DNA of 64,000 nt from a virus. Of the stretch, positions 1 through 64,000 are shown one piece after another. Under the pieces are notes generated by a model that searched no databases, was not told where the DNA came from, and saw only the letters and a list, made by a program, of their open reading frames with translations. Location of the stretch: IMG/VR virus record IMGVR_UViG_3300046171_000298, positions 3,209 to 67,208 of that record; one strand, given 5' to 3'. Within the stretch, counting starts at the first letter, position 1. Each line of letters begins with the position of its first letter. The position numbers and the translations under genes were made by a program.

Positions 1-2
1 AA

Positions 3-260
3 GAATTTATTGATGCAGAGGCTCTTATTAAACAAGAATCAGCTGCAACTCCAGATGCATTAAAAGAACTTGCTGATCTCGTTTATGTTTGTTTTCAATA
101 TGCAGAAAATCGTGAATGGGATCTGCTTACAGCATTAAATCGCGTTCACCAGAGCAACATGTCAAAGCTCGATGAAAACAAACGTCCATTCAGACGCGAT
201 GACGGCAAGATTCTCAAAGGTCCAAACTACAAACCACCGTACCTAACTGATTTAGTTTAA
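3..260 (+). CDS. mazG: MazG-like / PRA-PH family NTP pyrophosphohydrolase (5'-truncated by window edge)
   Basis: Manual translation: ...LKELADLVYVCFQYA...LNRVHQSNMSKLDENKRPFRRDDGKILKGPNYKPPYLTDLV*; ELAD and HxSNMSK motifs. Confidence 0.85.
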   Translation, partial: EFIDAEALIKQESAATPDALKELADLVYVCFQYAENREWDLLTALNRVHQSNMSKLDENKRPFRRDDGKILKGPNYKPPYLTDLV

Positions 261-262
261 TA

Positions 263-1689
263 ATGTCAAACTCAGCAATTGCCCGTACTGGCCGTGTACA
301 AAATTGGCTTGATGACCCAACTGGTCGTCTCCCTGTTTCATGCACAGTATTTTCTGTTGAAAATGAGATGGAAGGACCTAACGGAATTGAAGCGTCCTGG
401 CGCTTTGTATCCCATGCACTGCGTAATGGAGCAGGTGTAGCTGTCCATCTATCTAAGCTCGATTCCAAAGGCTACGAGAGGCCTTCAGGAGTGGTTGCAT
501 CTGGTGCCGTGTCCTTTGGCAAGATTTACTCAGTATTAAACGAAACACTACGTAGAGGTGGTCGATTTAAAAATGGTGCTGTAGTTCTCCATTGTGATAT
601 TAACCATGGAGATATTCTAGATTTTATTAATGTATCTAGATCAGAACTTCCATGGGCTAAACGCTGCGTAAATATTTCACGTAAACTATGGGATGAAGCT
701 TCTGATGAAGTAAAGCAAGCTGTTCTGCTTGGTATTGCAAAAGGTGATATCTGGCTTGCAAAAATCAAGCAAGATAAATATGGTAATCGTATTTTTGCAA
801 ACGTATGTCTTGAAGTCTTTATTAAAAGCAGGGGTACTTGTCTTCTTGAGCACATCAACTTAGGAGCCTGCAAACCTGATCAAATTGCTCAAGCATTTGC
901 AGATGGTATGGAAGAGCTCTGTGTTCTGCACAATAAAACTGGTGTAGAATCAACAGGAGAATATCTAGGTACAAGAAGAGGATAGACAGGTCGGTCTTGG
1001 CATTCTTGGTCTTGCAAATTTACTTGCGTTAGAGCACGTCTCTTACGCTCAATTTGCCGATGCACTTGAACTGCACAATGGTTTCGAAGGTGAACTTCAG
1101 GTGACTCCAGAAGCACTTAATATTGTAAAAGAACTACAAAAAGGAATAGACGCTGCCACAGGTAAGGGCAAAGCGAGCCAACATGGATCGCGCATTTGCC
1201 ATTGCTCCTACTGCGTCATGTTCCTATCGATACACTGACAGAGCTGGCTATACTACTGCCCCCGAAATTGCACCACCAATCGGGCGCAAAGTAGATAGGG
1301 ATAGCTCAACTTTTGGAGTCTCTCAATTTAATTATGGCAACGTTGAAACAGCGGAAGACGTAGGTTGGAATATTTACTTCCGAGTTGCAAACGGAATCAT
1401 GGAAATGCTCCAAAAAACTGGATTATGCCATGGCTATAGTTTCAATTCATGGAGTGATGTTGTAACCTACGACGAATCATTTATTGACACTTGGCTTAAT
1501 TCACCTCAAACCAGTTTGTACTATTCTCTTCAGGTCATGCAAAATACGCAGGCTAAGGATAATGCAATGGCTGCTTTGAATGAAGACTACGATTTTACAT
1601 TTGCTGAATCTAGTGAAGAGCAAACGTCAATTGATGAGTATCTTGATCAATTTAATGATCCATCAAATTGTGTAGGTTGCGCCGAATAA
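263..1689 (+). CDS. nrdA: Ribonucleotide reductase alpha subunit, minimal cyanophage type; two apparent frameshifts (~975, ~1180)
   Basis: PVSCTV, ANVCLE, GTCLLEHINLG, bridging frame DRQVGLGILGLANLL, AIAPTASCS, SLYY, C-terminal CVGCAE. Confidence 0.9.
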
Positions 1690-1712
1690 ACATTTCAATT
1701 TTCATTAAAACA

Positions 1713-2444
1713 ATGACTTACAACACTCAGTACCAAAAATTACACGACACAAAGCGCACATGGACGCCAACAGCTGTCACTGCTGGTAGCTTATTTGTTG
1801 GTGGAGAGGATGCTGTACTGCGAGGACTAGCTCTTCGTTGTCTTGAAATTCCTGTCGGTGATTTTATTGAAGATGCTATGAAAGGTGATCTTCCATCTGA
1901 TGAAGGTTGTCTAGAGTTGTTGAAGTCAAATGTTGTAGATGAAGTCAAACATGATATTGCTTTGAACTATGCAGCAGACGCTCATCAAATTCCATCTAAG
2001 CTTCAAGCTGAAGCACACCGCATTAAGAATGCATGGCTAGAACTTGATCGCCATCCTATTTTAAAAGCTGTTGTTCTTGAGCGTTCAGTATTTTTTGTAT
2101 TACTACCTATGTTCCGATTCCTTGGTGACACAGGATTGCGTACAACCAGTGCTGATATCTCACGAGATGAGAGAGTGCATGTCGCAGCTAACACTCTTGT
2201 GTGTGAAGCATTAGGCCTTAAATCAGATAAAAAGTTGAATAATTTGAGACGTGCAACAGTTGCTTGGGTCACTCAATCTCTGAAAGGAGATGACAGTAAT
2301 AAGCATCTGTCTAGTAACTTCTGGCTTCAAAGTTCTGATTCACTGTATGCAAGAGGAAAGGCTGAAGGTTTGATTGAAACAAGAGCTAGCAGAATGCCAG
2401 CATTTTTTGAGGCTAACAATTCAGATTTACCATCATATGCATAA
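1713..2444 (+). CDS. Ferritin-like RNR small (beta) subunit
   Basis: DEVKHD and DERVHV ExxH motifs, directly downstream of RNR alpha, C-terminal ...LPSYA. Confidence 0.8.
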   Translation: MTYNTQYQKLHDTKRTWTPTAVTAGSLFVGGEDAVLRGLALRCLEIPVGDFIEDAMKGDLPSDEGCLELLKSNVVDEVKHDIALNYAADAHQIPSKLQAEAHRIKNAWLELDRHPILKAVVLERSVFFVLLPMFRFLGDTGLRTTSADISRDERVHVAANTLVCEALGLKSDKKLNNLRRATVAWVTQSLKGDDSNKHLSSNFWLQSSDSLYARGKAEGLIETRASRMPAFFEANNSDLPSYA

Positions 2445-3060
2445 TGCTAAACTGGTTTGGGTTACACCAAACGCCGAAGCTTTAATTGGAAAGATTGCTC
2501 GTGTATCTAATCCAAAGAATGAAGACAATCCAGAAGTTGAAAAGCTAATCAAGTATCTAATCAAGCATAAGCACTGGTCTCCTATGGAGATGGTGAGTAT
2601 GTGCGTAGAGATTGTAACTACTCGTGCTATTAGTCCGCAGATTTTGCGGCATAGGAGCTTCTCATTTCAAGAATTTAGCCAACGTTACTCAGTTTCTACT
2701 GAAGCAATTGCCCCTGATCTGCGCAGGCAAGATCTAACTAATAGGCAAAACTCAATTCCAGATTTGGAGACAGAAGTACAAGCTTGCTATAAAGAACGTA
2801 TAGAAGAACATTTTGATCAATCGTTTGCATTGTACGAATCACTATTGCACTCAGGGATTGCAAAAGAATGTGCAAGGGCAGTGCTGCCATTAAATACTGT
2901 CACTCGTTTATACATGAGTGGCACACTAAGAAGCTGGCTGCATTATGTAGATTTACGCGCTCAAGATGATACACAACTAGAGCACAGAACAATTGCGCGA
3001 TCGATTGGTGAAATACTAGCTTCAGAATTTCCTACTGTATCCCGTGCAATGTGGAACTGA
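2437..3060 (+). CDS. thyX: FAD-dependent thymidylate synthase
   Basis: HWSPME and RHRSFSFQEFSQRY signature, KECARAVLP. Confidence 0.95.
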   Translation: MHNAKLVWVTPNAEALIGKIARVSNPKNEDNPEVEKLIKYLIKHKHWSPMEMVSMCVEIVTTRAISPQILRHRSFSFQEFSQRYSVSTEAIAPDLRRQDLTNRQNSIPDLETEVQACYKERIEEHFDQSFALYESLLHSGIAKECARAVLPLNTVTRLYMSGTLRSWLHYVDLRAQDDTQLEHRTIARSIGEILASEFPTVSRAMWN

Positions 3061-3098
3061 TTGCTAAACTAAAGACTGAATGATAATAATCAGTCATA

Positions 3099-3758
3099 AT
3101 GAATTTTATTGCCGCAACGATTGAACTACGATCCCATCACACAAATCAAATTGATGCTTATGGGCTCACTTATCGCGGCGCTGACGCTGTTGTGCCCTCT
3201 AGTAGCAATCAATCGGAAGTTCAACTTAGAATCCTCTGTTATGACAGAGCAGGTGCAAAACTTACTGCATTTCAGGATTGGAACCCGGGTACAAGAGCAT
3301 TAATAACTGGCGACATTATGTTCTCTGAAGATCCTGCTGATCCTTTGGATTTAATAGTATCTACAATTGAGACTAATATACCCAAAGATATGTATTGCAA
3401 TCAAGTAGTACTTGGTAATGCATTCTTTGCATCCGATGAAATTAAGGAGCGAAAAAATGGACAGGTTGCAACAAAAATTGGATCGACACTTGATAATTCA
3501 GATACAACAACTTGGTTATTCCTTGAAACATTTGAAGCAAGGAAGGCCAAGTTACAAGATCGAATTCGCAAAGGACGTCCCATCTGCGTGCAAGGCTACT
3601 TTCGCGAATATCGTGCGGAAGACAGTGACTCTCCCTATAGAGCCATTGTTGCAAGCGATTTTACTACTCGTAAGGATCGCCCACGTAGCGGACGGAATAC
3701 AGCGCCGAACAGTACAGCGGCAGGCTACGGAGAAGTTGATCCAACGCCAGATTATTAA
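3099..3758 (+). CDS. Putative single-stranded DNA-binding protein (tandem OB-fold like)
   Basis: RKGRPICVQGYFRE resembles SSB 'KG..v.v.G.l'; acidic tail ending DPTPDY; replication context. Confidence 0.55.
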   Translation: MNFIAATIELRSHHTNQIDAYGLTYRGADAVVPSSSNQSEVQLRILCYDRAGAKLTAFQDWNPGTRALITGDIMFSEDPADPLDLIVSTIETNIPKDMYCNQVVLGNAFFASDEIKERKNGQVATKIGSTLDNSDTTTWLFLETFEARKAKLQDRIRKGRPICVQGYFREYRAEDSDSPYRAIVASDFTTRKDRPRSGRNTAPNSTAAGYGEVDPTPDY

Positions 3759-3813
3759 ACGTGAGTTTGAAAAACCATCTGGCTGGGACGCACCTATTTA
3801 CGGCAACAAATAA

Positions 3814-4068
3814 TTAACTCCTGTACTTAGCAGTTTTATCAGCTATATCATCAGGTTGCTTGCTGTGCTGCTTCCCTTTATAGCTATCAGCTCGTTTTTT
3901 AGCACTAGACCTTGCGTATTCCTTATCACTCAAAGCTTTTCTAGCTGTTTCAGGTAAGTAGCGTTCACCTGTTGCTTCACTACCTTGCGTTGAATTTTTA
4001 CCAGACTTGGTTCCCCAATTTTCTTCGGTCCAACTGTCTAATGATTCTTGTGATTTAGCTTTAGCCAT
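3814..4068 (-). CDS. Small basic protein, DUF5872-like C-terminal half
   Basis: SQESLDSWTEENWGTKSGK...GERYLP pattern. Confidence 0.6.
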   Translation of the reverse strand: MAKAKSQESLDSWTEENWGTKSGKNSTQGSEATGERYLPETARKALSDKEYARSSAKKRADSYKGKQHSKQPDDIADKTAKYRS

Positions 4069-4253
4069 TAGTTTTTATATCCACCACCTTTAGCTTTGTA
4101 CGCTTTAGCAAGCATCTGCGCTTTACGAGCAGACCATTGACCTGCAGAACCGCCTTTACTTCCTGCTTTGATTGAATTAAACAATCGTTTGCGCATTTCG
4201 GGTTTAGTATAGTTACCCGCTTCGTTTACTTTAGATTTTTTTTGATCAGCCAT
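4068..4253 (-). CDS. Small basic protein, DUF5872-like N-terminal half
   Basis: NYTKPEMRKRLF...GGSAGQWSARKAQMLAKAYKAKGGGY. Confidence 0.7.
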   Translation of the reverse strand: MADQKKSKVNEAGNYTKPEMRKRLFNSIKAGSKGGSAGQWSARKAQMLAKAYKAKGGGYKN

Positions 4254-4377
4254 TTTTCCGCTTAGCCATCACGTCTTTAACTTTTTTATCTTTAAAAGAT
4301 TGAGCCGCTTCTTTCATTGACTCAGATTTATCGCCATCTTTATCGATGTCAATATAATCAGGTTTCTCATTAGCCAT
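4246..4377 (-). CDS. 43-aa hypothetical protein (not in ORF track)
   Basis: MANEKPDYIDIDKDGDKSESMKEAA...; TGATG coupling to upstream gene; DxDxDG loop. Confidence 0.55.
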   Translation of the reverse strand: MANEKPDYIDIDKDGDKSESMKEAAQSFKDKKVKDVMAKRKNG

Positions 4378-4604
4378 CATTTTTTACTGATAATGTTTTT
4401 ATAGAAGTTTGCCTTCTTTTTCATTTTAGGAGATGCAGAAGGGTCTTTTAATACTTGAGTTGCGTAGGCCTTGCGTCCTTCCGGAGTATCTGGATGACCT
4501 GCTTTTGTAGCTGCTGCAGTAAATGTACCTTTAGTTCCACCTTTTTTACGGTGAGACATTTTTTTGAAAGCAGATGCTAGTCCTTTTGCTTTAGCTCGTT
4601 TCAT
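4377..4604 (-). CDS. Small Lys-rich protein
   Basis: ORF track; coupled starts/stops with neighbours. Confidence 0.65.
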   Translation of the reverse strand: MKRAKAKGLASAFKKMSHRKKGGTKGTFTAAATKAGHPDTPEGRKAYATQVLKDPSASPKMKKKANFYKNIISKK

Positions 4605-4735
4605 CGTGGAAATAATGTTGTACGTGGATTCCCGTGACTCATAGTGGGTTTCACGGGAGCTGGATAATCTTCTGGTTTTGTAGCGCAGCCTTGACCCATT
4701 TGATTAGCGGGTGGAAGCCACACTTGTCCTGCCAT
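4601..4735 (-). CDS. 44-aa hypothetical protein (not in ORF track)
   Basis: MAGQVWLPPANQMGQGCATKP...LFPR*; fills the gap, ATGA overlap with next gene. Confidence 0.45.
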   Translation of the reverse strand: MAGQVWLPPANQMGQGCATKPEDYPAPVKPTMSHGNPRTTLFPR

Positions 4736-4743
4736 ACGCATTA

Positions 4744-5049
4744 CTAACAATTCCAACGACGTCTAGCTGCTTTACCGCGTTCACCAGTCCATCCCCGTGA
4801 ACGAGCACAAAATGACTTACGTCTTGCAGCATCTTTTTTAGTTTTAGGATTAGGTGCAGGAGCTTTGAGATTAGAACCAGTTCTACGATTAATAGAACGC
4901 CGACCTTTTTCAGTAAGTCCAGCTCCTTTTTTAACAGATAATTTATGACCGCCTTTGACAGTCATGCCATCCATAGCACCTTTCTTTTTGCTTTTTGTAT
5001 AAGCTTTTGCCTTGCCTTTTGCTTTACTGCAATTACTGCTACAAGCCAT
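4744..5049 (-). CDS. Small basic protein, DUF6321-like
   Basis: GLTEKGR...GSNLKAPAPNP...RRKSFCAR...RRWNC pattern. Confidence 0.65.
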   Translation of the reverse strand: MACSSNCSKAKGKAKAYTKSKKKGAMDGMTVKGGHKLSVKKGAGLTEKGRRSINRRTGSNLKAPAPNPKTKKDAARRKSFCARSRGWTGERGKAARRRWNC

Positions 5050-5111
5050 AATTTCAACCTCGCATGTTTATATTTTACTACTTATAGTTGAAGTGTCTAA
5101 CAATTAAATAA

Positions 5112-5852
5112 ATGACACTTCAAATTGTACCTCCAGAATTACTAACACCAACACAAGATAAAGTTGAAACAAAAGAACCTCAACCATATTGGAAGCCAAG
5201 TTCTCTTAAAGATGGAGAATCAGAAGAATTTAGATTACTCGGATGTTACGAAACCGGACACGCAATTGTCGGATGGCAATATGCGTCGGAAGCACAAGAT
5301 CCAAAGACTGGTGAACTCCGGTTCAATGGATATGTTGTTACTCGTAGTTACCCTAATAACCCCCCTGATCTTGCTCGCGAAACCGATTGGAGTAAACCTG
5401 ATCGACCAAAAATTGATGGCTCCTACGTCAAGCCACGTCGGTTTTTAGCATGGGTAGCTACATCAGCAGCTCGTTCAAGATTAGAAGTCTTGTTTATCGA
5501 ACAGAAATCATTACGAGAACAACTTACAGAAGTTCTACAAGAAACAGATGACTATACATGGACAGATGATGGCTTGGCCAATTTCTCAATTAAGATTAGC
5601 CGTAAAGGAACTGGCTTGGAGACTTCATACAGTATCTTACCGAAAGTTCGTAAGGTGCCTGAGAAGATCACCAAACAATGGCGGACTGAAAAAGAAACCA
5701 TATGGCTCCCTAACTTCTTTGAAGGCAAAGATCCTTTTGATGGTAAGCAAACTGACGAGAAAGGTTTACCTGCAGGCGGCACTGACAAGCGCGGATCGAC
5801 AGTATTACCAACAGCAACAACTCCCACTGATGACACTAACGACGAATTCTGA
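5112..5852 (+). CDS. Putative gp32-like ssDNA-binding/annealing protein
   Basis: LKDGESEEFRLL and ISRKGTGLETSYSILP patterns, acidic C-terminus ending EF; upstream of exonuclease. Confidence 0.5.
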   Translation: MTLQIVPPELLTPTQDKVETKEPQPYWKPSSLKDGESEEFRLLGCYETGHAIVGWQYASEAQDPKTGELRFNGYVVTRSYPNNPPDLARETDWSKPDRPKIDGSYVKPRRFLAWVATSAARSRLEVLFIEQKSLREQLTEVLQETDDYTWTDDGLANFSIKISRKGTGLETSYSILPKVRKVPEKITKQWRTEKETIWLPNFFEGKDPFDGKQTDEKGLPAGGTDKRGSTVLPTATTPTDDTNDEF

Positions 5853-5857
5853 TAATC

Positions 5858-6271
5858 ATGACTAACGCATTACAAAATCTTCCACCTGAAATGCAAGCAC
5901 GTCTTGCACAAATTATGGCAGGAGCTCAAGCTCCTCAACAGCAGCAGTCTGCAGCACCTGTGCCTCAACCTGCTCCACAACCGCAGCAACCAATGTATGC
6001 ACCTCAACCTACTGAGCCAGCTGCACCGCCTAAGCCTCCTTCTCTCATTGATCATGTACTTAACATGAGAGCAGAGCAAGCAGTCATGAAAGAAGCTGTT
6101 ATGGCATTAAACAATCAAATGATTGCTAATTCTCAAGTCTTAGAAGCTATTGGTCAAGCAGTAGGTCGTATGTATCAGATGTTTCAACCATCCGAGCATG
6201 CGATGCAAGATCCAACGTATAGCCAGAATTTCCAAAACTCACAAATGAATGAACAGGATGGAGACTACTGA
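5858..6271 (+). CDS. Gln/Pro-rich hypothetical protein with coiled-coil segment
   Basis: ORF track, operon fit. Confidence 0.6.
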   Translation: MTNALQNLPPEMQARLAQIMAGAQAPQQQQSAAPVPQPAPQPQQPMYAPQPTEPAAPPKPPSLIDHVLNMRAEQAVMKEAVMALNNQMIANSQVLEAIGQAVGRMYQMFQPSEHAMQDPTYSQNFQNSQMNEQDGDY

Positions 6272-7037
6272 TAAGCCATTTAGAATCCAAACGTCTAAAG
6301 GTTACAGAAAATACTTATGCAGTGGCATGTACTTGCCATCTGTTACAACAGTCCTATCAGCTACAGAAACTGAAAAATCAAAAGCTAGCTTGCGCTCTTG
6401 GCAAGAAAAAAATCCAGGAGCACTTGAAGCTGCAAGCACTCGTGGCTCCTATATCCACAAGTGTTGTGAAGATCATTTAAGAGGTATTCCTGTCGAATGT
6501 TCTGATGAATATTCAGCATTCTGGAACGGAATGGACAAATACCTTGATTGGTTTGATACAGTGCATTGGTCAGAGCGTCCACTACGTCCTGATTGGTATC
6601 ACTTGAGATCTGATGATAAAGAAGCCGCATTTGTATGGAGCACTGAGCATAAATACGCAGGGTGCCCTGACCTTATTGGAGAAATTGGTGGTGTAAAAGT
6701 CATTGCAGACTTTAAAACAAGTAATGGTCCTTACATGAATTCCTTTCCCGATAAAGGTGACCGTATGGGCTTTGGCGGATTTCGTAAATATCAAAAGTGC
6801 GCTCAACAAATGGCTGCTTACAGGTATGCTCTTAATGAACGCACTGGATTTTTATGTGATGTTGCATTAATCATCGTCACCACAGAGACTACAACACAAG
6901 GTATATTTATTGATGGAGATCAACTGTCATTATATGAATCTCGGTTTCTAAAGCGAGCACAACAATTTCACGAAGAAGAAGATAATGAAACTGAAAATCT
7001 CAGTCAACAAGAACTGCAAGAACAAAGAGAATCCTGA
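6249..7037 (+). CDS. PD-(D/E)XK exonuclease
   Basis: PSVTTVL, RGSYIH, YAGCPDL, DFKTS, QMAAY motifs. Confidence 0.85.
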   Translation: MNRMETTDKPFRIQTSKGYRKYLCSGMYLPSVTTVLSATETEKSKASLRSWQEKNPGALEAASTRGSYIHKCCEDHLRGIPVECSDEYSAFWNGMDKYLDWFDTVHWSERPLRPDWYHLRSDDKEAAFVWSTEHKYAGCPDLIGEIGGVKVIADFKTSNGPYMNSFPDKGDRMGFGGFRKYQKCAQQMAAYRYALNERTGFLCDVALIIVTTETTTQGIFIDGDQLSLYESRFLKRAQQFHEEEDNETENLSQQELQEQRES

Positions 7038-9172
7038 TAAGGTCGCAACTGGGTGGCTGAATATCTATGAAGATATCCAATGGCTAGACGGTTGGGTTAA
7101 GTCTGGCTTTGGATGGTGTGCGACTCACTTTGTCAATCGTTATCGCAAGTCAGACAATTTTTCTGGCAGTAATTTAGTTGTAATTGATATTGACGGTGAT
7201 GTAACGTTAGAGAAGTTTTGGTCAACACAAACTGCTATTGACTGGTGTATAGCAACATATACATCTGTAAGTCACACAGAATCAGAGCATCGGTTTCGAG
7301 CACTATTTCCTTTAGAGATAGAGCTTGATACTATTGCAAAGCACAAAGGTGCTTATTGGTTAGTCGTCAATCGTCTACTTGGTGAACTGAATATTGACAA
7401 ACTCAAAGATAACTGTGGTCGAAAAGCCTGAGCGATTATGGTATGGCAATACCAATGCAATCTTTCAGGCATAATGAAAAGCATGCGCCAATTCCACAGT
7501 TTCTTTTAGAATCGATTGACTATGAAGAACCTACAAATTTTGTAGATACTGAAGTATCTGACACTGACGTTGAACGATGCAAATGGCTTCTTACAAGCTT
7601 CCTAAGACCATCTGAAGATGATGAGTATGAAAGTTACTATGTGCCAGTTATGGCAGCCTGTGCAGGCATTGGTCAATCAATCTTTGACGAATGGGTGCAA
7701 TGGGTATTAAAAGGTCATCATGGTCAAAAAGAAGATAATATTCGACCATACAAATGGAAAGGGCTTGGTAACTTTGCAGGCCATACATCCTTGTACGCAC
7801 TTGCAAAGAAACAAGATGCTAATTGGACAAGGTCATTGCCAACATCATTACGATTTAGCTTTTTCAATAAAGCAGTTGGTTATGACGAAGTAGATCCCAC
7901 AATTGTATATCCACCTGCTAAAAAGCCAATGAATATAACTCCTGAAATGCCAGAGCCTGACCCATTGCCAGATACACAAGTATCTAAAAAGAAAGGGAGG
8001 CCTAAAAAATCAGTTGACGATTTAGCCAAAGAACGTGAAAGTGATGTTGGTAAAGTAAAAATATCTTTAACAACCTACGACGAAATCTATTGACAAATTC
8101 AATGGAGTTCGAAGATGAATCAGGTCGTACACACGAGCTGCAAGGTAACGATCTAGATATTATGACAACTAAGTTGTCGTGTGAGCATGGTGTATTTATT
8201 CCAGAGCAGCGTGTTAAACAAGCAATTCAATATGCTGCAAGTAAAAATACATACTGCCCAATACGACAGTATCTCGACAAATGCCGTGATCACGCAGTGC
8301 CACATGCAAACTGGCATCGTGTAGGAGAAATTTTTCTTGGCAATAAAGATCCATTAGCTACGTTAGCAATTCAACGGATGATGATTGGAGCTGTAGCTCG
8401 CGCATATAATCCAGGTTGCACAATGTCATGGCTACCTATTCTTGTAGGTGCGCAAGGCTGTGGTAAGTCACAGTTTTGTAGAAGTCTTGTGCCATCAAAG
8501 CTGTTTGCAGAAATTACAACTCCACTAGAAACTCTTATGAAAGAGCAATATCGTTTGCATATTGCTTGGATGCTAGAGCTACCAGAGATCGATAACTTTT
8601 TTAGCCGTCGTAATATCGAAAACTTCAAAAATCTAGTAACAACTCGATGTGATGAAACAAGACGTCCATATGCATCATTGCCTGAACGTCTTCAACGTAG
8701 ATTTGTAATGATTGGCACTACAAATAGAAATCAATTCTTGGTTGATTCTACTGGTAATCGTAGATTTGTACCACTAGAAGTTGGCTCTGAAGGTATGTTT
8801 CTAATTAATTGGAAACAACTTAGAGATGAGCGAGATATGTTGTGGGCATCAGCTATTGAAGATTATCAAAACAATGTGCCGTACGAATTTAGCAGCGGTG
8901 AAATTGCAAAGATTTCAGAGTACATTCAGCAGTTTGGAGAACCAGATCCATGGTCAGAAAAAATCTTGAATTACGTCAAACATCGTGAAGAAGTTAGTGT
9001 TTCAAAAGTCTTGACTGAAGCATTAGATCTTGATGCAAGGCAGCAAGGAATAAAAGAATCTCGTCGTGTGACAGATGTACTTCAGACTTTAGGTTGGAGA
9101 CGTAAAACAAAACGAGAAAAAGACCAAGTAACTGGTAAATGGAAATCAGTTCGTATATGGCTTAGGCCCTGA
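6985..9172 (+). CDS. Primase-polymerase (PriCT-2-like) fused to VapE-type helicase; frameshifted into three ORFs
   Basis: VIDID and SHT...RFR primase motifs; bridging frame KPERLWYG; Walker A GAQGCGKS; GTTN...LVDSTGNRRF. Confidence 0.85.
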
Positions 9173-9250
9173 AAATGATCCAATCAATGAAGCTCACATT
9201 AATAATGATTTTTAAATACACTAATAAGTGAAATTAACTAGCAATATTCA

Positions 9251-9487
9251 ATGGATTCATCAAAAATACAATTAGCATTACGTGTTAGAGTAAAGCGAAA
9301 TGGTTCAACAGCTTTAGTTGTAGGCAAGCCAGAATACTATCGTTCTAATTTAAAACTCGTAAGAATTAAGTACGAAAATAGTACACGCTATGAATACATG
9401 ATTAGCAATCAGATTGAACCACTTCCTTTGGAAGAACAGTATCCCGCATTAGGTGGTACTTATGAACCTAAAGATGGTGCAATTTAA
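9251..9487 (+). CDS. Hypothetical protein
   Basis: ORF track, operon fit. Confidence 0.6.
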   Translation: MDSSKIQLALRVRVKRNGSTALVVGKPEYYRSNLKLVRIKYENSTRYEYMISNQIEPLPLEEQYPALGGTYEPKDGAI

Positions 9488-10241
9488 TGGCTGAAGCACA
9501 ACCTAGTAAAAAAAGAGGAGGGCATGCATACGGACGACGACATCAGCGGCTCTCAAACACCGCTATAGAAGGCGAGCTTTGCTTGTATAAAGGGCATTCG
9601 ATAGGTCGATTCTCATCGCACTCAATGCGGTATGACAGCCATCAGGCTTGCACTCGTTGCGTTGCAGCTGCTCGTGAAGGCCGCCTGTCGTTAGATATTG
9701 ATCGACTACTTCAAAAAATAAAGAACGTGCTCTTAAGTTTTGGTCACAAGTAGACATTGGTGATCCAAACGAATGTTGGAATTGGAATGGAACTATTAAT
9801 CCTAGAACACATCAACCACAATTTTCGTGGAGAAGGCATGCAATTTCAAGCTCAACGCAGCATCATCCACAAAGAGTTGCAATGTGGTTTTCTTGGGGTG
9901 ACTTAGGATTTACAGGTGTCAAGACTACATGCGGTAATAAGTATTGCTGTAATCCATTTCATCTGTTACCACAACACGTTGGTGTTTTTGTTGATCAAGA
10001 TAGTTATATAGAAAATTTTGAGTTGCAATGTGAGCTACATACACTTAAGCAAGTAGTGCATGAGTATCAAGTAGATAAGGCTTTAAAAGAACAAGAAAAA
10101 GCTCAACTAAAACAGCACGGGCATTTTGGATCTGAGTCATTACTTATTGACCCATCTGCTGATTTTTCAGACAAGTATCAATCAGTTTTAATTGATATGC
10201 TTCAAGGCAATCATATTACACAGCAGAAGCTCAGAATATAA
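9487..10241 (+). CDS. HNH/His-Cys type endonuclease-like protein; frameshift near 9715
   Basis: Joined frame FWSQVDIGDPNECWNWNG...HPQRVAMWF...TCGNKYCCNPFHL. Confidence 0.7.
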
Positions 10242-10323
10242 TTGATGAATTTGGAAAAAATGATTAGTAAAATCCCACACTTTTAACTTAATCAAGATAT
10301 GCTAATAAAAGAGTAGTAATATT

Positions 10324-10748
10324 ATGACTAGACAAACAGACCTGCTACGGCAATTACTTCAATCAAATGAAACTGATCTTGTAAACAAGAAAAAGAACAA
10401 AAGTTTCTAACCGCTACTGCTCAGTTAATACTGACAGATTTTATTAACATCGCAATAAACGGTTTTCAAGTATATGGTCCCGGTTCATTAGTAATCAATC
10501 TAGTTAATGATACTACTACTTATATGACTGGATCAAGTGTAGAGAATGATTTGGCACTTTCTGAATCAGAAGATGATGAAGATGTAACAAATTTTCTACG
10601 ATCATTAATTAATCAGATTGATGAAAATGACTGGTCAAAAAATTTGCTCATTACGTTGATCTCCGATGCTGGAACAAGAACATTTGCAGTCGAGGCAGGT
10701 CGGAGCCAAGAATGCTTCCGAGCGCTCGCAGAAGAATTTACAGGATAA
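10324..10748 (+). CDS. Hypothetical protein (frameshift near 10390)
   Basis: ATG at 10324; open frame upstream of ORF 10524..10748. Confidence 0.5.
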
Positions 10749-11334
10749 ACTGAAGTCACAAGGTTTAAAACTTCCGCTTTATCCAACACCACAAATTATT
10801 GAAAGAGCCCGTACAGTGATGGGCAGCATTGACTTTGACCCAACGTCTGATGCTGTTCAACAAGTCTTAGTAGATGCAGTTTCTGTACCATCAATAGAAG
10901 TTAATCCACTTCAAACACACTGGCATGGTAATGTTTTTGTTGCGCCAAAAGGTGCTGTAAGAAACAACCGCATATGGTTTCAATAAAACCATTAGCGAAT
11001 ACAGAAACAATTATATTGAAAGCTTTGTATTTTTCACAAGTGCATCTGAAATCTAAGAGCTGCACCTGCAATTTTAGATTATCCAATTTGCATACCATTT
11101 AAGCGTGTAAAACAATTACGTGCAACGTCTAATGGATTTGATCCAGTCTCACCATCAACATGGAATGTGATTGTGTATGGTCCGCCATTAGATCAGGTTA
11201 TGTCAAATATTGACAAAACCACTTTGTTTTACAACACGTTTAGAGACATCGGTCGTGTCTCATTTAATGAGTTTGCAGGTGATAACTGGCAGCGTGATTT
11301 AGATTATTACGAGCAGCAAAAGGGGAATGTTTGA
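10666..11334 (+). CDS. Phage Dam-like N6-adenine methyltransferase fold, catalytic motif degenerate; frameshifts ~10980 and ~11054
   Basis: YPTPQIIERARTVMGSIDFDPTS...WHGNVFVAPKG; continuation DYPICIPFKRV...VIVYG...FYNTFRDIGRV. Confidence 0.65.
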
Positions 11335-11747
11335 TGTCTAAATACATAGATGATAAATATTTATTTAAACTTCCTTCTGGCCAAAACGTGCATCCGTGCC
11401 GTCTCATTATTAAAGACGGTACATTGATGTGGAAAGATGCATTGTGCACTAATAACTCTAAAGGACACATTCCAAAAACAGAAGCTCATGAGCAGCATAT
11501 TATAAAAACTGCTCAACGTTTAGAAGAATTAAATACATGGGTTTCAACGACACTAGAGCCTTGGGAAGCATTTAAACCTCTATCGTGGTATAACTACGAT
11601 TTAAATGAACTGTGCCAAGGCATATCGTTGTACTTTAATCACAAACAATTTTCCAATCAATATGTAATTGAAAAATTAATATCACATATATACCCGCATG
11701 AAGAACTAGAGCTTCGCGGGAATTATATATTTTTCAAGCGTTGTTAA
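11334..11747 (+). CDS. Hypothetical protein
   Basis: ORF track; TGATG coupling. Confidence 0.6.
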   Translation: MSKYIDDKYLFKLPSGQNVHPCRLIIKDGTLMWKDALCTNNSKGHIPKTEAHEQHIIKTAQRLEELNTWVSTTLEPWEAFKPLSWYNYDLNELCQGISLYFNHKQFSNQYVIEKLISHIYPHEELELRGNYIFFKRC

Positions 11748-11748
11748 A

Positions 11749-12132
11749 TCAAAGCTTATCAATTAATCGATTTAAATACCATTGTGCTTTTTGAGCATCC
11801 TTTTTAGGATTATCTTTTAACCACATACGTAGCATATATTTCAGCACTTGCCATTGCAATCCAGAAACAATTGTATCTGGAGCATCTTTTACAGCATCTT
11901 CAATAATATCAATCACTTCGACCTTACCAGAAGTGTAATGACTAGGGTGATTTACCCCATCATTTTTTGACTCTTTTTCTCTCTTATCTTTAAAATAGTC
12001 TGCTGAAAATTTGTAAACCAGTTTTGTGTTTTCTTGAAACTTATCTTCTTGGTCGTTAAATTTTAAAATATCATCCGCATATAAGTTGTTAAGTTCGTTG
12101 TGTTTTAAGAACTCTTCGTATTCCATATTCAC
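11749..12132 (-). CDS. DUF3310 protein (T7 gp1.7-like nucleotide kinase family)
   Basis: VNHPSHYT..KVEVIDII...LKYMLR..LK...D..KAQWYLNRLI. Confidence 0.85.
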   Translation of the reverse strand: MNMEYEEFLKHNELNNLYADDILKFNDQEDKFQENTKLVYKFSADYFKDKREKESKNDGVNHPSHYTSGKVEVIDIIEDAVKDAPDTIVSGLQWQVLKYMLRMWLKDNPKKDAQKAQWYLNRLIDKL

Positions 12133-12186
12133 AGTATTAGCTTGTACAATACATAATATAGACTCTTAATAAACTATTTGCGAGCA

Positions 12187-12768
12187 ATGAATATCATCAA
12201 AGGAGATCCAACATATATTCATGATAAAGAAACATACTTTATGAATATTGCAAAAGCCATACGGTCAGGATCTACGCATCCTATGTGTCCTGGGGCTTGC
12301 ATTATCACCAGAGATAGAGAGATAATTGGTGAAGGGAGAAGTGTTTTAGCGAGTTGCAAAATTGAAATTGATTGCATTACCTATGCAATAGCTACCGCTG
12401 CAAAAAGAGGAACTCCATTGACTGGAGCTGCCGTTTATACGACTCGATACCCGTTCTCTGCAGCAGTGTTTCAACTACACATAATGGGAGTAAACAAAAT
12501 AATTGTATTAGCACATGATTGGGAACCTTATTACAAAGATGAATTTAGAAGAGCAGCAACACTAGCTAGCGAATTAGGAATATCAATTGAACCATATCAT
12601 GACGACAAAGATGAATCATACCGCACAAGTGAACTCGCCCCAAAAGAAAGCGACCGTAAAAAAGAATTTAAAAACAAAGAGCTCTACACAAGCATCCCGA
12701 TTGAAGAAGAATCTTTTGACATTGAAACGTATACAGCAGAATCCCATGAAACAGACTTTACTCTTTGA
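12187..12768 (+). CDS. dCMP deaminase-fold protein with degenerate zinc site
   Basis: YFMNIA...S...GACII...IIGEG...AIATAAKRG..LTGAAVYTT.YP...MGVNKII; HAE and PCxxC absent. Confidence 0.7.
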   Translation: MNIIKGDPTYIHDKETYFMNIAKAIRSGSTHPMCPGACIITRDREIIGEGRSVLASCKIEIDCITYAIATAAKRGTPLTGAAVYTTRYPFSAAVFQLHIMGVNKIIVLAHDWEPYYKDEFRRAATLASELGISIEPYHDDKDESYRTSELAPKESDRKKEFKNKELYTSIPIEEESFDIETYTAESHETDFTL

Positions 12769-13270
12769 TATTGAAAGCACTGGGCTACTTCGTAGAGGCT
12801 CAAAAATCCACTGTATTGTTGCTCGTGATTTGAATGATCAATCTGAGCCACTTGTCTTTGACCATAAGCCAGATCGGTCAATTGACATGGGCATCGAGCA
12901 GCTTAAACGCGCTAATGTATTAGTTGGCCACAACATAATTGGTTACGATATTCCACTTATCCGTGAATCATATGAATTTGAATTCGAAGGAGACGTACTT
13001 GATACTCTTGTACTTAGTCGGTTATTTTATCCTCATATCTTGGATCGCGATTACGAACGGCGTCCCGAAGGAATGCCTCAAAAACTATACGGACGTCACA
13101 GTCTCGAAGCATGGGGCTATCGATTAAAGTGTTTTAAGGGTGACTACGGCAAGCAATCAACAGCTTGGGATACATATACTCCTGAGATGCTTGATTATTG
13201 CATTCAAGACACGATGGTTACAGTCAGACTATACGAACTCATGATGCGGAGGATGGAAGACCATGCTTAA
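12746..13270 (+). CDS. PolA 3'-5' exonuclease domain (separate ORF)
   Basis: FDIE (ExoI), GHNIIGYD (ExoII), HSLEAWG, YCIQD (ExoIII). Confidence 0.9.
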   Translation: MKQTLLFDIESTGLLRRGSKIHCIVARDLNDQSEPLVFDHKPDRSIDMGIEQLKRANVLVGHNIIGYDIPLIRESYEFEFEGDVLDTLVLSRLFYPHILDRDYERRPEGMPQKLYGRHSLEAWGYRLKCFKGDYGKQSTAWDTYTPEMLDYCIQDTMVTVRLYELMMRRMEDHA

Positions 13271-14564
13271 TTGTGTACAGCTTGAGATGCGCATGGCTCA
13301 ACTGATGGCTCAACAAGAGTCATCTGGGTTCAGGTTTGACATGCTCGCTGCAGAACGGGTTCGTTCTGATTTGAATCAAAAAGTACTAGACATTCAACAG
13401 AAAATTTCTGAGCGATACAAGTATGTACCTGGCAAGGTGTTTACTCCAAAACGTACTGATAAAAAGACAGGCTATGTAGCTGGAGCGCCGATGACTAAGT
13501 TGGTTGAATTCAACCCAACTAGCCGTCAGCATATTGCATGGGTTCTTCAGAATCATCGGGGTGCTCGATTCACAAAGCTTACAGATACTGGAAAACCTAA
13601 AGTTGATGAAGCGACTCTTTCTGAAATGAGAGACACAGCTCAGCAGCAAAAAAATATACGCTTGTTTGAAGAGTGTGACATGTTCATTACTCTGCTCACA
13701 TTGCAAAAGCATATGGGCCAGTTATCAGAAGGCTCTAACTCTTGGTTCAATACCATTGAAGAGGACAACTGTATTCACCACAGCTGTTCACTTGCAACGC
13801 AAACTGGACGTAACGCGCATCGTGGCCCTAATCTTGGCCAGGTTGTAAGTGCTCCTTGGGCTCGTGAGCTCTTTATACCTCATCCTGGTATGACAATGGT
13901 AGGAGCTGACCTTGAAGGTCTAGAGCTTCGCTGTTTAGGGCATTACCTGCACAGGTTTGACGAAGGTGACTTTGCCAAGGTTGTTATTGAAGGTGATATT
14001 CATCAGCAAAATGCTGACCGGGTAGGCTGCAAACGCCATGAAGTCAAGACAATTTGCTATGCGTTTATCTATGGAGCTGGTGACCTTAAGTTAGGCCACA
14101 GCTTGCATCCTGAGTACTCTGATGCACAGAAAAAAGCGTTGGGTCAAGAGCTTCGCCGTAAGTTCCTTGATGCTATTCCAGGTCTTGAACCACTGATTGA
14201 TGCAGTCAAGCAAAAGGTTCGTTCTAAAGGAATGATCAAAGGATTAGACGGTCGTCCTATCTTCTGTAAGGCAGAACACGCCTCGCTCAACTATCTCCTG
14301 CAGTCAGCCGGAGCGATTTTGAGTAAAAGGTGGTGTATAATTGGTCAGCAATTAATTGATGCTGCAGGTCTTACTTATAATAGAGACTACACACGTTGCG
14401 CTTACGTCCACGATGAACAGCAGTTTTCTGTTATTCCTCAAGAAGCCGAAAGAGTTGCAAGTATTTTAGTAGAAGCTGCTCCACTTGCTGGTACTTACTA
14501 TGACTTTAAAGTACCAATTACAGCAGCATCAGCTATAGGTGAGAACTGGGCCAAAACGCATTAA
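13263..14564 (+). CDS. polA: Family A DNA polymerase, polymerase domain
   Basis: FNPTSRQH, TGR, DLEGLELR (motif A), KTICYAFIYG (motif B), VHDE (motif C). Confidence 0.95.
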   Translation: MLNCVQLEMRMAQLMAQQESSGFRFDMLAAERVRSDLNQKVLDIQQKISERYKYVPGKVFTPKRTDKKTGYVAGAPMTKLVEFNPTSRQHIAWVLQNHRGARFTKLTDTGKPKVDEATLSEMRDTAQQQKNIRLFEECDMFITLLTLQKHMGQLSEGSNSWFNTIEEDNCIHHSCSLATQTGRNAHRGPNLGQVVSAPWARELFIPHPGMTMVGADLEGLELRCLGHYLHRFDEGDFAKVVIEGDIHQQNADRVGCKRHEVKTICYAFIYGAGDLKLGHSLHPEYSDAQKKALGQELRRKFLDAIPGLEPLIDAVKQKVRSKGMIKGLDGRPIFCKAEHASLNYLLQSAGAILSKRWCIIGQQLIDAAGLTYNRDYTRCAYVHDEQQFSVIPQEAERVASILVEAAPLAGTYYDFKVPITAASAIGENWAKTH

Positions 14565-14568
14565 TGCT

Positions 14569-14760
14569 ATGATTGATTCTCCAGACGACAATTTCAATAT
14601 TCAAATTGATCTAAATAAAGATGCCTTAAGACTGCTGCTTAAAGCAGTCGATTATCGAATTGAGAAATGGCCGGGTGGAGATCCTAAAGAACAAACAGAT
14701 CTTCAATTTTTACAAACTAGGTTAAGAGCAGCCTTCCTTGAATATCAATTTAAAGACTAA
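14569..14760 (+). CDS. Small hypothetical protein of picocyanobacterial/cyanophage type
   Basis: WPGGDPKEQ..L..L motif. Confidence 0.6.
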   Translation: MIDSPDDNFNIQIDLNKDALRLLLKAVDYRIEKWPGGDPKEQTDLQFLQTRLRAAFLEYQFKD

Positions 14761-14777
14761 GTGTTCGCCGTGAACTG

Positions 14778-14794
14778 GTAACAATAGTTACAAT
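14778..14794 (+). promoter_or_regulatory. NtcA box overlapping a -10 element
   Basis: GTAAC-AATA-GTTAC (14778-14791) is a palindromic GTA-N8-TAC; TACAAT at 14789-14794 lies just upstream of the riboswitch. Confidence 0.7.
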
Positions 14795-14803
14795 AATAGT
14801 AAA

Positions 14804-14852
14804 CGTTGATCCTCATTGAGGACGCAAGTACCACAGCCAGTGGGAAGCAACG
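14804..14852 (+). ncRNA. Glutamine riboswitch (glnA motif-like three-way junction)
   Basis: CGTTG-A-TCCTC-ATT-GAGGA-CGCAAGTA-CCAC-AGCCA-GTGG-GAAG-CAACG: P1, P2, P3 and AAGUA/GAA E-loop; 5' of a DUF4278-like gene. Confidence 0.85.
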
Positions 14853-14880
14853 GGCAATTAAACCCCTACTGGATAGACCA

Positions 14881-15066
14881 ATGACTGAACTGCAAGCTCG
14901 TGCAATTGTTAATGCACGCAATGACTTTGAGCGTGCTCGTAAAGAGCTCAATCAAATCAAACTGAGCGAAACCCGTTATCGCGGAAATCTGTATACAACA
15001 GACGCTCGTATGCCACAAAATGTACATGGTACATTTACTTATCGTGGTCAAACCTACGAAAAGTGA
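14881..15066 (+). CDS. DUF4278-like small protein
   Basis: Two YRG motifs (TRYRGNLY, FTYRGQTY); ATG at 14881 downstream of riboswitch. Confidence 0.75.
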   Translation: MTELQARAIVNARNDFERARKELNQIKLSETRYRGNLYTTDARMPQNVHGTFTYRGQTYEK

Positions 15067-15113
15067 AGCAAAGTAACAATAGAATAGAAGAAATACTCCT
15101 TTGCTTATGAATA

Positions 15114-15305
15114 ATGTATCTCTACATTCCCAAAGATTTAGACAAGAATAGAACTAAAAAAAGGCCTATTGAGCCTGAAATGATTTTTGCAAGTCTTTGT
15201 TATAGAGGAATACATTATTCAAAATGGGTATGCACTAACTCATTAGCATTAAATTACCAGCACCTCCATGGTGAACCCATGGAAGACTGGACATTAGATT
15301 GGTAA
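15114..15305 (+). CDS. Small hypothetical protein with one DUF4278-like YRG motif
   Basis: LCYRGIHY. Confidence 0.5.
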   Translation: MYLYIPKDLDKNRTKKRPIEPEMIFASLCYRGIHYSKWVCTNSLALNYQHLHGEPMEDWTLDW

Positions 15306-15310
15306 GTTCT

Positions 15311-15337
15311 GACCCACTAACGTGGGTCTATTTTTTT
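15311..15337 (+). terminator. Rho-independent terminator
   Basis: GACCCAC-TAAC-GTGGGTC followed by T-run. Confidence 0.8.
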
Positions 15338-15378
15338 GTCTTCAATCAATTAAATTAGTAATATATGCGTATTTAACA

Positions 15379-15888
15379 ATGGAACACATTAACAAGTTGT
15401 TAATTCATTACTCTGTTTTACTCATTGATTTACTTTATAAAGACAGGCATTTTCAAAGATTTTGGGTACTAGAAACCATTGCCCGAGTTCCTTACTTTTC
15501 TTTTCTAAGTGTTCTGCATTTTAAAGAATCATTAGGATTGCGAGGAAACAATCATCATTTTCTAATGAAAGAACATTTTGCTCAATCAATTAATGAAACA
15601 GAGCATTTGGAAATTATGGAAAAACGTGGCGGTAACGCATATTGGATTGATCGGTTTTTTGCATATCATTTAGTATTACTTTATTACTGGTTAATGGTCA
15701 TCTATTATCTAGTTGCCCCATCATATGCTTATGATCTTAATGTATGTATTGAGCAACATGCTGTTCATACATATCAGACTTATTTAGACAATGTAGATTC
15801 TAAAGATTCACAGATATTTCAAATACTTAGTGATGAACAAAAGCATGTATACGAGCTAATATCTGCTCAATCATTAATTCTTTTATAA
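15379..15888 (+). CDS. ptox: Plastoquinol terminal oxidase
   Basis: RFWVLETIARVPYF, NETEH, EQHA, DEQKH di-iron motifs. Confidence 0.93.
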   Translation: MEHINKLLIHYSVLLIDLLYKDRHFQRFWVLETIARVPYFSFLSVLHFKESLGLRGNNHHFLMKEHFAQSINETEHLEIMEKRGGNAYWIDRFFAYHLVLLYYWLMVIYYLVAPSYAYDLNVCIEQHAVHTYQTYLDNVDSKDSQIFQILSDEQKHVYELISAQSLILL

Positions 15889-15986
15889 GACAGATACTAT
15901 ACTGTCTTTTCACTTTTAACTAAAAATTAGTTTATAGTATTTAAAGTGACATTAGCTCACTAACTATATTATTTACTATAGATTAT

Positions 15987-16367
15987 ATGTCTATCATTTC
16001 AAAAATTGCACTTTTTGGTGCACTGTCTACTGTTGCAGTATCTCCTGCAATCGCTGGTCCATTTGCAAACATCGAAAGCAATACATCTTATTTTGGTGAT
16101 GATCGCTTAAATACAACTACAGATTTGCATCTTGGCTATGAGCATGCTATCAACGATAAAGTAACTGTCTCTATTCAAGCAGGCCCTTCTTTTGTTAATA
16201 TGCCTGATGCTGATTACGAGCATGAAATCTCAGGTAAAGTTGCAATCTCAGCTGATGTAAGCGAAAGCCTCAACATTTATGGTGAAGCATACGCAATCAC
16301 GGTTCAACGTGACATTGAAGCAGACTTTCCAATTGATTTGAAAGTAGGCGCACGATATTCCTTCTGA
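15987..16367 (+). CDS. Small outer-membrane beta-barrel/porin-like protein
   Basis: Signal peptide ending PAIA-GP, amphipathic strands, C-terminal KVGARYSF. Confidence 0.7.
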   Translation: MSIISKIALFGALSTVAVSPAIAGPFANIESNTSYFGDDRLNTTTDLHLGYEHAINDKVTVSIQAGPSFVNMPDADYEHEISGKVAISADVSESLNIYGEAYAITVQRDIEADFPIDLKVGARYSF

Positions 16368-16373
16368 TAAAGT

Positions 16374-16399
16374 CCCGGCTAGCGCCGGGCTTTTTTTTT
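16374..16399 (+). terminator. Rho-independent terminator
   Basis: CCCGGC-TAGC-GCCGGG followed by T9. Confidence 0.85.
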
Positions 16400-16403
16400 G
16401 TTC

Positions 16404-16706
16404 TTAAGACAACAGCCTTATATTCTCATTACGTAGTTCAATATCTTTTTTCAGGCTTTCGGCACTTGCAGTTTCTGCAGCTTGCTTCTGAAGGCCTGCT
16501 TGCTTGTACTGATAATTATTCTGCAAAGGATCACCTTGCATTGATTTAGGAACAACTCCAGACGGGTTGTATGCTGCACGATAAGCTAAATTACCGCGAG
16601 AGCGGTGTGCAATCGCTTTACTTTTAGCATTCATTCGATCTCGATATCCACGATCACTAGATTTCAGATATCTATTATCAACTGGATTTGAGCGTAAACC
16701 AGACAC
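16404..16706 (-). CDS. Hypothetical protein
   Basis: ORF track. Confidence 0.55.
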   Translation of the reverse strand: MSGLRSNPVDNRYLKSSDRGYRDRMNAKSKAIAHRSRGNLAYRAAYNPSGVVPKSMQGDPLQNNYQYKQAGLQKQAAETASAESLKKDIELRNENIRLLS

Positions 16707-16715
16707 AATTTATTT

Positions 16716-16901
16716 TCATTTATCTTTATTATATCCCCACTCAGTTTCGGAGGCATTCCATATCGATATCCATTCTGCTGAGCGATGCAACAGGTCCACA
16801 GGCAATGAATCCATTAGACAATTCACTGCTGCTATATGGTGACTTGAGTTTGGATCGTAGTTTTTAAAGAATCGATTTAGGTCAATCACGGATCCCAACA
16901 A
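16716..16901 (-). CDS. Small protein resembling the N-terminal domain of the endolysin
   Basis: DLNRFFKNYD..SSHHIAAV..L...LP..L.....EWI vs NFFKFYDGSPHQRYAI..L...LP..L.....DWI. Confidence 0.55.
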   Translation of the reverse strand: MLGSVIDLNRFFKNYDPNSSHHIAAVNCLMDSLPVDLLHRSAEWISIWNASETEWGYNKDK

Positions 16902-17112
16902 AGTCTTTAATTGTTTGCAGCTCAGTAGCTACGGGCTGTAGGGTAACAACCATCTTTTGAAGTGTTTGTTTATCAATTACATCTACTAGCTTTTCAACAC
17001 GTTCAACTCTGGCTGTTAAGTCAGTAACTTTTTTCTTTAGACGTTCATCGGTAAAGTGCGTGAACTTCATACCAAAGAGTAAAGCCAAGATTGGCCCCAG
17101 TACATATTCCAT
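16882..17112 (-). CDS. Small membrane-anchored coiled-coil protein
   Basis: N-terminal hydrophobic segment followed by heptads. Confidence 0.55.
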   Translation of the reverse strand: MEYVLGPILALLFGMKFTHFTDERLKKKVTDLTARVERVEKLVDVIDKQTLQKMVVTLQPVATELQTIKDFVGIRD

Positions 17113-17147
17113 TATTGTTTGTATAACTAGTACCAGTCTACATTTAT

Positions 17148-17477
17148 CTATGCAAAAGTGAGACCATCACCATCTAAATCATCATCTTCCCAACCTATAT
17201 CTTCAATGTCTGTAGACATTTCATCAGCACTATTTAAAATCAATAGTTCTGTAAATGTTTCTTCTGACATTATTTCCGGTGGCCCTACTTGAGCCTCATC
17301 TACTTTAAATAATATACCGTTCTCTCTCAAGAATGTTTGCAAGCCATTCTTTTGCTCCATTCGTGTTTTAAGCAGTTTTAAGGCTGTGAGCTCCAAAGCA
17401 GACCGGCTCATCCTCGTTACTTCGTAACGCGCTCTCCTGAGTGCAAACCTCTGTTCTATCGATAGTGTGTTCATCAT
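17148..17477 (-). CDS. nblA: NblA-like phycobilisome degradation adaptor with acidic C-terminal extension
   Basis: LSIEQRFALRRARYEVTRMSRSALELTALKL matches NblA pattern LSLEQxFxxR....V..MS.......LxxL. Confidence 0.6.
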   Translation of the reverse strand: MMNTLSIEQRFALRRARYEVTRMSRSALELTALKLLKTRMEQKNGLQTFLRENGILFKVDEAQVGPPEIMSEETFTELLILNSADEMSTDIEDIGWEDDDLDGDGLTFA

Positions 17478-17823
17478 TTTCAAAGTAATCGTAATCTAGG
17501 CGTGTGTCATTAACCCATTCCAAAATCAATTCTTTTGCAACTTCGTTGTAAAATGTTTGTGATTCAAACCAAGAAACCCATTCTTGAGAACTCTTGCTTT
17601 GGTTACATTCTACGCAACACGGAACAAGATTGCTTCTTAAATTACTGCCACCTTTCGAGCGAGGTTTGAGGTGGTCAACCGTTACTGCTCTTTGTTTTCG
17701 ACAATACGCACACAAACCTCCAAACGAATATCGGATGAAGTTTCGGAATCTTTTCTTGGCAGATCCCTTGGAAAGGCACTGGAGATTGAACATAAGTTCG
17801 CCCCAACTTTCTGGTGTACGCAT
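17368..17823 (-). CDS. HNH endonuclease
   Basis: CAYC...TVDHLKPRSKGGSNLRSNLVPCCVECNQSK. Confidence 0.9.
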   Translation of the reverse strand: MRTPESWGELMFNLQCLSKGSAKKRFRNFIRYSFGGLCAYCRKQRAVTVDHLKPRSKGGSNLRSNLVPCCVECNQSKSSQEWVSWFESQTFYNEVAKELILEWVNDTRLDYDYFENDEHTIDRTEVCTQESALRSNEDEPVCFGAHSLKTA

Positions 17824-17873
17824 AAAGTTGCTTAACAACTTAACTTAACTATAAGTTGAGTTTGATTCAAAAT

Positions 17874-18188
17874 TCAGTCGTCATCCATAAAGTCAGCTGT
17901 TAAGCGCATTTCTCCGCCTAATGGAGTCTCCCCATTTTTCTGTTCATACTTTTTGAATCTACTTTTTTTGCGGCGTGTTTCGTAGTATTTAACAATAGAC
18001 TCAATCTCTTTATCTAAATCGTCCATTGTTTTTTGAGTTTTATATTTTGTCCAATCATGCACGCATTCTTCCCTAACCATCTTGACAATGGGATGAAGTC
18101 CCCATTTTCCATTGTTATTGATTAACACTATGGTAATTTCATACGCAACAACTTTCCACCATTTATATGCAAATCTTTCGTTATTCAT
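17874..18188 (-). CDS. Hypothetical protein
   Basis: ORF track. Confidence 0.55.
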   Translation of the reverse strand: MNNERFAYKWWKVVAYEITIVLINNNGKWGLHPIVKMVREECVHDWTKYKTQKTMDDLDKEIESIVKYYETRRKKSRFKKYEQKNGETPLGGEMRLTADFMDDD

Positions 18189-18230
18189 TTTGCTAAATGA
18201 ACAACGCTATAAAAATCATTACACTTCAGA

Positions 18231-18431
18231 TTAAAGCAAAAGGTCATTGCATTCCTCAGCTACTTTTGATTTAAAGAATTGAATTAAATTACGCTTACTT
18301 CTTGTGTCTAATTCTTCGTCAAACTGTATCTCAATTTTTAGCTCTAAAAAACGATCACATGTTATGTGCCAGTCGTAAGCACTGTCGCCATGATGAGTAA
18401 ACAAAAGGGCTGCCAGGACAATACCTGACAT
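18231..18431 (-). CDS. Small secreted/membrane hypothetical protein
   Basis: Hydrophobic N-terminus, two Cys. Confidence 0.55.
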   Translation of the reverse strand: MSGIVLAALLFTHHGDSAYDWHITCDRFLELKIEIQFDEELDTRSKRNLIQFFKSKVAEECNDLLL

Positions 18432-18577
18432 TATTTTTTACCTAACTTCGGCTTGATCGTATCAAGTGCTGTGAATACCAGTTGAACGATGCTATTTTCT
18501 TTCAGTGGGCTGAGAGCCACAATTTCAGAAAGAGCAGCGACAATAATCCAGAAGATAGGATTTTCGATAATTCCCAT
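18431..18577 (-). CDS. 48-aa membrane protein, holin candidate (not in ORF track)
   Basis: MGIIENPIFWIIVAALSEIVALSPLKENSIVQLVF...KLGKK; TM helix and basic tail. Confidence 0.5.
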   Translation of the reverse strand: MGIIENPIFWIIVAALSEIVALSPLKENSIVQLVFTALDTIKPKLGKK

Positions 18578-18629
18578 GATAATATTTTGTCTCTACTTTA
18601 ATTTTATCAAATCTATTTAGAATAAAAAT

Positions 18630-18716
18630 GGAGAGGTGGTCGAGTGGTTTATGGCTCCAGTCTTGAAAACTGGCGTGTCTTCACGGGCACCAGGGGTTCG
18701 AATCCCCTCCTCTCCG
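18630..18716 (+). tRNA. tRNA-Ser (anticodon TGA)
   Basis: Acceptor GGAGAGG/CCTCTCC, anticodon arm CCAGT-CTTGAAA-ACTGG, long variable arm, GGTTCGAATCC; CCA not encoded. Confidence 0.95.
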
Positions 18717-18727
18717 TGGATGCGCGA

Positions 18728-19540
18728 CTAACGTCTAATCTTTTTTATTGCTTCAAATTTATCTTCAATGGTCCAAGTGCCATAACGAGCTGTCATACCT
18801 GCAACTTTATGACCCATGAGTTTAGAAATCATAGAATCTTGCAAATTAGCGCTCCTTGCTCTAGTGCTCCAGTTGTGACGAAGGCTGTGAGCTGCTTCGC
18901 CTTGGGGTAGCCCCATAACGTCATTAAATTTTTCAGACCAATTTTTGCCTGGGTAACGAGTGAAGTCAGTTGTTAGCATCCCCACCCACGGATAAAACTC
19001 AGGATGGATGGGCACTTGCCGTGTGGCCAGAGGCTTTACAAGCCTGTTGTCATTATTTTTAATTTGAAAGTAAGGGATTTCACTACGGAAAACAATTTCT
19101 CTATTTAACAAACCAGCGATTTCACCAATTCTAAATCCGTGATACCAGATCGCAAGAAAAATAGGATCTTGATGATAGGGTTTATAAAAATCAAACGGAC
19201 GCACAGGATATTCTTTACCCATGCGCTCCGCTTGCATGTCTCTGTTGACTTTAATTTTTTTACTGGAGTGTAGCCAATAGTTTTGACCATCAACGATGTC
19301 TTCTTCATTTGCCATATTCCAGATACCTGAGAGCAAGCTGAGGCGGCGTCTGAGGGTCTCAGGAGAGCATTTGCCAATTGGCTTGAGCTGTGACTTCCAA
19401 TAGCGTGTAACAAACATTTTGTCTGTCATTGACACGTCAACATCAGCGATAGGCCGAATAGCCTGCCACCAACATTTGTATGTGCTGTCACGAATGTCCT
19501 GCGTTTCGCGGACACATTCCATCAGTTCTTTGTAATTCAT
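18728..19540 (-). CDS. int: Tyrosine recombinase/integrase
   Basis: HGFRIGEI, HSLRH, LMGH, MTARY catalytic residues. Confidence 0.9.
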   Translation of the reverse strand: MNYKELMECVRETQDIRDSTYKCWWQAIRPIADVDVSMTDKMFVTRYWKSQLKPIGKCSPETLRRRLSLLSGIWNMANEEDIVDGQNYWLHSSKKIKVNRDMQAERMGKEYPVRPFDFYKPYHQDPIFLAIWYHGFRIGEIAGLLNREIVFRSEIPYFQIKNNDNRLVKPLATRQVPIHPEFYPWVGMLTTDFTRYPGKNWSEKFNDVMGLPQGEAAHSLRHNWSTRARSANLQDSMISKLMGHKVAGMTARYGTWTIEDKFEAIKKIRR

Positions 19541-19582
19541 GTGATCTTTCTGGGTTATAAGCAACGCCAATCAATGTCTAAC

Positions 19583-19605
19583 AAAAAACCCCACAAATTG
19601 TGGGG
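19583..19605 (-). terminator. Terminator following tRNA 3' fragment
   Basis: Minus strand CCCCACA-ATT-TGTGGGG followed by T6. Confidence 0.7.
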
Positions 19606-19620
19606 CTTTGGGTTAGGTGA

Positions 19621-19638
19621 CGGAGAGCGAGGGATTCG
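19621..19638 (-). other. Candidate attP core: 3' end of a tRNA-Ser
   Basis: Minus strand CGAATCCCTCGCTCTCCG = T-loop half plus acceptor strand; just upstream of integrase. Confidence 0.65.
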
Positions 19639-19711
19639 CTCTTTCGAAATTGACGTTACTGCCCAAACAATAGCACCTAAGTACTCAATTTACAATAAGA
19701 CTAACTTATCA

Positions 19712-19876
19712 TTAGTCCTCATCTTTTTCCACAGGCTTGTCAAGGGAGATGTCTAAAGGGTCAGGTTTACCACTAACAATGGCACAAGCTCTTTTGTAGA
19801 AGTAATTGTCTGTTGCTTCTGCGCTTTCCATGCTTTCTTTGATGCGCTTCCAGTTATCAACTTCGTATTTATCCAT
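19712..19876 (-). CDS. 54-aa small protein of picocyanobacterial/cyanophage type (not in ORF track)
   Basis: MDKYEVDNWKRIKESMESAEATDNYFYKRACAIVSGKPDPL. Confidence 0.65.
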   Translation of the reverse strand: MDKYEVDNWKRIKESMESAEATDNYFYKRACAIVSGKPDPLDISLDKPVEKDED

Positions 19877-20147
19877 TGTTATTTGCCGCGAGGTGTTCTA
19901 ACTCTGCATTCATTTGGTCGCTTAACGCGCTTACTTGAGCACATGCACCAAGGATTAACCCACGTTGGTCTGGAGTTAAATGATGAGCATCCTCAGCGTC
20001 CTCAGAGAGGACATTAGCGATATCACCTAAACACATAATGAGTGCCGGAAGGCCCCACTTTTCTACAAGCGTATGCAGGACAGAAAGTAAAGGGTCAGAT
20101 CCTGTTTCAATCGCTTCCCAAAAAGCCTGGCGTTCTTCTGGCAACAT
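19869..20147 (-). CDS. Hypothetical protein
   Basis: ORF track. Confidence 0.6.
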   Translation of the reverse strand: MLPEERQAFWEAIETGSDPLLSVLHTLVEKWGLPALIMCLGDIANVLSEDAEDAHHLTPDQRGLILGACAQVSALSDQMNAELEHLAANNNG

Positions 20148-20209
20148 AATAATTCTAGCTACTATTTCTATTTTAAACGTTAGAATTTATAGATATGATG
20201 ATAAAATCA

Positions 20210-20956
20210 ATGGCAAGAATTAACTTAAGTCAATTTAGAAACTTTTTTAAATTTTACGACGGTAGTCCGCACCAACGTTATGCAATTTGTTTACTGTATG
20301 ATGACTTGCCAAATGAATTAAAAGACGAAGAAACAGATTGGATTAGAGCTTATCGCAGTGAGCTAAGGCAAAAGAAAGCTGCTAAAAAATGGCCCATCAC
20401 TAAAGAGCAAATGGGTGCCATTATGAACTGTTCTTATGAGCAGCTACCGAACGAACTGATGGAGGATTTTGCAACGTGCTGCCGTTTATACAAATTAGAC
20501 CGGGTAAACATTGCTTATTTCTTAGGTCAATGCGCTCATGAATCAGCAGGGTTGCGCTATCCACTAGAAATACACGACGGCTCAAACTATGAGTTCCGCA
20601 GTGACCTTGGCAATAATGAACCTGGAGACGGCGTTAAATTTGCCGGGACTGGTTACATCCAGGTGACGGGGAAATATTGGCACACACGGTTTTCGGATTT
20701 CTTGACAGCTAGCGGTGAACCAGATGCAAATATTTTAAAGGTGGGTAAGACGCACACTTGCAATCGTTACCCGTGGTCTATTTCTGGTTTTTGGTGGATG
20801 GAAAACGATATGATTGAATACTGTAAAACGCATCCACCAATTGATAAAGTTGGAGCTTTGGTTAATGGACGCTATCTACCAAATGGTTATGAAGATAGAC
20901 GATACTATAGTCAAAGGGCATTCGAGACACTAGGCCTTGAATACCCTGGTAATTAA
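20210..20956 (+). CDS. Endolysin, glycoside hydrolase family 19-like
   Basis: AYFLGQCAHES, LGN..PGDGVKF.G.GYIQVTG, VNG...NGYEDR. Confidence 0.88.
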   Translation: MARINLSQFRNFFKFYDGSPHQRYAICLLYDDLPNELKDEETDWIRAYRSELRQKKAAKKWPITKEQMGAIMNCSYEQLPNELMEDFATCCRLYKLDRVNIAYFLGQCAHESAGLRYPLEIHDGSNYEFRSDLGNNEPGDGVKFAGTGYIQVTGKYWHTRFSDFLTASGEPDANILKVGKTHTCNRYPWSISGFWWMENDMIEYCKTHPPIDKVGALVNGRYLPNGYEDRRYYSQRAFETLGLEYPGN

Positions 20957-21145
20957 TCACTCAGCAGCTTCTGTAGTCTCTTCAGTTGCTTCTTCAGCTG
21001 CAGGGTCTTCAGGAGTATATTCCAGCGTATCTACGAGCTTCTGAATCCAACCACCTGAAACGTTGATCAGATTGGCGTCAGCGCTAACACGAGCTGCGGC
21101 GTAAGAATTGATAGCCGAAACCAGCTCAGATTTTTTACAAGGCAT
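20957..21145 (-). CDS. Small hypothetical protein
   Basis: ORF track. Confidence 0.55.
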   Translation of the reverse strand: MPCKKSELVSAINSYAAARVSADANLINVSGGWIQKLVDTLEYTPEDPAAEEATEETTEAAE

Positions 21146-21187
21146 TTTATTATGTATGAATGAATGCTATTTAAATATAGCAAAGAA

Positions 21188-22855
21188 TCATTCACCTTTG
21201 AGAGTTTTTACTTCCGACTCTAATTGTTCAATTCGTGACATACATTCTTGCAGAGCGCCTAAAGCTTTTAGATATAGCACGGAATATTTCACGCTTTCAG
21301 TTTTACTGCCTGTTTTTTGAGTCACTTCCTTCATTTTCTGGTTTCCCGACTCATCTAGTACTGGTAACCCTCTGTCATTAAACATCGGCACTTTTTTGAT
21401 TGATGTGTCTGCATGACTAGTAACTAAACTAGGGCAGACACGCTTTAGCTCTTGTGAAATTACACCCATTTGTTTACCACTTGGTAAATTAACAGATTGT
21501 TTAAATTCAAAGTTAACTAAACGCACACGCTTGATATCATTCCATTGTGATTTAATTGTAGAAATATTAGTCTTTAATTTGCGGTCAGACAAGCCGCCAT
21601 AAGAGTTGTTGGCATTTTCAACATCACCATTACTTCTAATTGCCATATTGCCATTAGCAAACACGGCTGTACCACTAACGTCTAAGTTGCCTTTGAATAT
21701 TGCATCAAAGTAATGAACACCTGTGAACCAATCACGAACAGGGTTTGTTTGAACCCACTGCTTACTATCTGCGTCTTCATAAAGGACATATAGTTGTCCG
21801 TCATTTGGATTACTGTTCCACCAAAGGCTACCTGGATTATAAAGGTTTACTTGTGGTGGTGCATCTTGAACATTAACAATTTGAATGTTTGTAATCTGTG
21901 AGCCATCACCAACAAGAGTTCCATCAAATTCAGATGCAGTAACTTTACCTTCAATCTCTGCATCACCATTTGTTTTTAATACTATCTTGTCACTAGCAAT
22001 TGTTAGATTGCCTGTCATGTTATCTCCACCAGATGCTAGGTATCTAGTGGAACCAGCTAGTTGGTCACTGATTTTTGCATCAATTGTTGTATCAACGTAT
22101 GTCTTTGTTGTTAATTGATTGTCATTTGTAATCGGTATGCCTGCAGATAAGACGATGTCTCTAGCTGCAATACGACCATCTGCATAAAGCACAAATCGAT
22201 CAACACCATCTAAGTATGAACGCAAGACAATATCATCAGAGCCTGCATGAGTTGATGTAATTTCACCTGTTAATTCAGCTGATGCAGCAGTTATATTGCC
22301 TGTAAAAATACCATCACCATTGCTGCTAAGACGGATGCTATTACTAGCAATTGTAAGGTCATCAGATAAGTTACCACCAGAAAGGCTTAGATACTCAAAG
22401 ACTAAGTTATTGAGCTGAGTATTGAGGTAACCAAGCGGTACAGCATGTGAATCGGCAGTTGGATTTAAGCCAAGACTTACATGACGACTAAATGATGCAT
22501 CACCTGTTGTATTAAGAGCAATATTACTAACACCTGCACTTGGTCCAAATTCTAAGTTACCAACAACAAAATCACCTGTGTTATGCAGATATGGACCATC
22601 AGCTTCATCAACACCACCACGCATCAACTTACCATCAGCTGATACACTCACAAGTGCTGAACCCACACCTTGCATATTCGTAATACGCAAGTCACCTGTC
22701 ATGACATCACCTGTTTGATTAACAAAGGTGTCATTTACAGCTGATTGATTATTAGCTTTCCAGCGACTACCTACAAATTGATAGATGACTAATGTATCAG
22801 GATGTTGCCAAATATCACCATTGTTTGGATTCTCTGGAAAATTATAGATAGCCAT
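21188..22855 (-). CDS. Tail fibre with C-terminal S74-type intramolecular chaperone
   Basis: GDxMTG repeats; SDRKLKTNI...GVISQE...YLKALGALQE. Confidence 0.85.
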   Translation of the reverse strand: MAIYNFPENPNNGDIWQHPDTLVIYQFVGSRWKANNQSAVNDTFVNQTGDVMTGDLRITNMQGVGSALVSVSADGKLMRGGVDEADGPYLHNTGDFVVGNLEFGPSAGVSNIALNTTGDASFSRHVSLGLNPTADSHAVPLGYLNTQLNNLVFEYLSLSGGNLSDDLTIASNSIRLSSNGDGIFTGNITAASAELTGEITSTHAGSDDIVLRSYLDGVDRFVLYADGRIAARDIVLSAGIPITNDNQLTTKTYVDTTIDAKISDQLAGSTRYLASGGDNMTGNLTIASDKIVLKTNGDAEIEGKVTASEFDGTLVGDGSQITNIQIVNVQDAPPQVNLYNPGSLWWNSNPNDGQLYVLYEDADSKQWVQTNPVRDWFTGVHYFDAIFKGNLDVSGTAVFANGNMAIRSNGDVENANNSYGGLSDRKLKTNISTIKSQWNDIKRVRLVNFEFKQSVNLPSGKQMGVISQELKRVCPSLVTSHADTSIKKVPMFNDRGLPVLDESGNQKMKEVTQKTGSKTESVKYSVLYLKALGALQECMSRIEQLESEVKTLKGE

Positions 22856-22890
22856 CAAATTACACTGGTACTACTTTAATTTTATCTAAT

Positions 22891-22951
22891 AAAAAACCCG
22901 CCATTTCTGACGGGATGAGTGTATAAGAAAAACCCTGCGATGACACAGGGC
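22891..22951 (-). terminator. Two tandem terminator-like hairpins
   Basis: CCCTG..CAGGG+T run and CCCG..CGGG+T6 on minus strand. Confidence 0.55.
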
Positions 22952-22969
22952 GATAACCCTTTAAATAAA

Positions 22970-23224
22970 TTATTCGCCAGGTTGTTGTGCTGCCATGTTT
23001 GCTTGATAAGCATCAATTACTTCTTGTGTCCATAGTGCAGTTGCAACTGCTTGTAGCTCAGTGCAATCTGAGCTTACATCATCACCAGGGGAACGGACAT
23101 GACGATGATAGGTGCGACCGACCTCAACACCATCTTTTTCGACGATGTTAGCTTGGCGGCATTGAATGATCTGAAAAGGAGGAATGATCTCCAGTTTATG
23201 TTCTTGGCGTTCAGTAAAGGCCAT
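22970..23224 (-). CDS. Small tail-fibre-associated protein
   Basis: IQCR....VEKDGVEV.RTYHRH..PGDD....LWT; follows an LDDYEEG-type fibre. Confidence 0.65.
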   Translation of the reverse strand: MAFTERQEHKLEIIPPFQIIQCRQANIVEKDGVEVGRTYHRHVRSPGDDVSSDCTELQAVATALWTQEVIDAYQANMAAQQPGE

Positions 23225-23285
23225 ATTAGGAACTACCGACTGGTAGTGACAGGTTTAATGGTCGTAGTTTTAAGCCAGTTACGGG

Positions 23286-25106
23286 CTAAGCAGCAATATA
23301 GCTTGCTGAGAACATTACGTAACGAGGATTTCCTGCGATCCACTGTGCTTGAGTTGTTGAATCATCCATTGTAGGAACAATGTGATTGCCGTTAAAGGCT
23401 ATATAACCACCATTTGTCGGTGTTGTAAATGTAGTGGTATGAGTAAAACTTGCAACAGGATATAAATCAACTGTGTTAGCAGCAACAAAAGGAAGACCGC
23501 CAATTCTTGCACTTCCATTTCCTATATTCGAAATACTCATTGCTGAGGAATACCAATGACAGGTAACTTGTTTTCCGATTTTTATATAATGACCAGTAGT
23601 ATTACCAACAGTTGCTACAAATCCTCCACCGGCTGAGTAAAGTGTCACTTCAAATGTACCTTCTTCGTAATCATCCAGTGCATTAGCCGTTGCAGTATCA
23701 CCGTTAAAGGAAATGCCACCTGCGTTTTGAATTCGTAATTTTTCAGTTGAAGAAGTACCGGATGAAAAAATAATATCTCTATTTTCATGATTTTGAAAAA
23801 CCAGTGATCCTGCACTCGCTCCGGATTCAGCGCCTAGTGCAACAATATACGATCCTTCATTAGCTCCATGACCTGAGGCTGAAGTCGTTAAATGAATTCG
23901 TGCTTGTCCACCATTGTCTCCAGAGATATGAAGAACCTTGCCAGACTGTGATGTTGGTGATACTTGATTAATGCCGACGTTGCCTGAGCTGTCGATTCGC
24001 ATCTTCTCGGTTGCACCTATCTGAAAAGAAATAGGATTGGCAGCAATAGTTAAACCCATATATGCGCTAGTGCTGCGGTTATATGACTGAATATAATGAT
24101 TGGTTAAACCGCTGGAATAGCCCATCTCAAGGTTTTGATTTCCGTCATGTGACAAAACAAAAGGTACTAAAGGATTATTTGTTCCAATCCCCACGTTGCC
24201 AGCGCTGTTGATTCGTAGGATCTCGGAGTTATTATTAAGATAAAATACATGAGCTGGGGCTTTGTAATTAAGTTGTCCACTAGAAATACCGAAGCCCACA
24301 ATAGTGCCGCCGTTATTAAATAAATGAATTTTATTTACATCAGAAGGTGTCGTGTCTACAGCATTGTCAAAACGCAGTTTTGCGGTTCCTGTATCTGTCG
24401 TGCCAATCCCTACGTTGCCTCCGTATGGGTTAATAATAAGTGCATCTGCATGTTTGGTCTGAATGCCAGAGTTATTATTGGTATCATTGACAAAAATCTG
24501 AAAGCCATTTGTACTGTTAGGTCCAGCAAATTCAGCTACATTTCCCGCGCCGCTTTCACCTGTTGAAGAAGAACCTACGACAACAAAAGGATTAATAGGA
24601 CTGGTAGTCCCTATGCCGACGTTCGATGCAAAGTAGGCGCTGCCGTCGGCTTGGATATAAGCATTTGTGCTGCCATTCAGTTTCGAGTAAAAAGTCCCGT
24701 GCAAGGGATTAGTTCTATTGGAAGTAACCGGGCCAGCAAACGTGGCGCTGCCGTCGGCGTAAATAGAACCCTTACTTGTACCATTATGTGCAACATCTAA
24801 ACCAGCAAAGTTAGAAGGCGATGACCCAGTGTAGTTTCTGTAGAAAAGGGCGTTAGAGCTACCTTCAATTTTAACCGTTCCAGCAAACGTGGCGCTGCCG
24901 TTTGTTGCATTAAGTACAATCTTATCTGTACCCAGTGTTAAATTACCGGTTAAGTTATCGCCATCAACATCGACGAACAATTCTGGAGCTGTTTGAGCAG
25001 TACGTACGGCTTTCCATATGCCGTTTGCCCATTCATATGTAATTCCTGTGTCAGGATTGGTGTAACTAGTAGTTACATTAGGATCTGGAAAGTTAAGTGC
25101 GGCCAT
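23286..25106 (-). CDS. Tail fibre
   Basis: GNVGIGT repeats, C-terminal ANALDDYEEGTF...YIKIGKQV..GLPF domain. Confidence 0.85.
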   Translation of the reverse strand: MAALNFPDPNVTTSYTNPDTGITYEWANGIWKAVRTAQTAPELFVDVDGDNLTGNLTLGTDKIVLNATNGSATFAGTVKIEGSSNALFYRNYTGSSPSNFAGLDVAHNGTSKGSIYADGSATFAGPVTSNRTNPLHGTFYSKLNGSTNAYIQADGSAYFASNVGIGTTSPINPFVVVGSSSTGESGAGNVAEFAGPNSTNGFQIFVNDTNNNSGIQTKHADALIINPYGGNVGIGTTDTGTAKLRFDNAVDTTPSDVNKIHLFNNGGTIVGFGISSGQLNYKAPAHVFYLNNNSEILRINSAGNVGIGTNNPLVPFVLSHDGNQNLEMGYSSGLTNHYIQSYNRSTSAYMGLTIAANPISFQIGATEKMRIDSSGNVGINQVSPTSQSGKVLHISGDNGGQARIHLTTSASGHGANEGSYIVALGAESGASAGSLVFQNHENRDIIFSSGTSSTEKLRIQNAGGISFNGDTATANALDDYEEGTFEVTLYSAGGGFVATVGNTTGHYIKIGKQVTCHWYSSAMSISNIGNGSARIGGLPFVAANTVDLYPVASFTHTTTFTTPTNGGYIAFNGNHIVPTMDDSTTQAQWIAGNPRYVMFSASYIAA

Positions 25107-26584
25107 TGTTTTTTACCTAAGGTTAGAAATAAATAAGTTAATAAAAATTAGCTAGCCTTAAGGGCTGCTACTTCTGCTGCAAGTTCTTTTACAGCTCCAA
25201 GCAATTTCATAATCAGTACATCATGATTAATTGCTTTATAAGAATCGTCGTCTTGACCTGCGACTTCATAAACCATCTCAGGACAAATTGCTTCTACTTC
25301 TTGTGCAATTAGACCAAGCTTGCGTTGTGCCTTGAGTTCATCAGATAAAGGAGCTTCATCTTTCCAATCAAATGTCTTGAGTTTAAATGCAGATATGTCA
25401 GAAAGCTGCGAAGGTGCTGCTTCGATGTTCTCCTTAAACTTAATGTCGGAAACGTTGCCTGCGGTGATGTTGCCAGCAAACATGGCGCTGCCGTCAGCCT
25501 TAATTAAGGATGTAGGTGATGACGTTCCAACAGTATATCCTTCAAATACAGAAGAAGTTCCGGAATTTTGAGCAGCTCTGATCGTTCCAAACTCGTTAAT
25601 CGATGTTCCTCTTGCCGTACCAGAGTTAGGGTCGCCTCCGGATTGAATTTTGCTAGCAAATTCGGCGCTGCCGTCTGCTTTAAGCTGGATATTTCGGGAA
25701 GCACCAGTACCTCCAATTACAACATCATTATTATAAACAGCGCTGCCATTTGCATATAATAGGAGACCAGCATTACCACCATTTGTGTAATCACCAACCT
25801 GTACTGTTTCAGCAAATTCGGCGCTGCCGTCTACGTTTAGACTGATATTTCTAGTGCTGTATGGAGCTTGGTCTAAAGTATCAGTAAGTCCAAGATAGAA
25901 ACCACCACCATGGTCAACATATAATTTACCACCGGCAAGCTTGGCGCTGCCGTCCATATTCAAGGAGGCACTATAGCCGCCGCTACCATCCTCTACAGCT
26001 AAAGCACGCTCTACGCCTTGTGTTGTAGTTGTGATTCCTACTGAACGGCCTGAGTATGCATTTGATTGAAATCCAGTATCAGCGACTACTACTCCGGCAA
26101 ACGTGGCGTTGCCGTTGCCAAAGATTGTAGCGTTGTAGTTTCCATTGGTAAAATCACCAATGTACAGTCCGTTGCTACTACTTGTAGTATCACAAATTAG
26201 ATTAGTAGCGGCTTTTACATACCCAGCAAACTCGGCGGTGCCGTTATCTAAAATGTCAACATAAGTGCTTGAACCAAGCCAACTCTTGAAGATGGAACTT
26301 CCGTTAGGTGCGGCCGTCTGTGCCACATAAAAACCTTCGTTACTTGTCACATAATCGGCAAACGAGGCGCTGCCGTCATAATTAATACGTGCAACTGCAT
26401 CTGCTGCTGTAAGTCCACCGTTTAGAACCATATAAGCAGCAACTGAACTTCCAGCACCATCCTGTCGAGTAAAGTTCTGTCCTACAGGCGAAAGTACAGC
26501 GCCTGCAGAATTATCTACGTCACCAGATTTTACATTTCCCGAACCTGTTATTACTACATCGCCACCAGCAAACGAGGCGCTGCC
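24628..26584 (-). repeat. About 12 dispersed copies of GACGGCAGCGCC-NNN-TTTGC (DGSAxFA) across two fibre genes
   Basis: Copies near 24628, 24733, 24880, 25473, 25656, 25738, 25812, 25935, 26094, 26223, 26358, 26565. Confidence 0.8.
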
Positions 26585-27424
26585 AGTAACATTCATATTA
26601 CCAGTGAATGTTGAATCACCAGTGTGTGTACCATCAAAACCAATTGAATCAGGTGCAGGTGCTGCTTCAACCCAATACTTATCACCTGCAAGGCCGTTAG
26701 GACCAGTTGGGTCTTGATACAGGATGTACAGAGAAGTATCAGTTGAATCAGAGTTCCACCACATGGTGCCAACTTCATAGTCAGCAGGTGTTGGAGGAGT
26801 GCTTGAAATTATTGTTTCACTGCCAACTCCTGTCAGCTGTGAACCATCACCAATGAATGCACTTGCAGTAACATCACCTGTAAATGTAGCGCCACTAAGG
26901 TCTGCCTTACCAGCAAGTGAATTAGTAACTGTACCTGCAAAGTTAGAGTCATCACCCAGTGATGCTGCTAATTCGTTGAGGGTATCAAGAGCACCAGGAG
27001 CGCCATCAGTTAAGGATGTTTCTAATGCAGAAACTTTTGCTGTGACTTCGGCAGATGTATCATATGCACTTAAGTCAGTAGGAGGAATAGCTGCAATCTG
27101 TTGATTGACATAAGCTTCAGTTGTTTTAGTTGCGACTTTAGCGTCAACTTCAGCTGACGTGTCAACAGCAGCGCCATCAATGGTCAGTGCATTTGCATCA
27201 ACGGTTCCAGCGAATGATGCAGAACCATCTGTATTTAATGCAATTTTATCTGTTGCAATCGTTAGATTGCCGCTCATGTCATCACCAGTGCTGTTCACAT
27301 AACGAACATCGCCAAGACCAGCAAATGTTGTTGCTTTCCAAACACCATCGATGAATTCATAAGTAACGCCACTATCAGCGACGTATGTAGTCTGTTGAGA
27401 AGGATCAGGGAAGTTGATCGCCAT
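25148..27424 (-). CDS. Tail fibre with S74-type chaperone
   Basis: APGALDTLNELAA motif, DGSAxFA repeats, SDIKFKENI...GLIAQEVE. Confidence 0.87.
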   Translation of the reverse strand: MAINFPDPSQQTTYVADSGVTYEFIDGVWKATTFAGLGDVRYVNSTGDDMSGNLTIATDKIALNTDGSASFAGTVDANALTIDGAAVDTSAEVDAKVATKTTEAYVNQQIAAIPPTDLSAYDTSAEVTAKVSALETSLTDGAPGALDTLNELAASLGDDSNFAGTVTNSLAGKADLSGATFTGDVTASAFIGDGSQLTGVGSETIISSTPPTPADYEVGTMWWNSDSTDTSLYILYQDPTGPNGLAGDKYWVEAAPAPDSIGFDGTHTGDSTFTGNMNVTGSASFAGGDVVITGSGNVKSGDVDNSAGAVLSPVGQNFTRQDGAGSSVAAYMVLNGGLTAADAVARINYDGSASFADYVTSNEGFYVAQTAAPNGSSIFKSWLGSSTYVDILDNGTAEFAGYVKAATNLICDTTSSSNGLYIGDFTNGNYNATIFGNGNATFAGVVVADTGFQSNAYSGRSVGITTTTQGVERALAVEDGSGGYSASLNMDGSAKLAGGKLYVDHGGGFYLGLTDTLDQAPYSTRNISLNVDGSAEFAETVQVGDYTNGGNAGLLLYANGSAVYNNDVVIGGTGASRNIQLKADGSAEFASKIQSGGDPNSGTARGTSINEFGTIRAAQNSGTSSVFEGYTVGTSSPTSLIKADGSAMFAGNITAGNVSDIKFKENIEAAPSQLSDISAFKLKTFDWKDEAPLSDELKAQRKLGLIAQEVEAICPEMVYEVAGQDDDSYKAINHDVLIMKLLGAVKELAAEVAALKAS

Positions 27425-27466
27425 TGCTTTGTACCTCGTTAATAATAAAAATTAAATTTGCTAATC

Positions 27467-30400
27467 TCAATTGGATAATCGAGGCGCATTGGCTTCGACC
27501 CATTGCTTACTATCGGCATCCTCAAGTAAGATATAAAGTTGCCCGTCGTTACGGTTATACCAAAGTGTACCTTCACTATAGGAGTTTGCATCAGGTACTG
27601 ACGATGTCATTAGAACTGGAACTGTAATAAAGTCAGCGACTTTATTGTCAACGTATAATTTATTTGTTAAATGTTCATCTGATGTTGGAGCTGTAGATGC
27701 AGAAACAAGGCCACCGAATGTGGCTGTACCGTCTACTCCAATGACTGAATCAGAAGAGCTAACTTGATAGTTCTCATCAACAGTTGTGTCATCAACTTTG
27801 ATACCAAGAATCAATAAACCGCCAGAAGGATAGGAATTCTTCCATGTGATGCTTGATAACTCGTAGGGGAATGTGATGTACTGTGAAACATCAACATCAT
27901 TAAAGCTACGCGGTGTTGCTGTGCCGGGGATTTCGACTTCAGAAGCTAGTCCTGCATTAAGAACCAAGGGGCTATCAGTTCCTGCACCCATTATCTGAAT
28001 AAATTCCAGTTTTGAGGTGACTGTGAGTGGAGTGAATGAAATACCAGATCCATCTCCACCACGAACGTCGAAGAAGTTGTTACCGCCATCAAACAACTGG
28101 TTATTGATTACGTTACCAATATTTTGAACATTGGGTTCATATGTGCCCCCACCTGAGCCCATGACTATCGCACCACTCATATTGCCGCCTGCGAGAGGCA
28201 AGAGCAGAGCATCAGCTGCGATACGTGCAGCTTCTTCAGTGTCAATGTTTGATTGAAGAGTGGTATCTGCACTGCTGCGAGCTGTTGATTCAGCTGTAAG
28301 CAGTGTTTGAGTTGTGGGATCAGCTTCAAGCGTATCGATGCGACCTGACAGTGCGGTATCAGCTGAAGTACGGGCAGCCTCTTCTGCAGTAACAGCTGCG
28401 GCCCGATCAGAGACTTCCTGAGCCAGGTTGTTGTTAAGGGTTGTGTCAGCAGTGACGCGAGCAGTTACCTCTGCATTAACAGCGGCTTGGCGGTCACTAA
28501 CTTCAGTCGCCAGATTTGCAGTTAATGTACTATCAGCTGCAATACGAGCATTTTCTTCAGTCGTGATATCGCTTTGCAGTGCTGTGACTGCATTAGCGCG
28601 AGCTGTTGCTTCTGCATCAATGTTTGACTGCAGAGTTGTGTCAGCAGATGTTCTAGCGCTAGCTTCTGCATCAATGTTTGATTGCAGTGTAGTATCAGCT
28701 GCTGTACGAGCTGATTCTTCAGCGGAAATTGCGGCTGTACGTGCTGTTGCTTCATCAGAAACAGTGGTGTCAACGTAGAGCTTGTTCGTAAGATTTGAAT
28801 CAGAGGTTGGTGCAACTGAAGTACTGATTTTACCGTCGAAGGAAGCAGAGCCATCAGCTTTCAGCTGAATGCTGCTTGTTAATTCAGTTGTGCCGCCAAC
28901 ATAAACAGCTCCAGTAAAGCCAGCGCCTACACCAGTTTGCCAGTTGTTTCCGTCATATTTCCATTCAACATTAGCTCCGTCAACTGTAATACCTGAACCA
29001 GCTGCTGCTGCATCAGATTGTCCTTTACCAACAACAATCATCTTGTCGGTAACATCAAGGTCGGTTGTATTGATTGTTGTCGTTGTACCGTTAACAATCA
29101 AATCACCACCGATTGTGACGTTGCCAGTTGTATCAACTGAAGCAGCGCTGACGCTTACGAATGTTGCAGCGCCATCACCATCAACACTGTAGTTAACGTT
29201 AGTGCCTTTTGTTCCTGTAATAGCACCAGTTGCGTCAACCTTGACGCCAGTTGTGTTATTACCAAAGATTGCAACACCATCTGTTTGGAACTTCATCTTG
29301 TCGGAAGCACCGACAGTTACGTTTCCAGTAAAGTTACCACCGGCTTTTGCCATCTTGGTGGTGGATAATGTAGAAATCTCACCTTGGTTGGTTGCAATCT
29401 GACCAAGGTTATAAGGAGCGATTAAATCATCAGCATATTTTTTCGTTGCCGCTTGCTTATCATCAGAAGCAAGTGTTGGGTGGTCACTCAGTACCAGCAA
29501 GCCGGTCATTGTGTCACCAGTCTGATCGACGTATGTACCGCTGACTGCATCAATTGCTGTATTACGGTCAATAACTTCTTGTGCAATAGCAGAAGCAATT
29601 GCTGAATTACGGTCGGTAACTTCAGTAGAAATTGCAGCGGAGATTGCGGAAGTGCGGTCGCTGCCTTCAGTTGCTAATTGCTGAGTTGTAGCGTAAGTAT
29701 TAGTATCAACCGAACCGTCAGCTTTAAGGAATTCAGTTGAAGCACCACCTGTTTTGACAAACTGTGTAGCTTCTGCAATGTCAATGATTTTAACTTTACC
29801 GGTGCCAGCACCTGTAAGAACTAAGTCACCGCCATCGATGTCAGATGTAATTTGACCAACAGAAATGTCATTGGCAAATTTAATTGCATTACCATCAGAG
29901 CTATTAAAGGAATAGCCTGCATACAATGTCAGGGGAGCTTTAACAGCAACAACACCTGTACCTTCTGGATTCAGCTCAAGGTCACCATCACCAGTTGGCT
30001 GGAAGATAACGTTTTGACCATTATCAGCACTAAGGACAAGGTTCTCAGAATCATCTTCGTGCAGGATTCGTGTACCATTCAAGTACAGTGAACCAGGACC
30101 GATGTAGACGTCCTTCCACATCTTGGTTGGTGAACCAAGGCTGTGTACGTTATCAGTAGCGGGTAAGATATCAGCATTCAGTGTCATCTCGCCTTTAAAC
30201 ACTGATGTACCATCTGTGTTCAGGAAGATTTTATCTGCGATTTGAACTCCATTATGGATTTGCTGAGTTGATGTTGCAGTCTTTACAACATATCGCTCAT
30301 CAGATGGAGCTTTACGATAGTAAAGGTCATCAAGGTTTGTTGTAGCAGGACTTGCATCAACCCAAGCAGAACCGTTATAAATATACAGTCTGTTGTCTGA

Positions 30401-30742
30401 TGTATCCCAATACTGTTCACCTTCAACAGCTGTAACTGGTGCTGTAGCTAAAACCTGAGCAACGCCACCTAAAAACTTAGGAGCTGTCAGGTTACCTGTC
30501 ATTACATCACCATCGACATTGACGTAACGGTCGTCAAGTGTGGTTCCAGGTGTAACGTCAGGTACAGCAAGAAACTGTAGTTTCTGAATTACGTTATTAG
30601 AATCTTTAATAAAGATTGTAGGGTCGGATGACGCATAGTTGATTGCGATTTCACCGAACTCCATTTGTGCAACTGAAGGCGGTTGCGCAGTTAAACTGTC
30701 ACTAGTAAGTACGCGCAAGCTGCGCTTTAGTTGTAATTTCAT
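27467..30742 (-). CDS. Long tail fibre / proximal fibre with coiled-coil shaft
   Basis: MKLQLKRS...GEIAIN N-terminus, TKxYVD knobs, TTLQSNIDAE repeats. Confidence 0.8.
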   Translation of the reverse strand: MKLQLKRSLRVLTSDSLTAQPPSVAQMEFGEIAINYASSDPTIFIKDSNNVIQKLQFLAVPDVTPGTTLDDRYVNVDGDVMTGNLTAPKFLGGVAQVLATAPVTAVEGEQYWDTSDNRLYIYNGSAWVDASPATTNLDDLYYRKAPSDERYVVKTATSTQQIHNGVQIADKIFLNTDGTSVFKGEMTLNADILPATDNVHSLGSPTKMWKDVYIGPGSLYLNGTRILHEDDSENLVLSADNGQNVIFQPTGDGDLELNPEGTGVVAVKAPLTLYAGYSFNSSDGNAIKFANDISVGQITSDIDGGDLVLTGAGTGKVKIIDIAEATQFVKTGGASTEFLKADGSVDTNTYATTQQLATEGSDRTSAISAAISTEVTDRNSAIASAIAQEVIDRNTAIDAVSGTYVDQTGDTMTGLLVLSDHPTLASDDKQAATKKYADDLIAPYNLGQIATNQGEISTLSTTKMAKAGGNFTGNVTVGASDKMKFQTDGVAIFGNNTTGVKVDATGAITGTKGTNVNYSVDGDGAATFVSVSAASVDTTGNVTIGGDLIVNGTTTTINTTDLDVTDKMIVVGKGQSDAAAAGSGITVDGANVEWKYDGNNWQTGVGAGFTGAVYVGGTTELTSSIQLKADGSASFDGKISTSVAPTSDSNLTNKLYVDTTVSDEATARTAAISAEESARTAADTTLQSNIDAEASARTSADTTLQSNIDAEATARANAVTALQSDITTEENARIAADSTLTANLATEVSDRQAAVNAEVTARVTADTTLNNNLAQEVSDRAAAVTAEEAARTSADTALSGRIDTLEADPTTQTLLTAESTARSSADTTLQSNIDTEEAARIAADALLLPLAGGNMSGAIVMGSGGGTYEPNVQNIGNVINNQLFDGGNNFFDVRGGDGSGISFTPLTVTSKLEFIQIMGAGTDSPLVLNAGLASEVEIPGTATPRSFNDVDVSQYITFPYELSSITWKNSYPSGGLLILGIKVDDTTVDENYQVSSSDSVIGVDGTATFGGLVSASTAPTSDEHLTNKLYVDNKVADFITVPVLMTSSVPDANSYSEGTLWYNRNDGQLYILLEDADSKQWVEANAPRLSN

Positions 30743-30865
30743 TGCTAAAAAGCTCCGGGTGGTATATACTTCCCTTTAACAAGTATATCAATATACGAAA
30801 CTTTAATGCTAAGTTTATTGTTCGATAAAGTTAACATTTTTATCTATTAATTAGAGCGTTTCAGT

Positions 30866-31402
30866 CTATGTTTGTGGATTTTGTTGAATGTCAACTGCCA
30901 TATGATTTTCTCCAACAGCAATGCCACACTGTAATACTAAGAAATCTCTTGCGTTTGATTTAGGCTCAAGTGTCCAACGTCCAGGATGTAATGAACTTAA
31001 ATAATATGCTCTGCCGATTTGTAGTGCATATGTTTCTTCATCTGTAATTTTATCTGCATTAAACATCTCAAATGATGTGTTCATAGTGAAGCGCACGACT
31101 TGACCAACATTAGTTCGATCAATTGCTACTCCAACAACACGGGCATTTTCAGGTGTAGAAGCAAGCGCAGGATATGCTTTACCATTATCATCTAATCGAA
31201 TCAGCATTCCTTGCTCAATTAACTGTGCATCATCTGCAACTTGTGCTGAACCATAGACAAGAGATACTGCTTGTGCATCACCAGCTTCAGCAGCTGTAGG
31301 TGAATCTGCAAGTTGCCATGTGCCTGGACCAAGTGCTTGGTCAGGATTGGCATAGACATAACGTCTGCCAAAGACTTCTTTTGTATCTCCAATTTGTGGC
31401 AT
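30866..31402 (-). CDS. Putative virion structural protein
   Basis: Beta-rich; GKAYPA, YYLS...G pattern; tail context. Confidence 0.55.
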   Translation of the reverse strand: MPQIGDTKEVFGRRYVYANPDQALGPGTWQLADSPTAAEAGDAQAVSLVYGSAQVADDAQLIEQGMLIRLDDNGKAYPALASTPENARVVGVAIDRTNVGQVVRFTMNTSFEMFNADKITDEETYALQIGRAYYLSSLHPGRWTLEPKSNARDFLVLQCGIAVGENHMAVDIQQNPQT

Positions 31403-31422
31403 CTGCTTACGTTAATTATCTG

Positions 31423-31647
31423 TTAGTTATCTTTTTTAATTTTACTAGCCCAATCAGACATGTCTTTTGCAATCATTTCTTTGGCACATACAGCTAATAG
31501 CTGCTGATAAATCATGACTAATTTTGATGTTTCTTTTAGATACTTTTGAAGCTTTTTTACATCTAAGCATGAATCAATTTCATCATGCATAATCCTTAAC
31601 TTTAGGTCAGATTCCATAGATACGTTGTAATCTTCTGGTGCAAACAT
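31423..31647 (-). CDS. Small helical protein, weakly NblA-like
   Basis: VSMESDLKLRIMHDEIDSC.D...LQKYLK....L...YQQLL. Confidence 0.45.
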   Translation of the reverse strand: MFAPEDYNVSMESDLKLRIMHDEIDSCLDVKKLQKYLKETSKLVMIYQQLLAVCAKEMIAKDMSDWASKIKKDN

Positions 31648-31681
31648 CTAAGTATCCTCTCATAGTAATAGTATAAATAAT

Positions 31682-31708
31682 AAAAAAGGCCACCGAGAGG
31701 GTGGCCTA
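31682..31708 (-). terminator. Rho-independent terminator
   Basis: AGGCCACC-CTCTC-GGTGGCCT followed by T-run on minus strand. Confidence 0.85.
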
Positions 31709-31721
31709 AGGGTGATAAGAA

Positions 31722-32267
31722 TCATCGTAATGTCATATCCAGAACATGTGAATCATCACCTGCACTCGCGACGAAGTCAGCAAGAGCTGCTCCATCTAAC
31801 AATCCAATGCCTATTTTCTGTAAGTCATACTCGATGTGCATCTTTGTATGAGCAGATTCATAGCCATCTTCGATTGTCAGTATATCTTGAGTGAAGTCCT
31901 GAGTTGCTTGAGTGTAGCCATTAACGATACCTTCGTTAATGTCTTCAATCTTCGCAAATGTATAACGGTCGTCGTCGTTTTCTACTGTTGTATCAGAACC
32001 GAGAGTATACTCTCCTTCCCAATTGTGAACAGTATTATCTGTGGCAACAAATATTAGGTGTCGTTCTTTAGAAGTCCAGGAGTGGAAACTCTCTGAATCC
32101 TTGAAGTGGATTTGCAGAGAGTTCCCGTTTAAATCTCCAACTTTTTCGATACCTAATAAGTCATACAACTCATCCCCAAGACTGAAGGATTGATAAGAGA
32201 TGTCGAGTGTGTTGCCATCAGACGTGAAGTCTGGTGTAAAGGCAAAGGTTACACCCGCCCTATCCAG
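31722..32267 (-). CDS. Acidic domain in frame with upstream fibre gene, possible readthrough extension
   Basis: Open frame begins immediately after TAA at 32268-32270; first candidate start is a TTG 99 nt downstream. Confidence 0.55.
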   Translation of the reverse strand: MDRAGVTFAFTPDFTSDGNTLDISYQSFSLGDELYDLLGIEKVGDLNGNSLQIHFKDSESFHSWTSKERHLIFVATDNTVHNWEGEYTLGSDTTVENDDDRYTFAKIEDINEGIVNGYTQATQDFTQDILTIEDGYESAHTKMHIEYDLQKIGIGLLDGAALADFVASAGDDSHVLDMTLR

Positions 32268-33693
32268 TTATGCAGAAGCTTCAGTTTCCAGGAAGGTCTT
32301 ATCGATGGACTTCAGCTGACCGGTGGCGGAATCAACAACCAAGAAGAGGTAGGAGGCAGGCTCTGACTGAGGCAGAGTTTCACCAACCAGCACTTCGTTC
32401 ACTTTGGTTTGCAGAGTGACTTTGGTGTTGTCAGCAGCGATACGAGCGTTAGCTTCAGCAGTCACTGCAGCAGCGCGATCGGAGACTTCGGTAGCCAGGT
32501 TGTTGGTCAGGGTTGTATCAGCAGCAGCGCGAGCAGTTGCTTCGGCTGTCACAGCAGACTGACGGTCGCTGACTTCAGTAGCCAGGTTGTTTGTCAGAGT
32601 TGTGTCTGCAGCGATACGAGCTGATTCTTCAGCGTCGATGTTGCTTTGCAGAGTTGTGTCAGCAGCAGAACGAGCAGAAGCTTCGTTTGAAACTGCAGTT
32701 GTGCGGTCAGTTACTTCCTGAGCCAAGTTAGCTGTCAGGGTGCTGTCAGCAGCTTTGAATGCAGTATCCAGAGCAGACACAGCGTTCTGACGGTCAGTAA
32801 CCTCAGTTGCCAGGTTTGTTGTCAGGGTGCTGTCAGCAGAGATACGTGCGGACTCTTCAGCATCGATGTTTGACTGCAGGGTTGTGTCAGGCAGCAGCAC
32901 GGGCAGATGCTTCAGTAGAAACAGCGGCTGTACGGTCAGTGACTTCCTGAGCCAAGTTGGTGGTCAGAGTGCTGTCAGCGGCAATGCGGGCAGCTTCTTC
33001 AGCATCGATGTTTGCCTGCAGAGCGTCGTCAGCGTTTGTACGTGCAGTTGCTTCAGCAGAAACGGCAGAGATGCGATCAGCAACTTCAGCTTCGTGAGCT
33101 GTTTCCAGGTCCTGAAGGGCAGTTGTGATTGTTGCGTCGTCAGCAATGGTGGAGCCAGTGAAGACAGTGCCGAAGTCATCAGTGTCAGCAATTTGACCAG
33201 ACAGGCTGATCAGGTTTGCAAGACGTGAACCGACGGCAGCGGTGTCGCCAGCAGCAGAAACGCCAGCAGCTTCCAGGGCTGACTCAACAGCTTGGAGAGC
33301 AGATTTGACGCTCAGGCCGGAACCGATTGTAGAGCCAGAGAAGGCACCGAGATCTGTGGAATCTTTGGCAACACCTGTCAGGGCAGCCATGTTATCCATG
33401 TGGGTCTCGTTAGCATCAATCATGCTGACGAGGTTGCCAACGATGTCGGAGCCATCGGCACCAGACATAAGGTCAGCGATTTCCTTCAGGGTGTCCAGAG
33501 CAGCAGGGGCACCACCGATCAGGTCGTTAATCTTGGCGTCCACCTGAGCGGATGTATTGTAATCCTGAAGCAGGTTAGCAACAGTGATTTGCTTAGAGTT
33601 ATAATCGTCGCCGGACTTGTCGGCAACATAAATCAGAGAATCAACAGCAGTCGAAGAAGTGCTGTTAAGCTCCGTAAGTTTAAAAGAAGCCAT
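32268..33693 (-). CDS. Coiled-coil fibre protein; frameshift near 32890
   Basis: APAALDTLKEIAD, repeats TTLQSNIDAEESARIAAD / LTNNLATEVSDR in both ORF halves. Confidence 0.8.
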
Positions 33694-33806
33694 GTTTCTA
33701 ATTCTAGAATAGAAAGTGTATTGCCTAACGCAAAATATTTACATTAGGCCTCATTTTTGATTATAACGTTCAAAACAAACACAAGTGAAATGCCAAAAGA
33801 CTCTTT

Positions 33807-34094
33807 TTAGTCTTCTAACACAAGCACGGCACGGTTTTCTAAAACATTAATTTCATTGTTCAATTCAGTAATACTGTTGACCAAAGTTTGATACAAATTG
33901 TTAGCTGAAAGCAGCGCATTAAAATCGTCAGCAGAAATTACTCCAATATCACCAAACTCTTGATGCGTGTGGTCTTCAGTCTCTGCGCTAACTCTCCAAA
34001 CTCCATTAACGTATTCCCATGTTTCGCCAGTAGTCGGATGAGTGACTATTTGACTCTCACTAGGATCAGGAAGTTGAAAGGGTGAATTTGTCAT
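33807..34094 (-). CDS. Small protein with fibre-type N-terminal module and coiled coil
   Basis: FQLPDP...HPTTGETWEYVNGVW resembles fibre N-termini. Confidence 0.6.
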   Translation of the reverse strand: MTNSPFQLPDPSESQIVTHPTTGETWEYVNGVWRVSAETEDHTHQEFGDIGVISADDFNALLSANNLYQTLVNSITELNNEINVLENRAVLVLED

Positions 34095-34179
34095 TATTTA
34101 CCTGCCAATATTCATATTCTAAGGCTAAAAAAAGAAAATGATGTATGTTTCCGAGTCTCAACAAAAAATAAGCCTTTAA

Positions 34180-35389
34180 TTATCTTCTATCAGGATTAAT
34201 CCAAGCACCATTGCTATGGAAATACATTTTAAACTCAGTAGTGTCAAACCAAATATCTCCGTTTCTCAACATCACTCCCTGTAGGAATTGTTGTCTGATG
34301 GAAAATTTTGTTTGTACCTTCTGTACTTACTCGATCTGGATTAATCCAGGTATCTTGGTCACGTACTAAAAGCCTGAGATTTAAACGGTCGTACCATAAA
34401 TCGCCATTGTTCACTACGGCATCTGCAGGTGCAGAGTACTCATAAAAGAATTGATGCTTCTGGTCTAACTCTGTTTGGAGAATTTGAAGCTGCTCATTAG
34501 TGTAAGAGATTGTTGCGTAATCATCATTTTGTGGATAGATGAATACTTTTATTTCATCACCAATTTCATATGTATTAGATCCGCTACTTAATTGAGTTTG
34601 ATAAAAAGTAGGCAGAACATCAACGATTGTATAACGATTAATTGAACCATCGTCAGATTCAATATCAATAATATCACCTGCTGTACCGGGAATTGATACT
34701 AAACCATTTTTGTCATGAGAACTGATAGCTATGTTTATAAATTCGCTTGTATTACTTAAATCAGATGTGGCGACTTGACCATCACTACTTGCTTCAGGTA
34801 AATCAAATTCATTGAATATTTCATACTCACGAGAAGAACTTCTTCTGGCAGACAGTTCATCAACCGTATTACGAAGTAAATTAAGCTCATCACTCAATGC
34901 AGAAGTGCTTCCACTACCTCCATTAATTTCAATCCACTGAATGCCGTTCCACAAGAAATAAGCACCGATATCTGTGTTATACCAGCTTTGACCTGTAAAT
35001 GGATTTTCCGGAGGCTGGTTAGTAACTACTGTTAGTCCATCCCCTCCATTTGCTTGATAGAAGCCATCATTGACCCACACCATCAAACGACCTTGGCGTG
35101 TATCAAACCACAGCGTGCCGTTATCCGGCGGCGGCTCCCATGTGTCACCAATAATATGACCATCGTCGTCATACACAGGCATCCACTGAGGTGGGGTAAT
35201 GCCAATATGAGATTGAGCAATGTTTAATGACAAAATGGCTGCTACAAGACCACCCATGTTTGAGGGATAATCTTTAATTCCAAATCCTTGGCGACTAATC
35301 AAGCTATTAGCAGCTGCAATAGCTCCGTCGATGTTTGCGCCTAATGATCCGTAATTACCTTTTGCAGGAGTAACAGTCATTTTCTTCAA
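34180..35389 (-). CDS. Putative tail structural protein (frameshift near 34265)
   Basis: Repeated GxLW(F/Y)D...L...W modules; corrected end GDIWFDTTEFKMYFHSNGAWINPDRR. Confidence 0.65.
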
Positions 35390-35417
35390 TACGTACCTAT
35401 TATTATTGTACTTTTAT

Positions 35418-37172
35418 TTAGAACTTAGAATTTAACATCACAAACGCTGTCTCGATTTCATTTAAATTAAGACCTTGTGCAAGCATAAAAACAATCTCAG
35501 CTGTTGTAATATTAGACCTACGTAATTGTGCTTTAAATTCAACGCCAACTTCATCCATATCTTTCTTTAGTCGTTGCTCAAACTTAATACGACTTTCAAA
35601 ACTAGGAACTGCTTTGGGTTCTTGCATTTTGATTTTATTAATCATCATTGCAGCAACTGTATGTTTACAGATACGAAAGCTATTGCGATACTTCTGGGTT
35701 TCCCATGATTGCAATATGCCTGCAGCTTCTGCAGTTCCAGAAGAATCAAATGAGTTTTTACCCATCGCAGATGGCAGCGGGAATCTACGCTGACGGTTTT
35801 GAGTAGTCCCTCCTTCTCCTAATGCCTCAGGCATACGCACTACGGCATGAGTAAAATCTGGGCAACTACAGCAAAATACTTCCGCAATCTTTAGTTCAGT
35901 ATCTTTTGTAAATACAAGATCATACCAAGGGTCAATATCTATAATTAGACGTTGCCATAGTGCTTCGTTAGGAGCTGGAGCGGCATGGAGATAATTCCCA
36001 TCTGAATCTGTATCAACTACTTGTCTTGTAAAGCTTTTATCAGCAAGTATCAAAAATCCTTCATTATCTGCATCTGCAAATAGGTTGATGTTTAGATTAA
36101 ATGGCTCAGCCGTCAGTTCTAGATTATCACCATTAATTAATACTGACCTAATATTAAAGGGAAAGATTGCATATGATAGCTCACTGACTTCTTGTTTCAC
36201 TACATCACCAGTCAGATACTGCTGACCATAAAACCGTTGATAATCACTTTTGCGAAATCGAAATGTTGCAGATAATTCACCTACGGCCACTTGCGTTTCA
36301 AAAATTGATGGTAAAGCGGCTATATCTAGCAACGCAGGGTTTAGGGTTTCGTTGTTATTTAAGATTTTAAATAAAGAACTTGTAAGTCTATCGTTGACTT
36401 CATAGTCAAAATACTCTGACTGATCATAATATGATCCAACATTTTCCGTACTCTTTTCGTTTAAAAAGTTTGGGAAATAACCAATTTTACCAATTAAATT
36501 ATTGACATTACCTCTGTTATCTTGCATAAACTCTGTCTGCAAAACATCAGTTAAAGGCACTTTTACAACAACTGATGCTTTGTTATTGTCAACAGTTTTT
36601 CCTTTGTATATAGCAGGTAATTGCTTGCTAGTTAATACGTTAACTATATTTGCAGATGTCTCTCCATCTGTAATGCGTTCTCCGAGTAGCCTCTTAAAAC
36701 TAGTTGCAGTTGTTGCTAAAGTTCGCTCAATTTGTACAAGTATTTCTTCTCGATTTATATATTCTTTATATAATTCTTTATCAGTAAAAACTTTTTTTAT
36801 TTTCCCATATGACTTGCCGTTTAATACAGTGCGTTTAGCTGTATAGTGACTTCTACTATCTGCATTGGTTGTAGAGAACTGTTTGCTATCAAAAAAGACT
36901 TTTGATTCATCACTAGTTCCAGCGTATAGAGCAGATTCAATATCTTCTTGGTCTAAGTAAGCACCTTGATAGAAATACTCGATGCCCTTTCTCCATCGCG
37001 TCCAATCACTGTCGATGTCATACTTTTCGATAACAGATCGATGAACTGATGTGCCAAACCGACGATTGCCCGGATAATTACCAGCAGCGCTAAATGACTT
37101 TGATTTACTTACCTTTGCACTAAATCCCTTAACTTGAAAGTCGTTCTTTTGACGACTTCTTTTCTTTGGCAT
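35418..37172 (-). CDS. Large protein with SWIM-type zinc finger
   Basis: CSCPDF ... CKH motif in C-terminal part. Confidence 0.65.
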   Translation of the reverse strand: MPKKRSRQKNDFQVKGFSAKVSKSKSFSAAGNYPGNRRFGTSVHRSVIEKYDIDSDWTRWRKGIEYFYQGAYLDQEDIESALYAGTSDESKVFFDSKQFSTTNADSRSHYTAKRTVLNGKSYGKIKKVFTDKELYKEYINREEILVQIERTLATTATSFKRLLGERITDGETSANIVNVLTSKQLPAIYKGKTVDNNKASVVVKVPLTDVLQTEFMQDNRGNVNNLIGKIGYFPNFLNEKSTENVGSYYDQSEYFDYEVNDRLTSSLFKILNNNETLNPALLDIAALPSIFETQVAVGELSATFRFRKSDYQRFYGQQYLTGDVVKQEVSELSYAIFPFNIRSVLINGDNLELTAEPFNLNINLFADADNEGFLILADKSFTRQVVDTDSDGNYLHAAPAPNEALWQRLIIDIDPWYDLVFTKDTELKIAEVFCCSCPDFTHAVVRMPEALGEGGTTQNRQRRFPLPSAMGKNSFDSSGTAEAAGILQSWETQKYRNSFRICKHTVAAMMINKIKMQEPKAVPSFESRIKFEQRLKKDMDEVGVEFKAQLRRSNITTAEIVFMLAQGLNLNEIETAFVMLNSKF

Positions 37173-37681
37173 TAGAAGAAGCCGCCAGACACTCCTAAAA
37201 TTGGTGCGTTGTTAATGTTGTCTGATAAATTATCTGTTTGTCTTGCAGCCCACAGAGCTTTACCTTTAGGCACATAGAATGCTCGCAATTGACCTTCAGC
37301 TCCTACATTAGGCAACGGTGCAAGAATCTTTGGCAAATCTGTTGCATGCATCCATTCATTCTTTGTAGAACTTGCAATGTGTTGGCCGACAAAAATTGCA
37401 CCTTCTCTTAAAAAGTCAAAATCAGAACTTAAATATAAATTAATAGGATAATCATAGGTTTCTGGGTTACCGTTACTGTCAGTTCTGGTTCCTTGTCCTT
37501 GGGAGATAATATAGATGTCTTCAATCACTGCACCATCATTTGTTGTGCAATTTAAAATCATCTGAGCAAAGTTAGTACCTGTAACTTTTTCAGTCAGAAT
37601 TGTTGGTGTTGCCATCTCATATACTTCGTGAAATACACGATCGACGAGCAACGGTTGTTTATTTGTAGACGTTGAAGCCAT
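37172..37681 (-). CDS. Putative virion structural protein
   Basis: ORF track, structural module. Confidence 0.6.
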   Translation of the reverse strand: MASTSTNKQPLLVDRVFHEVYEMATPTILTEKVTGTNFAQMILNCTTNDGAVIEDIYIISQGQGTRTDSNGNPETYDYPINLYLSSDFDFLREGAIFVGQHIASSTKNEWMHATDLPKILAPLPNVGAEGQLRAFYVPKGKALWAARQTDNLSDNINNAPILGVSGGFF

Positions 37682-37692
37682 GATATCGTTCC

Positions 37693-38250
37693 TTACTGAT
37701 TAGGTTGCTGATTACGGCCACCGTTTCCAGTGTTCATCCCACGTTGAAAGGGAATTGTTCTTGCCGTTTGTTGTGGCATTTGTCCTGGAACATTGCCTGG
37801 CATTGGTGTTTGACTACCCATGATTCCCATTGGGCCAATAGCAGCCGACTGCGTCATGTTTCTCTGAGCTGCAGAATTAGCTGCTGCCATAGCAATCATC
37901 TGCTCAGCTGGCATGCCATCAGGAGCTCCTGCGCCAGGATGTCCAATGGGTATACGGTTGAGCATGCCTGCAGGTCTTACAAGCATGTTTTGGGGTGCAC
38001 CAGACGGCATCGACACGCCTACAACACCAACACCTGGGTGGCTTTGAGGTACACCGCCGTCATAGTAAAGGTTTTGCATACCATTACTTGATGGGGTGAT
38101 TAATGCATTATTAGGATTCCCATCCATATTATTTGATGTCTGAGGAGAGCCCGGCAAAGGCCTAGCTGTCACTTCAATTTTAGAACGATCATCACCCATT
38201 GCTTGTGAGTTTAAATAACGCCGATCGTTAGGGCCTGCTGTCATTGCCAT
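37693..38250 (-). CDS. Low-complexity hypothetical protein
   Basis: ORF track. Confidence 0.55.
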   Translation of the reverse strand: MAMTAGPNDRRYLNSQAMGDDRSKIEVTARPLPGSPQTSNNMDGNPNNALITPSSNGMQNLYYDGGVPQSHPGVGVVGVSMPSGAPQNMLVRPAGMLNRIPIGHPGAGAPDGMPAEQMIAMAAANSAAQRNMTQSAAIGPMGIMGSQTPMPGNVPGQMPQQTARTIPFQRGMNTGNGGRNQQPNQ

Positions 38251-38252
38251 GA

Positions 38253-38513
38253 TTATCCAATGTTGTAGAGCGTATGAGGATCATTCAAATTCTTACGCCC
38301 TTTAAGAAGTGCGTTCATTCCCAATTCACTAGCACCTGCATGAGGTTCAAGTGTTTGTGACTCTCCAGATTCTAAATACGCAGTTTGCTGACCGTATTGA
38401 ACAGGAGCACTGTTGAATTTATTATCACCTTGAGCTTTTGCCTGAGCAATTGCATTCGCATATTCTTCAGGGTCGTAGTCAAACTTACGTCCAAATGTAA
38501 TTTTTTGGGTCAT
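38253..38513 (-). CDS. Hypothetical protein
   Basis: ORF track; RBS GAGG upstream. Confidence 0.6.
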   Translation of the reverse strand: MTQKITFGRKFDYDPEEYANAIAQAKAQGDNKFNSAPVQYGQQTAYLESGESQTLEPHAGASELGMNALLKGRKNLNDPHTLYNIG

Positions 38514-38544
38514 AATAATACCTCTACCTAAACTTATTCTACTA

Positions 38545-39027
38545 TTATCTCCAAACTTGTGATAAGTAAATCCGAGTTCCTACTGCAGTATCTGCTGGTC
38601 CAGGTATTGCCATGATAAATTCTGATCCAGCTCGTTCAAACGCATAACGTCTAGTCTCTGGTCTTCTGTAGTTTGGTACGTACAATGTTTCAGCTAGTCG
38701 ATCACCTTCCCGCAGATAGATTTCTCTAAAATACTCGTCTCCTTTTAAAGGATCTGATGTTGCAATTGTACGCTGCACATCACCAGCAATTTGCTCTAAA
38801 CGGCTGAAGTTGGGAGAACCATCGCTGTCAACTGGAAAATACTCACTGTTTTCCCATGCTCTATCACAGCGTGTAATGTGATTGACAACCTGTGTATACC
38901 AGTATTCATCTGGTATTAAAGCCATTGCTTCTTCAAGACGTCCTCTATCACCAGCAGGAATTTGAGCACCTGCATTAAATCCTAAGTGGAATCTAACTTT
39001 TGATTTGAGATGGTCGTTTAACTCCAT
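38545..39027 (-). CDS. Putative head-tail adaptor
   Basis: KVRFHLG N-terminal pattern, size and position downstream of capsid genes. Confidence 0.5.
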   Translation of the reverse strand: MELNDHLKSKVRFHLGFNAGAQIPAGDRGRLEEAMALIPDEYWYTQVVNHITRCDRAWENSEYFPVDSDGSPNFSRLEQIAGDVQRTIATSDPLKGDEYFREIYLREGDRLAETLYVPNYRRPETRRYAFERAGSEFIMAIPGPADTAVGTRIYLSQVWR

Positions 39028-39380
39028 TAGTCCATCCCTGAATTACGAATACTTTCAGCTAAAACTTTTTCATATATCATTCGGTCATAATCGCTTAAAC
39101 CTTCTACTCCACCTGGAGTTGCTGCAACTTTTGCAATCATGGGTGATGTTGGTGATTTTTGGACCCACGCCTTTCTCACACCTTCACCTAGTAGTCCTCC
39201 CATGACTGACCCAAATAGTGCATTACTTGCCATACGTCCTGGCATCATTTTTCCTTTGACAGGCAATGTGTTGATACCACCTAATAATGCACCAGCAGCG
39301 ACGCCAGCTACAGGTGCTTCTGACAACACTTGGCCCTCTTTCTGGGCCTGCGCAAGCATTATTTGTTCTTCAATTGTCAT
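39027..39380 (-). CDS. Gly-rich hydrophobic hypothetical protein
   Basis: GxxxG helices. Confidence 0.55.
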   Translation of the reverse strand: MTIEEQIMLAQAQKEGQVLSEAPVAGVAAGALLGGINTLPVKGKMMPGRMASNALFGSVMGGLLGEGVRKAWVQKSPTSPMIAKVAATPGGVEGLSDYDRMIYEKVLAESIRNSGMD

Positions 39381-39407
39381 AGTAATCTATGCTTCGCTAT
39401 TAACAGT

Positions 39408-39839
39408 TTAACTGATAAAGATAAGGTCTTCTTCAATTAACTGCTCCCAATTCACTCTAGGGATATTTTCAAGCTGCTTAAGGTTAGTAAATCTTTCACC
39501 TGACAGTGACATACGCAGCTCAACAATGCGCTTGGCAGTTGTATAGCCAACACCAGGCAAACGCTTTGCAATTTGCTCAGCCTCAGCTGCATTCAGATTT
39601 AAACGTGTGTCTTCAAGAGGTACTACACGGTCAGGCAAATTCTCCTCTTTTGTTACCGCAATCTGCGGTGCTTCTATTTTTGCAAGACGACCTTTCTTAG
39701 TATCATAAGGAACTAACTGATCTAACGTTACGTACGTGATACCGCCATTTGCCTGGCGAACCATTGCAAATTCATTATCATGCTTAGTAATAAATTCGAC
39801 TAACGCACCTGTTTTTGAATCTTGAAATAGATTTGACAT
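39408..39839 (-). CDS. Helix-hairpin-helix (ComEA-like) DNA-binding protein
   Basis: LNLNAAEAEQI..LPGVG...AKRIVELR....F..L.QL..IP. Confidence 0.8.
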   Translation of the reverse strand: MSNLFQDSKTGALVEFITKHDNEFAMVRQANGGITYVTLDQLVPYDTKKGRLAKIEAPQIAVTKEENLPDRVVPLEDTRLNLNAAEAEQIAKRLPGVGYTTAKRIVELRMSLSGERFTNLKQLENIPRVNWEQLIEEDLIFIS

Positions 39840-39873
39840 AACTTATATACTACCTTCACTTCATTATAGACAC

Positions 39874-39901
39874 AAAAAAAAGCGCCCGATAAGGACGCTT
39901 T
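39874..39901 (-). terminator. Terminator after capsid operon
   Basis: AAAGCG..CGCTTT stem plus T-run on minus strand. Confidence 0.6.
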
Positions 39902-39919
39902 AGTGTTATGCAGCAAAGA

Positions 39920-40505
39920 TCAATAACCTTGACCTGCTTCTGTTTTATAAGGGAAGATGGAACATCTTCTGTGCAAGGAGCATGTGCGTCCATGTAGAAG
40001 CACACTTCAACGAGCACAGCAGCTTGTGAGTTGCTGTCAACGACAGTTAAGTCATTGCTCAGTTCCACTTCAATGCTACGGTCGCTACCTTCAGGTGAGC
40101 GAGCTGTAGAAGGGTCGTAAGCAAAAGCTGTACCGTATTCGGAGAATTTACCGTCAGCACCAGCTGTAAGTGTTACGCCTGTAGCCACAGCTGCAGGAAA
40201 CGCAACAGTACCAGCAGCAGCTGTGCTGAGGTTCTCGCAGCTAATTGCAGTGCGATAGATGGTTGCACCTGCAGGTACAGTCATTGCACGATCTAGACGA
40301 GGCTTGTCATCTTGACGCTGATCAGGAGACAAGATTTTTGCGCCGTGAGTACCTGAAGTCAGGATACTATCAACACAAATTGCACCGACCATACGAAGAA
40401 GTTCACGCCAGGGATAGCTTGAACGCCTTGGTTACGATATGCATTCAGATGAGTGACTTGGTTACCAGGGAAGATAACGTTGTTGTTGAAATAGGAATTA
40501 GACAT
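39920..40505 (-). CDS. Putative capsid decoration/minor capsid protein (frameshifts ~40395, ~39955)
   Basis: AGGAGG RBS before ATG 40505; MSNSYFNNNVIFPGNQV...; immediately after MCP. Confidence 0.6.
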
Positions 40506-40521
40506 TGTTAGTTACCTCCTA

Positions 40522-41683
40522 TCAATATACGAAAGAGTAACCGACGGTGATGAAGTCCTGGTTGAGAACTTCAAAACCAGCAAACAACGACCAGATCATG
40601 ATGATGAAACGACTGAAGTCATCGTTATTGTTCAGCAAGATTTGAGCGTTATTACCGCCAATGCCAACACCGATAGCCTGAGGTCCAAAGAAGATCAGCT
40701 GTGATGCACCGAAAGTCAGCAGCGCTTGAAGTGCTGTCAGAATCGTTAATCACAATGTTGTACTTTGTCTCGGGCAGGTTTGTTGATTCAAACCAACGGA
40801 CACCTTCAAACAGGAAGCCAGTAGGCATCACGGGTTGACCTGCAACGAAACCAGCTTGACCATAAGCAGGTCCCATACCTTGGTAGAAACTTGCGTTAGG
40901 AGCCATGTTGGGCTGCATGGGGTTAATCATGCCTTGACCCGGATAACGTGCAATTTCTCTGAAGTCAGAGTTCTGACGCAAGTGCATCAATGCAGTGGGG
41001 TCAACAATGCAGCGGTAGTAGCCGTCAGCAAACGTAGGCACGTTGCGCTTACGCATATCTTTACAACTTCCAGCAGGTCAGTTGTTACGTCAAACTTAGC
41101 GGATTCGCCAGCATCATATTCAACACCGTCTGTACCTTTACCAGGGTCGCCACCTTTGGCTTTAGCACCTGGCAGGTAGTAACCACCTGATTCATCTGTG
41201 GCTTGACCTTTTGCTTCTGCTTTCAGCAGTTCATTAGCAAAGACACGGTCACGCCAGCGGCGGTAGTCATCCAGCAGTGTCAGTGAACCGATGGACTGGT
41301 GGAAGACGTTAAGGTTGCCTGTATCCAGCAGCAGACGCTGAGCTGTGATCAGGGTTTCACGAGCGACTTTAAAAGTTGAAGGCTGAGTTGCATCGCGAGT
41401 ATCAGCAGGGACCTGTGTACTCTTTCAGTGTCACGAGGACCTTGTCCTTCACGATGTTGCGTGCAGATGCTGTGCCCAGTGTTTGGTCAGCTGTCCGCTC
41501 ACGGGACTCCTTAGTGCCAGGCTTACCCCAGAAGCGATATCTATCTAACTGCACCGTTTGACCGGGCTGCTTGGAGAAATCATGCACCACCACTGGCTCG
41601 ACTGTCATCTCAATGATGTAGGCCGGGTGGGGGCGATAAAGTTCGGCACCAAGAAGCTTAGGAAAATCATTATCAATCCACAT
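40522..41683 (-). CDS. Major capsid protein (N4 gp56-like); several frameshifts
   Basis: DFSKQPGQTVQLDRY, VTLKEY, VPTFADGYY..IVDP, FEGVRWFES, DDFSRFIIMIW. Confidence 0.85.
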
Positions 41684-41797
41684 AGGGATTAACTCCAATA
41701 AGCTAAATGGTTATAAGTGACCTCGACTTAGTCACATATATAAATACTACTCAGATTAATGATTATAATTTTAATGTACCCCAAGTATTTGTGATAT

Positions 41798-42179
41798 ATG
41801 GATTTTATCGATAATAATTTATGGACCCCCGTTCATACACTCGATGGATTTGAATGCTGTATTGAATATTATGTCAATGATCACGGAGAAGTTAAATCCA
41901 CAAAAGGCTGTATTGAACGTTTACTTAAACAAAGCATAGGCCGTAATGGCTATCCACGAGTAAACTTGACTCAAAGAATAGGAAGAAAACAAACGATTAC
42001 CGTTAACGTACATACTCTTGTAGCTTTAGCTTTTCTGCCGTTACCTCAGACTCCTCCAGGGCGAAAAAAAGGGATGCTCATTTGTAAAACACATAGATGG
42101 TGACAAAACAAACTGTTCGGTATTAAACCTCGAATGGGCAAAAGAATTAACTAAATATCTTAGAATGTTGAAAGAATAA
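41798..42179 (+). CDS. NUMOD4/HNH homing endonuclease-like protein (frameshift ~42070)
   Basis: YYVNDHGEVKS...GYPRVNL...VHTLVALAF; next frame HIDGDKTN....NLEW. Confidence 0.75.
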
Positions 42180-42189
42180 ACAGATAGTT

Positions 42190-42609
42190 ATGACCAGTAA
42201 GGTGAGATTGGTGGGCACTAAACGTTTATCTCATCAAACAGATAAGTGTTTTGCAATTGATACTCCTAAGCGCGGTAAGGATCAACATTCCTTCCGCAGG
42301 TGGTGGAGTGACTCAAGTGTTAAGACCAAGTATGTTGATTGCACTCGATTGCGGGTAAATCGAGTCGATGGAGATGTGTATGCTGTGATACCGTCAAAAC
42401 CAGATACTAGATTAGATATTATCTTTGATGGCAACAAACGATGGCGATTTGGCCCTAACTATCGAAATGTTGATCGCATAGCAATTTATGATCTAGACAA
42501 TAATATTATTGAAGAATATGTGTTTTCTCATATCTCTAAAGGTCAAGTCATGAAAGTACTTCCTCCTGATGCTGCTAGCTACCCCTCTGCTGTATTAGCT
42601 GTTGACTAG
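42190..42609 (+). CDS. Hypothetical protein
   Basis: ORF track; TAGAAT upstream. Confidence 0.55.
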   Translation: MTSKVRLVGTKRLSHQTDKCFAIDTPKRGKDQHSFRRWWSDSSVKTKYVDCTRLRVNRVDGDVYAVIPSKPDTRLDIIFDGNKRWRFGPNYRNVDRIAIYDLDNNIIEEYVFSHISKGQVMKVLPPDAASYPSAVLAVD

Positions 42610-43269
42610 TAGCTTTTGATTAATTACATCTACAGTACTAATAAGTGTTTCTGCGATATTAACTTTGATGTTATAAGGCAAGCGCCTTGTATTTCTAGCA
42701 TGAAGTCCAATATATAAAGGTATCTTGTGGTTTTACATAGACAGTATTGGATGGCAAGGCCTGTTTGCTTGAACTATATAAAACAACATCTAACCAGTTG
42801 TCATTGTACTTATTGCCTGTTTTATTGTTGATTAACTCAACACTAAGCATAATACCTTCGTTGTTTTCTAATCTAGTATTATAGTCTGCTTTTTCATATC
42901 CATTAATAATGATTCTTCATTACTAGTAGATGTATCTACAGCTTCTTCATAGTGTTCATATTCTTGCGCTTGTCGCGTAATGTTGTAAATAAAGTAACCA
43001 TCAGCTTGTTTGTATTCTCCGCTGAACATGTGAAACAATGTGTTTCTTACATTAATATCCAATTTGATAAACTTATTTTCACTACCAAACAATCCAACAG
43101 CATCTTTATACCCTAATGTCAAAGGCATTGCTGTAATACGTTCGACAATAGGGCGATCGATTGATGGCCCTTGTGCTGCATTTAACGATTTCGTTGCTGC
43201 TGCAAAAGATGGATTTGTAAATGTACTAAATCCATTTTTATAATTATTGATCTGCTGGGTAACATCCAT
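42595..43269 (-). CDS. Hypothetical protein, probably frameshifted near 42870
   Basis: ORF 42868..43269 plus downstream coding-like sequence. Confidence 0.4.
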
Positions 43270-43297
43270 GCCAGCTACTATTACACATACTTACATT

Positions 43298-44254
43298 TTA
43301 AAGGTATTCACTCACCATATCGCTGCGATCTTTAAGAGCTTTTAGTGCTTTGATTTCTAATGTCCGAACACGATCTCTGCTCATGTTTAAAATTTGACCA
43401 ATTGCTGTCATAGACATAGGTTCCCTTACTTCATCTCCAATACCATATCTCATACGAATTACTGATGCTTGCATTTCAGGAAGTTCATTGATTAAATTTT
43501 GAATGTCTTCTTTAATAAACGCAGACGTCAGTAACTTGTCTGGTAATGAGTTCTCATCTTCAAGTAAATCAATGAGGCAGGTATCTCGATTCTCTCCTAC
43601 ACGAATCTCCAGAGACGTTGGAAGTCTCGCTTTACACATCAGATCTTTGACCTCATCAATGCTTAAGTCAAGCTCTCGTGAAAGCTGCTCAAGTGATGGC
43701 ATATCGCCATTGTATTGGGCTAAGTCACGCTGGGCTTTCTTAAGCTTGTTGAGATTCTCAGTGACGTGTATTGGCAATCGGATAGCTCTACTTTTCTCAG
43801 CAATAGCTCGTGTAATGCCCTGTCTGATCCACCAGTAAGCATATGTACTAAATTTATAACCACGACCTGGGTCAAATTTTTCTACACCACGTACTAGTCC
43901 AATAGTGCCTTCTTGAATAATATCAAGTAGCTCCATATTCCTTTTGGTGTATTTTTTGGCAACACTAACAACTAGACGCAGGTTGGCTGTAACCATCTTG
44001 TTTTTTGCTTTCTGTCCAGCACGAATTTCTCTAATCAGAGCCCTTCTGTCGTACTCAAAATGTGCAGCCAATTCTGTATCATCAATCTTACGACTGTGCT
44101 GCTCTGCTAGTTCTTTACGCTTTTCTTCTATTTCCATCAAGCGCTGAACTTGACGGCCAAGCATAATTTCTTCGTCATGCTCAAGCAATGGGATTCTACC
44201 AATGTCCCTCAAATAAGAACGAACATTGTCCCCACTAATATTAGGTTTTGGCAT
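43298..44254 (-). CDS. rpoD: RpoD/SigA-family RNA polymerase sigma factor (cyanobacterial group 2-like)
   Basis: YLRDIGRIPLL, ANLRLVVSVAKKY, GYKFSTYAYWWIRQGITRAIA, SRDRVRTLE. Confidence 0.95.
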   Translation of the reverse strand: MPKPNISGDNVRSYLRDIGRIPLLEHDEEIMLGRQVQRLMEIEEKRKELAEQHSRKIDDTELAAHFEYDRRALIREIRAGQKAKNKMVTANLRLVVSVAKKYTKRNMELLDIIQEGTIGLVRGVEKFDPGRGYKFSTYAYWWIRQGITRAIAEKSRAIRLPIHVTENLNKLKKAQRDLAQYNGDMPSLEQLSRELDLSIDEVKDLMCKARLPTSLEIRVGENRDTCLIDLLEDENSLPDKLLTSAFIKEDIQNLINELPEMQASVIRMRYGIGDEVREPMSMTAIGQILNMSRDRVRTLEIKALKALKDRSDMVSEYL

Positions 44255-44276
44255 ATCTGCTGTTTACTCTATACCC

Positions 44277-44900
44277 TTACATTGTAGAGGTAATTGTTAA
44301 TCCTGTCAAATAATCAAGCTCATGAACAGCATGTTTATGCTCATTGATTCTTACATTCTTTTTGAATTTTTTAGGTGTAATATGATTGATGTTTGGAAGC
44401 GTATCGTTGTCAAATACATCAAATGGACGGGTGACTATATTATTGTTTTCAGGAAAATAAATTTCTTCAATATTTACAATATCTTGTTTTCTAAATCTCC
44501 AGTTTTTTCTATACCTCGCATAGGACATAATAGTATCTGTATTTCCATAATGGTCTTCAGGATGACCTAAGCCCAAAGCATGCCCTAATTCATGGGCAAC
44601 AGTTGATCGGTACTCTTTGCCTCTTAAAACTTCTAACTCCCATTTATATCCCGTAGCTTCACCCCAACGTGCAACTCCTAACCATGAAGGATCATCTAAT
44701 TTCCGCTTCTTCGTTAAAATAATCTCAGCATCAGCTTCATTATCAACACGCACGAAAACTAAATCAACTTTCTTGGTTAGTTTATTGATAGCTTTTTGCA
44801 TGGGAAATGATCCATTACCTGCATACCAAGTAATCTGACCATCATCCATCATTGGAAGACAAGCAACTTCTGCCCAAGGTTCTATTAGATTTTCGTACAT
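44277..44900 (-). CDS. Matrixin-like (metzincin) zinc metalloprotease
   Basis: HELGHALGLGH and Met-turn TIMSY. Confidence 0.85.
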   Translation of the reverse strand: MYENLIEPWAEVACLPMMDDGQITWYAGNGSFPMQKAINKLTKKVDLVFVRVDNEADAEIILTKKRKLDDPSWLGVARWGEATGYKWELEVLRGKEYRSTVAHELGHALGLGHPEDHYGNTDTIMSYARYRKNWRFRKQDIVNIEEIYFPENNNIVTRPFDVFDNDTLPNINHITPKKFKKNVRINEHKHAVHELDYLTGLTITSTM

Positions 44901-44936
44901 TATTTTATAAATTAATACTTCTATATTTTGAGCTCT

Positions 44937-45227
44937 TTATGACTCATATATCCCAGCAAATCTTGTGTTTGATTTAGGTGGTTCTTCTCGTCCTTCCATT
45001 GCCTCTACTGCCATAGCTTGTGCAGCATGTTCGTTATATCCTTTCTCTTTATACATCGAGAAATACCGCTCAAATAGTTCAATTGAACTTTCAAAGTCTT
45101 CACCATGTGTAACCATCTCAGCTGCCATTTGATTAGCAGCTTGATCAGGTACACCGTCAGTTTTTAAGTGTTTCCAGATTGCCTGAAAAACCTCAGGATC
45201 ATTTGCTTCCTGTCCTGCTACTCTCAC
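44937..45227 (-). CDS. Hypothetical protein with internal duplication
   Basis: KTDGVPDQAANQMAAE / KEKGYNEHAAQAMAVE. Confidence 0.6.
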   Translation of the reverse strand: MRVAGQEANDPEVFQAIWKHLKTDGVPDQAANQMAAEMVTHGEDFESSIELFERYFSMYKEKGYNEHAAQAMAVEAMEGREEPPKSNTRFAGIYES

Positions 45228-45290
45228 GGCACTATTTACACTACTAATACAATTGTAGTGAATTTAATATTCTATTGATTTAGATTTAGC

Positions 45291-45708
45291 TTAAGCTCTT
45301 TTAGGGAATAAGCTCACGATTCCATTGTTCTCAGCACTGCCTGGAGCACCAACTGCAGCAAGATACTTACCTTGACTTGGAATCTCTTCAGGGCTTTGAT
45401 CAATAATCATTGCCTTAGTTCGGCCAAGCAGCTCAGCAGCTTTAGCTTCTGCATTTGATTGCTCTACAACAGCAACATCTTGCATTCTCTCCATCTGAGC
45501 TTGCATGCCACTATTCTGTGGTGCAACTTTTGAAGCCATATCAGATGCTTGCTGCTGCAACCGCATTGCAGCTTGAGGATTCATATCTGGATTACTGACA
45601 GGGTCATGCATCATTTGAGGACCTGGCATGACGCCCGAGTTCATACCCATGTTGTATGAACCCGGAACCTCAACCGGAGCCTGTTGAATGGGCTGCGGAA
45701 ATTTCATG
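45291..45708 (-). CDS. Gln/Met-rich hypothetical protein
   Basis: GAGG RBS before MKFPQP; the ORF-track upstream extension overlaps the scaffold gene. Confidence 0.6.
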
Positions 45709-45715
45709 TCTAACC

Positions 45716-46738
45716 TCAGAGATCTTGGACGAGCATCTTGGTCTGCAGAGCACCATTGGGGGCCTGTGCGAGGTACTGCCATGCTTGCTCAGGATTAGTA
45801 TCCATCAGCTCACTAAAGTCACCCCACCAGTTAGCTGCTGCATTGCCTTGAGCCTGATTAGGTGTGGGCATGTCCATTGTTGGACGCTGGAAGTTAGCAG
45901 GGACGCCACGCTGCTCTTGAGCTTGAATTTCAGCTTCAAACTGTTCGCGGGCTTCTAACTGTTCGCGTTCTGCAGTTTCTTCAAGTGTTTCAGTCGGGTA
46001 AGGACCTTCAGGACCGAAGAACTCATTGACGTAATCAGCCAGATAGTCAGGGTTTGTCAAGAGAATGTTCATTGCAGCACGCTCTTCACCAGCTGCATTC
46101 AGCATCTTGTGCATTGCTTGGCCGCGACGCACCTGCTCAATCAGTGCATCTTCAACTGCGCAAGCATAGGTATTCAGCATGGCAGGAGCTTCAGCACCAA
46201 AGTGCTCAAGAACTTCAAGGCTTTCATCTGAAATCTGGCTCAGATAGCCATCACGTACGGCGACGTCTTGCTCTTGGGTCTGGAGGGGTTGGGCGATTTG
46301 GGCCTGCTGTTGGTCCAGAAGTTGCTGCACCTGCTGGGCCGTATAAGCCGGGGTTGAAACTTGGGCTGAGTAAATCGGCTGCGCCTGGGGCAGTGTTGCC
46401 TGGGGTGAAACCCAAGCTGCCTGGGAAGGTGCCTGTGGTGTTGGGGTCTGATATGCCGAGTACTGTGCCGGGGCCTGGTATTGGTTGCTCTGATTCACGC
46501 TTGCGCTGAGCGCCTGGAACGCTGTTTGCCATGGATCCGCTACCGGAGCCGAAGCCGGCTGGGCCGCTGTTGGCTGATAAGTTGGAACCTGGGGCGTAGC
46601 TGGTGCCTGGGCCGTTGATGCCTGGAATGTTGACGGTGCGCTGATCGCGGGGGTCGATGCCAAGTTCGGAGCGACGCTTGTCGGATTCGCTGAGCTTGTC
46701 GGGATAGCTGTTGCTGTCTGTTGGTTTGTACCTTCCAC
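45716..46738 (-). CDS. Putative capsid scaffolding protein
   Basis: AAGGAG RBS + GTG; disordered N-terminus, acidic helical C-terminus; between portal and capsid genes. Confidence 0.6.
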   Translation of the reverse strand: MEGTNQQTATAIPTSSANPTSVAPNLASTPAISAPSTFQASTAQAPATPQVPTYQPTAAQPASAPVADPWQTAFQALSASVNQSNQYQAPAQYSAYQTPTPQAPSQAAWVSPQATLPQAQPIYSAQVSTPAYTAQQVQQLLDQQQAQIAQPLQTQEQDVAVRDGYLSQISDESLEVLEHFGAEAPAMLNTYACAVEDALIEQVRRGQAMHKMLNAAGEERAAMNILLTNPDYLADYVNEFFGPEGPYPTETLEETAEREQLEAREQFEAEIQAQEQRGVPANFQRPTMDMPTPNQAQGNAAANWWGDFSELMDTNPEQAWQYLAQAPNGALQTKMLVQDL

Positions 46739-48500
46739 TGTAACTTAACTCCTTACGTAAAAATTCGAGTGATCGATATAAGAATCCGGTAATATCTAGA
46801 TTCGGATCGGATGCAAGTGGTAAATTTGGAACTTGCGGGTGTGGTAATTGATATAGACTTCCGAGAAGTCCAATAAATGAATTAAAAGACTTTTGGGTTT
46901 CGTTGACCATTCTGAATGGGAAGCCGCTTAGCATCCCTGCCCTTTCATCATCTGTTTTGCTTGGGAATAGATATTTAAGAGCTTCAATAGAATCAACACC
47001 AAGTTCTTGTAGATTTCGAACAACAATACTGTTATTCAAGATATCTTGTGAATCGTCTTCAAAGACATCTCCCATCCATCGCCAAGCAACTTTGATGCTC
47101 CCATCAGGAATAAGACCAACGGTGCCTGGAGGTAATTCTCCTGACTCCATCCTAGCACGAAACTCGTTATCCCTTTTGTCTAAAAATTCTGCTTTAGCAA
47201 CTGTATATTCATTAGCTGCACGAATATACTCTTCTTCATTTTGAAACTCCTCTTGCAATGGTATTTGTGGCTTTTCAAGCCCGATTGCTTTAGCAAAGGA
47301 ATCTTCAAACAATGTCTCTTCATGTGCAATCATTTTTGAAAGCAACCTGCACAGGCCAAAGGTAAATAAGGCCCTAGCTTTCTTTTCAGCTGTTGCAGCT
47401 ACTCTGCCATACAATGTTTTGATTTCATATGCAGTTGAAGCTAGATTAAAATCAATATCATCTACACCGCCGAGTGCAAGGCGAATTTCAGATCTATACT
47501 GTTTGACGTACATGTTCTGATCACCTGAAACACTATCAGGTGTCATATAAGAAACACGGTCGGTTGGCTCCAAATTAGCAATGACTCTGGGAACTTTAAT
47601 TTGACCATCTAATGGTGATACTCCACCAAAAGGTGCACCCATTCGACTGTTGCCTCTATCAGGAGTAAAGAAACCAGCCTGTGAACTGATAGTTGGACGG
47701 AATGGTTGTTCTTCCCCACTCTCTAAAATGTCATGCTTTGGTCTACTAGATACAAGCGTTGGGTTACCAAAGAACTTCATGTTCTTTCGAATGTTACGTA
47801 CCAAGTCATCGTGATACATAATTTGATTGCTAATCCAGTCAAACTCACCTCGACCAGTAGCTTGTCCTGTGCAATCCAAATGATTAAACACTTCAACAGC
47901 TGGAATGAATCCAAGGCTATTCGTCAATACTTCTGTATTGCCCGGCTGTGACAAATTGGGCAAACCTGTATTAATATCATCAAATTCAATCTTTTCATTG
48001 GAAATATATTGTTCAATTTTGTCTTTGAATACCTTTAAACGAATATATTTCTTACGACCACCTCTTGCGTCTGGAACACTCATTGTGTCCATAATATTAG
48101 GCTCTCGTACACTGAAGCTGTAGATAAGCACAACGCTTTTTATTTCCCCTTCTTGGTCTCTAAAGCATCTGTAACTATCTTTGGGGAAATATAGTATTTG
48201 ATAGGACTCTCCAGATGGACGGAAATAAAATAGGCCTTGACCATCACACAAGAAATAATCAACGACACTATCCAATTTCATTTCAAGCATATTATCTTCA
48301 TAGATCTTATGCAAAAAATCTCTACGCTTTCCGTATGAATCCTGCTCACAGTAGAACTCAATACCTCTTCTCAAAATAAATGTTCGCATCTGCGATAGAT
48401 GCGAAGCAACAATCATGGTATCTACTGAAAGGTCACCACGACGTTCTTTTGCAGCATTCAGTATTTCAGTGAATTGTGTATTATTTGTTGGATTTGCCAT
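46251..48500 (-). CDS. Portal protein
   Basis: Downstream of terminase; NSLGFIPAVEVFN, FFGNPTLV portal-like segments; long disordered C-terminus. Confidence 0.75.
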   Translation of the reverse strand: MANPTNNTQFTEILNAAKERRGDLSVDTMIVASHLSQMRTFILRRGIEFYCEQDSYGKRRDFLHKIYEDNMLEMKLDSVVDYFLCDGQGLFYFRPSGESYQILYFPKDSYRCFRDQEGEIKSVVLIYSFSVREPNIMDTMSVPDARGGRKKYIRLKVFKDKIEQYISNEKIEFDDINTGLPNLSQPGNTEVLTNSLGFIPAVEVFNHLDCTGQATGRGEFDWISNQIMYHDDLVRNIRKNMKFFGNPTLVSSRPKHDILESGEEQPFRPTISSQAGFFTPDRGNSRMGAPFGGVSPLDGQIKVPRVIANLEPTDRVSYMTPDSVSGDQNMYVKQYRSEIRLALGGVDDIDFNLASTAYEIKTLYGRVAATAEKKARALFTFGLCRLLSKMIAHEETLFEDSFAKAIGLEKPQIPLQEEFQNEEEYIRAANEYTVAKAEFLDKRDNEFRARMESGELPPGTVGLIPDGSIKVAWRWMGDVFEDDSQDILNNSIVVRNLQELGVDSIEALKYLFPSKTDDERAGMLSGFPFRMVNETQKSFNSFIGLLGSLYQLPHPQVPNLPLASDPNLDITGFLYRSLEFLRKELSYSGRYKPTDSNSYPDKLSESDKRRSELGIDPRDQRTVNIPGINGPGTSYAPGSNLSANSGPAGFGSGSGSMANSVPGAQRKRESEQPIPGPGTVLGISDPNTTGTFPGSLGFTPGNTAPGAADLLSPSFNPGLYGPAGAATSGPTAGPNRPTPPDPRARRRRT

Positions 48501-48530
48501 ATCTACTACTCTTTACCTAAGTATAGGAAA

Positions 48531-50063
48531 TTATTTGTCCTTATCTTCATCCTCTTTTTTATTTAGCTCATCTCTAAAGGCTGTATTGAAATAATCAGTA
48601 CCTTCAGGAGCTGGCATATTAGGTACAAATCCAGATCCAAAGTTTGGATCATCATAATTACCATACAAATTACGCATGGTTAAATCGCCTCTACCCTGTA
48701 AATAGTTAATAGGCGTTTGCATTTGTTGTTGATAATTCTGCAACTCTGCTTGAATACCTCTACTCGCCATAGCAGCTTGAGAATTACCAAGAGTGGCAGC
48801 TAATGGATTAAAATTTTGATTCTGTCTATTGTATTGAAGTTGATTCATTTGCTGAAAATTAGCAGTAGATGCAGCCATACCGTTGCCATTACCGCCATCA
48901 TTGATAGTTAAGCTTTGATCTACATTACCGCCTACGAAATTACCAAAGACATTTCCTCCAATCGTATTAGTGTTGTTTGATGAATTATCTCTTCTATTAT
49001 CTGTATAGCTATTATCGGTGAAGTTTGTATTATTGCTGTTGGAAGTATTAGTGCCATATCCTCCATAGCTTCCAAATGAATATGGATTGAACCCTTGCGT
49101 ACTCATTGATGTGTATTGCTGGCTGTAAGAACCGCCGCTAGTGCCGCCATTATATGTTGTACTTTGATCAGAATTTCCACCAATAAAGCTACCACTTACA
49201 TCACCTTCAATGCGATTAGTATTGTTTGAGGAATTATCTTTACGATTATCTACATAACTATTGTCATTGACAACAGTATTATTACTATCACTTACATAAG
49301 GTTGAGTGACGTCAGAGCTGGAATCTGGCGTCGGAGTAGGTGCTGCTGGTGTCCGTGGCTGCTGCTGTGCTGGTGGTGGAGCAGGCGCTGATGGAGGTTC
49401 AGGTGTTCTTGCCGGAGGTGCATCTAGGACTCCTTCGCTTGAATCTGGTGCTGGAGTAGGTGTTGTAGGTGTGGGTGCTGTAGGTGTAGGGGCTGTAGGA
49501 GCCGGGTCTGGGTCAGTAACAGGAGTTCTTTCGGTTGACCCTAATTTATCTAATTGTTTATTTAAAAAATTCTGTGCACCACCTTTAAGATTTTTTTGTT
49601 TGAGCATGTCATTAGCTTTTTGAGCACCATGCTCGTTAATCATCTCTCTAACTTCAGCTTTATCAATTTGATTATCTTTCTTATTTCTTATCTCTTTCTT
49701 TAAGTTCTTTGCTTCTTCAGAGCCTTTTTTAACTTGGGCTTTTTTGTCTTGTGCTTTCTGTACAGCTTTTGAAGAATTTTTAGGCTTTGCTGGTGGCGGA
49801 GCAGGCGAAGGTGCTGGGGCAGGTTTGCCTTTAGTGTCTGAAAAATAAGAGTTATTATTATTTTTCTTTGATGAATTAGGTTTGTTAGTTTTATTAGATG
49901 ATTTCGGCGGACTTTGTTTAAATGATTCTTCTACATCTGAATTATTATCAGACATAGCTTTAGCACTTCTTTTAGCTTTCTTCGCATTAAAATCACGCTT
50001 AGAACCAAATCTAGCCTTTTGAGCATCGGTTAACTCTCCCCATTTTTTATCTGTTAACGCCAT
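48531..50063 (-). CDS. Low-complexity putative virion protein
   Basis: Lys-rich N-terminus, PT repeats, duplicated DNSYxDNRxDNSSNNTNxIxGxVxGxFxGGNxDQS. Confidence 0.65.
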   Translation of the reverse strand: MALTDKKWGELTDAQKARFGSKRDFNAKKAKRSAKAMSDNNSDVEESFKQSPPKSSNKTNKPNSSKKNNNNSYFSDTKGKPAPAPSPAPPPAKPKNSSKAVQKAQDKKAQVKKGSEEAKNLKKEIRNKKDNQIDKAEVREMINEHGAQKANDMLKQKNLKGGAQNFLNKQLDKLGSTERTPVTDPDPAPTAPTPTAPTPTTPTPAPDSSEGVLDAPPARTPEPPSAPAPPPAQQQPRTPAAPTPTPDSSSDVTQPYVSDSNNTVVNDNSYVDNRKDNSSNNTNRIEGDVSGSFIGGNSDQSTTYNGGTSGGSYSQQYTSMSTQGFNPYSFGSYGGYGTNTSNSNNTNFTDNSYTDNRRDNSSNNTNTIGGNVFGNFVGGNVDQSLTINDGGNGNGMAASTANFQQMNQLQYNRQNQNFNPLAATLGNSQAAMASRGIQAELQNYQQQMQTPINYLQGRGDLTMRNLYGNYDDPNFGSGFVPNMPAPEGTDYFNTAFRDELNKKEDEDKDK

Positions 50064-50080
50064 TACTGCTAATAAATACT

Positions 50081-51610
50081 TTAACTGTCACTATTGTAGT
50101 CAATCTGCAAACTACCTCTTCTCAGCAATCCACCAATTGTTAATACCATTGAATCAACAGCATCATCGTGAGATGCATGTCCAAAATTAAGAAGCTCTTC
50201 TTCTAATACATCCCATTTACGCCATTTGTTCCACACTACTTTTTTGTGTTCGTATAAACCTAAGACACCTCTTAATCTTGCTAACTTGTCACCTCTAAAT
50301 CCTTTTACAGGTGAGATACTTAAATTAAACAATGAACGCTCATCAAACATTATTCTTTTAAAATCACCTTCGAATGATGTTTGATATGCAATGGCTTCAG
50401 GCCAAATAATACAAGGGGAAGTAGTTGCAAAATATTTACCATCATCATTCTCAAGCAAAATATTCCAATCAGCCAACATCTCACATAATGTGTCCATTTT
50501 GTCAAGATTACCCATTGACCTACAACGTCTTTGGTCAATAAGATAAATCTTGCCTTCGTAAATCCCGGCTAATGTAAAGACTGTCCAATCGTTCTTCTCT
50601 CCTAAGCCTGCACTAAGGTCAATTCCAACACCAATACAATCATAATCTTCTGGTACTTCACCTTTGACAATTAACTCTGGTGATATCCCAACATCAGAAG
50701 ACTGTACAGCTGTATTTAAATACTGATAAGCAAAGGCAATTTTATCTTCTGCCTTTCTTTCTTTTAGATACTTCATTGACCAGAATTCAGGCCAATAAGA
50801 TCGTGATCTACCGTCTTCGTCTGTTATGACTGCTTTTTGTACGATTTGCTTCCAGTTATTCTTGGGGACAAATAAAGTGGCGTGTATGTCGTCAAAATGA
50901 AACCTCGTTCCCAAACAGATTGCCCTTGCACCTTGGAACATCGTAGGTGCAATGACATTAGACCACGTCTGTTCCATCTCACGTCGTATGTCCGGGTTAT
51001 TGATGGACGCAGCGGATTTAATAGGGTCATCGATAAGCACCAATTGGGAACGTTTTGAAGTAATTGCTCCTTTGAGACCTCCACACGCAACGGTAAATGC
51101 TTCTTCACCTGCTGTATCAATTCCTGCAAATTCATAATCAATACTCCAATACTCATCGGATCTTTTAATTTTTGAGAGCCTCACCATGGGAAAAATTTCC
51201 CTGTATTTGGCACTATTGAGTACACCTTTAATTGTTGCAGATTTTGCTCGGCTAATATCTACCATGTAAGCAATATAAAGTATTCGCAGCATCTGTTTAG
51301 CAGCAGCGTGGCGTCCAATCATCCATGCAGCAAACAGACCAAGAACAGTGCTCTTGGCAGAGCCTCTAGGAGCAAGAATGGCTGTATTAGGGCCGCCTAC
51401 GCCTAACAAGCACTCGGTATCTACTCCAGTACAAAGCTCGTTATGCCATTCCAACATATGCTTAGCTGGAGCTTTGCCCATAACAGTGCAGAACGCGGCA
51501 AAGTTTTCTCTAGCTGCTAAGACGTCCGCTGATGGTGCTTTAGTCGTTACTTTATTAGCCGACATCAAAGCGTTTCTTCTATACGCTAATGCCGCGCTTG
51601 CAATTGCCAT
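50081..51610 (-). CDS. terL: Terminase large subunit
   Basis: APRGSAKST (Walker A), LIDD (Walker B), GTRFHFDD, GIDLS, HDDAVD. Confidence 0.93.
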   Translation of the reverse strand: MAIASAALAYRRNALMSANKVTTKAPSADVLAARENFAAFCTVMGKAPAKHMLEWHNELCTGVDTECLLGVGGPNTAILAPRGSAKSTVLGLFAAWMIGRHAAAKQMLRILYIAYMVDISRAKSATIKGVLNSAKYREIFPMVRLSKIKRSDEYWSIDYEFAGIDTAGEEAFTVACGGLKGAITSKRSQLVLIDDPIKSAASINNPDIRREMEQTWSNVIAPTMFQGARAICLGTRFHFDDIHATLFVPKNNWKQIVQKAVITDEDGRSRSYWPEFWSMKYLKERKAEDKIAFAYQYLNTAVQSSDVGISPELIVKGEVPEDYDCIGVGIDLSAGLGEKNDWTVFTLAGIYEGKIYLIDQRRCRSMGNLDKMDTLCEMLADWNILLENDDGKYFATTSPCIIWPEAIAYQTSFEGDFKRIMFDERSLFNLSISPVKGFRGDKLARLRGVLGLYEHKKVVWNKWRKWDVLEEELLNFGHASHDDAVDSMVLTIGGLLRRGSLQIDYNSDS

Positions 51611-51637
51611 ACAAATTGTCTTCTTTATATTTCTATT

Positions 51638-52063
51638 TTATCTAATGATCTTGTATAATTCAGAGCTAACTCCAAGTAATTCACCAGCAAACCTGCGCAT
51701 AAACAAGTTTTTATTACGTTGATTGGAGCGACTTAATAAAGCCAGCCTGTTTCTATATTGTGTTTCTAACGCTTTAAAATATCGATCAATAGCTAACGAC
51801 TTTTTTCTTGCAACTAATTCAGAACGGTTTAAGTTTGCACGATTATCAGCAAATGCAAGACCTAGCTCTTGAGCGTATTTTGCTGCATCAATTTCTTTTG
51901 AATTAAACCCACGCAGCCTATCACTATCAATACTTAGAATTCTTGGCAGTGCTGACCTGGCTCTGAGCAAAGCATCTAAATACTGTACATCTACTCCCTT
52001 GATATTAGGAAGTTCAACTCCTGCTTCTAAGGACTTATAAATTGAATCAATTGTTCTATCCAT
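51638..52063 (-). CDS. Hypothetical protein
   Basis: ORF track. Confidence 0.6.
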   Translation of the reverse strand: MDRTIDSIYKSLEAGVELPNIKGVDVQYLDALLRARSALPRILSIDSDRLRGFNSKEIDAAKYAQELGLAFADNRANLNRSELVARKKSLAIDRYFKALETQYRNRLALLSRSNQRNKNLFMRRFAGELLGVSSELYKIIR

Positions 52064-52592
52064 TGCTCAACTCACTAGAAAGCTTTGCCCATACTGCATC
52101 AATAGCATTTTCGATAGGTTCAGCAAATTGTGGGTCATCTTTAAAAATACTGGTAAATTCACGGAAGACACGGTCTGCGCCAGCAAGAATTAGTCCACGC
52201 TTATCAGTACTGCGGTTTATTCTCTCGCTTGCTTCAATATGTGACCTAAGCTCTTTTTCAAGTGCGGCTAGCCTTGCAGCTCCATGGTCTCCTTTGATTT
52301 CACCAGAGGTAATTGCCATACGTAGCTCTTGAATATCAGAGTGAAGTGCAGCAATTTCACTATTTAAAATCTCACGTCGATTGAGCTTTTTATATTTCAT
52401 CTTGACCCAACGATGTAGGTCATTAAAAGTACCGCTGTATCCCAGTATTCCAGCAAATACCCAGATTTCAATAATTGATGGAGTTACATCTGCAAAGTCT
52501 TTAAAATCCTCACTATCAGCTGCTGGTAGTGTATCAAGCCACTGATCAACAATTGTCAGATAGACTTTACTTGCTTTCTTGCTGTCAACCAT
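52056..52592 (-). CDS. Helical protein, possible terminase small subunit
   Basis: Size, coiled coil, two genes upstream of terL (positional inference only). Confidence 0.4.
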   Translation of the reverse strand: MVDSKKASKVYLTIVDQWLDTLPAADSEDFKDFADVTPSIIEIWVFAGILGYSGTFNDLHRWVKMKYKKLNRREILNSEIAALHSDIQELRMAITSGEIKGDHGAARLAALEKELRSHIEASERINRSTDKRGLILAGADRVFREFTSIFKDDPQFAEPIENAIDAVWAKLSSELSNG

Positions 52593-54754
52593 TACATCAT
52601 CCCCGCTAAGTTACGAGCGTAACTACTTTGATTAGCTCTATCTTTGGATTTCAGTTTATTCTCTAATTCTAATGTCTTACGGGTATCATCTCCTGCAACC
52701 TTAGTCTTTCTAACGTCTTGGTCACCTTTAGCACCAATCTGCTCAACAGCCTGGTCACCCACCATTCCTTGAATTGTTTTATCTACTAATCCTTGAGCAC
52801 TAATTCTACTTTCTTCAACATCACCTCTTTCTTGAATCTGACGTGATTCAATATCACCTGCTAATGAGGTCTCAGATTGACGATTGGTTGACTTAATATT
52901 CTCTAATGTAGTATCCGCAAGAGTTTGCGCTTTAATTAAACGTTCGTCAGCTTCAGACTGTGTAATAATACGAGCTTGATCGGCAACACTAGTAGCACCA
53001 ATCTTTGAAACATCAATTTCACCTTGTTTTTCTAATACATCAAGTTGAACATCACCTTCAGCACCAATTTGCTCAATAGATTGCTCACCTGCTTTTTCTA
53101 GGCGCTCCATTTCAGCACGATCTACCATACTTTGAATCTTTTCATTGCTGAATATGTTGGCCTGTAGCTCTTTAAATTTTTGATTGCCAATGAGTTTTTG
53201 AAGATCCTTTTCTTGTATGCCAGTCTGACGTAGTAGTGTCTCATCTACCTTACCTTGTGTTGCGATCTGCTTCAACACACCTGTATTTTTTAAACGCTCT
53301 AAATCCTGCTCATTTACACCAATCTTTGATAATTCAGTCTCGATTTGCAGTATTGCTTGGCGACCCTTCATTCTTTGAAGAGTTTCGTTACTACTAATCT
53401 CAGCATTAAGACGGTCTAAAGCGCCTGAATCTACTAATGCTTGTAGACTACGATCTTCTATCCCACCCTCTTTCAGTAAGCGAGAGTCAATACTGCCTTT
53501 TTCTAATATTTGATCTATAACTCCGCTTTGACGAAGACCTTCAAGCTTGCGTTCATTAATGCCTGATTCACGCAATTCTGTTAAAAGCTGATCTTTAGCT
53601 TGTGCACCCACCATACTTTGAATAGTGACATTGTTGCCCATTTCAACATTTAATCTATCTAGTGCTCCAGAATCTACCAACTCTTGTAGTTTACGATCCT
53701 CTATTCCGCCTTTTTGCAGGAGCTCTCCATCAACACGCCCTTGCTCTGCGATTTGCTTAATTGCTCCAGTCGTCTGTAACCCCTGTAGCGCTTGCTCATT
53801 AAATCCCGCCAACGTTAATTCCTCTTTTATTTGCTTGACAGCCTCTGCACCTTTTAATCCAACTAATCTCTCATTAGATGCAAGCTCATTATTTAATCGA
53901 ATAAGTTGTGCATCATTATTTAAGCCAACTATATCTGTTTCAATTCTCCCTCTTTCAAGTATTTTAGCTAACTCTCCATCAACTACTAACTGCTGTAAGT
54001 CACGATCTTCAACACCTGCTGCCTTTAGCTCCTGAAGCATATAATCTTTTGCAATAACACCTTGCACTCCTGCTAAATCAATCTGATTTCGTGCAGCATT
54101 ATCTTGTGTAAGGCGATTTTGATCACCATCAATTTTCCTGAGGTTACCCTCTAAGTCAGCCTTAAGCCCTAATTCAGTTAACCTTTCTTCAGCTCGGTTA
54201 AACTCAAATTGGTTTTGTAACGTAAACTCGTTTGATTGATTTAACGCATTAAAGAGTGCGTCGTACTCTGACCTTTGCAGATAATCAGCTCTATCTTGTG
54301 TAAGCTCTGCATCTCTGACAAACAAACCACGAGAAGCATCTGCATCAGCATTTGACTGACGATATTGTGTATCAAGAAATTTACTAGCTACATTACCAAT
54401 AAATTCATTCTTCAACGCAGCTCCAGTAGAGCCTTCTTTATGAGGTGTATTTAATATATATTCAAGAGCATTGTCTAAACCGCTGATACCTTGAGCTACA
54501 TTATCGTTCTTAATTCCAAAGTCATCACTTGATACGTTATTAGTCTCGGCAGATACAGAAGATGTATATGTATTATTTAAATATTTCTCTGCATTGCCCG
54601 CAAATGTAAGCCCTGCCTTTTGAATATATTTTTTCACATCTTCAGGTGATAATCCTGCAGCTTCCATACCTTGCAGCTCAACACCTCCAACTTTGGCACC
54701 TAAATTAATTCCATTCTTTTTTAAATAATCTTCTACAGTTTTCGCTGTGGCCAT
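52592..54754 (-). CDS. Long alpha-helical repeat protein (putative internal/ejection protein)
   Basis: ~81-aa tandem repeats, e.g. GGIEDRxLQxLVDSGALDRLNxE twice. Confidence 0.65.
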   Translation of the reverse strand: MATAKTVEDYLKKNGINLGAKVGGVELQGMEAAGLSPEDVKKYIQKAGLTFAGNAEKYLNNTYTSSVSAETNNVSSDDFGIKNDNVAQGISGLDNALEYILNTPHKEGSTGAALKNEFIGNVASKFLDTQYRQSNADADASRGLFVRDAELTQDRADYLQRSEYDALFNALNQSNEFTLQNQFEFNRAEERLTELGLKADLEGNLRKIDGDQNRLTQDNAARNQIDLAGVQGVIAKDYMLQELKAAGVEDRDLQQLVVDGELAKILERGRIETDIVGLNNDAQLIRLNNELASNERLVGLKGAEAVKQIKEELTLAGFNEQALQGLQTTGAIKQIAEQGRVDGELLQKGGIEDRKLQELVDSGALDRLNVEMGNNVTIQSMVGAQAKDQLLTELRESGINERKLEGLRQSGVIDQILEKGSIDSRLLKEGGIEDRSLQALVDSGALDRLNAEISSNETLQRMKGRQAILQIETELSKIGVNEQDLERLKNTGVLKQIATQGKVDETLLRQTGIQEKDLQKLIGNQKFKELQANIFSNEKIQSMVDRAEMERLEKAGEQSIEQIGAEGDVQLDVLEKQGEIDVSKIGATSVADQARIITQSEADERLIKAQTLADTTLENIKSTNRQSETSLAGDIESRQIQERGDVEESRISAQGLVDKTIQGMVGDQAVEQIGAKGDQDVRKTKVAGDDTRKTLELENKLKSKDRANQSSYARNLAGMM

Positions 54755-54823
54755 CTCTATATGTACTCGAAAGCTTCTTTAATTCTACAAAGTTAGAATA
54801 GTGAAAGAATAAGCTTAACTTAA

Positions 54824-55330
54824 ATGTCTTTGCATAGGGCTGCAGCAAATAGTGGAAGATTCAGTGATGATAGTCCAATGCGTAGCTTTGGTGAAATTGG
54901 ACTAGAACGCAAAAGACGTAATCAGGAGAATGAACTGTTTGATAAAGGACTGTTCACTGATTCTGTACTTAAAGATAAGAAACGCGATTACGATCTCTGG
55001 TCAACTAAACAACAAATAGCTTTAAATCGCGAAACAGGCGCAGCTCAAAGGTTTGCTGGCGGCCTAAGCATGCTCGGACAAGCTGCTGGAGCATACGGTG
55101 GCGCACGTATGGATGCAGCTGCTGATGCTGCAAGAGAAAGCCGATTTAAAGGCTTGATGGATGGCTCTCAGTATGGATCACATGGAGGTTTTGGGAGCCC
55201 AGTTGATTTTGGTAATATTGGAACAGGTGATTATACATATAACTCTAGTTTCCCGACTATTGGGGAATCTAAAATGAGTTCTAGTTTTCCGACTTTTGGT
55301 GATAAATACGGCGTATTCGGAGGGAATTAA
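54824..55330 (+). CDS. Gly-rich putative internal virion protein
   Basis: ORF track; TAGAAT upstream. Confidence 0.55.
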   Translation: MSLHRAAANSGRFSDDSPMRSFGEIGLERKRRNQENELFDKGLFTDSVLKDKKRDYDLWSTKQQIALNRETGAAQRFAGGLSMLGQAAGAYGGARMDAAADAARESRFKGLMDGSQYGSHGGFGSPVDFGNIGTGDYTYNSSFPTIGESKMSSSFPTFGDKYGVFGGN

Positions 55331-55332
55331 TT

Positions 55333-57069
55333 ATGAGCACTCAAGTTTATAAACCTATTGACAATAGAGCTTTCCGCGGCACCACTGTTGATGTTCAATC
55401 ATCAACAATGAACAATGGCATGGGAGGTAGTCATCTCAAATTAAATCAACCTAAACAAGCATCAAAAGCCCTACTCGGTTCCGCCACCAAAGCAGCTAAG
55501 TTTGGAAAAGTGTTAGGTCCTGTCGGAACTATCTTTAATGCGGGAGTATCGATTGCCACTGCAGATAAATCTCAAGGAGCAGCTGGTATTGCGGGTGATG
55601 TCTTTGCAGAAACCGGTGGGTACATGCTGGGTGCGGCAAAAGGTGCTGCTATTGGGTCATTTTTAGGTCCAATTGGTACGGCAGTTGGAGGTGTGACGGG
55701 AGGATTAATAGGTGGCGGTGTGGCTAGCTGGGGTATGGATCAAGTCCAAAACTTATGGCGTCAAAATACTTCATCTGACTCAACTAAATACCGGAATAGT
55801 CCAGCTCCTACCGCCAATCCGAATGGTATTCCGCAAACAGGTACTGCTACTACTACTCGTGGCTTTGCAGATCTACGCGGTTCTATTACACCTGGCTCGT
55901 CCGACGCTGCTCCGATTAATAATGGAGCTGTATTAGCTAATGCCGGAGCAGATCAGTGGCAGCAGAATAAAAAGAGTGCAGGTAAAGATATAACCAAAGC
56001 TGAAGTCCCTGTACTCAACAAGTCCTACGGCAGTATGTCTCGTAAAGAGATTAATGAGGCATATGACCAAATGAGATACGGTGATAACTTTGATAAGGCC
56101 CGTGAGGCTATGGGTAAGGCAAAAGGTAACCCTTTTGATAGTACAAATAATCCTGAGAAGTTTTTAGTAGATGCTGCAGGTCAAAAGAAGGCTGTAGAAC
56201 AAGGGCTTGAAATGCATAAGAGCTTCTTTGCTCAAGGCGGTGGCCGCTCTCGTGAATTAAATGGTACTAGTCCTACGTCTAGTTCTAGACAATTAAGTCC
56301 AGCTGCAAAACCTAATGAGCCTGGTAGTGGTGTGAGGAGTGAGCGACTTGGCACCCTTGTTTCTGCTCACGATAAACACAATAATTTTTCTGGCAAGCAC
56401 CAAAAAAATAGTCCTGGCAGTGGGCAGCCTGGAGGTCGTACAGTAAAAGACGTTTTTTCTAGGGCAGTTCATCCACCTAGCTCATCATCTAGAAATAAAC
56501 GGGGATCTGGAAAACGCAATAATGCGGTCGGCAAGGCTAATTCCTATTTAAAAGGCAACTCCGCAAGCGGAAGCTCTTTATCTGAGGATGAGAAATATGA
56601 TCTTTCACTACTCCGTCGTGTTGAATCAGACGGCTCTGGAGGCTACGAAGCTGTCAATCAATTTGGTTTTGCAGATGGTCATCAGAACTATTGGGAGAAT
56701 CCAAATACTGGCAAGCGTAGTTACGTTGGTGCTTTTTCAAAAATGCCTCAGCATCGCGGCCGAAAGCTGACTGATATGTCTGTCCAAGAAATTATGGATC
56801 TGCAGTCGAATAATAATATGTCGAATGAAGAGTGGGCTAATAGTGGACGTCTTCATGCAGTTGGAGCTTATCAATTTATTGGTAGTACTTTGGCTAGTGA
56901 AGTGGCACGGCAAGGCATTGATCCTAATGCTAAGTTTACTTCAGATTTACAAGATAGAATAGGTTTAAACTACTTGAAGCATACAGGCGATATCTCTAAG
57001 TGGGTTGGTACTAATAACTTATCTGATGAAGAAAAAGCATATTTAAATAAGAAATACTCTAGAAGCTAA
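55333..57069 (+). CDS. Putative virion protein with Gly-zipper helices and C-terminal lysozyme-like muramidase
   Basis: GAAKGAAIGSFLGPIGTAVGG; RRVES..GGYEAVN...AVGAYQFI..TL....KFT..LQD. Confidence 0.75.
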   Translation: MSTQVYKPIDNRAFRGTTVDVQSSTMNNGMGGSHLKLNQPKQASKALLGSATKAAKFGKVLGPVGTIFNAGVSIATADKSQGAAGIAGDVFAETGGYMLGAAKGAAIGSFLGPIGTAVGGVTGGLIGGGVASWGMDQVQNLWRQNTSSDSTKYRNSPAPTANPNGIPQTGTATTTRGFADLRGSITPGSSDAAPINNGAVLANAGADQWQQNKKSAGKDITKAEVPVLNKSYGSMSRKEINEAYDQMRYGDNFDKAREAMGKAKGNPFDSTNNPEKFLVDAAGQKKAVEQGLEMHKSFFAQGGGRSRELNGTSPTSSSRQLSPAAKPNEPGSGVRSERLGTLVSAHDKHNNFSGKHQKNSPGSGQPGGRTVKDVFSRAVHPPSSSSRNKRGSGKRNNAVGKANSYLKGNSASGSSLSEDEKYDLSLLRRVESDGSGGYEAVNQFGFADGHQNYWENPNTGKRSYVGAFSKMPQHRGRKLTDMSVQEIMDLQSNNNMSNEEWANSGRLHAVGAYQFIGSTLASEVARQGIDPNAKFTSDLQDRIGLNYLKHTGDISKWVGTNNLSDEEKAYLNKKYSRS

Positions 57070-57071
57070 TC

Positions 57072-57683
57072 TTACGCGCTTAATATTGCAGCTAACGCAC
57101 CACCCATACCTAACATAGCGTTCTGTGTATCACGACGTCTTTGATGGGCTCTATCATACATACGCTCTTGCATCGCAAACATATTCATTCTGTCTTGTTG
57201 TGCCATTCGCTCTCTTTGTAATTGATAGACAGGGCTATTTGCCTCAATTTGTTGCCTATATTCAATATCTTTTCTTTTTTCGGATTCTATGGCTTCCCTC
57301 AGCGGCTGAACCAATGAATTTCTCGCCTGCTCGATGGTCATTCCTGGATTGAAGTTAGGAAGTTCAATCCCTTGTGCACTTATGCGGTCTCTGGTTGCTC
57401 GGGTAGCGTCATTTATTTTACTTAATTTTTTATCGCCAATTTCCTTATCGCTATCTATCAGACCCACGCTTTGACCTAAGGATTGAAATAAGCCTTTATT
57501 TTCAATTGTGTATTCATTGGTGTCTTTGTTCCACGTACCTTGTTTTTCTAACAAGTCATTTTCCATCCCACTTGTAATGCCTTGACCTAAATTGCCAAGC
57601 GCATCAGCAGCCATTCCAACAGTTGCTACAGTTGATACTGGTACAAACGCTTTACCGGCAAATCTCAATAACTGCTTTCTCAT
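57072..57683 (-). CDS. Putative internal virion protein
   Basis: ORF track; hydrophobic termini. Confidence 0.6.
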   Translation of the reverse strand: MRKQLLRFAGKAFVPVSTVATVGMAADALGNLGQGITSGMENDLLEKQGTWNKDTNEYTIENKGLFQSLGQSVGLIDSDKEIGDKKLSKINDATRATRDRISAQGIELPNFNPGMTIEQARNSLVQPLREAIESEKRKDIEYRQQIEANSPVYQLQRERMAQQDRMNMFAMQERMYDRAHQRRRDTQNAMLGMGGALAAILSA

Positions 57684-58105
57684 TAGCCCATACCTCCAGT
57701 CATCATTCTGTACTCTTCAAGTGTCATCGGCTGCTGCTCGTTAACTTCGCTTCCGAATAAGTTACTTGCAATAGCACCAGTGCCAAGTAAGCCTGCACTA
57801 ATAGTTGCTGGCATTACAGCACGGACAATTTCAGGATGCTGAGCTCTGAACTCTCTTCCAGCCATTCGTGTTTTACCAGGGATCATTTCAGCAATGTTAT
57901 CAATGCCACTTTTGATGCCTCTCTGAGTATTAGCATCTGTACCCATGCCTACTTTCAAAGCTTTTTTAATAAAGCTATCATCCATCGCATCGACATAACC
58001 GTCGGCACGACCCACCATATCGTTTGCAAAATTACGCAATCTACTGCCAATTCCTGGCTGATGCTTTGCGCTTCTAGATACTGCTTTCACGAGTGCTAAT
58101 GACAT
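57683..58105 (-). CDS. Putative internal virion protein
   Basis: GGAGG RBS; Gly-rich hydrophobic helix. Confidence 0.6.
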   Translation of the reverse strand: MSLALVKAVSRSAKHQPGIGSRLRNFANDMVGRADGYVDAMDDSFIKKALKVGMGTDANTQRGIKSGIDNIAEMIPGKTRMAGREFRAQHPEIVRAVMPATISAGLLGTGAIASNLFGSEVNEQQPMTLEEYRMMTGGMG

Positions 58106-58117
58106 GACTTTACCTCC

Positions 58118-58519
58118 TTACATGAAACTGGTTACACCACTTAGTGCAGCCATTGCTGGACCTGCGCCAGGAGCAGCAACACTTAAGCCCAGTTTTGCCA
58201 GACCTAAACCAGCTTGTATAAACCCTCCTGTTTTAGTTCTCTCATTAGCTCTCCTCTGCTCTTCAGCTTTCATATTAAAAATCTTCTTCCCCATATCAAT
58301 ATCTTTATCTTGTTCAAAATAATCAGCAACAGCTTTTTTATCAAATCTATCTTCTTGATCTCTTAAGCCGTCTACAATATCTGTTGCTTTGGAAAATGAA
58401 CCCATTTGAGGGCCAGTGTCTTTACCTCTATTTGTCAAATCAAATGCCAACCCCCCTGCAGTGCGGTTCTCTCCTGGCCCACGATATTGATCAAAATTTA
58501 AACTAGAACGGAACGCCAC
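58118..58519 (-). CDS. Putative internal virion protein
   Basis: AGGAG RBS + GTG; Gly/Ala C-terminal helix. Confidence 0.6.
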   Translation of the reverse strand: MAFRSSLNFDQYRGPGENRTAGGLAFDLTNRGKDTGPQMGSFSKATDIVDGLRDQEDRFDKKAVADYFEQDKDIDMGKKIFNMKAEEQRRANERTKTGGFIQAGLGLAKLGLSVAAPGAGPAMAALSGVTSFM

Positions 58520-58556
58520 AATATCGTGCTCCTAACTTATTAACTATTCTAGTGTA

Positions 58557-59745
58557 TCAAGAAATGTACATCTCTTTTTCGTTTTCTTCTGCATTGCGGC
58601 GTCTACGTTCTTGCTCTAAAACATTTCCTGCTACCTGACCTGCTGCTAATCCTCCTAAGCCCCCCATAAAACCTCTACCTATAGTGTTCTTCTTAGATCT
58701 AACTCCTAATGCTCCTCCAGCTAAAGCGCCGATATAAGGAACGATTCCTGTAGTTACAGGCAGGCTCTTACCTAGGAATTGCACTTCAGGTCCGTGAATA
58801 CCTTCTGTCGTTGTCTTAAGCGCACCAGCAAGCATTGTTGTATCTCCATCTAATGGATTCCAGTCTTCCTTCTTGTCGTACTTAAAGGCCTTATACTTGC
58901 CGTATTCTTCAGGGACTTACATCCGGTCCTGACTTTTACAAACTCATCATACGGCAGCAGCTGTCCTGTTCTGCCCATAAAATATTTCAAGCCAACTTCA
59001 CCCACAACGTTTGCTGTTTTGGTTGGATCATCCTCACTTGGAATAGCTGCCTTATAACCTTCTGCACCTCCAAAAGGTGTCATTAAACCTAAACCTGTAT
59101 TAATGGCTATACCAGTTGGAATAGCTAAAGCAGCAACATGCCCAGGCTGGAAATTACGCTTTTCATAATAAGCATTTTTACCTTCACCTTTAACTGAAAC
59201 ACCACGTTTAGGTTTACCTTGCTTGTTAATAATTTCTTGCTCTTTAGCCTGGCGGTAGGACGTTGTTTTTAGTGGCTCATTTGTCAGGTTATTGATAACT
59301 GTACTCTTTCCATAAAGCTTTGGATTAGCAGCGTTAAAACAGCTTCTGTGCCAACCTGAGCAGCAGCTTGAGCAGCGTTCATTAACCACCAGAAATTTCT
59401 TGTTCCATCTTGAGTGAGGTCAGCTGCAACCGTACCTACTCTTTGTCCCAAACGTTTACCAGCTGTATCCATCATCCCCATATCCATCTCTTCCCTTGCC
59501 GCTACGCCTTCAGGGGAGGCCATGCCGAATGCCTCTCGTGTCCTGTATGTAGGTGGGTGTGAGGACGTCATTGCAGTGAAACGGGGAGCTTCAGGCTGAA
59601 GGCCTTGCTTCTCACGCATTAGGTACATCATCCGAGCATTATCTTCTCGACCAATTCCATAGTCACTACGAAACCCTTCTACAAAATCACTAGCACCACT
59701 TTTGATGGTTCCCATGATTTTTTCAATGGACCTGTATCTCGACAT
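58557..59745 (-). CDS. Putative internal virion protein; one gene broken by frameshifts (~59340, ~58920)
   Basis: ORFs 59284..59745, 58850..59389 and 58557..58835 overlap in register. Confidence 0.55.
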
Positions 59746-59761
59746 CAGATAATACCTGAAC

Positions 59762-60289
59762 CTAAGCCAGTTGGGTCAATTGACAAATATTCACTTCGCT
59801 GACCTGGAATAATCCATGCTGTGCAAGTACTTGATTAATGAGTTGGGATTCTTGCTCTTCTGACAGCTTTTCCCAAGGTGTTTGACCTTTACCGCCAGTA
59901 ACTAAATCTTTACCCTTAAGCACTTGATCAGCAGCCATTTGACCCACCATATCGCCACCAAAACCTCCGACCATTTCACTAACCATATTCGGCTTCATAC
60001 CTAAGAATTTGCCGGCAGCTCCGGTTGTAGCAATGCCGCCTAAACCGCCACCGAGAGCGGAACCAGCGCCGACAACTAATTTATCAGTTAAATCGCCGGG
60101 AGTCATTGCACCCGCTAATCCACCAAAAAGAATGTCAGGTGCCAAGCGTCCTGCTGTTGTCCCTAAATCAAATTTACCTGCAGAATCGACAATTCCAGCT
60201 GGTTTTAAAAATTCCCTGACACCTTTGCTGCCAGCAAACTTTGATACTCCTCTCAAAGCTGGGCCGAGTTTAGTTATGAGTCCTAACAT
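59762..60289 (-). CDS. Gly-zipper putative internal virion protein
   Basis: GGAGG RBS; multiple GxxxG. Confidence 0.6.
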   Translation of the reverse strand: MLGLITKLGPALRGVSKFAGSKGVREFLKPAGIVDSAGKFDLGTTAGRLAPDILFGGLAGAMTPGDLTDKLVVGAGSALGGGLGGIATTGAAGKFLGMKPNMVSEMVGGFGGDMVGQMAADQVLKGKDLVTGGKGQTPWEKLSEEQESQLINQVLAQHGLFQVSEVNICQLTQLA

Positions 60290-60291
60290 GA

Positions 60292-60663
60292 TTATGCCTC
60301 CGTTTGCTGCTCTTGAGTTGCTGGTGCAGCGTCTGCTACCTCAATTGTATTAGGTTGCTCAGCTCTACCTGATTCTTGAGCATATTGCGCACCTCTTTGT
60401 GTCTCCACTTCTTTTTGCAACTTTGTGCGATTAAAATCAGCACCTTCATTGCAGTTGCTGAACATACCCATCCACTCATCTACTGTTCCTGCATTAGCGC
60501 CGCAGTAATCTTTAAAATGTGTACCCGCAAAACGTTGCTTTGATTGATAATCTAGTGGGATAACTGATTTATGTTCGGATACTCCACCAGTTGTTGGGAA
60601 GAATGAAGTTTTCTCCCTTTCATTTGCTAATTTATATGCTTCCCTTAGCTGTTCGCTATTCAT
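60292..60663 (-). CDS. Hypothetical protein
   Basis: GGAGG RBS before ATG at 60663 (MNSEQL). Confidence 0.6.
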   Translation of the reverse strand: MNSEQLREAYKLANEREKTSFFPTTGGVSEHKSVIPLDYQSKQRFAGTHFKDYCGANAGTVDEWMGMFSNCNEGADFNRTKLQKEVETQRGAQYAQESGRAEQPNTIEVADAAPATQEQQTEA

Positions 60664-60664
60664 A

Positions 60665-62561
60665 TCAACCTCCAATACGTACGCGGTAAGGAGCAATGGC
60701 TCTTTCCTTCTCTAATCGTATTCTATTGTCTCTATTAGCTCTTTCTTGGGTCAATGCAGCTTTAACGACTTTCTGACGCAGATCTCTTCATCAACAGGAT
60801 CAGGCTTCATTGGTAATTCCACTTGTTACGCTTACGATTGCCTTTTTTATCTGTAACTCTATTAATAGCGTTTTGCTCTTCTTTTTCACGCATTACTCTC
60901 TCAATTCCCTCCATTGATGTTTCGCCTGTCTTGTTGTAACGGTAAATCTTGGAGCTTCACCTTCAACTTGACCAATAAATGGCTTTTGAGCATCTGCACC
61001 TCAAGCCCTCTAAATGCAGTCACAATATCCTGCCCATCAATCTGCTGTCCTGGATTGATACGCGCAACACTTGCATATCCTTCAGTTGGATTAATTGCTT
61101 CAGGTGCTTGGAAGATTAACTTTGCTTGACTTGCATCTTTAGGTCCAGCAAGAGTAGCTCTTTGTACATATGCTTGCATTTTGGGAGAAGGTGCACCCTT
61201 ACGGACTGAAGCTTCTAGTTGCAACATGGCATTTGCAAGTTGAGCTTTCTCAGCAGGTGTATATCTCATTTTATTGAGCATTGCATCAACACCAGGCTCT
61301 TGCGCAAGACTGCTCTTCATTGAAGTTTTGCCACTAACTGGATCAGTGACTAATTCTTTGTTGTACAGCTTTGCTCCTTTAGCCTGTAAAGCATCTAACC
61401 CCATATCGCTTGCAGCTTGTAGCTCTGACAGGCTTCTGATATCTGAAGGAACGGCTGTACCACCTAATGCAGGGGCAATATGCTTTTGATATCGCTCTCC
61501 AAATAGTTGACCAGCACCTGTAATATCAACTTGCGGGAAATTACCAAACATTCTCCCACCCTCACTCAGGCCAGGCTTATTTGCGTCAGCCCAATCAATG
61601 GTTGAACGGGGATTGACTGGTGCATTTAATGCCTGAGCTACGTCTGGAGAATTTGATGGATCTGCAAAGTTTGGATCACTTAACGGGGCTTGAGTGTAAG
61701 GGTCCACATAAGTGTATGGCTCGCCTCCACCACTTGCTGCTTGCAATAAAGGATCATATGTCATCTGTTCAGCAACTGGAGCCATATGACGCATATACAT
61801 AGCGTCTGTCATCCGGTCAGATGCGTCATAGTTACCAGAGCGCACGAGATTTTCTGCTTCAATCAGTGCTTTCACATCGTTATATCCTTTCTTGCGTTTA
61901 CTACTAGCAGATCTGTCTGTATCTGCCATTCTTGCTACAGCTCTACGTGAGGATGCACGTTCTGCTCTTGCATCTGTTGCAGTATCAGAGAATCTCCTAC
62001 CTTGACGTACTGTTGTTGGACGCTCAACACGATAGTTCTCTAATTCACCTGCTAATGCATCATAATATTCTGGATCAACTCCAGTTTTAAGCACAGGCTG
62101 CCCAAATTCGTAGGCAACTTGCTCTTTAAATCCTGTTTTTGCAGTAGGCTCATCAAATTCAACCAATGAATTCATTTCATCGATGATTTTGTTGCGCTGT
62201 TGGTCGCTATATTGCGTATCTCCTTCTTGGTAATCGTAGAATTCACCTTGATCTTCGCCAAATGGGTCAACTTCAGGTAAATCAAGTAATCTTGTCCCTT
62301 TGATTCTCCATCACCCGCTAATACGTCCGCATTCTGCGCTAAAACAGCTAAAGCTTCGTCTTTTGACTTGCCGTCTTTTATTAATTTAGTAAATATCGTT
62401 GCACCTACTTCGTCTTTGTAGCCTAAATCGCGAATTTTCGCGGCAACATCCGCACCTTCAAGCAAATCAAGCGTGACTTGGCTGGGATTATTACTTGGAG
62501 ATGCGTTTGCAAAATACGTATTGCCAGAATTGTCTGCAATTTGGTAATCTTCTAAGGCCAC
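60665..62561 (-). CDS. Large hypothetical virion-associated protein, frameshifted
   Basis: ORFs 62172..62561 and 60901..62175 plus coding-like tail to TGA at 60665. Confidence 0.5.
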
Positions 62562-62921
62562 TATCTTTTTCTGTAAACCTACTTTTTATTCTACTAACTT
62601 CAATTTGCACGTTTTTGCAGTTCAGCTTTTATTGCAGCGTCTGCTTGACTGTTTTTTGGGGACAGTTTGCATCGGCTGTGCGGTTTGTGCTGGCTTTTGT
62701 GGCGGTACAGCAGTATTTTCTGGCGCAGGTTTTGGCTCACTAGGCTTATCTTTTGGCTTATTGTCGTATACATCTTTTAAAGCACTGGCATAACCAGGAA
62801 TGACAACACCACTCATCAAGTGTTCTACTCCAGTGATAGCCTAAACCGTGCTTTTTACGGCAGTACTCATCCTTTACGCGCTTCTCTTTTGATTTCTGAC
62901 TGATGCTTTTTTCCATTGTTT

Positions 62922-63179
62922 TTAAGCATATACACCTTGATCAATATTTCCACCGCTTAAAACAAAACTATCTGGATCTGCATCTTCTGCATCACCTGCA
63001 TAAACACCGCAGTCAATGCCGTAAGTAGAGATTACACCAGATACATTTTCAATTGCAATAGATTTCTCGATATCTTCCCATTTTACAGTCCTCGTTTTAC
63101 CTGTTTCATCATCAGTGATGATAAACAAGTCATCAGCGGTTACTTCTCCAAGCCGAATTATTTCACTAAGCTTTGCCAT
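62922..63179 (-). CDS. Small acidic protein with fibre-like N-terminal module
   Basis: KLSE......ADDLFII.D..TGKTRTVKW pattern; TAGAAT upstream. Confidence 0.55.
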   Translation of the reverse strand: MAKLSEIIRLGEVTADDLFIITDDETGKTRTVKWEDIEKSIAIENVSGVISTYGIDCGVYAGDAEDADPDSFVLSGGNIDQGVYA

Positions 63180-63589
63180 TGAATTAGCAGGTCATATCTT
63201 TTTATTCTAGTTAATTTCCTCCCTCGTTACGGTCGTTACGCTCGTCGCACTGTAACCTATACCTCTTTAGAAAAAAGTCTTAGTAGAGAGAAGAAGGAGC
63301 TCAGGTATTTACGCAGAAGGTTTATAGAAGTCGGTGCAACGGCTGTAACGAGTAACGACTCTAAAAACACGCACTGCATACATCGAGCGGTGATTATTAA
63401 TAACTATGAACACAGCCTAAAAATGTAGTGACGTCAAATCACTGCTTATAATCACATCACTGCAAAGAAGAAATCGCTATACGAGTCGCAAAAATGCTAC
63501 AAATTTTTGACACGTCTAATTACCCTTGACACCGCTTTGCCGGTGGAACAAAAAAAATAAACTACAGCTATCACGATAGTTAACAGCCA

Positions 63590-63960
63590 CTCAACTCACG
63601 TTGCTAACGCACGTTCGTTTCGGAAGATGTTCACTCGCTATTGCTCGTTCACTTCTGTTGAGTACACTCGTTAACACTCGTGATTAACTCGCGTTGTAAC
63701 GCTCGTTTAACTGAAGTGATTCGCTCATGAACGCTTCGCGTTCGAGCTCATTTGTTTGCCGTTCGTTTAACTCAAGTGAGTAACGTTCGCATTCGCTCAC
63801 GTTTCACTTTCGTTTAACTCACGTTGATTCGCCGCAACTAACAGAAGTTCACTTATATGTTTACATTAATACACTTTCTAATTACATTTGTAAACGTGTG
63901 TAACTTCTGTTCTGTGTTGCGGCTTCGAATGTAATCACATACGTTTAACTAACATTATGT
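63590..63960. repeat. Non-coding region with short degenerate direct repeats
   Basis: CGTTTAACT at 63704, 63764, 63811, 63942; GTTCACT three times; no ORF. Confidence 0.6.
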
Positions 63961-64000
63961 CTGTTAAATCGCTTGTATACTACATTCGTTTATATCTCAT

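Follow-up and report, generated by a model that had tools for sequence, protein, structure and literature searches.

Does a cyanophage place genes of its own under the control of the host's nitrogen status? The question is raised by positions 14778 to 15066 of a 64,000-nucleotide stretch (the window) of the IMG/VR virus record IMGVR_UViG_3300046171_000298. The original prediction, made from the letters, read this region as a phage-borne nitrogen-sensing switch consisting of an NtcA box, a glutamine riboswitch and a DUF4278-like gene, and every sequence feature that it named was found where it had been placed. The phage origin is borne out by the virus record itself, which carries genes for a terminase, a tail fibre, an integrase, PTOX and a cyanophage outer-membrane protein. 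We found a cassette of about 580 nt with one box, one aptamer, two open reading frames (ORFs) and one terminator, and the coordinates of these features are given in Table 1.

Table 1. Features of the cassette and of two distant phage genes, in window positions
Feature	Position	Strand	Remarks
GTTC-N5-GAAC palindrome GTTCGCCGTGAAC over the -35 region	14763-14775	+	Conserved in relatives
NtcA-type box GTA-N8-TAC GTAACAATAGTTAC, candidate repressor operator	14778-14791	+	Perfect match; centre ~16-17 nt 5' of predicted start
-10 hexamer TACAAT	14789-14794	+	Predicted transcription start ~14800-14802
Type-I glutamine riboswitch aptamer (glnA RNA motif, RF01739)	14802-14856	+	Covariance model and compensatory pairs
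Aptamer helices	P1 14804-08/14848-52; P1a 14811-14/14818-21; P2 14831-34/14841-44	+	
Predicted expression platform	14837-14872	+	CCAGUGGG (14837-44) pairs with CCUACUGG (14865-72)
ORF1, 61 aa, two-YRG small protein (DUF4278-like; phrog_545)	14881-15066	+	
ORF2, 63 aa, one-YRG small protein (LCYRGIHYSKWV; phrog_6192)	15114-15305	+	Co-oriented with ORF1
Intrinsic-terminator-like hairpin GACCCAC-TAAC-GTGGGTC plus T run	15311-15338	+	Terminator scan; cassette end
Phage_integrase ORF (PF00589)	18728-19570	-	30.9 bits vs 27.1; 3.66 kb downstream of cassette
Full sigma-70 family factor, phage-encoded	43298-44254		

A glutamine-I aptamer precedes ORF1

Scanning with the Rfam covariance models identified a single RF01739 match in the 67-kb virus record. 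The match covers model positions 1 to 53 of 53 and scored 42.0 bits, the gathering score being 35 (E 9e-6 in the 64-kb window and E 2.3e-9 in the virus record), which far exceeds chance and agrees with the glnA-type RNA that had been predicted. Its stems can be read in the letters as CGTTG/CAACG, CCTC/GAGG and CCAC/GTGG, together with a ACGCAAGTA junction and a GAAG strand. Comparison of 11 phage loci revealed compensatory changes in 6 of the 14 predicted pairs, so that helices P1, P1a and P2 are supported by covariation, and the ACGCAAGUA junction columns were invariant across these loci. The Downstream-peptide model (glutamine-II, RF01704), which the original prediction had named alongside glnA, reached 20.7 bits at the same place, under its cut-off of 33, and RF01739 was therefore preferred as the class. 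These data indicate that the RNA is a glutamine-I aptamer, for which a response to glutamine is predicted.

The ribosome-binding region is predicted to pair with the aptamer

In the predicted expression platform, CCAGUGGG takes in the 3' strand of P2, and its partner CCUACUGG abuts and partly enters a GGA Shine-Dalgarno-like triplet at positions 14871 to 14873. The helix that they form is present in the minimum-free-energy fold of all five close loci, that is, the window and L002 to L005. The mean unpaired probability of positions 14863 to 14873 was 0.20 in the free ensemble, compared with 0.63 when the aptamer was enforced, and the corresponding fold energies were -19.5 and -16.6 kcal/mol. 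Both platform strands are identical in the five close loci, so that covariation within this clade lends the helix no support. Related loci form other pairings that likewise cover the ribosome-binding site. In one related platform, CUAAAG/CUUUAG of L010 is matched by CUGAAG/CUUCAG of L011, a compensatory difference. A GGAG is hidden in a hairpin abutting P1 in eight sister loci (L030, L040, L053, L054, L060, L095, L100 and L117). The letters of the small GGG/CCC hairpin described in the original prediction are present, but the preferable reading is that they form the inner end of the platform helix. The predicted pairing of the aptamer's 3' half with the ribosome-binding region is consistent with a glutamine ON switch; for glutamine-II RNAs, the available text of PMC6698751 proposes an alternative structure that occludes the ribosome-binding site.

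Two genes for small YRG proteins follow the aptamer

The 61-aa ORF with two YRG motifs (RYRGN and TYRGQ) was confirmed, and it matched phrog_545 at E 2.9e-9. Its description as DUF4278-like holds at the level of the family: ORF1 itself scored 19.2 bits over residues 32 to 60 against the Pfam model PF14105, under the cut-off of 25.3 (E 0.0016), whereas its homologues matched the model in 10 of 10 members of alignment A1 at E<=1 (best 0.0011) and in 40 of 46 members of the wider alignment A2 at E<=0.1 (best 3e-6). These profile comparisons support the placing of ORF1 in a two-YRG family with a link to DUF4278. Relatives with 90 to 98% identity occur in four IMG/VR contigs, a search for homologous proteins returned five close clusters only, and a profile search returned 111 cluster representatives at E<=1e-3. 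When genome contigs were searched for cellular homologues with the A1 profile, a method of limited reach, none of 15 candidate stretches was a relative. The matches in the ESM Atlas were viral clusters (0.87 to 0.89) and a single cyanobacterial cluster of DUF4278 (0.86); these are leads only, as all lie under 0.9.

The AlphaFold2 model of ORF1 (pLDDT 83.7) consists of a helix at residues 3 to 29 and two beta-hairpins at the YRG motifs. The model had no fold match in the PDB (best E 5.5), and a PDB profile search gave chance-level matches alone (E>=0.087). Scans of ORF1 and ORF2 against Pfam and NCBIfam returned no family besides the sub-threshold DUF4278 in ORF1, and NCBIfam gave nothing for the seven proteins scanned. 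We know of no model for the IF7-like C-terminal region in the libraries scanned.

The gene content was described correctly for ORF1, but ORF2 had been overlooked. ORF2 matched phrog_6192 at E 1e-9 and is kept as a protein in L002, L003 and L005 despite many nucleotide changes. The terminator-like hairpin likewise lies 3' of ORF2 in these three loci, and an ORF2-like ORF (LTYRGVHYAKWV) is located 3' of the ORF1 homologue in cyanophage Syn30. No usable match to ORF2 was found in the ESM Atlas. A second NtcA box before ORF2 was considered and rejected: GTAACAATAG recurs at positions 15073 to 15082 and does not have the form GTA-N8-TAC, and its GTA is lost in L003 to L005.

An NtcA-type box overlaps the predicted -10 hexamer

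The original prediction placed a palindrome over the -10 hexamer, and a perfect GTA-N8-TAC box and an overlapping TACAAT are indeed both present. As a motif alone the box is not significant within the window, which holds 17 matches where 10.9 would be expected; of 100 shuffles, 6 reached 17. Because this count is within chance, the significance of the box rests on its position and on its relatives. A perfect GTA-N8-TAC was found in 9 of 10 related phage promoters, the tenth having N7; these promoters were picked via the adjacent GTTC..AAC element, a criterion independent of the box. Six different N8 occur among the perfect boxes, and GTA and TAC alone are kept, with no extended palindrome; in the clade of the window the inner arms of the palindrome decay. 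The fit to the consensus, the repressor-type position over the -10 and the retention of the box while its N8 varies uphold the reading as an NtcA box, at the level of a candidate site.

TACAAT is invariant in the five closest loci, and its nonconsensus C is kept in relatives, which have TACAAT, TACATT or TACACT. The promoter is about 87% identical among the five closest loci, so that their agreement partly reflects shared descent. Among the matches listed, a TANNNT hexamer ends 7 to 9 nt 5' of the first A of the aptamer at 95 of 120 phage sites, and the distance in the window is 9 nt. A sigma-70 scan in which a -35 was required did not call the TACAAT promoter. The palindrome over the -35 region is kept as GTT[CT]-N5/6-[GA]AAC in the 10 related phage promoters. 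As a phage-wide promoter element it was rejected, since the window has one intergenic copy and the total of matches does not exceed chance.

Perfect boxes were also counted at phage aptamer sites among the matches listed, and they were found at 20 of 119 sites in a near interval, to which the box described here belongs, and at 63 of 119 in a far interval, with 0, 0, 1 and 1 of 119 in four control intervals. Related cassettes with a far box only outnumbered those with a near box only (58 versus 13 of the 119 among these matches). The far boxes, again among the matches listed, have the form TGTA-N8-TACA with 49 distinct N8. In most of the related phage cassettes listed, the box lies 5' of a full TTGACT/TATAAT promoter and off the -10, and the general logic of the phage cassettes may therefore be activation by NtcA rather than repression.

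Coverage by RNA-library contigs

Pieces covering positions 14595-14851, 14819-15171, 14834-15067, 14857-15071 and 15074-15312 were present as Logan contigs in RNA libraries (4 of 11 listed runs, from two studies); such contigs show neither starts, ends nor strand, and DNA may be present in the libraries. Nothing can be concluded from the flanks left uncovered (14300-14594 and 15334-15700), the runs having been found using positions 14600 to 15400. The contig spanning 14595-14851 crosses the proposed promoter, which could be due to read-through from upstream genes or to DNA carry-over. The terminator scan predicted none in the interval from the polymerase gene to the box. The 33-nt promoter/operator piece (14762-14794) occurs with other flanks in one RNA-library contig.

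The cassette is common in cyanophages

The aptamer core pattern alone was found in at least 120 IMG/VR stretches. Among the matches listed, a two-YRG small ORF lies downstream of 103 of 106 phage aptamers, whereas such an ORF was found for 0 of 106 when the opposite strand was examined and for 1 of 112 on the upstream side. The neighbors of the cassette differ among L002, L003 and L005. Homologous cassettes are present in T4-like cyanomyoviruses, where the neighbors are nrdB and genes for a carbamoyltransferase, transaldolase, thymidylate synthase and NAD synthetase. The cassette is very common in cyanophages and largely undescribed, and the window holds one example. Aptamers and NtcA sites in cyanophages have each been published already; no paper on the combined phage module of box, aptamer and small ORFs was found in the literature searched.

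In most relatives the aptamer is double and nested, and a 53-aa ORF would be translated from inside it. Beside these, the window appears as a minimal version, with a repressor box and a single aptamer.

A model for nitrogen-gated expression

We consider it rather probable that the locus is a small-protein cassette gated by nitrogen status, in which a repressor box, a glutamine ON switch and two ORFs are combined as in the host genes gifB and PMM1846. It would form a self-contained two-gene unit of a marine cyanophage, with a control scheme copied from the host genes that encode IF17-like proteins. In a nitrogen-poor cell, host NtcA with 2-oxoglutarate would occupy the box that overlaps TACAAT in this -35-poor promoter, and RNA polymerase would be blocked. 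The 5' end of the transcript would be formed directly by the type-I aptamer. Without glutamine, pairing of the two platform strands would cover the ribosome-binding region; with glutamine, the aptamer would hold strand 14837-44, the site would open, and ORF1, and probably ORF2 too, would be translated. Production in N-replete hosts alone, as the original prediction had it, would depend on the predicted NtcA binding, glutamine response and transcription start. The products would be small basic proteins with YRG beta-hairpins that most likely bind a protein of host nitrogen metabolism, glutamine synthetase (GS) being the leading, unproven candidate.

The binding of NtcA is open to a competing explanation, in which the aptamer is real and gates translation, while the box is bound by some other dimeric factor or is simply a part of a promoter specific to the cassette. 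Such a factor could be the phage's own, or could act with the GTTC-N5-GAAC palindrome or the phage sigma factor. The lack of enrichment of GTA-N8-TAC in the window, the second conserved palindrome directly beside the box and the sigma-70 family factor encoded by the phage all fit this explanation, as do other phage aptamer promoters in which the -10 is enclosed by inverted repeats that vary in sequence, a class to which the "-18" boxes (GGTATGCTAACATACC) may belong. However, the retention of GTA and TAC while the inner arms decay is as expected of an NtcA site but not of a hairpin or longer operator, and the far boxes extend the motif to TGTA..TACA. NtcA sites are also reported, in the available text of PMC3037559, for all 16 cyanomyovirus genomes studied. 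On balance, we regard control by the riboswitch alone as quite unlikely.

The target is a separate matter, and the proposal that the peptide tunes GS stands on analogy: the analogy suggests it weakly, while the DUF4278 part of IF17 is reportedly dispensable for IF17 function (PMC6316151, in the part available) and ORF1 and ORF2 have no further family in Pfam or NCBIfam. The regulation could operate as proposed with proteins that make no contact with GS and act on another host or phage target, such as PII/PipX signaling, glutamine-drawing nucleotide synthesis or nucleic acid. This is somewhat unlikely in our view. The same portion of PMC6316151 states that GS control by inactivating factors had earlier been ruled out in marine picocyanobacteria, and the neighbors of the cyanomyovirus cassette also speak for another target. 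Against it, IF17 is the only experimentally characterized relative of the domain, and host proteins of the PMM1846 type have been proposed as GS regulators, as far as the accessible parts of PMC6212724 and PMC6316151 go. The original prediction further suggested that the cassette couples lysis or lysogeny to host nitrogen status through the nearby integrase, and a tRNA-Ser gene also lies about 3.6 to 3.7 kb downstream. This coupling is very improbable. The integrase is on the opposite strand; PTOX, the outer-membrane protein gene, nblA and an HNH gene intervene; the cassette has its own -10 and is closed by its own terminator; its neighbors vary between loci; and T4-like cyanomyoviruses carry homologous cassettes.

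A broader proposal, which we offer as speculative and think unlikely as a whole, is that several cyanophage morphotypes carry a two-input sensor of host C/N status. In this proposal, 2-oxoglutarate would be read via NtcA boxes that occupy one or the other of two fixed promoter positions and glutamine via the type-I aptamer, gating phage-specific two-YRG mini-proteins that reprogram host nitrogen assimilation (GS or its regulators) in infection. If true, host nitrogen status, in the form of glutamine and 2-oxoglutarate, would be a routine input to cyanophage gene expression, and the aptamer-embedded 53-aa ORF would couple ribosome traffic to ligand sensing. Among the matches listed, the aptamer is almost always joined to one tiny-protein family, and usually an NtcA-type box accompanies it as well, again at a fixed position. 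The output is an unstudied phage protein family (phrog_545, "gp198"-like), and the short, simple version in the window is a convenient construct for the whole control logic. The cassette could also help to settle the role of DUF4278/IF17-like proteins in marine picocyanobacteria, which PMC6316151, in the text available, leaves open.

Comparison with known systems

The precedent claimed for the cassette exists: in the accessible text of PMC6212724 and PMC6316151, Synechocystis gifB and Prochlorococcus PMM1846 have the same three-part design, in which NtcA has a site at the -10 or the transcription start, a glutamine riboswitch turns expression ON, and the product is a DUF4278 protein. The cassette resembles gifB (IF17) of Synechocystis sp. 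PCC 6803, published as ON with glutamine in those texts, in its GTA-N8-TAC over the predicted core promoter, its RF01739-type aptamer at the predicted mRNA 5' end and its small protein with a DUF4278-type YRG region. It differs in being phage-borne, in its box center (predicted at about -16/-17, versus -7.5 at gifB according to the same texts), in the sub-threshold Pfam score of ORF1 and in the second YRG gene downstream. Moreover, in our scans the 61-aa ORF1 has the DUF4278-like part alone, and the IF7-like GS-inactivating C-terminal part of IF17 is not evident. With PMM1846/Yfr6 of Prochlorococcus MED4 (IF17-like, 7 kDa), as described in the available text, it shares the marine picocyanobacterial setting and a short protein that consists of a DUF4278 region alone; both also have a glutamine aptamer in the 5' untranslated region and an NtcA motif on the core promoter, which is a predicted one in the cassette. 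In PMM1846 the NtcA motif lies at the start site and the aptamer is of type 2 (Downstream-peptide) (PMC6212724 and PMC6316151, same parts), whereas the aptamer here is type I; PMM1846 is also cellular, and its function is likewise unproven.

Among phages, the accessible parts of the literature report glutamine aptamers in two cyanophage genomes, two aptamers in all, with riboswitches described as rare in phages (PMC5473149), in T4-like cyanophages (PMC9964418, PMC9602691), and in Melnitz, Mosig and Prochlorococcus phage AG-345-P14 (PMC9004378). These are phage-borne glnA-type aptamers like the one described here; the available texts of the four papers name neither a downstream two-YRG gene nor an NtcA box or platform, and that of PMC9004378 ties the Melnitz aptamer, unlike ours, to a tmRNA gene. 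The record of about 67 kb, with its integrase, does not look like a T4-like myovirus. The box has its closest phage counterpart in the intergenic GTA-N8-TAC sites of T4-like cyanomyoviruses (Sullivan et al. 2010, PMC3037559, in which the word "riboswitch" does not occur), which are taken to put the host nitrogen regulator to use. In the part of that study available, those sites are read as promoters driving phage genes under nitrogen stress, whereas the candidate site described here overlaps the predicted -10, in a repressor-type position, and is paired with a riboswitch.

Results

The window phage is a tailed phage of marine picocyanobacteria, and its genes include those for the terminase large subunit, tail fibre and virion proteins. 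The source IMG/VR virus record is linear, 67,208 b long and an estimated 85% complete, the window being its bases 3209-67208. A blastn search with positions 13000-17000 matched 84 phage records, all Synechococcus or Prochlorococcus phages by record name, and among the matches listed every one was located in the PTOX gene. All of the sequence features in the original prediction (NtcA-type box, -10 element, glutamine aptamer and a 61-aa ORF with two YRG motifs, here ORF1) are in place.

Coordinates of the cassette and of neighbouring features in the window
Feature	Position	Strand	Remarks
Family-A DNA polymerase	13263-14564
GTTC-N5-GAAC palindrome	14763-14775		GTTCGCCGTGAAC; over -35 region
NtcA-type box	14778-14791		GTAACAATAGTTAC
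-10 element	14789-14794		TACAAT
Glutamine aptamer	14802-14856	+	RF01739
ORF1	14881-15066	+	61 aa; RYRGN and TYRGQ motifs
ORF2	15114-15305	+	63 aa; LCYRGIHYSKWV; downstream of ORF1
Terminator-like hairpin (then a T run)	15311-15328		3' of ORF2
Plastoquinol terminal oxidase (PTOX, AOX family)	15322-15888
"Cyanophage outer membrane protein"	15987-16367
NblA-like phycobilisome degradation gene	17148-17483	-	PF04485, 28.8 bits vs 25
HNH endonuclease ORF	17368-17838		overlaps NblA-like gene
tRNA-Ser(tga)	18629-18717
Tyrosine integrase	18728-19570	-
Sigma-70 family factor, full (regions 1.2, 2, 3, 4)	43298-44254	-	phrog_351, E 1.7e-78; Pfam Sigma70_r2, r3, r4

The cassette is a two-gene unit. ORF1 recurs at 90-98% identity in four IMG/VR contigs (L002-L005), and ORF2 with the same terminator is visible in the three that extend far enough; the ORF2 protein is conserved despite many nucleotide changes. 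The neighbouring genes vary: upstream, the window and L002 have the polymerase, and L003 and L005 encode other proteins; downstream comes the outer-membrane protein gene, PTOX or a kinase-like ORF. The whole cassette thus moves as one unit within a region of variable accessory genes. The cassette, the outer-membrane protein gene, PTOX and the NblA-like gene belong to the same accessory island. In public data, gene-calling programs place the ORF1 start on a TTG within the aptamer (14806-15066; 86-87 aa; P0001, P0004); this is probably an error, because the reading frame is simply open throughout the 5' UTR.

The aptamer matched the full Rfam glutamine riboswitch model (RF01739, glnA motif) with a score of 42.0 bits (gathering score, 35), and it is the sole copy within the record; the type-II glutamine model remained sub-threshold (20.7 bits versus 33). 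RF01739 was also above threshold in all four of L002-L005 (38.4-40.4 bits), and when 11 single-aptamer phage loci were compared, 6 of the 14 pairs predicted showed compensatory changes. The aptamer was absent from the minimum-free-energy folds of the window and L002-L005, in which CCAGUGGG (14837-44, including the P2 3' strand) pairs with CCUACUGG (14865-72), a strand that terminates within the GGA/GGAG preceding the AUG. Enforcing the aptamer in the window fold cost 2.9 kcal/mol, and the bases at 14863-73 then had a predicted mean unpaired probability of 0.63, up from 0.20. Other pairings would give related cassettes the same outcome: the 3' part of the aptamer pairs with the Shine-Dalgarno region through CUAAAG with CUUUAG in one phage locus (L010) and CUGAAG with CUUCAG in another (L011), a compensatory difference, and in eight sister loci GGAG lies within a hairpin directly abutting P1. 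The predicted platform pairings agree with the ON behaviour published for glutamine riboswitches (PMC6212724; PMC6698751) and with a proposed competition between ligand binding and a structure that occludes the ribosome-binding site (PMC6698751). The window's own helix remains a thermodynamic prediction with no covariation support.

Most phage cassettes carry a nested aptamer, with a second CGTTCATCC..GGACGCAA unit inside the outer P2, as in S-MbCM6, Syn30, Syn1, S-CAM22 and ACG-2014d (L012-L016) and many IMG/VR loci (e.g., L022, L032 and L056). Among the matches listed, 68 of 108 sites hold an ORF of about 53 aa inside the aptamer (M[LF]E.L.Y...VEL[IV]E...C.W[DG]A[NH]D*), which in 63 of the 68 starts right after the inner CGTTCATC unit; 18 are nested without the ORF and 18 are single, like the window's. 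The final codons and stop of the embedded ORF are the conserved aptamer core (UGGGACGCAAACGACUGA), and translation of the inner ORF would traverse the 3' half of the aptamer. Comparison of contig L007 (1-330) with L006 revealed a nested aptamer and intact embedded ORF in one, the near-identical contig beginning inside the ORF; their downstream 54-aa two-YRG genes are identical.

The window's box is a perfect GTA-N8-TAC overlapped by the -10 hexamer. The bare motif is not significant, with 17 matches in the window versus 10.9 expected and 17 reached by 6 of 100 shuffles. The promoter in the five closest loci reads GTTCNCCNTRAAC-NN(N)-GTAACAAYAGYTACAAT. To avoid selection by the box itself, we compared all phage aptamer promoters bearing the neighbouring GTTC..AAC element (n = 10: window, L002-L005, L054, L060, L095, L100 and L117). 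A perfect box stood at the same position in nine, and L095 has GTA-N7-TAC. The N8 differ (ACAATAGT, ACAACAGT, ACAATAGC, ACAACAGC, TGATTTGC, TAAAGGAC, TAAATAGC, ACAACGGC); only the GTA and TAC triplets are conserved, and the inner arms of the window palindrome are not. The -10 C (TACAAT, TACATT, TACACT) is conserved though non-consensus for sigma-70. The GTTC-N5-GAAC palindrome adjoins the box and is conserved in 10 related promoters; we know of no regulator that matches it. Such conservation of the box is what an NtcA site would be expected to show. The published NtcA motif is GTA-N8-TAC, with repression from sites at or near the -10 (PMC6212724).

An IMG/VR scan for the aptamer core yielded at least 120 stretches, giving with the earlier loci 119-120 distinct sites, which are related sequences and not independent events. 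Among the matches listed, 95 of 120 sites had a TANNNT hexamer ending 7-9 nt upstream of the first A of the aptamer, TATAAT being commonest (54); any such hexamer occurred in 111 of 120 at the real place versus 50 in a 45-nt-shifted control. The window hexamer ends 9 nt before this A; transcription is thus predicted to begin at about 14800-14802, with the box centred at about -16 to -17. In RNA libraries of two studies, contigs cover the cassette piecewise. One contig (X3, 14595-14851) spans the promoter and may stem from DNA carry-over or read-through; a second matches the window at 14762-14794 alone and has different flanks, and thus this 33-nt promoter/operator piece occurs elsewhere too.

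Perfect boxes occupied two positions relative to the aptamer's first A: among the matches listed, 20 of 119 sites had one in a near position (start -28 to -17) and 63 had one in a far position (start -62 to -50), versus 0, 0, 1 and 1 in four control windows. By class, 58 of the listed sites were far only, 13 near only, 6 both and 42 neither, and 86 of the 104 listed boxes within 400 nt either side fell at these positions. The listed far boxes read TGTA-N8-TACA (preceding T in 51 of 63, following A in 54), and 49 different N8 occur among them. A good TTGACT -35 follows 8 nt downstream (e.g., in L010, L011, L014 and L041). The far boxes are centred at about -50/-51, a position that differs both from the classical activator site at -41.5 and from a repressor site. 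This arrangement suggests that most phage cassettes may be NtcA-activated. Of the near boxes among the matches listed, the nine at -18 (GGTATGCTAACATACC or a close variant) are ambiguous, and in many of these promoters the -10 is embedded in inverted repeats of changing sequence. A -10 central in a 4-7 bp inverted repeat also occurs in L010, L011, L014, L037, L076 and many others, the sequence differing by locus with complementarity kept (GAGTC-TATAAT-GACTC, TGTGTTA-GTAT-TAACACA). Among named cyanomyoviruses, a perfect box covers the -10 in Syn30 and S-CAM22 but not in S-MbCM6, Syn1 or ACG-2014d.

Aptamer and gene are linked almost without exception: among the matches listed, 106 phage aptamer sites had 600 nt or more of downstream sequence, and 103 of them precede a two-YRG ORF. 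The corresponding figures are 0 of 106 for the opposite strand and 1 of 112 for the upstream side. ORF1 matched phrog_545 and ORF2 phrog_6192, both of unknown function. The match of ORF1 itself to DUF4278 fell below the Pfam cut-off; 40 of 46 full-length family members matched DUF4278 at E≤0.1 (best 3e-6). Of 1.84 billion cluster representatives, 111 matched a profile of 10 ORF1 relatives at E≤1e-3, and the 10 clusters looked up were located on metagenome contigs no longer than 198 kb. Weak tblastn matches (E≤1) came from 357 phage records, of which 356 bear the name Synechococcus, Prochlorococcus or Cyanophage; query coverage was at least 80% in 67 of the 357. From where these relatives lie, the family looks mainly viral. 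A scan of species-representative genomes, which requires near-exact peptide words, found no ORF1 relative. In the AlphaFold2 model of ORF1 (pLDDT 83.7), residues 3-29 form a long helix and the YRG motifs lie at the centres of two beta-hairpins; no solved relative was found. In a table of five time points following cyanopodovirus infection, the host DUF4278 gene SYNWH7803_RS10040 of Synechococcus WH7803 has a starred value of 2.63 at the earliest (PMC7885011).

Discussion

Two roles had been suggested for the cassette. Glutamine synthetase would be the first candidate target, by analogy with IF17 and the proposed Prochlorococcus IF17-like proteins, and we regard this as possible but rather unlikely. 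The analogy is thin, because the DUF4278 part of IF17 is reported to be dispensable for function, mainly stabilizing the protein, and inactivating-factor control of the enzyme had earlier been ruled out for marine picocyanobacteria (PMC6316151). Nothing supports a coupling to lysogeny through the integrase, which lies on the opposite strand with a terminator and five genes in between; the varying cassette neighbours and the same kind of cassette in lytic-type T4-like cyanophages also oppose it. The 3' end of the integrase gene is 10 nt from tRNA-Ser(tga), with replication genes on one side and structural genes on the other, and 18629-19570 is likely an attachment-site region.

Our literature search, which covered article texts, found no paper on a phage-borne combination of NtcA box, riboswitch and DUF4278-like gene, nor any on the near-universal phage aptamer/two-YRG tie or the two fixed box positions. 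The phage cassette is real, coherent and testable. Glutamine aptamers have already been published in cyanophages and other marine phages (PMC9004378, PMC9964418, PMC5473149, PMC9602691) and NtcA sites in cyanomyoviruses (PMC3037559), and the design of NtcA, riboswitch and DUF4278 together has been published in cyanobacteria (PMC6212724, PMC6316151).
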